From: Eledone cirrhosa
Lineage: Eukaryota
Direction of reading: 5' to 3'
DNA length: 64,000 nt
Assembly: GCA_964016885.1 (NCBI GenBank)
Contig: OZ024745.1
Span: 15,128,001-15,192,000, forward strand
How positions within the stretch are numbered: position 1 is the stretch's first letter; each line of letters begins with the position of its first letter. This document shows, piece by piece, positions 1 through 64,000 of this stretch. Made by a program: the position numbers and the translations under genes. Below the pieces are notes generated by a model. It saw only the letters and a program-made list of their open reading frames with translations. It did not search any database and was not told the DNA's origin.

Positions 1-149
1 TTTTATGACAAGCAAAAGATAATGGTCAAGAGAAATGGGATGGGAGAATTGTTTTAGTTCAATGAATATGTCTGGTTCGCTGGGGTGTCAGAATTCAGAT
101 TTTCTATTGAAATAAAGTGGAGATATGTATGTTTATTTGTGTGCTTGTG

Positions 150-475
150 TATGTCTGTGTATGTGTGTGTGTGTAGGAAGATGATTCTATTAGTAGAAAT
201 GGGGGAGGGAGTTGTGTGTGTGTGTGTATATGGGTGTTATGTGTGTGTGTGGGAGTATGTTAAGATGGAGAGAATATATATATTTTGTGTGTGTGTATGT
301 GTGTAGGAAAGTGATTCTATTAGTAGAAATGGGAAGGGAGTTGTGTGTGGGGGTGTGGGGGTGGGGGGTTGTGTGTGTATGGGTGTTATGTGTGTGTGGG
401 AGTATGGTTAGCATGTTAAGACGAAGAGGATATATATTTTGTGTGTGTGTAGGAAAATGATTCCGTTAGTAGGAA
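150..475. repeat. Degenerate ~130-bp tandem repeat in the 3' region of the Penelope element
   Basis: gtgtaggaa(g/a)(a/g)tgattctattagtagaaatggg recurs at ~171, ~301 and partially at ~447, separated by GT-rich tracts. Confidence 0.7.
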
Positions 476-654
476 TATTTTTGAATGAACATATTTTCCT
501 TACTTATTCCTATTTGTTCTGTTGTATTGTCAGCGCAAACGTATGTTAAGGTTTATTTAGTTCGGGTTTTTATCTTCTAAAGTAGAAGGTGTTATGTGTG
601 TGTGTATGTATCTATTTGGATGGTTAGCATGTTATGGTGTTGACATAATGTATA

Positions 655-3170
655 TCAAACCATATTTAATGCTGGTCTATATTTTTGAATAAACATATTT
701 TCCTTATTTATTCGTATTTGTTCTGTTGTATTGTCAGCGCAAAGGTAAAATGGAAGACTTAGAATGTGGGTGTCTTATTACTTGCGCATATATCTAGATG
801 TGCGCTTAGTGGTTTCTGTCTCGTGGTTGGATCTCGTAATTGTTGGCGATGAACTGTCATTCTGTTTCTGAGTGTGAGTTTAGTTTGTCCTATATAATCT
901 TCATTGCATCCTTTACATTTAACGGCATAAATTAGATTTTTTGGATGAGCAAGTGAAGTGATTTTTTACATCAAAATTTTGTCCCGATTGAAATGTATAC
1001 GTGTTGCCTTCAATGAGGTGAGTGCAGGTTCCACAATTAGAGCGACCACATTTCTTGGCAGTAGGTTGTGGGTTTGTGGTAGGTAATTTGGCATTGGTGA
1101 GTAATGTTTTCAGTGATTTCGGTTGTCTTTTGCTTTTGATTATTTTGTGTGCTTCATGGGCTTTTTTCATTCTTGGGTCTTGTTTTAGTAGTGAGATGTT
1201 CTTGTGAATAGTGTTGTAAGCTTCCACATTTCTTGGGTTGTGTGTTGAGATATATGATAGAATATTGGACGTACCTTGAATTTGTTTCTGTTTCCGTAAT
1301 TCATCAATGCCTATTGCTTTAACCCTTTCTATTCCATTATTTATTAGTAATGGTGGGTACTGTCTTTCGAGTAGAATTTCCTTTAATTCTTGAAGTCTTT
1401 TATTTCGCGTTTCATAATTGGAGACAATTGTGCAAATTATTCTTGCTAGGTTAAAAGGAATGTTCGTCTTCGTGTGCTTTGGATGGTTGGAGGTGAATAG
1501 CAGGTATTGTTTGGAATCTGTTGATTTGTAATGTATGTCAGTTTCAATATTTGTGTCTTTTTTTAAGATTAGATTAAGATGTCCAGAAATGGGAGCTGAT
1601 CTTGGCTGTATTCCATTGTGAATTGGATGTGGTTATTGATGCCGTTTATTAAGATTTTGAAATAATTCAGTTGGTCGAGTGTGTGGGACCAAAGAATGAG
1701 ACAACCATCCAAGTAGCGTTTCCAATTCTCGGATAAATATTTGTGGAAGTTCAATCCGTATTTTGATTTGGACTGTTCATATATCTGGACTTCTAAGTAT
1801 GCCATGGCTAAGTTGGCATAAGTTGGAGCGGCTTTTGTCCCCATCGCAGTCCCCGATATTTGCTTGTATGTACTGCCATTGAAATAAAAAAGTTGTTCTG
1901 TAACATAAATTTTAATCCCTCGGTGATGAAGCTTTTTTCTATTCTGCCAGGTATCTCATTGGGATATTTCTCTAGCCAGAAACCTATTGCTTCTAGTCCG
2001 TATTGGTGTGGGATCGTTGTGTAGAGATTCACTACATCGAAAGACACAATAATAGTGTCGTTGTTGACATGTTTGGGGAGGTGGTTTAAGAGGTCCAGAT
2101 CGTCTGTTACAAGGCTTGGTATGTGTTTGAGAATTGGTTTTAGTAGTATGTCTATAAAGTTGCTCAGTCTGTGTGTTTCACATTGTGGGTCCGCTACAAT
2201 TGGTCTTAATTTAAGGTCTGTGGGGTATTGTTTTCACGCAGGCTGAGGTGGATTGTTTACAGGCATCGTTAATTATTTTACACTTGTGGATCTTTGGAAG
2301 TCCGTAAAGATTACTGGTTTTGTATCCAAAATGTGTTAAATAATCGCGTTCCTTTTTAGTTAGGTCTTCCTGGTATCGACAAATCACTGTGTTTAATCTG
2401 GTCATTGTTTTTGATTGCTGGTAATTTTATTTACTCTTTCATAGTAATTAGTATTTTGTAAGAGAGAGAACATAGAATTTTTATATTTTTCAGCCTCCAT
2501 AATGACAACAGTACTTCCCTTGTCCGCTTCCTTAATTATAATGTCCGTATTGTTTTTTAGTTCATGGATAATCTCCCATTCCCTTCGTTTCGAGTTGGGT
2601 TTGGGTTTAGGTTGCGGTAGTTCATGGTATGGTAAAGTTGCTATGTGGTCACAGAATTTGTCCAGAACTCTGTTTCTACCTTTTGTTGGGTTGTAGCTGC
2701 TTTTATTCCGTACAATTGATTGGTCGTTATTCTCCTTGTCAAAAAATTCCTCTGTGAGACGTAATTTTCTACAGAAGTGTGAGATATCGTCATTTATCTC
2801 ATTGAGGTTAGAGTATTGTGGTGTTGGTTTGAATATAAGTCCTTTGGAGAGAAATTTTACTTGTTGGGCTGAGAGGTTTGTATTTGAAAGGTTGATTATT
2901 TTCGGTTTTTTCAACATCGGTTTGTGCCACCGGGTGTCGTGGGTCCAGTAGCTTTGGTCTAAAAAATGATTTTTCTGAAATGTTTTTTCAATAGTACCAG
3001 TAATGCACTGGGTAATTGCTGGCCTTGTGCCTAAAGTAGAAACAATTATTATATCTAATGGCATTTCCGCTGTTGTTGTGTGGTCTTGTACAGAAGTTTC
3101 GGACGTATTGAGGTTCGGTTTGTTGATAGTACGGGTTGTAGATTTTGTCCCTTGTGTGGGTTGGGATCTA
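655..3170 (-). mobile_element. Penelope-like retroelement (Neptune-type), frameshifted RT + Cys linker + GIY-YIG endonuclease
   Basis: Collinear minus-strand ORF pieces: INLSNTNLS..LSKGLIFKPTP..FCRKLRL..IIIKEADKGSTVVIM (2402-3271); LYGLPKIHK (2211-2405); SFDVVNLYTTIP (RT motif A, 1808-2047); MGTKAAPTYANL..WKRYLDG..LPFLDI (1569-1844); CGRSNCGTC linker (919-1227). My manual translation of ~935-655 gives LIYAVKCKGCNEDYIGQTKLTLRNRMTVHRQQ..ENMFIQKYRPALN* (GIY-YIG). Confidence 0.93.
2991..3051 (+). mobile_element. 3' fragment of the abundant tRNA-derived SINE inserted inside the Penelope ORF
   Basis: agtaccagtaatgcactgggtaattgctggccttgtgcctaaagtagaaacaatt is nearly identical to the 3' end of full copies (e.g. 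38134-38321). Confidence 0.9.
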
Positions 3171-3223
<53 letters not shown>

Positions 3224-3379
3224 TAGGGGTGTATATGAAACACTTACTATATGTTTATATACAATGTACATATGAGAGCCTCGCTATCAAAGTAAGAATT
3301 ATTTTCGTTATGTTATGAAAAGGTATATTTTTTCTTTTTTGCTTTGTGAAAACGCCAAAGATATCACAGTGGTATTCAG

Positions 3380-3432
3380 GAATATCATACAGCGCTGTTT
3401 CAAGATTCGTTAATTGCTCATCAGTGACACCC
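3380..3432 (-). ncRNA. Minimal type I hammerhead ribozyme upstream of, and co-oriented with, the Penelope ORF
   Basis: Minus strand: gggtgtca CTGATGA gcaattaacgaatctt GAAAC agcgct GTA tgatattc. Stem I is 8 bp with G.U pairs, stem III is the palindrome ACAGCGCTGT, cleavage triplet GUA; stem II is weak. Confidence 0.8.
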
Positions 3433-4078
3433 ACCCAATCGGTATAGAGAAGAAAATAGACTAGAGTCCATATAGATTTCACGATTACGTTCTTCTGTAA
3501 CAAGTAAACAAGAATAACCTCTCAATTAGGATTCATGATTTAATTTACATGGAATTAAACCCCCTAAGAAAGTATACCTGAACATATCAAACGAATGTAG
3601 AATCTTTTTGTATGACTGTCTCCCTGATATAATCCGTATACTGTGTTTTCACAACCATCCAATGTTTCTCATTTCATATGCTACTTCACTGTGTAATGAC
3701 TTATATAATATTTCAATTTGTATTATGTTTACAAAAGACGTGAAAGAAAGTCACATGTTTACAGTTGATTCTCAGTCTTTTTTCTTTACCGTTATCAAAT
3801 TATTTAATTCCGCCTAAAGATACATTTATTTTTGCCAATATTTTACCTGTGGCACAAAATGCGTACAATAGCTATTTCAAAATAAATTCTTTATTCTGTC
3901 TCACTCGAGGCAAATTATCGATACTTTAGTTTTATATAATCTTTTATTACATTCTGATTTCAATCACTTCAATCTATTGTGTTATGCTCTAACAGAGTAC
4001 ATTGAAGATATTGTTATATTTTCTACTAACTATTTTCCATAACTATTTTACGTTGCTACAGTTCAGTTAACATATAGC

Positions 4079-4222
4079 GGGTACCAGCAGTAGCTGGGGA
4101 GTTAATCCTGCGATTGACCGTCGTTTTATCCCGAGAGAGACTTGTACTCTCAGTTGTTTAACGCCAAGGAAACCGGGGATAAGAACCAGCTTGATGTGAC
4201 TTCGTCTTAGAACAGACTTTAG
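4079..4222 (+). mobile_element. 3' part of a second SINE family (same as 55045-55330)
   Basis: gtaccagc..gctgggga.ttaa.cctgcgat.gac..ggaaaccggggataag..cagacttta matches the reverse complement of 55045-55200. Confidence 0.7.
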
Positions 4223-4299
4223 CTAACGAGGCTGGGCAATAGTTTATATTTTCAATTGTTAAAATAAATGTTTGTACATTAGGAAGCTACATGTAATTT

Positions 4300-4490
4300 G
4301 ATCATGTCTTTAGGTGTGTTGAGTAGACCATAAAAGCAATGAAGAAGAACCAGACGGTGGCCAAAGGCCAGATGGCTCGATGATCTGGACCGATACCTCG
4401 ACCCTAATATGGCCAAAGATGGGAAGTGGTGGAGGTCAACCAAGGAGGGCTTCCTCCAACAGGAGTGAGAAGGCCCCGGATTTTGGATGT
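4300..4490 (+). mobile_element. RTE-clade LINE 3' end (same family as 21677-22270)
   Basis: ccaaaggccagatggctcgatgatct..aatatggccaaagat..gaggtcaaccaaggagggcttcctccaacaggag aligns with the reverse complement of 21700-21830. Confidence 0.7.
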
Positions 4491-5820
4491 AATTTGCAGT
4501 TACATTAATTAACCTACTCGTGTGCAAAATTCCAGAGTATAAGACAGAGTATATTATCTATATATTAGTTACCTGGTATTTTAGAACACTGAACATTTTT
4601 GAGGCTGATAGTTACAGGTCGCGAAAGAGTGTAAATAGAAAGAAATAGTCTTAGAATATAAAATGCCATTCATCTTCTCGATAGAGAAAAAATAACTATA
4701 AATGTATAACCTCGTCTATAAATGTCTGTATTGTCTAATTTCTGAGTAATACTTTCAATTTTGTGAGAGAGTAGAAAATCAGTGGAGCTTGATCTTAAAA
4801 ACAAATGTTGTAAAAACTCTCGTAATTCACCGATCATAATACTACATAGGTATAAGAAAGTAAGGTTATTGTAAAGTTTAAATATTTGCGGTTAAAGTAA
4901 TGCATTTTAAGTAATGATCGCCTGTATTTAGCTTCCAAGTTTGAAATTTACAGTTCGACACAAATAACTAGTAATAAGAAGAGAATACACCATGGTCTGC
5001 CTGACAGGAGAATGTTGAGGTTATTGACTTCTGAAGAGAAACTTGAAATCGCAGAAGTGTGCTTAAATAACGATCAGGCATTTGCGCTTTGCTGAATATT
5101 GTCCAGAGTATATGAGGAAATATGACATGCCATAGTAGATATGAATCTGTTACTACTTCATACTTATTTCACAGCTAAATATGAAATCATTTCTCTGAAG
5201 GAGTAATAAGGTTGTCTCTCCTTGATGCAAGGTTAGATAATTTGAAAATTTCAATCTGCAGAAAAGATCATAGTCTTTCGAAATGCTTCAGGGAGAAAAG
5301 AGAAATGTGTAAATTTTGAAGTTATTAGAAATAATTGAGAACGAAGAGAGTGTTTGAAAATTATGTAGCTTCTAGCATTCCTAAAATTCCCAAATCTCGA
5401 CTCTTTATTGCTGCGTGAAATCAGTCATTTTACGAAGCCTTGACGTCGAGGCTTCGAAATAAAGAAAGAATTCATACTTTTGTTAGAAATAACTGAAAGG
5501 AGACAAATACGGGATATTGTGTTATTTGAAAGCTGCTATTTCCCGTAGGAAATCCTTTTAGAGAGTGCTGTGAGAACATTTCTTAATTTTAAGATTTAAA
5601 GCAAGCAACATTACGGATTTCATTGAGAACGGAAAAATGAAACAGCTTTAACAATCCAAACACGTCAATTCTTTGTATTATTTACAAAATAGACGTTATA
5701 AATAACGTGTGAGACCTCGTCCTGTGATAGCCTATCTTAATAGTTTTCTATCTGACAGTTTAGAATTCTTAAACAAGAACACTTTAAAAGTCAGAGAGGG
5801 AGAAATAAAGTTATGTATAT

Positions 5821-6008
5821 ATCTATATATATATACATACAGAGAGAGAGAGAGAGAGAGAAGGAGAGAGAGAGAGGGAGAGAGAGGGAGAGAGAGAGAA
5901 AGAGAAAGAGAGAGAGAGAGGGAGAGAGAGGGAGAGAGAGGGAGAGAGAGGGAGAGAGAGGGAGAGAGAGGGAGAGAGAGAGAAAGAGAAAGAGAGAGAG
6001 AAAGAGAG
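5821..6008. repeat. (TA)n then (GA)n/(GGAGAGAGAG)n microsatellite
   Basis: Directly visible; explains the spurious RE/SL ORFs. Confidence 0.95.
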
Positions 6009-8194
6009 CTAAGATGTTACATTTGATGTGTCTGTAAGATGTTCTCAGCAGCGAGAAAGTATGAAACAACTACAAACTTCAGCAATCGCTGAACGTCAAC
6101 TAAAAATGAAGTCAACAGATTGATACAATTATTTATGTTCTCAGGGGGAAAACGTTCCAAACCTGTTTCTAGTTACCACACGATAAATAAATAAAAAGAA
6201 AGATATGAAAATCCAATGTTATGCTAGAATCTATAAATATCATGTGTAGGAAAAGCTTTAATCCTCACTGGAAGAGTGTTCACTCATGTTTATGATACGC
6301 TGGGAGACTTGTTATAATTGATATACTGTTCACACTTTATACGGTTAGCGGTTGATTGAAGTTCTTCTATAAGAAAGATTTATAATATCCACGAAGCATT
6401 TTCAATGATTTCTAGCATTTAACAAATCGGGATAATTCTTGTTGTATTTGATGAAAGCGATCGAAGTATTTCTCCATAAGCATTCAATTTCTTTCAGAAT
6501 GTTTCACTATGTTCATATGTGTTTAAACAAATTTACAGATGTTGACGTTTTTCTTCATTTCATTGTTATTATACTTGTGCCACTGGTTGTAATTATGCAT
6601 GTCTGCTGTTGCTGTACTTCTGGTTGTGGTTGTGCATGTGCATACTGTTGTTATATATCTGGGATTGGTGTATATGCTCGCCATTGTTGTATATCCGGTT
6701 GTTATGTATACGCTTGCTGATTTTTATATATCTAACTTTTAATGTTTACACAAATTTCAGCATATGTAACCAATGACTCAGAATAAAATCCTCTTCCTAC
6801 TTTATTATTACACACTTATAAATACACCCATGTTCTTTCTTTATATTACATTGGTAATACGTTTTTATATTGCGACATGAATTAGGAAAGTGATTGATTA
6901 CACTTTCAACTGAATGAAGCCTAAATTTACATAAGGAGTGTTATAATGAAACATGCATTTAAAAAAGTAAGAGAAATAATTCTGGCTGGTTTTTCTCCAC
7001 TATGGAAACATTATCTGCAAGATTGTGTAAGTTATATAATAAACTTTTTCTGTATTTATACTCAATTGTTACCATATATGTGTTAGATTTTTGTATTTTA
7101 AATGTATTGAACATTTTCTGAATAAAATCATTGTCGATTTCAAATTATTACCAGATCACTCACAAATCCTTCTTATCGTCTAGGGATCAATATATCTTGT
7201 TTTTGTTTTGTAAAAGAAAGAATTTCCTCTAATCTAAAGGGTATCTCTGGAATATTGATGGAGATTACGTTTTGTTTAGAAGTATAGTGCTACAGGTCAA
7301 ACACTCGAGAATGGGAAACATTTTTTCATATAAAATATGAAATGATGACAAAGATTATAGGTTGTCACCTGCTTCTAACTCAATATGATTGGCGAACAAA
7401 AGTGTTAGCTTCTGGAGCAATATTAAAGTATCATAGAATGGGGGAGGTTTTTTTTATTCTTTATTCTTTCAGTATTTAGTTTATTTTTAGTATTTTTAGT
7501 ACAATTTGCTTGTTTCACTTAGTGCATCGTGAATTGAATGTAAAAGAACAATTTTGTCTTGTTGATTAATCAATATGAAAAGCAATATCATCGCTACTGC
7601 TATAAATTCTCCAACTGATGACCTCCATTGGTGCCCCCACTGAACAGGATCATCGGAAAGCAATAATAAGTGTTACATTTTTGTTAAACACATTCATGTT
7701 ATATCGTCAGCATTTTAAGAGTGACCCTTTTATCTTAATAGTATCTGCGAGCACTTACATGGCGTTCTTCCAAAGCCAAAAGCTCGTTATATGCAAAGAC
7801 GTATACTAGTACATAGAAAGATAAAGTAGTTACTTTTAAACTTCTTATGGAAGCATGCAAAAGGTCAATTGTACCGAAACGAAATTAATCAGTTTCGTTT
7901 ATATGTTGTAGTTTGGTTTTACAGAAATCGATAGCAGGCTGTAAGAAAAATGAGCTGCAGTTGGAGCATTAATTCACACCAAGTGCATCAACTGTGACAG
8001 CATTCTTCTAAATGTCATGTCATCTATTATAATCTATTCCATGCATGGCATTGAACTTAGTTAGATTAGATTTATCCATCTTTTAAGATATTGATTATTT
8101 GAAACTGAAATAACCTCAACCTTTTATATTAAAATATATACTTAATATATTTATACACAGATTTTACGTGAAATTCTCATTGGTAAATTATGTA

Positions 8195-8480
8195 TGGACC
8201 CGTAACTTGTGAGGGAGGCGTGAGGGCACCAGATTGACGTATGTCGTCTCTAGGGCAAATTTTAAACCTGGTGGAGCCCATCTCCTCTCCAGGCTTCAAT
8301 ACAGCAGATTTCTTCCAGAGAAGGATGGAGAGAGAGTGAGAGAAAGGAAGTGACAAAGAGATATAGAAGGAGAATTGACTGCAGTATTAGACTGCTACTT
8401 TTTTTTATCGACCTTGAATTGATGAAAAGTTAACCTCGCTGGGATTTGAACCCAGAGAGCAGCGGGACAATATACTTGGG
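8195..8480 (-). mobile_element. Old SINE subfamily copy (related to 32198-32510)
   Basis: Shared ggNcccgtaact..tctccagg..aatacagca.atttct.ccag..gagagag segment, followed by a degraded ttttatcgacc..gatgaaa..aacctc..ggatttgaa SINE body. Confidence 0.65.
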
Positions 8481-8686
8481 CATTTTTGAAATCAAACTTG
8501 TAAATTAGTTTATATTTAATTATAAGGATGTATATTTAAATAATATTTTCTCTTATTGTTAAGATATGATAATTCTTTTAAATGAGTTTATAAATATGTG
8601 AATTGATTGACATGTTGTTTTAATTGTAATGTAATTAAATAATAATACTTAAATAAGCCTTAGTGTAAAACCTATGTTTATTGCGT

Positions 8687-8687
<1 letters not shown>

Positions 8688-8749
<62 letters not shown>

Positions 8750-8945
8750 AAGAAGAAGAAAAAGAAGAAGAAGAAGAAGAAGAAGAAGAAGAAGAAGAAG
8801 AAGAAGAAGAAGAAGAAGAAAGATAATGGGGATGACGATAATTCCTATGAAGAGGTGGCGTTACTGTTGTTGCTGCTGTTGCTGCTGCTGTTGCTGCTGC
8901 TGTTGCTGCTGCTGTTGCTGGTGATGACGACTATGATTATGATGA
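8688..8945. repeat. (TAG)n(GAA)n and (CTG/TTG)n trinucleotide tracts
   Basis: Directly visible; source of the polyQ ORF 8861-9268. Confidence 0.9.
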
Positions 8946-9493
8946 TAACGAAGAATGTTCATGGCAATTAGAAAGCAGTTTCCTATGTTTCGACTGGAGA
9001 TATGTTTCATTCCTATGCAAGAAGTTATGCTAAGAGCTATCAGAACATTCCTCCACCGTCTCGTACATAACTGCCTGAACGATAAATTACTGCCAACAAT
9101 GTCAAGTTGAAATATCTTTGTTGCATAAAACATCATAACGCTATTTGTTTTATGCCATTTGGCCAAGTGATCAGAGTGAAGATGTCGTTTCGTCTCACGT
9201 CTGTAGTTTACGTGATACAACTTCGCGATGGCACCTGGTAAGTATTCTCCTCTTTTCGTTTTTAACAATAAAACAGACCTCCATTGATTTCGACGATGAT
9301 TGTTCTAGTTGTTCAATCAATGGAACATCCTGTTCGTTAGTAAGTTAACGTGCGTGTGATTATAAATTCGCAATCACGTGTACCTTTGATGCAATTTTCA
9401 AGGAGAATGGAACTTTTGAATTACAGATAAAGTTCATCCAACTGGCTTCTAAATAGCTTCAAGTTTCTCAATTTTATCCATAAAACTCGAGAC

Positions 9494-9787
9494 CAGGGCC
9501 GGATATAATTGAGGGGTAAAGAGGACAATTAACCACCTCCATGGTGTGTTTGAGGTGGGCACCAGGGACGACCGGAGCGATTTATTTGTGCCCTCTGCTG
9601 AGCTTTATAAATGGTAAGATTTGTTTAATTTAACATCTGTATGTATAACTTTTCAATTACAATTACTTGCGCCTAGCTGACATTGATATGTTAAATTGGT
9701 GGTTTGCTGTGTATTGTAATTTTCGTGTATGAGGGCCCCTCCAAACTTGAAGTGCCCCGATCTCTCCAAGGTCTAAACCTAGCCCTG
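9494..9787. mobile_element. Non-autonomous hAT-like MITE
   Basis: Termini cagggccggat / acctagccctg with a degenerate 8-bp TSD (ctcgagac / tttgagat). Confidence 0.6.
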
Positions 9788-10175
9788 TTTGAGATGTCCG
9801 GGGGCTATAGTCAAGGACACGAGGCCAACCTTGCGCAAAGTGAAATCGAAACCAGTAACTTATGATTGTGTCCACTGTTAATAATAAGAAATCAAATCAC
9901 TTTTGAAACAAATATTTCCTGAAAATGTGGTAAATGTTTTTATTTTGTATTTTTATTTCTATTTTTATTTTGTAAATACTATTTAGTGGTATTGCGTGAT
10001 AACACTTGGTGTTCTAGGAGGAGATGCCTCATAATATGAAACGAAATACTCTGTAAAATGTCAATCACGGCTCGTTTGCAGTGAGATGTGAGAAAATGTT
10101 CACGTTTCATATTTAAATATATATAAATAGTTGCATTGCAGCAGCAATTGTAACAGTATATATATGTAAATATAT

Positions 10176-10285
<110 letters not shown>

Positions 10286-10303
10286 TGATATACATATATA
10301 AAT

Positions 10304-10382
10304 GGCTTCTACAGGATTAAAACTGTTTCATTGGTATGGAATCATCATCAGGCATTCCTGATGATTTCATACGAATGAAACA
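10304..10382. ncRNA. Fold-back pair of hammerhead remnants (same family as 59611-59680)
   Basis: Minus: cCTGATGA tgattccataccaat GAAAC ag ttttaatc ct GTA gaagcc. Plus: ggcattc CTGATGA tttc atac gaat GAAAC. Combined consensus gives stem I ggcttc/gaagcc and stem III ACAG/CTGT. Confidence 0.65.
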
Positions 10383-10435
10383 CTTCTTGTCCTTTTCTAT
10401 ATTAAATAATGATGTTTACGCCCTATTAATGTATC

Positions 10436-10642
10436 AGGTGGATTGGCAGTAAGGGCGGTGGATTGGCAGCATCGGTAGAGGGTCGGACGCCATGCTTTGA
10501 CGCATAGAGTTACGGCCCTTGCCATTCTGAGTTCAAATCCCGCCGAGGTTAACTTTGCCTTTCATCCTTACGGGGTCGATAAAATAAAGTACCAGTAATA
10601 CACTGGACAATTGCTGGCCTTGTGCCAAAAGTAGAAACAATT
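10436..10642 (+). mobile_element. Full-length tRNA-derived SINE with 11-bp TSD
   Basis: A-box-like tggcagcatcgg, B-box gagttcaaatccc, core gcctttcatccttacggggtcgataaaataaagtaccag. TSD attaatgtatc at 10425 and 10640; the 5' head is partly duplicated. Confidence 0.92.
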
Positions 10643-10729
10643 AATGTATCGAGTATCTTTTTAACTGTGGTTTCCCCCGATTTCGGTCGGGGCGTCCCTA
10701 CGAGCGCGCGTAGACATCCACCCACACAC

Positions 10730-10765
<36 letters not shown>

Positions 10766-11433
10766 GATGACAAATTATCGATATAGGTTGTGAATACTCA
10801 TTATTGTGGATAGTTTTAGCGTACGGCGTTGTTTGACTCAACAAGAGGTTTCCTAGGTAGCGAGTTTGTGAGTTCTCGGGAATTCCTACGCAGGTTAATC
10901 TTGGGGTAGTAATAGTGAAAGAATGAAGAATAACATGGTCAACAGTACGAAAAGGGTTTTAATTACATTATTAACAATTGTTTCATTGATTAAGTTGTCT
11001 AAAAATTTCTAATCACTTGAAGTTGTGTCACTCAATTTTAAATACATTGTATGCTTAATCAAATCATTAGAAACTGATTAAAATTATACACGGGGTTTGT
11101 AATATGCTAGGAAAATTCAAATTATCATACAACATCAGTAATAAAGAAAGAAAAAGACAAAAAGAAAAAGTGAGAGAGAAAAAGAAAGAAGAAAAAGAAA
11201 ATATGTACAGTGTTCACGCAGGATTAAAATTTTAAAGAAAGTTTCCTGTCCGGCATTCAGTGGTTTTTAATGAATATCTAACTCCGTTAAATGGAGGATT
11301 TGGGTAATGTCGAGTGCTTTAGGTTAAATCATCATCGCTTACTAACAGGAATCACCAGTTCTACCAATTGGTAAATAACATAAATATTATATACATATAT
11401 ACATATATATATATGTGTGTATGTGTGTGTGAT

Positions 11434-11484
<51 letters not shown>

Positions 11485-11644
11485 GAGAGAGAGAGAGAAA
11501 GAGAGAGAGACAGAGAGACAGAGAGAGAGAAAGAGAAAGAGAGAGATAGAGAGAGATAGAGAGATAGAGAGAGAGAGACAGAGAGAGAGAGAGAGCGAGA
11601 ACTTTTAATTCAAAATGAAGTGACTTTCTCTGTTTCTTACCATA

Positions 11645-11842
11645 CGACGGTCACCTGAAAGGTTCATAGGCTGATAATGAAGGAGTTATGCTAGAGCTGT
11701 GAAATCTTGCAAGCATTAATTTCAACTCTTCTTATTAATAAGTACATTGTTTCTTTCCAGGGACTATGTTGAACAATAAACCTCAATTCGTCATTCCATG
11801 AGGGTATCTTGGTCAGTCTATGAACTTTTCAGCAGATCCTCG
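11645..11842. mobile_element. Mariner-type MITE (copy 1)
   Basis: TA then TIR cgacggtcacctgaaaggttcataggctga ... tcagtctatgaacttttcagcagatcctcg; homologous copy at 26535-26732. Confidence 0.8.
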
Positions 11843-12430
11843 TTTTGGCAAGTAGAAAAGGTTCCTTTGGTAGTAGTACATTTCTATAAGCGAAGAGAGT
11901 CGTTGTGATTTGTTTACTAAAGTACAGACGATACCCAGAGAACGTGATTATGGTGCTTTTCAGAGGTAGTTATGAGCGTGATCAATTTGGATTTAACTGC
12001 TGAAGCATAACGGATGTTAAAACAAATGCCTGCGAAGGCATGGAAATATAATGAGTGGCAACTGCATGTTCTTATACGGTTGCTCGTGTATGTATGTGTA
12101 TATATATATATAGATAAGAATAAACGTACTGCGGGGTTGCTAATGTGTTACATATGAATAAAGTTAGTCCTTCATCAGTGATCTTCCAACCATCATTGGT
12201 ATTTCATCGCTTTAAAGACCATATACCTCCGGTTGGTGCGAGAAACGGCTAAAAAAAGTCGTTGGGACACGTAAATAAAGGGGACACGAGTATAAACAAA
12301 CAAAAATGGTGAAGCAACGAAAAGTGAGGAAGAAGGAGTCAAGTCCCAAATTTCTATGAATTTAAATTCGGTGAAATCGTGAACGAGAGAGAATAAAGAC
12401 CATCAAACCTGGTTGGAATGTGAGAAAGGA

Positions 12431-12519
<89 letters not shown>

Positions 12520-14089
12520 TGTCTGTGTTTGCGTATATATATATATATACATTCATACATATATACATAGAAATATACATGCATTTATATAAACATATAT
12601 ATGTGTGTTTATGCGTGTGTGTGTGTGTGTATGTGTGTGTGTGGGTGTGTGTGTGTGTGCGTAATGGTTGCTCCCTCGCTGATCAAATATTTTCATCTCT
12701 GATGTTTATATAATATGAAATGTTCAAAGGTCAGCGATAATTGTGCGAAATGTCCAGAGCGGCTTCATCAGCACTACAACCTTTCTTATCAAAGCTGCAC
12801 TGTAGACTCACTCCTAATACTTTTACAGTGTGTTGGTTACCAGTCCATCTTTTCTAAGCTACTTCCTTGTTACTCGATAATAACTTACACTGAGTTCGTC
12901 TCTAGTCGTTGTCAGAATATTTGTCAAGAGGGTAAATATATAGGGATCTATAGATGTTTTAGGGAAGATATATATGTACGGTTCTGTTATCTTGTGGCTT
13001 ATTCAAGAAAAAACAAAAAAACAAACAAGTTCTGGCAATCAGTTTTAAAGAATCTTTTATCAGACAGGATTTCTGACAGCCCGCTGTAGGTAGCTGTTGG
13101 TACCTGTAATGTTGGATAACCCATATCACTGAATCTGTCCTTTTCACAGTGAACATGGTGTTACTGAGAAATGCGGATCCTCAACGCAGGACGAAACCTA
13201 GTTTTCTACAATGTGGATCGGAGAACTTAGATCTTAGTGGTGGCCATAGTTTTCGTGTAGTTCGGAGCATCATGCGCATCGGGGCGATGAAGAATGTTGC
13301 TCCTCATTCGTCTGGGTAGGTAGACGTTATAGCAAAAGCTGTATTAATTGTGATTGATTAGAGGCCCATCCGTGGCCTTCGTTGCTGCTCCACCTTAAAA
13401 GGCAAAGCAAGCAATCGATGGCCGAATGATTATATAACTAGTTGTTAAACTTCTATATCCAATGTCCATGTGGTTTATGTGTGCGTATATGTGCGTATCT
13501 GTACGAATGTGTATGTATATTGAACACGTACTTATATTTGTATGTATGTACATATAAGAAAATATAGACATATATATATAGCAATAATAATTACGAAGAC
13601 CAAAATCCGAAGAGGACTCGATAATATAATATATATATTTTTTTTGCTAGCGTCTTCATTAACGTAAACCATAATAAATCACTTTAATATGAAATTATCT
13701 CCCTTACCTCATAACTCTCTTTTATATTTTCTTTCTGTTAATCATTTATCAATAATATGCAGCCCATTTATATTTTTGTATATTAACATACATCTATATT
13801 CCTGTCCCTCTCGTTATGTGAAAAATGTTCTTTTACTCTATCTTTCTCTCTAGTGCTTGTTCACTTCTTTCTATATCTACAGACGATTAGTGTATTTTTC
13901 TTCATCTCTTTTTACCTTTCCTTCTTCACAACGTAAATATACTTCTCTGCTGTTATCCATAGTTTTATTTGTTTTAATCTAACGTCCCAATAACTTTAAC
14001 GGATTATTTAACACTGGGAATCTCTTCAGTTATAGATATGACATTGTAAGATCCGGATATTTCCTTCTTAGATTCTTACTTAGACATTG

Positions 14090-14600
14090 AATATCCCGCG
14101 TCTTGGACACATAAGGCAGCCACATTGCTCCAGGGTCCCTGTCGATTGTCTGCCACCAATTTTTCCTTGAACGTCCTATTCGCCCTTTTCCATGGGGATA
14201 CCTGCCAATATAGGACCTGATTAGCATGTCTTTAATCTCTTTAATATCTTAATATATTGAGTCTACTAAATGAAACATCCTACAAACTTCCAGTCCTGTC
14301 TTACGATACTTAAAATATTCTCTGTCAGATCATTTTAACATTAGATAATTCTTTTAAATCGATTATTGCCTGTATTTATAGAGTTTGTGCTTCCTGTGTG
14401 GATACCTTTTCTTGTTTCCTTCTTCAAACATGCTTTGCTTTTCATTGTATAAATCATAAGATGTGTACTTCCGTCTACTCTGCCACTTGATAGCCAATAC
14501 GTTAATTTGTAATGGCATATCTTCAATTTCCTTGTCAGAATAATACTGCATACGAAGGAAGTGTAGGCACTTGGTTTCGAATATGACCAATTTCCTTAAT
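14090..14600 (-). mobile_element. Degraded RTE-clade LINE 3' fragment
   Basis: FETKCLHFLR..LAIKWQ..TSYDLY and PHGKGRIGRSRKNWWQTIDRD resemble the RTE C-terminal FExKCLR / GxRxxGRPRxxW motifs. Confidence 0.6.
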
Positions 14601-16061
14601 TGATTTCTTGTTAAAATTATGAGAACATATTGATTTTATCAAGAGCTTAAGGCCACACATTTTAGGAAAAACTTTAATGATTTACATCGAGATCAGTACT
14701 TAACAAATACACATTATAACACCCATGTAAGAAGTGATAAATGGGAGTTACAGCAAAGTAAATCTGATGCCGTAAACAGTATTCGGCCTATTTTGACTGA
14801 TGTACATCTTACTAAGAGGGACAGTGTATACATTCTTGGGTCTCAATTTCTCACATTCCATCCTCTTCTCCCAGAAGACGGGAGGTGTCTCATTATCCTC
14901 ACGCAACAAAATGCGTCAACGAACATGACACTAACAGCCGTTGTAGTGTTGAACATATTTACAATTTTACAATGTCAGTTTCGATAGCATGAGCTGGGAA
15001 CAGGCGACTCTATCCGTTCAACCGTCAGTTTCGATGGTATCAGCTGGCAACAGGAGAGGCTATCTGTTCAACATCAAACCAGGCATTGCTTGTCATCTCC
15101 GGCCACATTCTCACCCCCGAGGCTGTGCGTAAAACATCGGAACCCGATGTTGACCGGGAACTGGAGTCAGCTCTGGCTGTATGGATTGACGAGTACTTCA
15201 CTGCCTATAGCATACAGTAGACCAACGCAACTGGGAAGAGTTCAAATGCAGTTCAATCTACATGAAAATCGATTATTCCCTACTCTAACACCGTTTCGGT
15301 GGTCTCCGGTCATCCTCGTAAAAAACCTCGGCGTGTGGCTCAATTCAGTATCCTTTTTATCATTCGATACTTTTCCTGATGATGAAGGTACCTGCATAGG
15401 TGTGATCCTGCACCTTCACATCCCTGTGTGGGGTCAACATAAATACCCTTGTCGAACCATTGTCGATGAATTCTGACTGAATTCACTCTCTTCTGGCAAC
15501 AGCGCAGCTCGGTTTTCCCCGGCACACTGCCTTAAATGACATCATCAGAAGGGGAACTCAGACTGCCGGCCGGCTCCCCGTCACAACTGGATCTTGTCAG
15601 CCTTGCCCATGGGGATGGCAAGTGCCCGGACGGGTAAACCCTCTTCTCTGTTCATGTGTCTAAATCACAAATCCAGTACTTCACGGGCTACGACACGTTT
15701 CCCGTTTCCTAGCTCATCGCCTCGACCCATCGAACTGTTGAAGGTAATGTAGAAAGTCGGAAGATAGTGAAAGCCTCATCATGTAACTGACAGCTCCCTT
15801 TCTCAGCCAGTTCCGTCGAGAGCTCCAGGGACCTCGGTCTCCTCCAAATACAATATTTTATCGAATAGGCTATTTTACCGGTCCCAGTAAAATAGACAAA
15901 CATACTTTTTAAGTTTATTTTACTGGTAAATACAGAGTTAGTGTTACTGTTATGGTTAGGGTTAGAGTTAAGGTTTAAATTGTCTTAACAACTGGTGGAG
16001 AAAATAAATAAACTTGTGTGTTAAATCTGTGTGTTGTTATTTTTAACGTTACCTGCCTTCA

Positions 16062-16266
16062 TAATAATGGTTTCTGGTTTAGGGACAAAGCCAACCATTT
16101 TAAGAGGGGGGAGTCGATTAAATCGACCCCAGTGCATTACTGGTGCTTTATTTTATCGACCCTTTAATGATGAAAGGCAATGCTAGCCTCAGCGGGATTT
16201 GAACTCAGAACGTAAAGGGTCACAACTCTGTGCTGTAAAACATGGTGTTTGACACTCTTACCAGCA
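16062..16266 (-). mobile_element. tRNA-derived SINE (older variant)
   Basis: cgaccccagtgcattactgg..ttttatcgaccc..gatgaaaggca..cctcagcgggatttgaactcag. Confidence 0.85.
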
Positions 16267-18789
16267 AAATAGCCTGGGTGTCTATTTAATCGGGACCGGC
16301 AAAATAGCTTCTTCCATATTTTATCAGTCTTCATGTAAAGGTTTGGCATCAGAAAATTCTTTCCTGCTGAATCTAAATTCACTTTCCTGCTGAATCTAAA
16401 TACTTCAGTGTTTTTTATATATTTAAAGAATTCCTCTAAAATCTGTTTATGCACAGAAAGATATATGAAATCCTCTTTAACTGTTGAAGTCACTAGGATC
16501 ATTTTTCTTTTATCTTTTTACTGATTCCTTATCTCAACTCTTGTAATTGTTCTTTTCTACAAATATTTTGTTTTCTCGAATATTTGTTTACAAAAGCTGT
16601 TACATTGTCTACATATTTTCCTATCGACGGGCTGATACCATCATTTTTTATAGCTTCTTTACTGTTTATATATCCACTGATAACTTTATCTATTCACTAT
16701 AAACAGATTCTATTTACATTACAATTAACGTGATCATTCTTCTTTCTGCTCAAACGTTCATATAGTAAAACATTCACGTATCTGCGAATGTTATAAAAAA
16801 CATATTCTATTGAATAGATTACCGATATTTTAAGACAACCAAAGTGTTTACTTTCTAAAATGATCGATCGTCGCACTGACCTGATATCCATTAAGGATTC
16901 CTTCGATAAAAAATATAACACTTTTGACAAATACAATGTAGAAGTATTATACATCGTTGCCACGTAACCAAAGTATTTCGAGGAATTGTTTTACTGATAT
17001 GTAAATGTATGTCAGAGTTCTGGTATCGATCCCACTTCTAGCCTGTTGTAAGTACAAGCATTGACAAACACACACATGCGCACATACATGTATATAGAAA
17101 TATCTGCGTGCATGCTAACAAAAGTATAATATTTAAAGTGGAGAAAGCGAGAGTTAAATTGCATTAATTTACTATTTTATAATTTCTTAAATTAGAAAAT
17201 ATTACATGAAAATAATATTAAAAGAAGTATGAAGGAAAGATAATTTGTTTATAAATGAATTTTAAAATTCTTCGACAAATACATTTTATGAAATCGATAA
17301 CAATCTAGAATTGACGAGCAAAATACTAGAGCGTTTTGTTATCCTTAAAATATGCAATACTGCTAACATCGAATATCTAAAATGTTCTGATAATATCACA
17401 GCCATGCTACAGGCGAAACATAGAACGAGTTTATCAATGTTAATATCTTGTTTATGTTAATATACTGGATATATTGTTTCAAAGCTGAAATACTATAACC
17501 CGTTTTTCCTTTATTCGTGGAAGAGCTATGAAACATTAAGCCAAAACAAAAACCTGTCGGCATTTTAGAATTCTGTTTTTTTTTTATATTAAGAATGTCC
17601 ATGTGATCTCCTGTATCTTTTGATTCATAGCGATAAATATCAAAATAGGTGAGGATTTTTGTAAGAATCACACGTATCTCAGTTGTTCAATGCCGTATTG
17701 GGTTTCACTAATGCTGAACGAAATACTGTGAAAATGGCAATAATAATATACTCTTAAGTTACTGTTAATGTTTTGTTTTTATCGCAGAAAGCATCAAATG
17801 TGGCACAGCTAGAGATAAATATCGGATTTAAATATTGCAATAATATCGTATGACGAGCGAATACATTTTCTGCATATTGCTGATAGTTAGCGCAATAAAG
17901 GAACATTGTGGTACATGGAAATGATTAAATCTTGTCTTATGAAACATTGATGGTAAAAAATACATAAATAAATATAATAATATTTTTAAATATTATTGCT
18001 TTATTCCTACATTTAAACATCTTACAATAATATATCGGAAAGATATGGAAGACCGGTGATTACAAATGTTTTAAAGACATATAATATAATACTATTTCTC
18101 TTTGATATTCCCTTTTAGATCAATCAGTCTAAACATTTGTTTTTTATCTTTGAGTTAAGCTAAGGCTAAGTATATTAAGTTACCAAAACAAAACAATTGA
18201 TATACAGAAAAAGACAGAAAGTGAGAGAGAAAGATATATATATACAAAGACAGCATATGAGAGGAGAGGAAGAGAGAAATATTGTTTAAAAAAAGCCAGA
18301 TAGTGGCTACTGTTTGATTTCCATTTCCAAATCAATCATATAACCCAGCATCATATTTGATTTAATCATTTCTCCACTAATCAGAAGTTTATGTATTTTT
18401 ATTTATTATCATTATTATTATTTTTACTAATTGAATTTTGCCGGATCATTCGATATCTGGTTTCACTACTAATTTAGATTTGTATCACGCAGGATTAATG
18501 AATTTGAGAAATGCACGAACTCTAAGTAGCCACTTAACTCTTATCGCCCCTACAAATACAGTAGCATTGAATCTCATATAAAATGTAGTTTGTCTTGTAT
18601 TCCAATATCAGATTGAATAAACTAAAGGTCAATGCAATTGTTTTCAGGAAATTCTAACAGGAATCTTACACGTCTGTCTTTCTATATAAAACATTCAATG
18701 TTATATTTCTCTATTTCTCAAGCAGTTTCTCCTACTATTCCTTCTCTGGATTTAATTGATAAACAGCCAGTTCATTTGAAAATATGGCT

Positions 18790-19012
18790 ATCGTACACTG
18801 GTGAGGAGGAGGAGGGGAGATATTACGGGTAACACCAACTGGCAGGGGACCATGAGCAAGATGGTTGGATATCATCCATGAGGTCGGCTGGTCACATTCG
18901 AGGAGTCATCCGGATCAATTGGAAACGGTTGCTCTTGACACGTCCCGCAGGAAGTACTCTGACCCCATGAACCTACCAGGAATAAGTGGGCGAAGAAGAA
19001 AAAGACGAAGAA
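18790..19012 (+). mobile_element. Probable RTE LINE 3' tail
   Basis: Frameshifted G..P.GR..RWLDII-like coding stretch followed by a (GAA)n tail. Confidence 0.4.
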
Positions 19013-19230
19013 CACCAACAATTGCAGTAAATTCATTCAGAAAATCATTTAAAACGCTAAATTTTAGATTGAAATATTTTCAGATCATCTTAGTGTAATG
19101 TCCTATGCAGTTGTCTGGTCTACCACAGATAGGTTGTACGATTTCCGCAAACGTGTCTGTCACATTTATATATCTGTTTAAATGCATCATATAAGTTTAT
19201 CATAACAGAATCTTAAACGTTATATTATGT

Positions 19231-19335
<105 letters not shown>

Positions 19336-20527
19336 GCAATTCTAATTCATAATAAGCAAATGGATGTATTCTCCATGACTTTTAGAGATCATCAACTGAT
19401 GATTTGGCTGTTATTCAGTTTAAAAATAATACAGGTTATCTCGAAGTCGTACTTCTTTAGACTCAAATCAATTTATTTGATTTGAGACTGTCTTAAAAAG
19501 TGAAGTAATTGCATCATGGAGGAGTCCTTTTAGTCATTTAGGAACACATACAAACTTGCAATATTTTCATCGTGTATCTGTGACTTGGTCACTTGCAGTT
19601 CTACTGCACCTGTTGAAAATCATTTGTCAGAGATTGCTTTCTAAGCCGCAAAAATTTCTTTATTTTTCTTTTTAGTTTAGAAAAAGGATTTTTCCCCTAC
19701 TTTAATATTTTAGCGAAGATAATATAATAACAAAACAGTTTGTTTTTAAAGGATTCAAATAATAGACAAGAAGAGAAAAAAAGGAGAACAATCCAGGAGA
19801 AAAAGATTCAATAATGAAATACATAAATGAGGAAGGAAGGGTCAAACTCTACACTCTTAACTGAGTGGTATATCTCAGCTATGCCTTGCAGACATGATGG
19901 GGAATTCTTGCTACGCAGAACAGCCGGTGATATTCGCTATATTAGTCATTCTACCTCATTGATACTTTCCTAGGTGAGATGCAAACCCGCCTCAATTTTG
20001 CGGTGGAAAACGTCTGAACCAGTGACAGAAGAATGTGAACACTTCGACGGCATCAAAACGAAAAGGGAGAGGTCGGTCAAGTCCAGGTATTAGGTTAATT
20101 TCCGCGCCTTCATATTACAGTCAATGGTGCTGAGTTTTGTTACATCTACAGCATAGCTGTCGTTTCTCCTTTTGATGTGAACTACCTTTAGTCATATTTA
20201 TAATAATTTCTATTTCATATCTCAATCAGTATCGATTATTCCTTGATACATTTCATTGCCACTATTCTTGTTCTTTTTCTTTTCTTATTGGGGCTGGTTT
20301 TGAATATACAGAGGCCTCGTTCATACTATGTGTATTTAGTATGTTTGATATATCTACTGACAGCAGACGTATTTACTTTTTTAAAGTAAATATATTTAAC
20401 TATTATGGTAAATAAAAAATAAATTAGAAATTCTAATTGACTAACTTGATTTAGTCTCAATTTGGAAGATAAAGTATTTTATTTGAATGGTTCTTGGTGA
20501 AATATAAAAATATGAACAAATATTTAA

Positions 20528-20738
20528 ATAACGGTTTCTGATTTAGGCACAAGGTCAGTAATTTGGAGTGGAAAGAAGATTAAATCGACCCCAGTGCGTT
20601 ACTGGTACTTTATTTATCGATCCCGTAAGCATAAAAGGCAAAGCTAACCTCGGCAGGATTTGAACTCTGAACGTAAACGGGCGTAACCCTATGCCACAAA
20701 TCATGTTATCCGACTCTGAACCGATACTGCCAATCAAC
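20528..20738 (-). mobile_element. tRNA-derived SINE
   Basis: Reverse complement of the SINE core and B-box (ggatttgaactc). Confidence 0.88.
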
Positions 20739-20829
20739 TGACCTGTGTTTAAATAATGAAAATTAATTGCCGAAATATTTGAAAATGTTTGTTTGAAAAA
20801 TCTTAAAGTTGAGACAGTGAATATATATA

Positions 20830-20929
20830 CAGGGTGTCCCCAAAAATGTATACACACTTTGATTACCTGTACAGGCAATATTTATTAGAATGCTGTTGAA
20901 GTGTGTATATATTTTAAGGGGACATTATG
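20830..20929. mobile_element. Tc1-like mini-MITE (~100 bp)
   Basis: TA|cagggtgtccccaaaaatgtatacacactt ... aagtgtgtatatattttaaggggacattatg|TA. Confidence 0.75.
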
Positions 20930-21676
20930 TATATACTTTATATATATTACTTTATATATATATTATATCACGAGATAAAGGAACTGAGCGACTGAGAGCA
21001 GATAAAAGACAGAACTAGAACTGATATATATATAAACAATTATAGATATGTGTCTATATCTAGAGAGAAGGTTTTTTTCTATTTTTATGAAGTTGATGAT
21101 TCACTCCTTAGCTACTCTTGTGTTTCATCAAACATGTTTTCTAGGTTTTTATCGAGTGACTGCTTAAAAGCAAGATAACGGTTACAACGAGAACAAGTTC
21201 CTGGTTGTTATTCGTTAGCTTTCAATGGCTAGTAGGTAACATTTCAAGGAGAGCTGATAATATGTTGATTACTAATGGGTGAGAAGTCTCGTGGAAGAGG
21301 GTTTGCAAGTGAAAAAAGAAATTTGAAATTATTTAATTAATTAATTTATTTTATTTATTTATCAATTTTTATAAATAAGAAAAATGTGCAACAATCAATT
21401 CTTTATTCAAAATACAGGTGAAATGTTTCAACAAGCATTTCACTCTGTTGTACCTTTCCGTTTGTTCAGAGAACGTGATTCTGTAATTAGGCAACATTAC
21501 TTATTATGCTCCAGACTATAGAGACTTGTTCAGTTCGGGGATTCTCGTGTTTCCTAGAGTCTGTGACACAGGGATAGTAGTATTTCTAACTCTGGGTCTA
21601 AAGAAGTTTTATATGCCGGTTAAGTCTTCTCGAAAACCATAGAACATATATTTAAGAGATTTGTGAACCATGTATC

Positions 21677-22270
21677 CAAAATACAAAATACAAAACCTAG
21701 GGTCTTCTCCCTCCTGTTGGGGGAACCCCTCCTTATTTGACCTCAGCTACATCATATCTCTGGCCATATTGGACCATGTCGGGCTGAGGTAACGGGTTAG
21801 ATCGTTGTGCCCTCTTGCCTTTGATCCCTCTCTGTTTCTTCTCCCCTGCCTTGCTGTCTATACTGTCACTCTAATTATCCGCCTGTTGTCCCTGAGACGG
21901 AAGACGTGGCCAGCGCATCCATGTTTTCTCTTCTTAATGGTCTCGATTTTGATCTTCACTCTAGATTGCTGTCGAACCCAAGCGTTAATTTTCGTGTCAC
22001 ATAAGGTGATGCTGAGCATGCTTTACTCCATTGTACGTTGGGCCACTCCGTAAGTCATCACCAGCAGACCATATTCATTAACCAGCTTTCGTTTGGTTTC
22101 CATTGTTGACTCAGGACTTCTAATGATGTTAATAAAATTTTCCAAAAGCCGCCCATCCAAGCACAATCCTTCTTTTGACCTCCGGAAGCGGGGCACCACC
22201 TCTTGCAATCATCTTTCCGAGGTACACATAACTGCCTACTAACTCAATGGCCTCTCCATTTACAACCAAC
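21677..22270 (-). mobile_element. RTE-clade LINE 3' fragment
   Basis: Manual translation: KRKLVN..VMTYG VAQRTME*SMLSITLCDTKINAWVRQQS..IETIKKRKHGCAGHVFRLRDNRR (RTE consensus AQRAMERSMLG..WAGHVAR..DNRW); (TTTTGTA)n tail. Confidence 0.8.
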
Positions 22271-22885
22271 ATATACACTACTTCTTACATGCTTACGTAT
22301 TGGTATTATTGATGTTTCTCTCAGCATCGTGGGAAGTTGTTCTACGGCTACATAGAGTAATTTCAAGGGATTAGCAAGGATAGTATTATATTTATCAGGA
22401 TGTTGTTAAGTTTATACAATAAACATAGTAAACATTACGCTTTTGTAAGCACTGAGATTAAAAAAGAACATGGCCATTACTTGGTATCGTATCAGATATC
22501 TTTATCATATCAAGTAAATCTGCTACCGGTTATACCTCAGTGTGTCAACATTCCATTCTCTTTTAGATTAGGTATCAATGTTTATGGGATTTTAATGAAT
22601 ATTCGCTCCAACAACCATCCCCCTCACCCCCATGTCATTGACATCTGTTTACCTGAAACTTAGCTCTACATGGAATTGGTAAATTTTCTCAGTCAAGGAG
22701 ATGTTTGCCATAGACGCTAATGGAAACACAGTGTGGCCTACCTAGTTGAACATTAATACGCCAAGCTATGCAAACGCATTTGATTTCTATTAGATGTGCT
22801 TCCTCTGTTTTTTTCTGTTTCATATGAGCAACACATTCCCGCAGTCATACATACATGTATACATATATGTATATATGTATATATA

Positions 22886-22928
<43 letters not shown>

Positions 22929-23024
22929 TGAAGTTTCCGTTGAAAATTTAAAAAGTCATAGGAGTGAAGAGTGCTCTATGTAAGTTACAGAGCTAAATTT
23001 AATGTATAATAAACAATACAATAT

Positions 23025-23102
23025 AATTACCTCATTACCAGAAGTTTCCCGAATAAGACGAATACAAGAAACGTCCTCATTCGTTCGTCAGACAAAGCAA
23101 TT
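23025..23102 (-). ncRNA. Type I hammerhead ribozyme, left arm of the 350-bp palindrome
   Basis: aattgctttgt CTGACGA a cgaatgaggacg tttcttgtatt cgtcttattcg g GAAAC ttctg GTA atgaggtaatt. Stem I is 11 bp, stem II ~11 bp with one bulge, cleavage triplet GUA. Confidence 0.85.
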
Positions 23103-23257
23103 TAAAACATAGTGGAATATTTGAAAAATCTCTTTCAAGAAAGGCAAAAGATTAACGGGCAAAAGAAATATATATAAATCTGTTATATATATTTTTTTTT
23201 GCCCGTTAAACTTTTGCCTTTCTTCAGGACATTTTTCAAATATTTCACTATGTTTTA

Positions 23258-23335
23258 AATTGCCTTGTCTGACGAACGAGTGAGGACGTTTCTTGTATTC
23301 GTCTTATCCGGGAAACATCTGGTAATGAGGTAATT
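23258..23335 (+). ncRNA. Type I hammerhead ribozyme, right arm of the palindrome
   Basis: aattgccttgt CTGACGA acgagtgaggacg..cgtcttatccgg GAAAC atctg GTA atgaggtaatt. Confidence 0.85.
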
Positions 23336-23598
23336 ATATTGTATTGTTTATTATAGATTATATATATATTTCGTTTCTGAATGTATATATATATATAATA
23401 ATAATAATATATATACAGCAAGAGAGAGAGAGAGCGAGAGAAGAAGAAGAAGAAGAAGAAGAAGAAGAAGAAGAAGAAGAAGAAGAAGAAGAAGAAGAAG
23501 AAGAAGAAGAAGAAGAAGACACTAAGCAACCGTGACGCCTAGCGGTTTCGTTCGGCTTGCATTCGGCAATACTTTTCATATATATATATACATGTGTG

Positions 23599-23695
<97 letters not shown>

Positions 23696-23898
23696 GCGCA
23701 TTTACATGCATCCTATATATATATTTATATATACATATGTTTATAAATGTTCACGTGGGTGTATTCATATTAGTGTGTTTATTAAACACGTGCCTATACC
23801 ATCGTAAAATTTTATATTTGTAACTAACGTGGACGTGTTACCCAGCCCTCAACCTCGTACCTCAATATAGAGAAGTTGAATCATTATCAGGTTTATTT

Positions 23899-23972
23899 AC
23901 GGGGTCGATAAAATAAAGTACCAGTAATGTACTGAGTAATTGTTGGCCTTGTGCTAATAGTAGAAACAATTA
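23899..23972 (+). mobile_element. 5'-truncated SINE with 19-bp TSD
   Basis: ggggtcgataaaataaagtaccag..agaaacaatt flanked by attatcaggtttatttacg at ~23883 and ~23970. Confidence 0.88.
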
Positions 23973-24881
23973 TCAGGTTTATTTACGTTTATAATAAATA
24001 AATCTCTGCAACGTCCTTTCGACATTTGGCAAAACAGAGGTAGGACACCACTAGAAACCAATAGAATCTTAACTCAAAATAAAATTAAGAGTAAATACTT
24101 ATCCGTCAATTTGGAAAAATCTACAAATGCACTATATAGTCTTAAAAAGACTATTTCACGAAACTTTTCGGTGGGGTTAGTCACGTTTGAATCGTTCCTC
24201 AGTAGTACCCAATACGTTAACTAATAGTCACAGCTAAAATATGCCAGAGGGGAATTTAAAAGCAGGCTAGTCAAACCTCGTGTGGAATTGAATTAATAAA
24301 CACACATGGAAACAGGGCTAGTGACGCCAGAATGAGACGAATGTCTGTTTACAAGAGACAGCAGTCAAAACATTCCGAAAAAAAAAAATATATATATAAA
24401 GAATTAGTATATCTACCAACATATATATACAGATATATACCTATGCCAGCAAATATATAGGTTTTGTCTTAGTAACTTTGTGGTTCAATGCAAGGGGATG
24501 CAGAACAATTATATGAAAAAGGTAAAATAAGAAAATTATAGTAATTAGCTTACTTAAATTTCACTCCAACTAATTAGTTACATCTGTATATATATGTTGG
24601 TAGATATACTAATTCTTTATAATTATTTCCAAATTATTTTGTTGAGCAAAAATTTGTCTAAATTACTACTATGGTTCATAGTATTAGCTTGGCTACTGCA
24701 TTTTTAACACCCCACTCCTCGATGTCACGTGATTGATTCTTTTGAATTTGCCACCGAACAAGAAGGCAGTAATTTTTTCAGTGTCTTGGAATTTAGTCCC
24801 CGCTTGCTCTTTTCCATCCACTGAATTATTTTTGTATAAGTTCCCTGTGTCCACGCATCGCCAGGTATCTTAGCTGAGAAT

Positions 24882-24966
24882 GACTCCCTGATAAAGAAAA
24901 GGTTTTTCCGTGATCTCCATTTGGAGACTATGTATATTCCCTTTCAGAAACTAATTAGTTGGAGTG
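24882..24966 (+). ncRNA. Hammerhead ribozyme copy 1 (core mutated to CTGATAA)
   Basis: actcc CTGATAA agaaaagg..ccctttca GAAAC taatta GTT ggagt. Confidence 0.7.
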
Positions 24967-25410
24967 AAATTTAAGTAAGTAAGCTAATTACTATAATTTT
25001 CTTATTTTACCTTTTTCATATAATTGTTCTGCATCCCCTTGCATTGAACCACAAAGTTACTAAGACAAAACCTATATATTTGCTTGCATAGGTATACATC
25101 TGTATATATATATGTTGGTAGATATACTAATTCTTTATAATTATCTCCAAATTATTTTGTTGAGCAAAAATTTGCCTAAATTACTACTATGGTTCATAGT
25201 ATTAGCTTGGCTACTGTCTTTTTATCACCCCACTCCTCACTGATTAAGCTCGATGTCACGTGATTGATTCTTTTGAATTTGCCACCGAACAAGAAGGCAG
25301 TGATTTTTTCAGTGTTTTGGAACTTAGTCCCGCTTGCTTTTTCCATCCACTGAATTATTTGTGTATAAGTTCCCTGTGTCCACGCATCGCCAGGTATCTT
25401 AGCTGAGAAT

Positions 25411-25495
25411 GACTCCCTGATGAAGAAAAGGTTTCTCCATGATCTGCATTTGGAGACTATGTATATTCCCTTTCAGAAACTAATTAGTTGGAGTG
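25411..25495 (+). ncRNA. Hammerhead ribozyme copy 2 (intact core boxes)
   Basis: actcc CTGATGA a gaaaagg tt tctcca tgatctgcatt tggaga ctatgtatatt ccctttc a GAAAC taatta GTT ggagt. Stem I actcc/ggagt; stem III is the palindrome ACTAATTAGT. Confidence 0.85.
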
Positions 25496-26534
25496 AAATT
25501 TAAGTAAGTAAGCTAATTACTATAATTTTCTTATTTTACGTTTTCCATATATATATATATATATATGTTATACAATTTAAGATACATTTAATGTAGGTTT
25601 AACTACATTAAAAAAATTCTTTCTTTTATTAATACATTAGGTAGCCAAAATAAAGCACGTAATCAAAATTATTTCACTTATACTTTACATTCTGTTTGAC
25701 ATATAAATAGATTTGCTAAAAAGATCCCTCCGATGGGAGAATCACGGGTTGGCTTCTACTAAGGAGGCAATAATCTCTGAGAGGCCTAAAGTTAATCTAT
25801 TTAATTTTTCTGTGTACTGAGGGAACAGTAAATAGTGTCTATATATTTCATTTTTATAACGAACAAAAAAACTGCATAGTGTTTGTGTCCGAAATGTGAC
25901 CGAGAAAGAGAGATGAAATTATAGATTAAGATGATGGAGTATAATTTGAAGGTGAAGAATATTTTATTCATAGATTTTCTGCCAAGTGGACACTCTCCAA
26001 ATGTCAGTGTAACTTTAGAACAATCCGTTGGAGAAGCAGCTACACTAACTCAACCTCTGACATCTTCATATACTTTGTTGGGGAAGTGTTTGCTTATATT
26101 CATAATTATTAATCTTCTAATCAAATTAAATAGGCAGGCCAATCAGTCCATTTCATATCATAATTAAATTAACCTCACAGTTGTAAGGACGGCTGCTTTC
26201 ATATTAATATGAGATATAATTGGAACTAGCATTGTAATAGTTAATTTGTTTCTGGGAAATCTAGAACGAATTCCTTGCGTTAATGTAGATAATTTAATAT
26301 TAAATTCTGAAATGAGAGTCCTTCACTCTTATTGTTTTATTCATATGGAATATCATATTGTTAAAGGAATTTTGTCGGTTTATTGAATGTTGTATGTATT
26401 AGAAAGTGATGTCATGATGTAGAAGACTTTATAATGTATAGTTGCATTATTGATGAAATTCTAAAGCAAGTCGAGCTGCTCCTGTCATTACCAAAATGAA
26501 AGGCAAACATTAAAAACAACATCGATTGTAACTA

Positions 26535-26732
26535 CGAGGGTCGGATGAAAAGGTCATAGGCTGACTATGAAGGGATGAAGCTAGAGCTGTGAAATATTGC
26601 ATGCACTAATTTTAACTCTTCTTATTAATAACTGAATTGTTCTTTGCGAGGGACTATGTAGAAAAATAAACTTCATTTGGTCATTCCATGAGAGTGTCTT
26701 GGTTAGCATATGAAGTTTTCAACGGACAGTCG
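26535..26732. mobile_element. Mariner-type MITE (copy 2)
   Basis: TA|cgagggtcggatgaaaaggtcataggctga ... ttagcatatgaagttttcaacggacagtcg; interior homologous to 11645-11842. Confidence 0.8.
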
Positions 26733-27589
26733 TTGTTGATATGTTATGGGTCTACACAACAGTGGCATTAACGAACAGATTGTATGTTGTACCGGCCACC
26801 GTTCAAACCTCTGTTGTCCTCGATTCTTGGATTGCCAAATGGAAAAGAAGGCGTCGCACTTGAAGATGAAGCCCCGTGACATTAAATTGCCAATGCAGAG
26901 TATAACCCTGTTTGTTATTCCTCAAAATAACGCCTTCGACATTTACCAACAGGTGCAGCTGAGTGAGATAATCTGCCCATTTCAGTGGGGGAAATCAGCT
27001 CAATGACTTTTATTATTTTAATATCTTATTTTTATTTGTGATTTATGAATTCTGAATAAAGATTTTTATTAAATGTAAAAATAGTGACATTGTTAATAAA
27101 GGAATCTAATGAACTCCATGAATTCATAATGCACATTGTCTTCTCTAATATTTGAAATCCATTTTCATTTTATAGATTAATTCATATTCTGCAAACTTCC
27201 TGCATATGCAACAACATCTTTCAATATATTATTTCTTTTCTATGAAAATTTATAACGAATTTTTTAGAAACGATTTCAGGCTTGTCAATATTTATACAAT
27301 GTTACTTTGCAAACAATCTGAACAATTCCAATATAACCAGGCTTTTGGCATGGCTGTGCTTTGATCCAACTGGCATAAGATTACATTCCTTCCAATTATG
27401 GCCATACCGTCTTATTTTCTGACATATCATAGCTAATGTCTGGCCTTGTTTAAGACAGTAGAATGTAACTTGAAAATGATTTGGCTGCTGATTCTAGCAC
27501 TCAAATTGATAGAGTTGTTAGAACATCAAATAAAAAGGCCTTTGCATTTGTTCGGATTATATGTGTTCTGTCTTGAAATCCTGCCCAGG

Positions 27590-27770
27590 CAAACTTTGTC
27601 CTTTATCTTTTGCGACTAATCCAGGCTCTGCTGCACTTCGGGCCAAGGAGCCTAAACTCTCTAAATATCGGCCGCTCTCTGACAGGTTTGCAGTCGAGCC
27701 TGTAGCAGTGGAGACTTTTGGTGTCTTTATCTCTAGGACCATCTCACTACTCAACAACATCGGCATAGAG
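27590..27770 (+). mobile_element. Fragment of the restriction-like endonuclease domain of a CRE-type non-LTR retrotransposon
   Basis: PGSAALRAKEPKLSKYRPLSDRFAVEPVAVETFGVF..LLNNIG matches the AA..AE..K..KY..L...F.P.AVET.G pattern. Confidence 0.7.
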
Positions 27771-30700
27771 TTTTGTATTTTCTAAGTTCAAATCCCACAT
27801 ACTGTTACCGGAAAAGTGGTAATACTTCTGCCACGAGAACAGCAACTAATGCCAGCAATGGTAACACTATAGAAACGTAGTTTCATTTGTTTGATCTGAC
27901 GATCGGCTCTTCCATTTTTTCTCTTTTAGTAATTAGAACGATTGTGTTAGGTTTCTTTGCCTTTGCAGAGTAACTGATATGTGTGCATAGGTGTATTAAT
28001 TTGCCACTACTTACTCAATATATAAATTATAGTCCTGTGTTTTACAGAATGTTCGGTAAGATATTAATTACTCCACTAAATGTAAATATGTTTCCAGTCA
28101 TGTTCGTATAAGGAAACAGTCAGTCTAGGCCAAAGCTTTATCTGTCAAAGCCATTGACTACTCTAAGTTAGCATATTAAATATGTCAAATATTTACATTT
28201 CGGTTTGGACAAATGCGGGTAAGGTGTAGCAATATAGTAAAGCCCGGATTTGTTTAATTTATACCGCATTAATAATCCTTCCTTAGAACCGCAAATCTGC
28301 TCACTAATATCCTTCCCTCCTTTGAGCCGCTACACCGTGAACTTCAGTTTGCCCACATTCTACTTGCAGACAGCAACTTACACACCTGCTTCATTCTCAT
28401 CAGTGATATACCTGCAAACTCTTTAATTTTCTTACAAAAACAAAAGCCCATATGAAGTTAAATTATATATTTGAGAGAACCAATCCAATATGTAGTAATT
28501 TTTCCTTATTTCACAATTCTCAACTTTTTCAAAGCAACAAAAATATAAGAAAGATACATAAATATAAAAAGGTAAAATGCTGCTTTTCCCACTAACAATT
28601 AAGGTAGGGTGAGAAGAAATTCAGTGAATTCAAATGAAAGACGTATTTTTTCTTGTTTGTTTTCCTAATTAGTGAGAAAAATCTCTTAGCATTCAGTAAA
28701 TTTCCTCATGTTAGAATGCCATACATTTTATTTCCTATTTGTAGTAATGTTTACATTATTATTTTCAAATTCGAAATAAATAACACTCCCTGGAGTACAC
28801 TGGAACCGAATATGTTTGATTTATTATACCTTCGATTTAAATACAAATTGGCCAACTTTTCAATAATTGTTTCTGCTTAAACTTCACACTGATTAACTTC
28901 CTCTAATTAACTTTAAGAAAACAATATAATTTTAAGGAAGAAAACTGCATTCACTAGCATATATATATATACAAAAGCAAAAAATATATAGATTTATGTA
29001 CATATATGCATATAAACATAATAGTGTGTTGTTCCTTTAGGATTAGTAAATATGTTCAGTTTTAACATCCGACGAAATTCAACTTTTTCTGACGTCATCA
29101 TACTCTGGGAATTTAAAACACGCAAAACATTACTGCTGGTGATGAAGAAGACTATTTTTGTCTTATTTTGAATATTCTGTATTTGTTCATAGTCTCCGCT
29201 ACCCGCGTTTCTCACTAACTCTATTATTCCACTTTAATTTCAACTCATTTGTCTTTCCGTTTTAATTACTACACCTAGTCCTTTCTGCCCAAAGTATCGA
29301 CTCTATAAACCCCCACCTCTTCATTTCTTCCCGCCAAAGAAGTGAGTCACCAACAATTACATCGACGTCTCCCTTATTGATTGCAACTGTCGTTTAAACT
29401 ATATCTTTTCACTTTCGATTGATTTTGTTGAATGTGTTTGAAGAGCAGTCGTGAACATATGACGTGTTTCTCAAAATAGATGAGAGTTACTATAGAACAG
29501 TAAGGAACGGTATAGGGAAGTTGTTGAATGACAGAAGGGTTATCGGATTATAAAAGATACCTAAGTGAAAAGAAAGTGATGAGGAGTGTAGTGAAGCTAA
29601 TAGAATAGCATAAGTGGTGATGAGAGGAGTTATGTGGAACGGCAGACGCAGCAGGAACGACATAATACACAATTGAATGTTCAGAATGTTTTCCTTTCTT
29701 CATAGTAACTTATATAAAATCCTACGTCATATATCGAATAAATATATGTAATAAATTGTGGTTTATGCACTCATATATACACTCTCTTGTCTCTGTGTAT
29801 TGCCACTTTAATTACAAGTAAAATATATGAGCAATTGTTTGGTAAAGTAGCTAGAGGTTTCTTATTGGAACTGTCACAAAAACAAAAAAATGGTTTACTT
29901 GACATAAACAATGAACCTGCATCTTCTAAACAAATTCGATTATTCGATATAATTGGAGTTATCTTTCTTCGTTGCTGTTGTCATTATTTAAGTAACCCAA
30001 GTGGGAGCTATCTTTTGTCTACTTATTACATTGGTAATCTCAGTTAATCTTAGGTTTTGACTTACTATATTCCAGTGTGAGACCCTACAATATATTCATA
30101 TGAAATAGTTAAGTTTTCAGAATGAGAAAATATTCGATTGTATTGATATAAAGTGATATTTCTTCTATCGATCGCAAACATTTCTAATATTATTAAGCGA
30201 CTTTTGTTAATCATTTTCAGCGAGTTTTCTTTCTTTTATCTCGAAGTTATTTGTATCAATGTTCGTTCTTCATTCGATTATGTATGTCCAAGTATCATCA
30301 TGGCCTCTGTGACTTCTATCGGTTTTCTGTTTGAAAGAAAATTTATCATCTAACACGTCGTTCAGACGAAATCCCAGGAGTATAGATTTAGACACAACAG
30401 AAGAGAGTGAAAACTCTCCAGTGATTTTCTGTTTGTTCGTGTGATCATTCTTCTCTATTAAACAAACAACTTTCGATCATCTATGAATTTTTATATGCAG
30501 GTTTAACACTCCTGCAATATAGTTTTCTATGACATTTCCAGTTATATATGTTAACAAAGTAGAAATTCGTTTGTAGACGATACGTCTAAAGATCAATGAA
30601 TACAAATAATTATTTGTAAACATATAATGTAAATATTAATGTATATGAAGTTTGAAAAGAATATTATATAAGGAAAATATGATAGCACTTTATACTTAAA

Positions 30701-31383
30701 TATTTATTGGGTGTAATTGTGAAAAACATTTCCGGCTGATGAATCAGATCGACCTTCATTCCTCTATAAGACAGAACAGTTTGAAGAAGATTAAATTGTA
30801 TATAGAAACATATTATTGCGAACAAAATCTCAACCTTTAGAAATTAATCTTAGCTTTCAAGTTTAGGTTTTGATGCCGCCATTCCAGTATGTCTTCTATC
30901 GATCATGTCAATAGCATTGTTGTGATAGCGACACAATGAGCTAGAGGACTCAGAAGAATAAACAAAATAAGACGATACAAAATCATTGAAAACCCAACAA
31001 ATCATTTATGGAAATAATTATTATATCACATGAAACAACAACATACTTAAATGTGATGCGGAATAATTTAATGATATTTTCATGTTATATTGACCATAAA
31101 ACCATTCAGCTACAGTCACTAATTGAGCGTCAGTGATCAAGTCGCAAATGTTTGACGAAAACTTTTAAAGGTTTTTAATAGACTAGTTGAGAAAATAAAA
31201 TTGAATATAACAAATATAACAATTTTAGTTCATAAATGGATGAGACAATATGTTGTACTACTTAGCTTTGCGAAATAAGTCGTAGTGGAGAAAAGTTTGT
31301 AATTCAGCGATAGATATATATTATATGAAATTGTTGAATATAGGGATAGAAGGCCCTATAAAAGCAGACTGCTTTATATACTG

Positions 31384-31444
<61 letters not shown>

Positions 31445-31502
31445 TATACATATATATATGTATATTTATATATATATATATATAAACAACGTAAGATAAT
31501 TA

Positions 31503-31566
31503 ATTCATTTACCAGTGGTTTCTTGAAGACAGATATTTATATCTGTCTTCAGTCGTCAGAACGAAT
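31503..31566 (-). ncRNA. Type I hammerhead ribozyme embedded between microsatellites
   Basis: attcgtt CTGACGA c tgaagacagata taaa tatctgtcttca a GAAAC cactg GTA aatgaat. Stem I 7 bp, stem II 12 bp perfect, stem III near-palindromic ACCAcTGGT, cleavage triplet GUA. Confidence 0.88.
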
Positions 31567-31668
31567 AAAATGGAAGATTCCATTTTATTCGTTCTGATGC
31601 ATGTATGTATTACGTACGTATGTATGCTTGCATGTAGATATGTATGTATGCATGTAGATATGTATGTA

Positions 31669-31739
<71 letters not shown>

Positions 31740-32197
31740 GAACGTTAGCATTAATATGTGGAAAATTTCTTTATAAATAATTATTCTATGTTTTTTTATT
31801 AATCTATGTATTCATTTCACTTTCAAGTATTTTATCTCTTCTTTTCATTTAATGTTTGTGGATTTGTTTTTATATTCAGTGGCTCCCGTCTTTTATATAT
31901 CTCTTTATAATTAAAATCATATCTAAAAACATATCAATAAAGTGACATGATTGTAAAATATCGTTAATAACATAATATAAAAAATATGATGTCGTTTAAT
32001 GGGCGATTTATTTCAATAATAAATTCGTTTCAAGTAGTGACATATGATGTTTCTTTTTCTATATGTTTTAAAAGATGCAAAACTAATAAACCAACCTATT
32101 TAGAGTAATTAGGAAAGAAGTTTCCGATTTCTCAACTTCAGATGAGATGTGCCTATTTTATCTAGCTATAGAAGTTCATATCAAAGAGATGCATTCA

Positions 32198-32510
32198 TGG
32201 TCCCGTAACTCCCAATGGAGTCGTAGGGGTGCTGCATTGGTATATGGCACATCTAGAGCATTTGTAAACCGGGCGGAACCCCCCTCTTCTCCAGGTCTGA
32301 ATACAGCAAATTTCTACCAGGGACGAAAGTGAGAGAGAAGTGAGCAACAAATATAAAGGAAGAATCGGGGTCGATAACATTGTGTCAGTCTGGTACAATT
32401 TTATCTACCTCGAATCAATGAATGGCAAAGACGACCTCATAGGCACTTGAAATCAGAGAGTAGAGAGCCTAAAACGAATACTACAACACATTCTATCTGC
32501 TAATTCGCTT
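32198..32510 (-). mobile_element. Old SINE subfamily copy (related to 8195-8480)
   Basis: Homology to 8195-8480 plus a degraded SINE core. Confidence 0.65.
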
Positions 32511-34650
32511 CTTTCTTAGCAACGACATCGTTCAGTAAAATAGATATCTCTTTTTTTTTTATTAGTAAGTATCCTAATGTGTAAAATATCTATTGAAATA
32601 CATCATCTGAAACTAATGAATTATTGAAAAGAAAATTACCGGAGAAGAAAATTAGTGAGAATGCATTGACTTATCTCATAAATAACTGATGAAGTCCTTT
32701 CAATTAATTGATAGTGTGTCAATAGTGGTGAGTTTCATGCAATATTTGTTGATGGAATACATGACCTGTTTACCTAAATTAATGAGACAATACTATAGTA
32801 CACTATTGTCATTGAGAAAAGCATAGCCATGACAGTAAATCATTTTCACAGTAAATATTATACATAATAAATCGAAAAACCATTTAATTATATTCAACTA
32901 TCTATATAAAATATAAAACCTTCCTATACAGCTTGTGCAGAATTTAAAAGTAATTTAAGAGGACATTTAAAAACTGGATGTTATAAATTATTAAACTATG
33001 CTTTAAAAGTAATTTTCTGACGTTCTCCTCTGTCTTCTTTACTAAAATACTATCTTTTCCTTGGAGCTTCCTCAACATATGACACCTCCAAGCAAGCAAT
33101 TCTGATTTACTCGATGCTCCTCTTCTCATCTCCTATAGTGTATCCAACTCCTCCTCTCTAGACCCTGCACTAACTACTACACCTTATTATTCCTGCTCAA
33201 AACGTTGGTCTTCTGGAACTCCTTCCTTGACACATCTTTCCCAAAGGAAGGGGGAGCTGCAACAATCTGAAAACCATAAGCACTACCCCCTCTAGTAAAT
33301 CAACCTGGCATGTTTTTTTTTGTATCTAGAAAAGAGCAAAATGATGATCAACTTCAATTATACCCTGAGCCCATCTGCATTCTACGTTATAGCTCGACCT
33401 GGTTGTAAAACGAGCCAAATCTTCCCCAAATCACATCCTACTATTGTGTGTATATATGAGGCAATGCGTGTACATGATGACGTGAATATTATTTGTTAGT
33501 GTCGTTGATGTTTTGGTAAATTTGTCTTTATTAGACACGGACGGGTTATAGCATTTTGATATCATTGGAACTACATCTATTAGATGCATTATGAAGATGT
33601 GATATCTTTAGTATTAAAACTACGGTGTATTATAACGAATTTATCTTTACTAAACCTATTGTGGTTTATAGCTATTTGTTATATTTTGAAGACATGGTAG
33701 GTTATGACAATTTGATATATGAATTATGGTAATGTTTCTAGAATGATTTAACTTTAGGATTAAACCTATGGTAGTTTATGACAATTTGATGTCTTTAAGT
33801 GTAAATCTATATAGTTAGTTATATAATTGAATATACAAGAGAGATAAACACAAATATAAACATACATGTGTTCGAATTGTAAGGGACCAAGTTCACTAGG
33901 GTGAATAAAATACTAACTATAACAATATGGTTTGCCAAATTCAATTTAAAGTAATAAATCAAGAAAAAGAAGAACAAGCCCATATTGGGCAATTGTCTGA
34001 AACACCCAGACAGCAAAGGAAATCACCCTCTTGTATATTCAATTATATTACACGGCTCGGAATAACTTCTTTCTTTGAGCTATTTAATTGTATGAGACTA
34101 TTTTGAGTTCCTAACTCAATATCTGATATAGTTAGTTATAGCAATTTTTGATAGCTACGATTAAATCTATGGCGGGTAATAACAATTTGTTGTTTTCAGG
34201 ATTTGATAGCTTTTGTAGAACTAAGGTAGGTTAAGACAATTTGTTGCAATTAGACCCAGGATTGGTTATATCCAAAGACATAGAAATACATTCATTGCTT
34301 TGAGCTTTATTTTCAACACTATTTCACCTCGACAAAAATACATTAATTTGAAGCAGAAATAATATGAAGTAGAAATAATATAAACAATAAACTATTGTTC
34401 ACCACAACAAATATTTCAATTACCATTTCCCTTGGAGGTACTGCTTAAACACATTTATCAATGAAACGGAAACTTTAGATAGCGGCTTGTGAAGTGAAAG
34501 TCTTATACCTTACACAATGTCATTAACAAGAGAGACATGAGTTAAGATTCAAATCATGAAAATACCTACCGGAAAAATAGAAACTTGGATGTTCCCAATA
34601 ATTATTTTCTAACATTAATCGAGAACATGATATTCAAAAATAAAAGAAAT

Positions 34651-34835
34651 AATTGTTTCTTCTTTTAGCACAAGGCCAGAAATTACCCAGTACATTACTG
34701 GTACTTTATTTTATCGACCACGTAAGGATGAAAGGCAAAGTTAACCTCGGTGGGATTTGAACTCAGAATGGCAAAGGCCGTAACTCTATGCGTCAAAGCC
34801 TGGCGTCTGACCCTCTACCGATACTGCCAATCCAC
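34651..34835 (-). mobile_element. tRNA-derived SINE
   Basis: Reverse complement of 10453-10642. Confidence 0.92.
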
Positions 34836-35110
34836 ATAATAATTACTTACTCTCAGACTTCAAAACTATAAAAATTCTCTGATGTTCTCTTCGTGTTTGC
34901 AGAAAATAAACATGGAAATTAACGAGTTAGTAAGATATTTAAAACCAGATTTAACGGAATAACATCTGAAATTCAAATAAACACACAGCAATATATACAA
35001 GGAAATCAAATGGAAGAACACAATGAATAGCAATAAAACAAATCTTACAAGACAAACTGCATTGCTTCGCTGAAAAGCCATAAAACCTATTTCGACAACC
35101 TGATCAAAAT

Positions 35111-35489
35111 AATTGTTTCTACTTTAGGCACAAGGCCAGCAATTACCCAGTGCATTACTGGTACTTTATTTTATCGACCCCGTAAGGATGAAAGGCAAAG
35201 TGAACCTCGGCGGGATTTGAACTCAGAACGTAAAGGGACGTAACTATGCTGGAAAGCATGGTGTCTGACGCTCTACCGATACTGCCAATCCATCAAAAAT
35301 AATTGTTTCTACTTTTGGCACAAGGCCAGCAATTATCCCAGTGCATTACTGGTACTTTATTTTATCGACCCCGTAAGGATGAAAAGCAAAGTTAACCTAG
35401 GCGGGATTTGAACTCAGAATGGCAAGGGCCGTAACTCTATGCATCAAAACATGCCTTCCAACACTCTACCGATACTACCAATTCATCCC
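35111..35489 (-). mobile_element. Two head-to-tail tRNA-derived SINE copies (35111-35292 and 35301-35489)
   Basis: Both match the SINE consensus; atcaaaa(a)taat occurs before, between and after them. Confidence 0.92.
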
Positions 35490-35628
35490 ATCAAAAATAA
35501 TGTAGTCTCGTTAGCACTCCAAAAACAAGGGGAAATAACTATTAAGGTACAGTAAAGCAATCTTACATGTAACAAAACAGACGTAAACAAAATAAATTAC
35601 GCATTTGTATCTATGTAATAATAATATA

Positions 35629-35669
<41 letters not shown>

Positions 35670-35699
35670 TTATGTATATATGTATATATATATATATAT

Positions 35700-36435
<736 letters not shown>

Positions 36436-36440
<5 letters not shown>

Positions 36441-37727
36441 ATAAGAATATTTATATTTATATATGTTTGATATTCTATAAATATGTAGGGTAGTACTAAG
36501 TACTAGCTGATTACCATGGTGATATCGAAGTTGTTGGGTGTATTCTTGCGGGTCCATAGTTTGTCTTCAAATTTAATTATTGTTTTCCTGGCCGCAAGGA
36601 TTATATCTACCTGGGATCTAGTGAGTTCACTATTGTTCATGGCCATTATTAATGGTTTATTTAGGAGGATAGGTGAAATAGAGGTGTAGTAGGAGTTCAT
36701 ATGAAGTTGGATGAATTTCTTATTATTATTTTCATTAATACCATTAAACCATTCGATTACTTCACTAGTGTTTCCCCAGAGGTTAAAATGAATTTTTTGT
36801 TTAATTTGGAGGATTACTTTATCTAAAAAATGTTTGCTAATAATACCAATATAGGATCTGGATGGGCAAATAAGTCTAATTGAGGGGTTGGTATTGAAGT
36901 CATCCTTTTGGTCTTTCAGAGAGAATCGTGGGGGATTAGGGGTGTACGGTTGAGTGTATCTCTCTAGTCCTAATTCACATATTAAACTACGGGCTTCAAT
37001 ATTTATGTCATCCAGGTTTTTATGAGATGTTTTGTTTGTAGTTACTGTAAAGTTCTTTATATATAAATTCTCTATATGTATCGTAATCTAGGCTATAAAT
37101 GTTTTTAATTTTATCAGCTACTACTAAGATATTCCTATTCTTATTAAAGTTTTTTTTATGGTGGAATTTAGGTTATTTAGGAAGTTGTTCTTCCTATTGT
37201 AGTATTTCCTGTACTTAATCTTTTTAACAAGTGACACAAGGTCGTTTTCAAATGAGTCCAGTAAGATATTGTGCGGAGGGCTTTTATATTTTATATGTTT
37301 TGAAGCCGTATGTTTCAAACGAAGGTGCATCTTGTTCTTTCACAGCGCGGTTCCTATCATAGTGGAAGGCCCTCCATCTAACTCTTTTAATAAAGGAGTT
37401 GACACTATTAATCAGTAGTTTTTCGTATGTATCCCTAGATGGGATAGGTATGTTCTTTAGAGACAAAGGAAGATAGTCTTTGATCAACATACCGGTAATT
37501 CTATATATGTCAGCTCTACTAGAAGGAACAGAATTAGTAATATGAATATTTATATTTATATATGTCTGATATAACTATAAATATGTAGGATAGTATTAAG
37601 TACAAGCCGGTTACCGGTATGACACAAGGCTCAATGCAAATTTTCAAGTGTTTTACGATACAAAGTGTTAAAACGATCAAATTTTAGTTTAGAACATTTA
37701 TTTGTTGACAGTTGTTTCTTCCAGAGG
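36436..37727 (-). mobile_element. Naiad-type Penelope-like element, 5' part (leader + N-terminal domain + RT start), pseudogenised
   Basis: LSLKNIPIPSRDTYEKLLINSVNSFIKRVRWRAFHY; SFENDLVSLVKKIKYR; manual translation FSLKDQKDDFNTNPSIRLICPS..NLWGNTSEVIEWF; YYTSIS..RKTII..WTRKN..FDITM. The leader begins with the HHR 3' half (GAAACaactGTC at ~37720-37705); 36436-36520 duplicates leader 37537-37620. Confidence 0.88.
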
Positions 37728-38133
37728 ATTAAGCAACCTAACGGTTTACCAACAACTTAATAACGGTTAATACAAACCCTAGAAAAGATAATTTGTAGAT
37801 AAAAAATGCATAATATAATATACCTACAATAACAACATGGCCAGTAATTCGGCAGAATTTACATTTAACAAACAAACACCTATTGACTATAAACGACTCA
37901 AAATAATCCCATAGTTAATAGCTGTGAGTTACAAACAACATACATACGAACTACAACACAAAAACACTTAAATGAAAATCACATATCCAACTCTATCACG
38001 TGCTTTGCATTACACCTTACATAATACCTACATTATCACCAGATGCCTCTCCAACAAATTGCACACAATCTAAAACATTTATAACAATTATAACATGTTT
38101 TAACACCCCACACAAAGTATGTTTATTTCAACT

Positions 38134-38321
38134 GCGGTGGATTGGCAGTATCGGTAGAGGCTCGGACGTCATGCTTTGACGCATAGAGTTACGGCCCTTG
38201 CCATTCTGAGTTCAAATCCCGCCGAGGTTAACTTTGCCTTTCATCCTTACGGGGTCGATAAAATAAAGTACCAGTAATACACTGGGTAATTGCTGGCCTT
38301 GTGCCAAAAGTAGAAACAATT
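38134..38321 (+). mobile_element. Full-length tRNA-derived SINE
   Basis: Near-identical to 10453-10642. Confidence 0.93.
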
Positions 38322-38591
38322 ATAACTCTTTCCTGATACATGCCTTATTGACTCCTGCATTGTACACCAATTTTCCTTGCTTATAATTTTTTTGCCTGTG
38401 TATTTTTTTGCTTGTGCTTTTTACTTATACCTATTACACTTCCAACCAGTGCTGCCTGTAATTGTGTTATTTCAAACAAAACATCTTTTTAACTCCTGAC
38501 TCTCTACATGATGCTTTGACACTAATAACAATTATGTACCCTAAATGTTCTAAATGACTAGGATTTTAGTAACATGTTTCAACATTCCTTA

Positions 38592-38638
38592 TGCTCCGAC
38601 GAATCCAGACTTCCCTCTGGAAGAAACAATTGTCAGCA
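38592..38638 (+). ncRNA. Minimal hammerhead ribozyme in the inverted pLTR of the Naiad element
   Basis: tgct CCGACGA a tccaga cttccc tctgga a GAAAC aatt GTC agca. Stem III is the palindrome ACAATTGT, cleavage triplet GUC, core has U4->C. 38614-38680 is the inverted copy of 37661-37727. Confidence 0.82.
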
Positions 38639-38680
38639 AATAAATGTTCTAAACTAAAATTTGATCGTTTTAACACTTTG

Positions 38681-39530
<850 letters not shown>

Positions 39531-40074
39531 TTTAATTCTATAAAAAGTATATGTGGGTCTGTCATTAAATACACATTAGATACACATTCAAATGATATCA
39601 CGTTGAGTGAGTAATAATTGTAAACAAACGGGTTTCCACTGAATATTCCCTATAATCTCGTCAATGTATATATTGCAATGTAAGTAGATTGTATTAACAG
39701 CCTTTTACATGTACGTGCGTCTGTTCATGTGTGTGTGTATGTATGGGTCAGTTTGTATATATATATGTGTGTGTATATACGTATCTATGTATGTATATGT
39801 CTATGTCTATATATATATATACCTATATATATATATATACGTGTACATATATATCTATGTATATATATATATATGTGTGTGTATATACGTATTTATGTAT
39901 ATACGTATTTATGTATGTATATATCTATGTCTATATATATACCTATATATATATATATTTCTATATATATATATATATACAAATAGTGAAAACAATGAAA
40001 TTAAACAAAAAACGGTTAATTCATAGTAAAACTCATTATTTTATGTTTGTTTCTGGGGGTAGTTCCCTGTATTT

Positions 40075-40213
<139 letters not shown>

Positions 40214-40946
40214 AAAACAGGGATAAAGAGACGATTATGAGGAAGAAAAATATTTTTTTTTCCTTTTTTGTTTCTCTTTTTTCTGGGATAGAAAATGATT
40301 AAAACGAAATATTTTACTTTGTGTGGAGTGTTAAGGTATTAGTTATATATATATCCTAACTCGTGTGCCTCCTCTCCACATTTTATTATTATATATATAT
40401 AGATAGATAGATATATATGTACATGTACGTATATATATATATGTATATATATATATCTGTGTGTATATACGTATTTATGTATGTATATATGTATGTACGT
40501 ATGCAGGTAAGTATGTATGTGTATGTGTGCGCGTGCATATGTGTGTATGTATAAATACATCTTGTACGCATGAACAAGGGATTCAAGATAATTAATAGCT
40601 GAAGAATACAATTACCAAGCTAATTTGTCCATTTGCTCATCTCCATTAAGTAGAGTTGTAGTATTGATGTATAATGCAAACTTCATAAATACTAGTCCTA
40701 TGATAACATTAGTGAAATATGTAAATTCTAAAGAATCACACGTCTAGATATAGAAATGTAGATGTTTATTATAATTCTTATTGTAACGTAATATAATACT
40801 TGAGTATTTCTAATGATAATTATTATAGAATTATAATAAGAAATATAATGAGTTAACGTATATTGATAACGATATCTCTCAATGTTCTTATCTAAACGGA
40901 CATTCGTTCATAATATATACGTGGTTTCTCATTGTACTTACCTGTA

Positions 40947-41106
<160 letters not shown>

Positions 41107-41469
41107 CTATTTGACCGGGCTAGAAGCTGCTAAATGTTCGGCCGCCCTCATGTCTCTGCTTTTCAGCCCCATGGATTTTATCTATTATATTCCTTTGTTA
41201 TATTTCGAATACCAGATTATGTTACCGGATTCATACTGAACCCGGTCACTGAAATGATCATAGTATAATAAACCTTTTAAGGAATTATACCAGTCCAGCC
41301 TCCTGTTAATTTATAATAATTAACTCCGTACACCAACAACACTAACGAAGACGGGTGAGTTGCACTACGTCGAGTGCTCTCCCTAATATTACATCGAGGT
41401 TGACCATACGGAATGACCAGTTCCATCCAGTAGTGAACCAACAAACCTAAATAAATATATATATATATA

Positions 41470-42240
41470 CTAGCAGCAGTACCCAACGTTGCTTGGGTAG
41501 GTAAAATAATATCTGCTTTGATGAAAAGGTGTTGATCTTAGCGACTGCTTCTCGATGACTCATTTATGTCCACACACAGGCCATGGGGGGGGGGTGACCT
41601 CTATCACTGAGAAACACGGGTGACTGAGGAAGGGGCATCCTGGGGGAGGGAGGTAATGACCTCTAACAATAAACCAAATTTCCTCACGCTACTTGATTGG
41701 AAACCGATGAATTCTCAAATACACAACTAAAAGCTCAGACGACGTCAGTGGCCATCGTTTTGCCTTTGACCATCTATAAGATGTGCAATGATAGGTTCTA
41801 TCGTAGTATAAAAGTTGAACCAAATAAATTGATTTATATGTGAGGTGGAGCCGAAGTTTCGAATTTGAACGAAATCGGTTGAAAAATGTGGGAGCTAAAG
41901 ACGAAAAGGCGGAAATTTCAGCGGAAAGGTGGTATTTTTGAATATTTAAGCGGCCCCGACGCCGTTTCTGAACAAGAAATCCCATATGTAAAGCCGTTTT
42001 AAGACGTGAAATAATCTGATCTAGCGTAGTGTAAAATTTGAACTAAGTAGGTTGATTAATGTGGGAGCAGGAGCCAAAAAAGTGGGAATTTGAGTGTAAA
42101 GGTGGTATTTTTGGATATTTAAGCGGCTGCAACGCCGTCCCTGGACAACAAATGCAGAAAATAAAGCCATTACAGGATGTGCAATGATAAATTCTATAAG
42201 AAGAGATATTACCTCGAAAATTAAGGACATTTAAATAAAT
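41470..42240 (-). mobile_element. Non-autonomous Helitron, 3' part, with an internal ~180-bp tandem duplication
   Basis: Minus-strand 3' end has hairpin acccaagcaacgttgggt followed by CTAG|T. 41860-41985 is duplicated at ~42035-42160. 5' end not located. Confidence 0.65.
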
Positions 42241-42319
42241 CTAAGGTAAAAGACTAATTGTCAACAATATATTTTGCATTTGCATTTTTATTCTATGTCC
42301 ATACCTGCATTGTTTTGCG

Positions 42320-43191
42320 TGGGCTACTGGACATGCCTCCAATCAGATCTATTGGCTGTTATGCAATAGGCGGAAACGAACAATATGCTGCTGAACGAGG
42401 ATAAATTTGAGTTATTCCACTTTGGAAAAGGGGATGCCCTGAAACTCCCATACTCCATACAGGTGAAATTCTCGGGGCATCCCACAACACCAGAGACTTG
42501 GGAGTAATTGTGGACAACAACATGAGCTGGGCCACTCATATAAACAGCAAAGTTGACATGGCCCGCAGAATGTGTTCTTGGATTCTCAGAACCTTCCAGT
42601 CGAGATATATCCACATTATTATCCTTCTCTTCTCCACTTTTGTCCAATCTGGTCTCCTCACACGAAAATTGAAACTCCTCAAAATCAATCACGAAAAGAG
42701 ATAGATGGCATGTCAGGCCTTGACTATTGGGGTCGACTAGAAAAACTCAAACTTTATTCTTTCCAAAGCTGCCGTGGAAAATGTTGTAGAAAATATTCCA
42801 TCAGCATTGCCCAAATGATGTTGGCATCACCTTTAAACTACACTCAAGGCTTGGGCCCCGTTCTATCTGCCCACAACAAAAATCAAACTCGCATCTCATG
42901 ACAACACTACGGCACAATTATTTCACGTCAATTGGCCCCGCTCTCTTTAACATTACATCAAAATATATTAAAAGAGAAACAGACCCCATAAAGTTCAAGA
43001 AATCTTTGGACAAATTCCTTCAAGATATCCCGGATAAATCTCCTACACCCGGATATGTCTCCGTAAACAATAACACTCTGCTAGAGTGGGCCATGGTGTC
43101 CAAATACTGATTTGGAAAGTTCGCCAGGTGGTGCTATTAAGTTAGACACGGCCTGGGTCAATACTGCCCAAAACCTATCATATTATCAAAG

Positions 43192-43195
<4 letters not shown>
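42320..43195 (+). mobile_element. CR1-group LINE 3' fragment (RT C-terminus)
   Basis: LQSDL..NNMLLNEDKFE; LGVIVDNNMSWATHIN..WILRTF; WSPH; GLDYWGRLEKLKLYS; FTSIGPALFN..FKKSLDKFLQDIPD. Confidence 0.9.
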
Positions 43196-43252
<57 letters not shown>

Positions 43253-43686
43253 CCTAAGTATAAAAATATACCTATCTTTTCTTTAAATCCCGACTGCAGT
43301 TGTGCTGATCCGTGTGTAACTGTGCATTATAGAATTGTATCATTTTGTGAGGCAAATCAGATTTTCAAGAGACCCCCCCAGAAAAAATGACTGTTTCCCC
43401 GACGCGTTTGCAGCAAGTGAGAAAATCTATATGGCGGAGGGAGGAATTTACACGAGATACATCTGTCAAAAAAGGAATGTTTCTTTTGTAGCAAGTGACA
43501 ATATTTCTAGAAGCGGAGGGAGAAATTGATGGATGATACAGAGGTGACATATGGGTAGTAAAGTGGACAGAAAATGAATATCGTATTTGGTAGAAAAAGC
43601 AGTTAGCACACTCTTGAGTTGACTTGACCATAGGAGAGTTTCAGACAATATAATAATGAAATACACACACACACACACACACACAC

Positions 43687-43730
<44 letters not shown>

Positions 43731-43741
43731 ATACATATACA

Positions 43742-43790
<49 letters not shown>

Positions 43791-44026
43791 GTGTGTGTGG
43801 TGGTGTGTATAAGCGCATATGCCACATATAATTTGATTACTATGTATACTTTTCTTGATTAAGGAAGTTAGTTTTGTTTATAGAATCTAAAACTAATTAA
43901 AGATGAGAGACCGTGGATTAATTAATTAACCAGGAACTGTGTATTTGAAAGGTTTTACATTTAGAATATTCACCCAGGCAACAACGCACGCATATAACAC
44001 ATTTATACACGTGTATATACATACAT

Positions 44027-44155
<129 letters not shown>

Positions 44156-44614
44156 TGAGAGAGCCAGATGGGGGGAGAGAGAAGACCATATGGTAGTTGA
44201 TTTGCTATCAAGATTAACAAGATTTTGTGCTCCTTCCTTCTCCTCTTCGATATGTGTAGCACCCCCCCCCCCCCACCTCCCTTATCATGATCTCTTAATA
44301 CAACAAAGCCATACAAAAGCCTGGCAAGATCAAAACAGAATCACCTCGTAGCATGAAACACCGTCTATACTACACCTATATATAAACACATATTCATGTT
44401 AGGTATGTCTGCAACTATAGTTACAGGTGGTTGGAGATATCGAGAAGGAGTCGAGCCCCAGTGATTTTGATTCTACCTTGAGCTGATCGATATTGAAAAG
44501 ATTGTAATATGTTAATCAATTTTATATATACGCTGCAACAATGTCTTCGTTTATACTTACTTTTATACTCATAGTCCTATACATTTGTGCACACATACAA
44601 ATATAGATTGGATA

Positions 44615-44770
44615 TCCGTCGGTTTCGATGAAGAGTATTTCAGTTATTCGATCAAGAGTATAGCCTGCTCATGAAACTAAATTGTAAATAGCTAAGTATT
44701 CCAAAGACATGTAAAATCTTAACGCAGTTCTCAAGGAGATCCAACCTGACACAGTGTGACATAGGACCGA
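44615..44770 (-). mobile_element. Degraded SINE 3' portion (third family; related piece at ~53720-53850)
   Basis: cgatcaa..agcctgctc.tgaaa.taa..cttaacg.agttctc..ggagat.ca.c.tgacacagtgtgaca pattern. Confidence 0.5.
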
Positions 44771-44914
44771 ACGAAAGATCATCTGATTAATTCCCAATGA
44801 TTTACAAAAAGACCATAACCACTATTTTACACAGTGTAAAGAATGAATTCTTCGCTTGGCTTCTTCTACCGCTTCTTAAATAAGAGAGAGAGTGTGCGTG
44901 TGTATATATGTGTG

Positions 44915-45024
<110 letters not shown>

Positions 45025-45301
45025 TGTGTGTGTGTAACATTTAAAAATATTAAGACATGGTATGAAAATCCTAATGAACTGATAGACGGAATGTAAATCA
45101 AGAGATTAATATATAGTTGTCTAAAGGAAAATTTCGAAGAAACTGAAGAAAGAAAAGTACATAATGATGGTTGAATAAAATAAAATTATTCCTATTGATC
45201 TAGCATAAGACGATTACAATAATTGTGTACTATATGAAGTCTCATTCTAGGTATCTAGTATACATTTTAATGAAGATTTGATTGCATTTAAGTAATTATA
45301 T

Positions 45302-45485
45302 ATATTGTTATTCTTTGGGAGGGTCATGTTGCCAATAAGAAACACACGCACCAGTTGCTTTCACTTCAATTTAATTTATTATATATTTGTAAATTTATAA
45401 ATATATAATAAATTAAATTGAAGTGAAAGCAACTGGTGCGTGTGTTTCTTATTGGCAACATGACCCTCCCAAAGTATAACAATAT
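45302..45485. repeat. Near-perfect 184-bp palindrome
   Basis: atattgttattctttgggagggtcatg..tatattt / aaatata..catgaccctcccaaagtataacaatat; arms ~90 bp. Confidence 0.93.
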
Positions 45486-45884
45486 CGGTTTCAACACACG
45501 ATTTCAGATAAAGAATCTTGCTAAACAAATTCAGAAACGAAATAATTATATATATTTTCCTACAAAACTATTCATGAATGAGTAGATTTCTACCCACCCT
45601 TTGTCTAACGTCATTATATATATGAATACACGTAAAAATAAATATGAACTCACACAGCAGATTTTACGCACATATACAGTTTCACGCACATAACATCATA
45701 CACACTAATACTTATTCATATTTATACACTCGTGGGAATACGTCGTCTTTGAGATTATGAAAAGTTATCGCAGTTTTTTCCCTCAAACAGGCAACAGAAA
45801 TAATTTATTTTTACAAAGTGTTTTACAAATTTATTTTTACATACATTGTGTTTTTCTTTTTCTCAAAATATCATTCTTCAGAAC

Positions 45885-46490
45885 ATCTGTTGAGTCATTG
45901 TTATATGGATCAGATACATAGACCTTGTCACAAGCACTTGAGAAAAAACTAGATGGTACCATACACTAAAATGCTTAGGGTTGTACAAAACATAAACTGG
46001 CGTTAACATATTACAAATGAAAGTTTATATGGAAACTTGCCCGAGATAACAACTAGAATTGTTGAAAGACGGTTACGATTGGGATACTGGAGAAGTAAGC
46101 AAGAAGTTATATAGAAGTTACTATTGTGGGAAGCGATCAGGAGATACTCAGTAGAGGAAGACCGCCACGAACATTCATCGATCAATTCTCAGACGATACA
46201 AACCCCAGTAAGGAACTGTTGCCAGGAGCAATGGAAAATCGTTAATTATAGAGAGACTTTGTCAGGAATGTTTGACTGTGGTCGGAATCATGATGATATA
46301 TATGTTTGAGTGATATTGTGAGAACTAACTCACGGGACACACAGTAAAGGAAGACCTGAACATTCATCAATACTCTCAGACAATCCAAATCTCAGTCAGG
46401 GAGTAGCTGCCAGGAGCAATGGAAAATCGTGAATTTTAAAGAGACTTTGTCAGGAATGTTCGACTTTGATCACAATGATGACGATGATGT
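45885..46490 (+). mobile_element. RTE/RTE-X LINE 3' fragment with a duplicated 3' end
   Basis: VES.LLYGSDT*TLSQALEKKLDG.YTKMLRVVQNINWR*HITNESLYGNLPEITTRIVERRLR. 46120-46295 is repeated at 46315-46490; (GAT)n tail. Confidence 0.8.
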
Positions 46491-47326
46491 TTCTTTCCTT
46501 TACCAAATAAATTCAATATGGCGTGAATTGTATGGATTTTTGTGAACGGTTTGAATTATAATATGATTTGAAACCCTTTAATATGGCGCCTTAATGTTGA
46601 TGTATCCCCGACTAGATATTCATTTCGTAATTAACTTACAGCACAGCTTTCTTTTTTCATTCATACCTATTATATTTTATTTATCTATAGTGTTACTTGT
46701 TGTTTTAAATATCATTTGTGTAAAAGATAAAACTCATTTCATCGTTTGAACACGAGGAAAAATAAAAGAAATATGCCTTGAAAATCGTGTATTTTTTTCG
46801 CTCTCTTTCTGTGGCTAATTGATGCAAAGCTTCATTGAGTGACGTGACTTCTTAATGAGTATAAATAAACGCATGACAGCTGAAAAAATAGATCAGAACC
46901 AATAAATATCAAGTTAACTTTCTGCCAGAAAATATCTTCTACTTTTATTTTACAAGAGGAAAATTGCTGGAAAAAATATCATATAAATAAAAAATATATA
47001 TTTTCTGTCATTAACAGACTTTTGACAGGTATTAATGCGTGTAGTTAAAAACGTTCAAAAGGCAACAGTAACTCCCCCCCTCTCTATCTCTCTCTCTTTA
47101 TATATATATACATACATACAAATTTGTATGTGTGGATATTTATAAATAAATATTTGTATATATATATATGTGTCTGTGTGTGTTTGTGTGTGTGTGTCCG
47201 TGTGTGTGTACATGTTTATATATGTATTTATTTAAGAAAACCACACACTAATATGCATGAAGCTAAATGTGCGTTTATGTGAGCAACAATATATATACAC
47301 ACACACACATACATACACACACACAC

Positions 47327-47373
<47 letters not shown>

Positions 47374-47899
47374 CATACTTCACAATTATAAACTAAGAGT
47401 GACTCTTTAAGAGTTACCTAACTACAAACTACATTAAATTGTTAAAGGTACCTCTACAATATTTTCAATTCTTTATACTTCTTCAAGGATTGACTTTGTA
47501 ACAACAGACGAAAATGAATATTTCTATTAAATTACATTGATATTTTCAATAATATTTACTCACAATATTTAAACATATTTATTTAATATGTCAATAACTT
47601 GGCTGTATTTGAGTTGTAGCGTCAGATACACAAGAAAACCTCCTGAATGAGAAACACAAAGAAACACAAACTCTGTTCTAACATGTTTAGTGCAGTGCAC
47701 CAAAAAATGTTAATGAATCATTAATGTACAAATAACAAAAGTTAAGGGGAGATAATATTGGAATTTTATCACTTAAAATTAATTAAATAATAGAATAAGG
47801 CAAGTCAATGTTAAATACGTTTTATTTTGACAGTACGACAACGTTCCTGTGTCCTTGATGAAGTATTATTTTTATTGATAATGATCTCTAGTTTGAAAT

Positions 47900-48560
47900 A
47901 AGGTTTCGACTGTTCCACACTACGCTTAGGCTTTCCTTGCGTATGCTGTCCATCTTAATAATACCTTTGATATATTCTGCTGGTATATTGTGTGTGTTTC
48001 GTCTGGTTACTTGAACCACAGGAAATGTACTCCAAGAACCAAACTGTTGCAACCTGCTTTACAGTAGAGCTCCTCATTTGACACTTTGTTTCATTAAAAC
48101 ATGCAGTTACCACACGTTGTAGAAATCAGTGATCTTACGCATGTCTCCATTAGCTTTTACCAGCAATCTGAGTCATACATTATAACTAATTTAACATTGC
48201 TGTTGTAGAGTGCAAGTTTAGTTTTAAGAAAGTATTGCCTAGACTTCCAGATCAGCTGAAAAGTTGGATGTCTAATTTGCCCCATTATCTTAACTGATGA
48301 GGCTTCCTGGATATGTAAAATATTCCACATGTTTGAGTGGTTCACTGTTGACAGTGATTGGTGTAACATTGTTGAAGTTTAATGATATTTGAGTGGTTCA
48401 CTGTTGACAGTGATTGGTGTAACATTCTTGAACTTTAATGATATTCAGGTTCAGAACTTTCTGCTTTGCATATTTGTTCAGTTTGTCTTTTTTTTTCACC
48501 TGCAGACGGCTTCTGGATTACTCCTATAGCCAAGATCTACATGGCGGGGAAGCTTTCAAT
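47900..48560 (-). mobile_element. Degraded RTE-clade LINE fragment with a 57-bp internal tandem duplication (48332-48445)
   Basis: IWKSRQYFLKTKLALYNSNVKLVIMYDSDCW matches the RTE motif WKS..I.LKTKLRLYNSNVK.VLLYGSECW. Confidence 0.75.
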
Positions 48561-49442
48561 GGATGCCATTGGGTTTATTTGATGCAATATTACATATCAT
48601 CTACTCGATGAAATATATTAAGAGGTTGAGAAATACGGGAGACTACTGAAGCGAGTTTAGCGACTTGCTGTATATTAAAATGATTAAGAGAATAAGTAAA
48701 CTAATGACAACAATAAATAGAATTTTCACTCTTCTCAACTTTTTTTGTCTTAACAAGTGCGTCTTTGCGTTGATATTCTCTCTCTTTCACTCACTGCCTT
48801 CGTCTCTCTCACTCTCCCATCTCTTTCACTATTATATGCAAATGGGATCCCACGCGCGGTCTCGGCATAGAGAAGGTGTTTACCCCGAGGATGGTGAGGG
48901 CGATACGCTGGAAGATCAATTCCAGCTTTCGGGGTTCACACCTTCGGGTAGCCAACAATGTGGTGATTATACAACAAATCGCTGAAAATAATTATAAGAC
49001 AAACTTATCAAGATGATCTTCCCAGAGAAGCTATATTACTGTTATCTCAGGAGATCTCACGTTGCCAGAATATATGAAATGGATGAACAATCGAACATCG
49101 CATTCAAAAGATTGTTAGATTATGTTTTTTAGTGCAAATATACAGTCAATGTATTTCCTTAATTCCGCTTGTTCTTCTTCCAGCTTGTTGCCCATTCCTG
49201 ATTCAATATTTGAAATAGAACTCTCCAGAAAACTGAAATGTATGAAAATGGGTGTGATACATCACTTATCACAGTTCTGTAATTTGCCTTGTTTGCGATG
49301 TTTGTGAATTAGTCTCTCGGCCCAATCATTTAGAAGAACACTACATTCGAAAATGGTCCTACATAGATCAAACTGCACTGATGTTGCTGTGAACTCGTTG
49401 GCTTCTCTATGAGGATGAAGTCAACGCAAATATTACTTTATA

Positions 49443-50194
49443 CTAGCAGAATGGCCCGGCGTTACTCGGGCTTCTAAACATAGATTGGCATGTTTATCCC
49501 TCCTTTCTGAAACAGTACAGAGAAGTACGGAATACCTCGGCCTGGGGATGGTGTCTACATTTTGTGCTTATAAAAAAAATTCATAGATTACCAGGTGTTT
49601 AACTGTGTGCCTGAGAGTAAAATCTTCAACACACGAAAGCTAAGACGATATGGTTAAGTAAAAAGGCAGTCGACAAACCGAACATGTATTTGTTGTGCTA
49701 TGGTACAATGAAAGTTACAGAGCAGTAAGATTGTGGGACTGCAGTGGTGGAGAGCATGAAGGAATTTAGTTGAATACTTTTAAGGTTACAAAAATCTACC
49801 CAATCTGATATAGACCGAACTGATATAACGGATGCCGAACGCTGCGGAGTTACTATTAGGTTCACCATCAACAATTTCAAGGGATGTACGTTTAAGTAGG
49901 GATAATATAGTCTATAGAGAGAGGTAACTCTTTCAAAATACTAATGAGTTGTCTCTCTTGAACATTGTAGACAAAATTGCCGAACTGACAAAAAGGGCTT
50001 AAAGTTTTAGTGAAATAAAATGCCTTTAACAACAGAAAATTGAAAAGTAAAATCTGCAGTTAATATCTTTAGACCGCAAGTAATATATCAATGCAAGTTT
50101 GGAGTCAATCGGGGTAGAAATGTGGATTTTTATAGACTTTCCAAAATTAGGGGACACACACACAGGCAACTTCAGTTTTATATATATGTATAGA
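49443..50194 (-). mobile_element. Complete non-autonomous Helitron (~750 bp)
   Basis: Minus strand starts A|TC tatacatatatataaaa and ends with hairpin gcccgagtaacgccgggc, then cattctgCTAG|T; no TSD. Confidence 0.8.
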
Positions 50195-50387
50195 TTACAC
50201 TGCTACGTGACAAGTTTATCCACCCAAATCTCTTTTTTCTTCTTTTTTTTACTCATATTTCCGCTTTTTCTCTAATATCTTACGAAGACGGACTTAGTCC
50301 GAAACATCATCAATTTCTGTTCAGTTAAGCGTCAAGCTATTAACTTTAATTTTTATTTCGTTCTTATTTTGAAATTTTCGTTCTCTC

Positions 50388-50461
<74 letters not shown>

Positions 50462-50468
<7 letters not shown>

Positions 50469-50572
50469 TAACAGATTAAAGTTTAAGCAAAGAATCGCTG
50501 CTTTGATTTGATATATATTTATCCTTATCGAGCCCACTTTGGATTTTAGTCTTCAAATTTATTATTATTACT
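50462..50572. mobile_element. Rearranged scrap of the 38.7-kb Naiad pLTR family inside (TA)n
   Basis: Inverted piece attaaaataacag..gctgcttt fused to forward piece atttgatatatatttatccttatcgag..ttattatta. Confidence 0.8.
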
Positions 50573-50589
50573 ATATATATATATATATA

Positions 50590-50896
50590 TATAAAGAAAA
50601 AGGGATGAAATCGAAAATGCAACTAAAGTCTTATTTTTTAAAAAAAGGTGAGTTGAGATGGAGGGTCTGTGGTTTTTCTCACATCTGAGATGTGAGAAAA
50701 ACCACAGACCCTCCATCTCAACTCACCTTTTGAAAAGCAGAAGAACTGCGAAACCGGTAAAGGAACCAAATAAAAATATATATATTTTTTAAAAAAATAA
50801 GACTTCAGTTGCATTTTCGATTTCATCCCTTTTTCTTTATACTTCCACTCGTGTAGGACACCTCGGTTATTTTTCATTTTGTAAAAAAAACCTCAC

Positions 50897-50905
<9 letters not shown>
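50590..50905 (+). mobile_element. Doubly folded Penelope-type pLTR fragment with a decayed minimal HHR (50726-50763)
   Basis: Outer inverted repeat 50590-50640/50790-50841; inner perfect hairpin 50644-50731; cctt TTGAAAA gcag aagaa ctgc GAAAC cg GTA aagg. Confidence 0.75.
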
Positions 50906-50984
<79 letters not shown>

Positions 50985-50986
<2 letters not shown>

Positions 50987-51823
50987 CATTCATTTGATTT
51001 ATTGATTTATTGATATTTTTTCTGAGTGTCCCGAATCTTCCAGATCGCAATTTTTCGGTCGTACGGTTGATTATAGACTTGTTCTATGTGTGACGGTATT
51101 TTAACGATAGTTATAGCTCTGATTTATCTGAATTATTGAGCCCTCTGCCGCTCATTTCGAATTTTGTTTATCGTGAACTCGTGCGCCGATTTTTCGATAC
51201 TCGATTATTCTACTATATTTAGCTCTAGACCTAGCTATTGACCAGTTAATTTTATTGTTCATTTTTTGTCGATTCTATTAAATGATGAATAGCTCCTGTT
51301 TATTTTAACATGTCTATTGAGCACTCTTATTCGATATGTGTATTTCCACATTTTCCCGAATATTTTTTGCGGATATAGAGGTTATCTCCCTTGCTGAATT
51401 CCATGTGCGTTTCTTCAGCCTGGGTTATGCCTTTTCATTCGTTCGGACAAAAGCTCGTTGAGGAAGTAAATTTCCCGTCCGCTGGCTTCTAGAAGTCTTA
51501 TATATTTTTATGTGAGCTGATAGAGGGCAGTTTAAGGATCTACAGAAACCCAAGAAGCTAGATTTACCATCTTTCTAGCGGGTCCGAGTATGCTTTTTAC
51601 ATTCATTTGATTTATTGATTTATTGATATTTTTTCTGAGTGTCCCGAATCTTCCAGATCGCAATTTTTCGGTCGTACGGTTGATTATAGACTTGTTCTAT
51701 GTGTGACGGTATTTTAACGATAGTTATAGCTCTGATTTATCTGAATTATTGAGCCCTCTGCCGCTCATTTCGAATTTTGTTTATCGTGAACTCGTGCGCC
51801 GATTTTTCGATACTCGATTATTC

Positions 51824-51831
<8 letters not shown>
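50985..51831 (+). mobile_element. Non-coding retrozyme-like element: 613-bp unit in a ~1.4x tandem within (TA)n
   Basis: 50985-51218 appears identical to 51598-51831; HHR at the unit junction; no ORF. Confidence 0.85.
51453..51589 (+). ncRNA. Large type I hammerhead ribozyme (extended stems II and III; C3->U)
   Basis: gctcg TTGAGGA a gtaaattt..(~60 nt)..ggatctac a GAA ACCC aagaa gctaga tttaccatctt tctagc GGGT C cgagt. Stem I gctcg/cgagt; GUC cleavage site at 51584. Confidence 0.72.
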
Positions 51832-51906
<75 letters not shown>

Positions 51907-51909
<3 letters not shown>

Positions 51910-52180
51910 GGGAGGGGTATGGGGCGGCCTTTGACTTAATCTTCACTTGTAGTCAAGATTGACATTTCTATTGTCCTGGGTTCTCGCCATAGGCGACGGA
52001 AAGCTGGTATGAAAGAACTTTTGAACATACAACTATTATAAATGTTGGTAAAATAATATGATGTAGTTGCATTTGCCCTTTGCCTTAAGTTACGTAGAAA
52101 ATCATACGAATTAGAGAAAATTCTTGTACTGAAAGCGAAGTATATGTTAGATAATGTGCTTGAATTAAAATACATTTCAT
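51907..52180 (-). mobile_element. LINE 3' end fragment (L2/CR1-group-like)
   Basis: RNLRQ..CMFKSSFIPAFRRLW resembles the terminal FK.SF.P...RLWN motif. Confidence 0.5.
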
Positions 52181-53004
52181 TTTGTCAGCCATTGGTGAAT
52201 GTCTTGTGTACTAAAATATTTACATCTATCTTGTGTGGCTAGTTTATGAATTAATTTATTGAGAACGTTTAAAAGAAATATTTTAATACATTATATCAAG
52301 GTGATATCATAATGTTGATATGAGTGTGAAATGATATATCACGTCACTGATTTATGTTATATATGTGTGAAAAGCTATATTCATCGGATTGAATGCGAGT
52401 GGTATTTGTCGATATTATAATTAGTGGAAGTTTTCACAGAACACATAAACGTCTCTGTAAGTTTAAAGTGTTGAATTATACAAGAATAATGAATGATTTT
52501 GTCGTATTACAAAGAGCTCATCAAACATTCGAAATTATAGCCAAGTTCAATCGTACGATGTAATTATCTTTCTATGTGTCTGTATTGAATTGATGAAGCA
52601 GTTCGTTAGACAAGTGTTTACAACTATCATTAGTTCACATACCTGCCAATCACTGAGCCAGCTGAAGACACCATCAAATCATTTTATAGTTTTTTTTGTT
52701 TAACTCAAGAGATCAATCAGGAACAAAAAAGCATTAAACATCAACTTCCTTTTTAAAAAAAAAATTGATTAGATTCATGGAGAAGAGACATAGCCTATAA
52801 TTATCTATGAAGTTATATTTTCATAATACGATCATTGAAGATATTGCTATGTTTCGAGCAGGACACATCATAAAGTATCAAATACAAAATCAAGCAAAGA
52901 GAAAATCTTTCAAATATCAAGATGAGATTTATCGACACTAAAGAATGTTGCAAGAAATTTTAAAAAAAATGAACTAGATATAGTTGAGTAATATTTTTTT
53001 CTAC

Positions 53005-53192
53005 TTTTAATATAAAGTCATCAATTTGAATGGGGGGGGGGGGGTCGATTAAATCGACTTCAGTGCGTTACTGATACTATATTATATCGACCTCGTAAGG
53101 ATGAAAGTTAAATCTAACCCAAGTAAAGGGCCGTAACTACATGCCACAAAACATGTTGTCCAACGCTCTAACGACTCTGTCAATCTCCCACC
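53005..53192 (-). mobile_element. Degraded tRNA-derived SINE
   Basis: gtcgattaaatcgac..cagtgcgttactg..tatcgacc.cgtaaggatgaaag. Confidence 0.75.
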
Positions 53193-53477
53193 CTATAGTT
53201 GAGTATTAATAGATACTATTTCTGGATCGTTCTCTATTTGGTTTGTATTGACACTACTTATTTGAACTCAAAAAGTACACAACACTGCATACTAAAGTTT
53301 GGTATTTTAACACAGGCGAAATAAAATATTTTATTGAAAACTTTAAATGCAAAATAATGTGATACAGAACGGGTGATAGCTGAATGATATTGATATTAGA
53401 TAAATACAAAGACCAAAATCCAGAGAAGACTCGATAAGTGCTGTGTATCTATAAAAGTATATTCAAATTCGTAGAGC

Positions 53478-53581
<104 letters not shown>

Positions 53582-55044
53582 GTGTGTGTGTGTATATATA
53601 TGTGAGTGTGTGTGTGTGTGTGCATGTATGTATATATATATATATATGTGTGTGTGTGTTTGTGTGCATGTGTGTGTGTATGTGCGAGTGTGTGTACTTG
53701 TGTGCTGTTTGGCAGCTAGGCCGTTTAAATATGCCAGCCTAATCACATAGCATGTCATGATGAAAATCTCTGGAAATTACGTTAAGAGTACCGGTGTTTA
53801 TAAAACGCTCAGTTCTGTTAATAGATTAGAACTCTCATCGTTAAAAACCACAGTGATCCACTCCATATATAAACACACATGTGACTTCTTTCCTCAAAAT
53901 AGCAGGCTTGTCATGACATGATAATATATTCTGTCATATAAGAAAGCCTGACATGACATTATTGAAATTTCTCTGCTGTGAGGTTTCCTCGGGTCATAGT
54001 GACTCATTGTAAGTTTGATAAATTAAACCTAATTGTAAGTTGTCTACCCACGCGTTTTACATGATAAATTCTAAAGAACTCATTTAATCAATCATTGTGT
54101 AATGGTTTTAAATTTTACCTCTTATCTGTTTGAAACCTTACATCGATACCTTCATACTAACATATTACAGAATTTTACGTATACTACTACTGGTGTAGGT
54201 ATTTGCATAGATTTTCATTTTATATTTGTGAAGTCAGCTGTGTGATTGTAAGACTGTATGCACTTCTATGTATACATCTCCGTGTATTTCAACATTGAAT
54301 ATCTTAATTTGAAGTGCTGATACTTCAGAAAGGAATTGATATGTTCCCATAACTGATCTCTAGCAAGATAAAAGAATTTTGATAGATATATTTATATATT
54401 GATCTAATCCTGATAAATATTTATAAACCTTCTCTTTGAGAACGTATCATGAATTCTCTATCTCAGTTATCAAACTAACCTTTCAGAACCTTCTTGAACT
54501 TATAATTCAGAAAGTGCTTTGTGATTGATTATAGAAATATGCTCCAGAAGGATCTAAAGGAGCTTTTATGTAGGTTGATAGATAGCCACAGTTTACAGCT
54601 CTCCATCTAATATACCTCTGAAAGTATCTCTTTGAAGTATCTTATATTGATATTAAATGACAAAACAAAGAGCAGATTTACGAAAATCAATTCTTAACAA
54701 TAATCTCTGAGATGCCGCTCATATATATTAACATTTCCAAGTTTTCAACTTTATTGCGTAGATCTCAGTAATTTGGTTAATTCTTTAAAATTAGTCGTTA
54801 TCTCTACACACAAAAGTTCAAACACGGAAATAATTATTCTATAATTTTCCACAAGGTTATAACAGAATAGAATACCTGAGTAGATCTACTTTGGTACATG
54901 ATTGTTAATTGTGCTATTAAATTCGAAGAATTAAGGAAAAAATTTCCAACTCTACAATATTTAATTCAAAATACAAGGAAAAAGAGTGCGATCTATATGT
55001 CAAATATAATAATTGGAAAAGAATAAATACTGTAGAGGCATTAA

Positions 55045-55330
55045 AAAAGTCTAAAGTCTGTCTCGAGCCCGGAGGCTCATCAGTCCGGTGCGTATCCCGG
55101 TTTCGGTAGAGTTAGGATATTGAGAATAAAAAATTATCCTTAGGACAGGATGCTAGTCCATCGCAGAGTTAAATCCCCAGCTATAGCTGGTACTCATTTT
55201 CACCTGAGTTCACTGGATTAAACGTGAAGAGAAATGGTTTACTCAAGTACGCAACACACAACCCAGTCCAGGAATCGAACTCATAACATAATGATCGCAA
55301 ATCTGACATCCTTACCAATAGGCCGTACGC
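55045..55330 (-). mobile_element. Full-length second-family tRNA SINE
   Basis: Minus strand: tggcctattggtaagg (A-box-like), gagttcgattcc (B-box), central aaaatgagtaccagc..ctgcgatggactag, terminal stem-loop gagcc tccg ggctc, and agacttt repeats. Confidence 0.8.
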
Positions 55331-55649
55331 AATGCACATGGAGTAATGGCTGACTCGGTGATGACAATATTCTACTAACATAATAGACTCCTATTCACAC
55401 TCGTACTGTCACCATAACAAGTAATATCCATTTTCCTACAATGACTCTTCCTCAGAGCATCAAACCTCTAGAATTCCCTCCGTGCCATGTTTTGTTAGTT
55501 TTTATGCAGTTGTTCGAGAACACCAACTGCATTGATCTTACCAGTCTTAGAAGGTCTGCTACTACCATGTTCATAGCCTCTTCCTATAAATGAAGTCATC
55601 AAAACTAAACAACAAAATGTAGTACATAACGTATTTCATAATATTATTA

Positions 55650-55826
55650 TGGCAGTATCGGTAGAGAGTCGGACGCCATGCTTTCCAGCATAGTTACGTC
55701 CCTTTACAGTCTGAGTTCAAATCCCGCCGAGGTTTACTTTGCCTTTCATCCTTACGGGGTCGATAAAATAAAGTACCAGTAATGCACTGGGTAATTGCCG
55801 GCATTGTGCCTAAAGTAGAAACAATT
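55650..55826 (+). mobile_element. tRNA-derived SINE
   Basis: Matches the consensus; flanked by attatta. Confidence 0.92.
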
Positions 55827-56753
55827 ATTAATAAAATCTAAGGGAAAACGTCGATCGTCAGAGCAGAACAAAGAAACTATATTTCCACTGTTCTTTATTT
55901 GCCGGTTGCAGAACAGGTACCACAAAGCATCCCGTCCGATACTTTGACAAATCCATTTATCCATCTTACATTGAGTAGGACTTTATTTATCGACCACCAA
56001 AAGCGGATGAAATGTAAAGATGTTCTTTGAGGAATTTGAACATAGAGTGTAGAAATAAAACAATATAGTAAGCTAGAATGAGATTCATAATGCCATTGCA
56101 GTGGGCACTTCATCTGACACACCGTATAACACTTGTCAAATGACACTACACGGTCGTATTAGATTGAAAAGAAAGAACAACAGCAATAATGTAAATTCCT
56201 AACTCCATCAGTAGGCCGCATGTTTGTCGAGTAAGTGCAGTAGAATCAATTAAATCGATCCCACAACAACAATAACAACGATTATATCAGACATCGACAT
56301 AGTTTAAAAAACTAGTGGAATGTGTTGTTTACTAAATAGTTTACATTATAATATATGAGCATACTGTAATCGGCTTACATATTTACATTCGATTATCAGA
56401 AACCACACAGAATTTGAAGATCAATTTATTGTCTTTAAAATAGAAGTAAATTGATTAATTCTGCTTTCATGTTTATGCGAGATAAAATACTGCATTCGTT
56501 ATTTTAATCTATTATAATATGCATGAATAATATTGCTAGGGAAAACGAGATTAGATAAGAATCGTCCCAGATATTACAAATTTTATTTCATTTTATATTT
56601 CTAGTCAAATATTATATAGTTGAAATGTGTTTGTTGTTTAAAAACGCGGTGGAACTGATGTTAAATATTTCTTCGGTTGAGTAAAAAAGCAATATGCTTT
56701 AGGGAACATTTTAAATAAATATATATACATATATATATATATATATAAGACAA

Positions 56754-56822
<69 letters not shown>

Positions 56823-57173
56823 TACTTGTCTTTCTCTGAGATAATACCAGTAAAATCTGCACCACCTTCTGAGATTGTTAGAAGAAATCGCAAGGTATAA
56901 ATTACTCTAATGGATATTGACTTATCATCAAACTGGACATCAGTTTGCAACGGAAGAGACTTTGCTAAATACACCCAAGATACAAAGAAGTTTAAGTCCA
57001 CTAGACGAATTGGAGCAATAGAAATAGGATGCACTCTTATGTTGCCAAGACCCTATGTCTGGCTCTATAACACACATTGATCAATGATATACAATATCTA
57101 ATTTAGTTTAAGAAGAGCTAACAGTTTGCATACTCTTTACAGACCTTTACTATCAGGAGAAGCGGATGTTAAA

Positions 57174-57174
57174 C

Positions 57175-57205
<31 letters not shown>

Positions 57206-57300
57206 GTGGTGGTGTTGGTGGTGGTGGTGGTGGTGGTGGTGGTGGTGGTGGTGGTGGTGGTTATGGTGGTGGTGGTGGTGGTGATGAAGATGATGAAGAA
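57174..57300. repeat. (GAT)n(GGT)n microsatellite
   Basis: Directly visible. Confidence 0.9.
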
Positions 57301-58662
57301 AGTAATATGATATGGGGTTTATGGGTTAATAGGAGATGATAGGTTGGACCCAGGTTTTCGGAGCACAGGTTACGTTTTGCGCCTACTGACAGCAGCTTTC
57401 GAAGCCTTACACAGAAAATAAAGAGATATGCAAATGAAATTTTGTCTGTAAAATCTACATCGTTTTCTTACAGTGCTAGCCACGTTTCATGGGCTAAACA
57501 GCTTTTCATTTCTGTTAGAAGATTCTTAAAATTGATGTATTCAGGCGTTTTATGAAAAATGGAGAAACCCGAGTATCGAAACCAAGTATCCGCAGTTGAA
57601 AGTCATGACCCCAGCGGAGATCTAGGCACTTTAGTAACTGTGGAAGAAATGTGTGAATTCAAAGAGAGACTATGTTGAAAAGTAAACAAGAAAATATTTG
57701 TATATGCTACCTTTTCTTGGAGGCTCAAAACTTCTCGGCCACCCCTCGTATATGGTGCATCACTAATGAAATTTTTCACTTGCATCATCTGACACGTACA
57801 GTGATCAACCATTCAAAAATACAAGAGGAATCAGCACATCAACTGATTCATCGCCATAAAGAATATATATATATGATACTATATCTTTTGTAGATACATT
57901 TTAAAACTCTTCTATATTGATACTTATAACTTATATGGAAACTAACTTATCTGCGATATTATGATTAATTGAAAAAGAAAATACCTAATACAGTCTCGCA
58001 GTCGTACTTATATCGCAGTTAACATTTAGTGCTTTGTGACATATATTTTGAAAAAAGACTGATTTCACTCGTATTGATTTTCCCGTGAAATATCTTGACA
58101 TTTAATAGTAGAACTACTTGATATATAGAGTAGCATGTCTTTTGAATAACCTTCAATAAAAGTAAAAACGGAGAAATTGAAATAAATCTTTCATACTTGA
58201 TGAACTGATATTTTCGTTCAATTGAATTCTTGTCAACTGTTCTATAGGTGGAAGGCTTAGATAAACTATAGTATTTTTGTTTCACACTTCACAAAGCTTC
58301 AATTAAGCACATTTTTGCGCATTTCACAAGTTCCTTGAAGTTATATTTAATACTTTGGTGGTGGTTTTTGATAGTTCAAATTCTCTATTGGTACATTTAA
58401 CTTTTCATTCTTCTTCTTCTTCAGTAAATATCATTGTGATTATTGAGTGAAATGATGTGTGAGATATGTCTTTTCCGTGAACTAAATGTATCTCTTTGTC
58501 TCGCTTAAACTGCCGTCTTTATAAAGTATGTGTGTTCTAAATGATTAAAAACATTAGCTATTCAATGATTCTCGAAATCAACTTAGATGTTTCACAGACA
58601 TCTAGTCCATACTGTCTAGACATCAATATCTTAGTTTTGGGGAACCTCATTAAAAAATATTT

Positions 58663-58694
<32 letters not shown>

Positions 58695-58898
58695 CTAGGG
58701 CGGGTAAAATTCCCGAGATCCATGGACGAATTATCTCCAGCGGTCTCTGTCCCTCATTATCGCTGGAATGTCCTGCGTCTCCAACAGACCAGTGTCTGTT
58801 CTTAGGGCATCAACATACGTTAACCTTGGTCTTCCTCTTCCAGTGTGTCCATGTAGGGGCTCCCACAGGAGCACTGAATGCAATGTCAACTCTGGATA
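58695..58898 (-). mobile_element. RTE/RTE-X LINE 3' end
   Basis: PELTLHSVLLWEPLHGHTGRGRPRLTYVDALRTDTGL..MRDRDRWR. Confidence 0.85.
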
Positions 58899-58994
58899 AT
58901 ATATATATATATATATAACAGAGGAAATGTGGTAAGGAACCAGGTGGACCATAACGCACCAAAGTACTCAATACTTAGGGTAGTAGAGTGGGTA

Positions 58995-59115
58995 ATAGGA
59001 ACGAGTAGGACCTCGACGGCTGAGCTCAAGCCATTTCGACGGCTAATTCTGGACTTTTTAGTTCAGAATTAGCCGTCGAAACGGCTTGAGCTCAGCCGTC
59101 GGGGTTCTACTCGTT

Positions 59116-59120
<5 letters not shown>
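58995..59120. repeat. 126-bp palindrome made of two hammerhead 3' halves
   Basis: Right arm: ..gttcagaattagccgtc GAA ACGGCT tgagctc AGCCGT C ggggttc; the left arm is its reverse complement; ends in (TA)n. Confidence 0.8.
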
Positions 59121-59167
<47 letters not shown>

Positions 59168-59172
<5 letters not shown>

Positions 59173-59242
59173 ATAATAATAAATGTGAAGACTAAAATCC
59201 AAAGAGGGCTCGATAAGGATAAATATATATCAAATATATAAG
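59168..59242 (-). mobile_element. Scrap of the 38.7-kb Naiad pLTR family
   Basis: Reverse complement of ~38858-38932; shorter related scraps at ~13585-13625 and ~53400-53438. Confidence 0.75.
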
Positions 59243-59438
59243 CACTTTGATTCGTTAAAACTTTGAAAATTTGCTTCGGATCAGTATGCTCTAGATTAAA
59301 ATCCCACTGAGGTCCACTTTACCTTTCATCCTTTCGAGGTCGGTAAAGAACACAGTGGTACAGAGATGGTAAAGCCTTGTCTCTTCTCCGGGAGGTGACC
59401 ATAGTTAAAAAAGATACTCAATATACTAGTAGAGTATA

Positions 59439-59596
59439 GGCAGGATTGGCAGTATCGGTAGAGTTACGGCCCTTACCATTCTGAGTTCAAATCCCGCCGA
59501 GGTTAACTTTGCCTTTCATCCTTATGGGGTCGATAAAATAAAGTACCAGTAATACACTGGGTAATTGCTGGCCTTGTGCCAAAAGTAGAAACAATT
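59439..59596 (+). mobile_element. tRNA-derived SINE with an internal deletion
   Basis: Matches the consensus; further degraded copies at ~55975-56050, ~59270-59350 and ~60372-60500. Confidence 0.9.
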
Positions 59597-59610
59597 ATTT
59601 TATATAGAAA

Positions 59611-59677
59611 TGACTTCTACAAGACTAAAACTGTTTTGTTCGTATGAAATCATTAAGAAAGACTTCCTGATAATTTC

Positions 59678-59680
<3 letters not shown>
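59611..59680. ncRNA. Decayed fold-back hammerhead remnant (family of 10304-10382)
   Basis: Minus: ttaatga tttc atac gaac aaaac ag ttttagtc tt GTA gaagtc. Plus: gacttc CTGATAA tttcata. Confidence 0.55.
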
Positions 59681-59726
<46 letters not shown>

Positions 59727-61675
59727 AAACTGCCAGCCCTACATCATAACCTTTTATATTGTCACATTACTCTCGTATCTCTCTAATGTCTACTCTACTA
59801 ATTACCACTTCATTTTCTCTTTCTTCTTCTCCCTGTCCTCCAGCTCACACTTTTAATTCCATAAACATTCAATTCCAAAAACTGAACATTGTTTTTACAA
59901 ACAACTAATTCACTTAAAATCTCATCTATTTATATAAAAAACAATTTTACATGCATCAATGAATATCACTTCGACTATCAAAATTTGCAGCGAGTTCAAT
60001 TAACATACCAGCCCTCCCCTTGTTTCACTCCACACAACGAGCTGACATTTTAAACTCTCCAATTTAATTCTTTTGTCTCGTTTGTTTGTTTGTTTGTTTT
60101 TTTTATTAAAACAAACAAACACATTACATTACATACTTCACCCAATTGCTAATTACCACACATACACACACTCGAAATAAAACCTCTGTCTTAAAATAAA
60201 AAATAAATATAGACACCAATAATCCCATCAAAGAGTCCTCCACATTACACGTACTGCTTATATTTCTCAGCCAAACAAATATAGCCTCCATCTAACAAGG
60301 ATCCAACAGTTTGATAGTTCCCACCTCTGGTGAAACTGGCAGTCTTTCTGGGGCATTAAGTATTCCAATAATGATAATGGTTTCTGATTTAAGCACAACG
60401 CCAACAATTCTTTGGTGGTGTAAAGTTAAATAAATTGACCCCAGTACCTTAAAGCTAACCTCAGCAGGATTTCAACTCAGATCATCAAGGACTGTAGTAA
60501 ATTATTATTTCAAAATTAAAGATTTGAGAGTTTGAATTGTTTAAAGAGTAAATGATACATTGATAATATTAGAAGGAGTTTAAGTGGTGATACTGAGTTA
60601 AAATTCTAACTAATTTTTATTTCTAGTTTATGATATTTTGTATTGTGAAGATGTAGATTTAGAATATGTTTACTCAGCAGTTAGTCTAAAGCCATAGTGG
60701 TTTATGTAAGCACTGGTAATAAATTTCACTTAAATATTCCGATGTCCAACAGGTGAACGAGAAATAATATATACATTTCTTTCGTTAATGTCTTACAATG
60801 AACCAATAAAAGCTCTGAAATGGCTGCGAAAGTGATAGTTAGATAGTTATGCACCGATATTAAAAAAAGATTGCAATTTACTAAAAGGCGCGAAGTAGTA
60901 TAAGAAAAAATCAATCTTTAAGACTTATGGTTGTGATGTGTCCAAGACTATAACTACGAAATGATGTACGAGCCTTCAGATAAATCGTGTAATAAGATTT
61001 AACATCGATAATTCTATAAACCCAAAACAATACAAACGATTACACTATTAGCAACAGATACTGTATACTAGTATGTTGTAGAGAAAAACTGAAAATAAAG
61101 TAAAAAGATGGTAAAATAATATAGATGGTGATAATATATTGTAGATAAAAACAAGAAGTATATTGTCGATAAATAAAACGGTCCCTTGAAGTTGTGAAAT
61201 ACATGTCAAGACATAATGTTTTAGAAGATAGGTTGGATTTATTTTCTAATCAAACTTTATGATTTTATGAATTTATTTTCTCTCTAATTCACCAAATGTA
61301 GATCATGTTTGTTATTACATACAATCCTATAATAATATATAATTTGTTTAATCAAATTATTAGTTTCGTCAAGACATTGTTATATATATCCAACTTTGTA
61401 CTATACATAGTATAACTCCATTAATGGAACTTTAAATAGGATTTCTTAGAATATTTTAAAATATCCAATTCCAACAAATTGTACCTTTCATTATATAAAA
61501 GTAGAAACAATTATATCTCTAAGAACACTTAAGGAAATATGCTAGGACACTGGTTGCCCTATCCTCTGGCTTTTTAACAAATATGTGTATTCTCATACAT
61601 GAGGCTATGTAACCATCTCTTTTTCACTTCTTCTGCACCAGAAGATAGACAGATAGATTATATATATATATATAA

Positions 61676-61760
61676 CCATCGGACATGATGTGGCTTCCTG
61701 GCAAAATCCATTCCTGTATAATGGGGACAAGAGTCTCACGGCTTCGATCTGGGACTAACG
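61676..61760 (-). mobile_element. Merlin/IS1595 (ISXO2-like) DDE transposase fragment
   Basis: LVPDRSRETLVPIIQEWILPGSHIMSDG matches the VxDRSxxTLxPII..I.PGS.I.SD motif. Confidence 0.8.
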
Positions 61761-63232
61761 ATGATGATGACACAAACACATATATATATACAAACACACA
61801 TATATATATACATACAGACACACATATATATATACACACATATACACACCCACACATATATATATATAAGAGAAAATAATCACACACGCAATACTAATTA
61901 ACACCATATCACTATAGAGACCTGTTGTAAATAAACAAACTGTATCGTAACTTTCAATGTAAAAAAAAAGACACAAACACATTCACTTGTCATAAAAATT
62001 AGTTTCACTTTCTCGGACGTTATATTTTACCTATGCCATAATATTACATATTAATATTTCAACACCAAACATAATTGCAAGGGAGAAAGATTTAAATCAT
62101 ATTTACTCAACATATTCATCGACACAAGTGACAAAAGATAGGAAAGACAGACAGAAGTAACAAATCCTAGCAAAACAAAACAAAAACAAAAACAAAAACG
62201 CGTAGGCACAACAATCTGTTAGGTGAAAATTAATGATACAACTATTCAAAGTCAAATAACTGAATCGAAACCCTTTTTAATTTTAATCAATTTATTAAAA
62301 GTTAAATAAACATTATGGTACAGTCCATTTGGAACAAAGTTTAATTCACTAATGCCGACAGAAATTAAGATATTCCAATAAACGAGCGAATACATTCATC
62401 GAGTATATATTTAATTTCTGTTATGACGACTGACGTTATCCAAAGTAAAGATTCCACTAAAAACTATGGTGGACAAAAAGGAACAGAAAGAAGTAAAACT
62501 ATGGAGGACAAGAAGGAATATAAAGATATAATATATATATTCAATAAGGCAAAGATTAAGTGAAGAAAAAATGAAGTTCATTAACCGTAGATGTAGAAGA
62601 CTAAAATTAAACTATTAGTTAGTCAAGGAGACAATAAGATACACTCCAACTAGGGGTGAATATAAAGATAGAAATATATAAGTTGACAAAGGATGAGTAT
62701 AAAGATAGAGATATAATAATGGACAAGGGACTAAATTGGCTAAATAAGCTAAAAAAAACAGGAAACTAAAAAACAATAAACGGAAGAAAACTAATAATAA
62801 TAATAATAAACTAAAAAAAAACAAAATGATAAGGAATCCAAACAGCTATTGAATACGAATACGCCCCAAACAATTGTGTTATACATATAACTAAACATCC
62901 ACAGACATATACATATTCACAAAAAAAATATATATCTACAAATATACCCACAGATACAAAACCCTATACCCACAGAACCACTCACGTGCTAAACTTTCAC
63001 ACACCAACCAGCTCAAGAGAGTGTGTGTATCAATTCGCCAATGATGATGAAGTATCTACGTCCAGCTATAGAAGAGCCCATCCTGTATAGATACCATTAC
63101 TCACAGAAAAGAGTTGTTGGTATATTAAGAAACATAAAGAATATAAAAATAAAAAATATCTAAATATAAAAAATATAAAAAATATCTAGACAAGACGTCT
63201 AAACCAGAATAGTAAAGTGAGATTCTGAAAAA

Positions 63233-63919
<687 letters not shown>

Positions 63920-64000
63920 CAAGGCTCTGATGCCATCAACACTATAAACACAGAGCTGGCATATCTAAGAACTGACTAACTGCCTGATGAGGACATAGCC

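What the first reader, a model, noticed from the sequence alone, without database searches (positions are those of the whole stretch)
50985..51831. 613-bp tandem whose left end maps next to the cleavage site of a large hidden hammerhead
Seen: the two 234-bp repeats look identical, suggesting a recent insertion, and both ends merge into (TA)n. An HHR with a ~80-nt stem II domain and two-part stem III has its GUC site at 51584. The repeat restarts at 51598, so the element's 5' end corresponds to ~13 nt after the cleavage site. Inference: the template RNA's 5' end was generated by ribozyme cleavage, or RT ran ~1.4 times round a 613-nt circle. The core has C3->U with G8 unchanged, so this copy may be inactive.
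Basis: partly seen in the sequence, partly recalled or inferred. Interest (0 to 1): 0.78.

Follow-up and report, generated by a model that had tools for sequence, protein, structure and literature searches.

The report
Jumping repeat with oversized hammerhead ribozyme
This is one young copy of a non-coding 613-base repeat that has jumped into TA microsatellites more than a thousand times and carries an unusually large, evolutionarily conserved hammerhead RNA fold predicted to cut itself, and its insertion pattern looks as if a borrowed reverse transcriptase likely ran round an RNA circle.

Summary
In detail: identical 234-nt repeats, 613-nt period, (TA)n at both ends, GUC at 51584. The copy belongs to a family with at least 1,517 insertion ends. 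The hammerhead fold is real: unconstrained consensus folding of 28 divergent copies recovers it, with compensatory changes, although Rfam misses it.

The core reading needs correcting. U3 is the family norm (1,921 U3 against 33 C3 hits), deeper branches carry A8, and position 8 is almost always a purine.

3' ends are fixed at an internal TATAT. 5' ends pile up tenfold in the 18 nt after the cut site, yet only 1 of 99 starts at the cut and 75 of 100 passes cross it. So cleavage alone cannot define the template; a circle or uncut multimer is needed.

A young, intact Penelope-like element with similar TATA ends is the likely helper, but shares no detectable sequence. Verdict: a non-LTR retrozyme with a new hammerhead variant. 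Cleavage and circles are untested.

The parts
50903..50984 (.). (TA)n target, 5' side; shared with the tail of a truncated Penelope-like insertion upstream
50985..51597 (+). One full 613-nt non-coding unit (36.7% GC, longest stop-free frame 54 aa); its 5' end is at the family's main truncation hotspot
51598..51831 (+). Partial second unit, identical to 50985-51218
51449..51457 (+). Stem I, 5' strand. The five core-proximal pairs (51453-57) are conserved; a distal extension (51449-53 with 51593-97, across a 4-nt bulge) is read by eye
   Evidence: sequence
51458..51465 (+). Core strand U3 U4 G5 A6 G7 G8 A9 plus an extra A; family pattern Y-UGA-N-R-A-A
51466..51543 (+). 78-nt stem II domain closed by G10.1-C11.1 (28 of 28 representatives). 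A copy-specific T>C at 51540 breaks the fourth pair
51544..51548 (+). Extra A followed by G12 A13 A14 A15.1
   Evidence: invariant in 28 of 28
51548..51583 (+). Two-part stem III (4 bp, 5-nt bulge, 6 bp); the distal helix has compensatory changes
51584..51585 (+). Predicted cleavage site after C17 (GUC); cleavage not tested
51585..51597 (+). Stem I, 3' strand, and U-run. A copy-specific G>A at 51587 turns the family U-G pair into U-A
51214..51218 (+). Internal TATAT: the unit's built-in match to the (TA)n target, inferred priming site
51814..51831 (+). Fixed 3' terminus of the family, merging into (TA)n 229-234 nt into the unit
51827..51907 (.). (TA)n, 3' side
50590..50902 (+). Neighbour, not part of the unit: inverted plus direct 3'-end fragment of a young Neptune/Nematis-type Penelope-like element, the candidate helper
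50726..50763 (+). Minimal type I hammerhead of that element (U3-A8 core, 4-bp stem II, palindromic helix III, GUA site)

Best explanation
This is a young copy of a non-autonomous, TA-microsatellite-targeting retroelement (a non-LTR retrozyme) whose 613-nt unit carries a conserved type I hammerhead fold, and it was likely made by a borrowed Penelope-like reverse transcriptase copying an RNA circle about 1.4 times. Steps: (1, inferred) tandem copies are transcribed, cut at GUC into 613-nt monomers and ligated into circles. (2, inferred from a shown fixed end) the helper's endonuclease nicks (TA)n, and the nicked DNA pairs with the unit's internal UAUAU, about 242 nt downstream of the cut. (3, shown as a pattern) synthesis runs for a variable distance, often past the cut site and past one full unit, giving 5'-truncated head-to-tail copies. 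(4, pattern shown, cause inferred) about a quarter of passes end 0-18 nt before the cut, where a nicked circle or stem I would stop the enzyme; the end is then joined at the nearest TA/AT match. The window copy is such a second-pass stop. The helper is most likely the young Neptune/Nematis-type Penelope-like family of this genome (inferred).
For: Family size: 1,634 exact hits of a 29-mer and 1,517 ends in (TA)n, controls 0. The 3' end is fixed at an internal TATAT or TGTAT in the subfamilies printed. Among 99 insertions, 34 exceed one unit and 16 exceed 855 nt; 75 of 100 passes cross the cut site. Hotspot 601-5: 9.9-fold, P 6e-17; 13.5-fold per TA/AT site. Sibling units differ mostly by private changes (259 of 342), and 11 of 47 multi-unit insertions share a variant seen in no other locus. 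Both fit one template per insertion. Fold: 97.0% of 502 cells paired, 30 double changes against 8.1 shuffled, 0 of 500; stem II cross-pairing 0 of 2,000; circle z -3.9 against 40 shuffles. Helper: 775-aa RT-EN ORF, 18 copies at 99.46% mean identity. Its ends also lie at internal TATA sites, and one of them matches a retrozyme subfamily's priming site over 13 nt. Four tight fusions of the helper's end to the hotspot exist genome-wide. The model itself is published (PMC7229834; PMC4209133).
Against: No RNA data: transcription, cleavage and circles are untested. The core departs from the canon: U3-G8 here, C3-A8 in at least two multi-copy lineages, and an extra nucleotide on both sides of stem II. 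In this subfamily the predicted best fold hides G7-A9 in a small hairpin, 3.7 kcal/mol below the hammerhead fold; the gap ranges from 0 to 9.1 across 28 copies. Stems I and proximal III are conserved rather than covarying (permutation test not significant). Own-array units were closer than the nearest other locus in only 15 of 47 insertions, so the circle test is weak. No sequence homology to the helper's terminal repeat: alignment scores fall within shuffles. The fusions could be nested insertions into TA tails. Eight of nine Xenopus retrozymes did not cleave in vitro (bioRxiv 10.64898/2026.07.22.740005).
Confidence: 0.62

Rival explanations
1. Same element and helper, but the template is an uncut linear multimer transcribed through tandem copies or arrays. 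The hammerhead cuts rarely or only frees the RNA from flanking transcript, and the hotspot is the enzyme stalling at stem I.
For: An array of about 40 kb exists on C1, roughly 65 units if uninterrupted (ends seen, interior only as pattern hits). 12 of 99 ends lie within 60 nt upstream of the cut, inside the fold. The young core is predicted to misfold. The peak is at the base of extended stem I, not at the cut.
Against: Core bases, stems and 3-8 compatibility are kept across subfamilies separated by long branches, which implies catalysis mattered. No recurring position-specific unit pattern stood out (judged by eye).
Confidence: 0.22
2. The RNA is a cleaved linear monomer. The enzyme primes internally, reaches the 5'-OH end and jumps to the 3' end of the same or another monomer; failed jumps give the hotspot.
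For: Explains the stop near the cut. The fusions to the helper's 3' end would show that template jumps occur there.
Against: Sequence across the cut site is almost free of indels in 102 aligned copies, which would need base-precise jumps. Ends are rarely at the cut itself.
Confidence: 0.1
3. The unit is only the truncated tail or terminal repeat of an autonomous Penelope-like element, as found for some other retrozyme-like calls.
For: It has the Penelope-type signature: fixed 3' end, 5' truncation, (TA)n target, partial tandem.
Against: Copies cycle through the 613-nt unit several times without an ORF. None of 99 upstream flanks has a sense-strand match to five Penelope-like proteins within 1.2 kb. 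No homology to the one terminal repeat tested.
Confidence: 0.04
4. The repeat spreads at the DNA level (satellite or rolling-circle DNA element) and the hammerhead is incidental.
For: The long array may have grown by unequal crossing-over.
Against: Polar ends (fixed 3', ragged 5') on the same strand as the ribozyme, a hotspot tied to the cut site, and covariation of an RNA fold.
Confidence: 0.02

Closest known systems
Non-LTR retrozymes of animals (Cervera and de la Pena 2020, PMC7229834; Li, Clavereau and Pollet 2026, bioRxiv 10.64898/2026.07.22.740005)
   Same: Non-coding, low-GC tandem units, each with a type I hammerhead; monomers to long arrays; coexist with Penelope-like elements; proposed cycle of circle, target priming and tandem cDNA.
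   Different: 613 nt is above the 150-450 bp of the 2020 paper, though inside the 51-972 bp of the preprint. The hammerhead has a 73-81 nt stem II domain, a long monomer-type stem III, extra nucleotides on both sides of stem II and a variable 3-8 pair. The fixed internal priming site and the 5'-end hotspot are mapped here. No homology to a terminal repeat was found, whereas 24 of 57 Xenopus families matched known elements, mostly Penelope-like.
Hammerheads in the terminal repeats of Penelope-like elements (PMC4209133)
   Same: [quoted passage not shown]
   Different: Those are mostly minimal dimer-type motifs with a 7-8 bp helix II inside coding elements. U3-G8, C3-A8 and an extra A before G12 were not in the parts I read.
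Neptune/Naiad-type (TA)n-targeting Penelope-like elements (PMC8557442; PMC3846280)
   Same: (TA)n target, partial tandems, 5' truncation, microhomology 5' junctions, obscured target-site duplications.
   Different: No ORF. The inverted 5' segment typical of those elements was not looked for systematically.
Hammerhead-bearing satellite DNAs (newt, axolotl, schistosome; as summarised in PMC7229834 and PMC4209133)
   Same: Tandem ribozyme repeats, occasionally in long arrays.
   Different: Mostly dispersed, short, polar insertions with a larger unit and a non-canonical core.

Membership tests
Non-LTR retrozyme | Head-to-tail units, each with a type I hammerhead motif | tested here: met
Non-LTR retrozyme | Non-coding, non-autonomous, GC below 50% | tested here: met
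   Longest stop-free frame 54 aa, GC 36.7%; no tblastn match to five Penelope-like proteins
Non-LTR retrozyme | No LTR architecture | tested here: met
   Permuted tandem with fixed 3' and ragged 5' ends; primer-binding site and polypurine tract were not scanned for
Non-LTR retrozyme | Unit size in the reported range | tested here: inconclusive
   613 nt: above 150-450 bp (PMC7229834), inside 51-972 bp (preprint)
Non-LTR retrozyme | Self-cleavage of the transcript | not testable with these tools
   needs in vitro transcription
Non-LTR retrozyme | Accumulates as circular RNA | not testable with these tools
   no RNA holder listed; only contigs available
Non-LTR retrozyme | Target-site duplication when present | tested here: inconclusive
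   none outside microsatellite sequence in 99 insertions
Non-LTR retrozyme | Related to the terminal repeat of a Penelope-like element (2026 proposal) | tested here: inconclusive
   No homology to the one Neptune/Nematis-type terminal repeat compared or to 60 loci of two families; other families not examined
Type I hammerhead ribozyme | Three-helix junction, open at stem I | tested here: met
Type I hammerhead ribozyme | Core U4 G5 A6, A9, G12 A13 A14, A15.1-U16.1, H17 and G10.1-C11.1 | tested here: met
   Invariant in 28 of 28 representatives, which were partly chosen by a core pattern; near-invariant in 102 copies chosen by similarity
Type I hammerhead ribozyme | Watson-Crick 3-8 pair (C-G or U-A) | tested here: not met
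   U-G in this copy; among 100 loci U-G 54, U-A 31, C-A 14, C-G 1 (sample enriched for C3 by design)
Type I hammerhead ribozyme | Loop 1 - loop 2 tertiary contact | not tested
   the canonical geometry cannot apply to a 78-nt stem II domain
Type I hammerhead ribozyme | Match to an Rfam hammerhead model | tested here: not met
   no hammerhead family at E up to 5 in 49500-53500
Autonomous Penelope-like element | RT plus GIY-YIG ORF between terminal repeats | tested here: not met

The most novel reading that the evidence does not exclude
This genome holds an undescribed hammerhead subclass: extra nucleotides on both sides of a 50-80 nt stem II and a 3-8 pair that tolerates any pyrimidine-purine combination. 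It is tuned to cut slowly so that RNA circles survive, and it is shared by at least two unrelated retrozyme families. The circles copy the priming end of a currently active Penelope-like element, so the insertions are a direct genomic record of target-primed reverse transcription round a ribozyme-made circle, with an intact helper enzyme available to reconstitute it.
Probability: 0.3. Interest if true: 0.78.

Novelty: new variant of a known kind. Interest (0 to 1): 0.55.

Why it matters
How non-LTR retrozymes and Penelope-like elements make head-to-tail insertions is still a proposed model (PMC7229834, PMC4209133). This family gives coordinates for it: a fixed priming site 242 nt from the cut, a measurable stop rate at the ribozyme, multi-round copies, and a nearly identical set of intact candidate helper ORFs. 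The ribozyme escapes Rfam and would escape the short-stem, CUGANGA-based descriptors described in PMC8557442, so such families are probably undercounted. It also offers a natural series of 3-8 pairs (U-A, U-G, C-A, C-G) in one scaffold.

Tried and rejected
Rfam found no hammerhead in 49500-53500; its miRNA-like hits at 50644-50730 are the inversion of the neighbouring Penelope-like fragment. The alternative core CUGAUAGA at 51517 was rejected: it gives no stem I and lies inside stem II. An alternative register (U3-A8 with an insertion at 7) is less likely, because position 8 is purine-only and an unrelated family has C3-G8 with the same extra nucleotides; it is not excluded. Two CUGACGA pattern hits (L150, L151) are not family members. 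L089 was dropped from the 100 terminal hits because it has no unit sequence. The top-hit set was not used for the 5'-end histogram because it selects for full units. No RNA holder listed; the four runs are contigs of unknown kind and show no RNA ends. The pattern was mis-specified and found nothing; one search replaced it. Pfam gave only weak RT and GIY-YIG hits for the window's decayed ORFs. The other abundant Penelope-like family (window 63233-63964 type) shows no similarity to the unit, but its 3' ends lay beyond most fetched loci. Orientation of helper ends next to insertions (about 7 upstream against 1-2 downstream within about 260 nt) is only suggestive because flank lengths differ. Two papers on 3-8 mutants were not held, so the kinetic effect of U3-G8 is not cited. 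Searches for prior description found no report of this family or this core; subscription journals and preprint supplements were not visible.

Full report
Observation. The repeats 50985-51218 and 51598-51831 are identical over 234 nt with a 613-nt period, GUC ends at 51584, and the core UUGAGGA starts at 51458. (TA)n runs of about 42 and 40 units flank the insert. Rfam has no hammerhead hit here. The host is a 3.0-Gb, microsatellite-rich genome; I guess a cephalopod but did not establish it.

The family. A DNA search gave 2,633 first-look candidates, of which 40 were scored. A 29-mer has 1,634 exact hits and the terminal junction with (TA)n has 1,517, with reversed controls at 0; these counts miss diverged subfamilies. 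Most copies are short and dispersed. One array on C1 spans about 40 kb. The unit is 36.7% GC, has no stop-free frame above 54 aa, and folds as a circle with z -3.9 against 40 shuffles. Subfamilies form a mostly ladder-like tree with long basal branches (57 of 100 rows kept after thinning).

The hammerhead. Unconstrained consensus folding of 28 representatives returns the three-way junction with an unpaired core. On that structure 97.0% of 502 cells pair, and 30 cells show double changes against 8.1 in shuffles (0 of 500); sliding the partners drops pairing to 23-47%. That test ignores relatedness and the structure came from the same alignment. Stem II pairing also beats cross-sequence permutation (0 of 2,000), whereas stem I and proximal stem III are conserved rather than covarying. 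The stem II domain is 73-81 nt, and there is an extra A on each side of G10.1-C11.1.

The core. Among 102 copies chosen by similarity, none has C3; position 7 is G, A or U and position 8 is G or A. Genome-wide patterns give 1,921 U3 hits, 33 C3 hits (2 not family) and 1 pyrimidine at position 8. Basal branches carry A8, and the U-G state needs 6 changes on the tree. So U3-G8 most likely came from U3-A8, a known natural variant (PMC4209133; PMC3088659). C3-A8 occurs in at least two multi-copy lineages, which argues either for a tolerant core or for mobilisation without efficient cleavage. In the window's subfamily a small hairpin is predicted to hide G7-A9, 3.7 kcal/mol below the hammerhead fold.

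The ends. I took the first 100 terminal hits listed on C1 and dropped one that is not family. The 3' end is fixed by that selection, but also in nearly all top hits. It lies at an internal TATAT or TGTAT that matches the target. 5' ends scatter, with one strong peak: 25 of 99 lie in the 18 nt after the cut, 9.9 times background (P 6e-17), the best of all 18-nt windows. After refinement the ratio is 10.1, and 13.5 per TA/AT site, so microhomology alone does not explain it. Only 1 starts at the cut. Genome-wide, 73 junctions lie at +13 to +17 against 2 at the cut (the patterns differ in length and phase, so this is rough). 75 of 100 passes cross the site, 34 of 99 insertions exceed one unit, and a second peak lies exactly one unit from the priming site. 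The template must therefore usually be continuous across the cut. Sibling units differ by 1.6%, mostly privately (259 of 342, including some edge noise). Eleven of 47 multi-unit insertions share an otherwise unseen variant, but own units were closer than the nearest other locus in only 15 of 47. This fits a circle without excluding an uncut multimer.

The helper. The decayed element at window 660-3283 belongs to a family with intact 775-aa RT-EN frames and a Cys linker of Neptune/Nematis type (clade features from PMC8557442; no tree was built). Eighteen copies average 99.46% identity. It carries a minimal U3-A8 hammerhead and ends at two internal TATA sites. One of these matches the priming site of the L158/L162/L166 subfamily over 13 nt, and the window's subfamily at 10 of the last 11 positions. 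A 3'-end fragment of it sits 80 nt upstream of the finding. Four tight fusions of its end to the hotspot exist. Against this, its terminal repeat shows no homology to eight unit sequences, one of which was truncated by the script and uninformative, and fusions can be nested insertions.

Mechanism. Shown: copy number, polarity, the fixed internal 3' end, multi-round copies, the hotspot, and selection on the fold. Inferred: transcription, cleavage, ligation into circles, priming on UAUAU, and the helper's identity. No RNA holder was listed, which is no evidence either way.

Comparison. It works like, and on the testable features is, a non-LTR retrozyme (PMC7229834; bioRxiv 10.64898/2026.07.22.740005). 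It differs in the hammerhead architecture and the non-Watson-Crick 3-8 pair, and cleavage and circles are untested. What I read: the preprint, parts 1-3 of 5 (supplements closed); PMC7229834, passages and parts 2-4 of 6; PMC4209133, parts 1-2 of 4; PMC3088659, passages and section 8; passages only of PMC8557442, PMC13282606 and PMC3846280. I opened no supplements; they may show similar hammerheads. Searches found no description of this family or core. Hammerhead numbering and the role of the 3-8 pair beyond these papers are recalled.

Verdict. Real, young and family-wide; a new variant of a known kind. Interest 0.55, mainly because it makes the circle-priming model and an odd ribozyme core directly testable.

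Noticed in passing
window 24395-25551 (+): A second, unrelated (TA)n-ended tandem (about 520-530 nt unit, 1.9 copies, with a 5' inversion). Type I hammerheads at 24888 and 25417 have a 50-nt stem II, a palindromic stem III and the same extra nucleotides at both sides of stem II; homologues in 7 fetched loci.
   Followed up: partly
window 35700-36095 (+): Third (TA)n-flanked element with a canonical CUGACGA core at 35826, a 54-nt stem II and a GUA site; homologues in L109 and L133.
   Followed up: partly
window 50590-50902 and 660-3283 (-): Fragments of a young Neptune/Nematis-type Penelope-like family (about 4.7-kb unit, upstream ORF plus 775-aa RT-EN, minimal U3-A8 hammerhead, two alternative TA-ending termini); many intact copies.
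   Followed up: yes
window 63233-63964 (-) and 36503-37087 (-): Pieces of another very abundant Penelope-like family (62,462 first-look candidates) with long AT-rich 3' regions; canonical hammerhead-like cores in a few loci.
   Followed up: partly
L026:860-965, L038 and many flanks: Another (TA)n-tailed, often inverted element with a U3-A8 hammerhead-like motif, long stem II and palindromic stem III loop; 47 motif hits in fetched loci.
   Followed up: no
G000:C1 about 81.709-81.749 Mb (L167, L168): Array of about 40 kb of the 609-nt unit with normal family ends, starting 12 nt after a Penelope-like 3' end.
   Followed up: partly
L126 (G000:C1 about 191.0158 Mb): Penelope-like 3' region fused with no TA run to the retrozyme hotspot, followed by 2.4 units: possible template switch.
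   Followed up: partly
L166:2384-6427: Two different subfamilies inserted tail to tail in opposite orientations within about 470 nt.
   Followed up: no
window 50464-50571 and 36196-36390: A further short repeated element next to (TA)n runs, with a long inverted repeat in the 36.2-kb copy; also flanks L083, L118 and L127.
   Followed up: no
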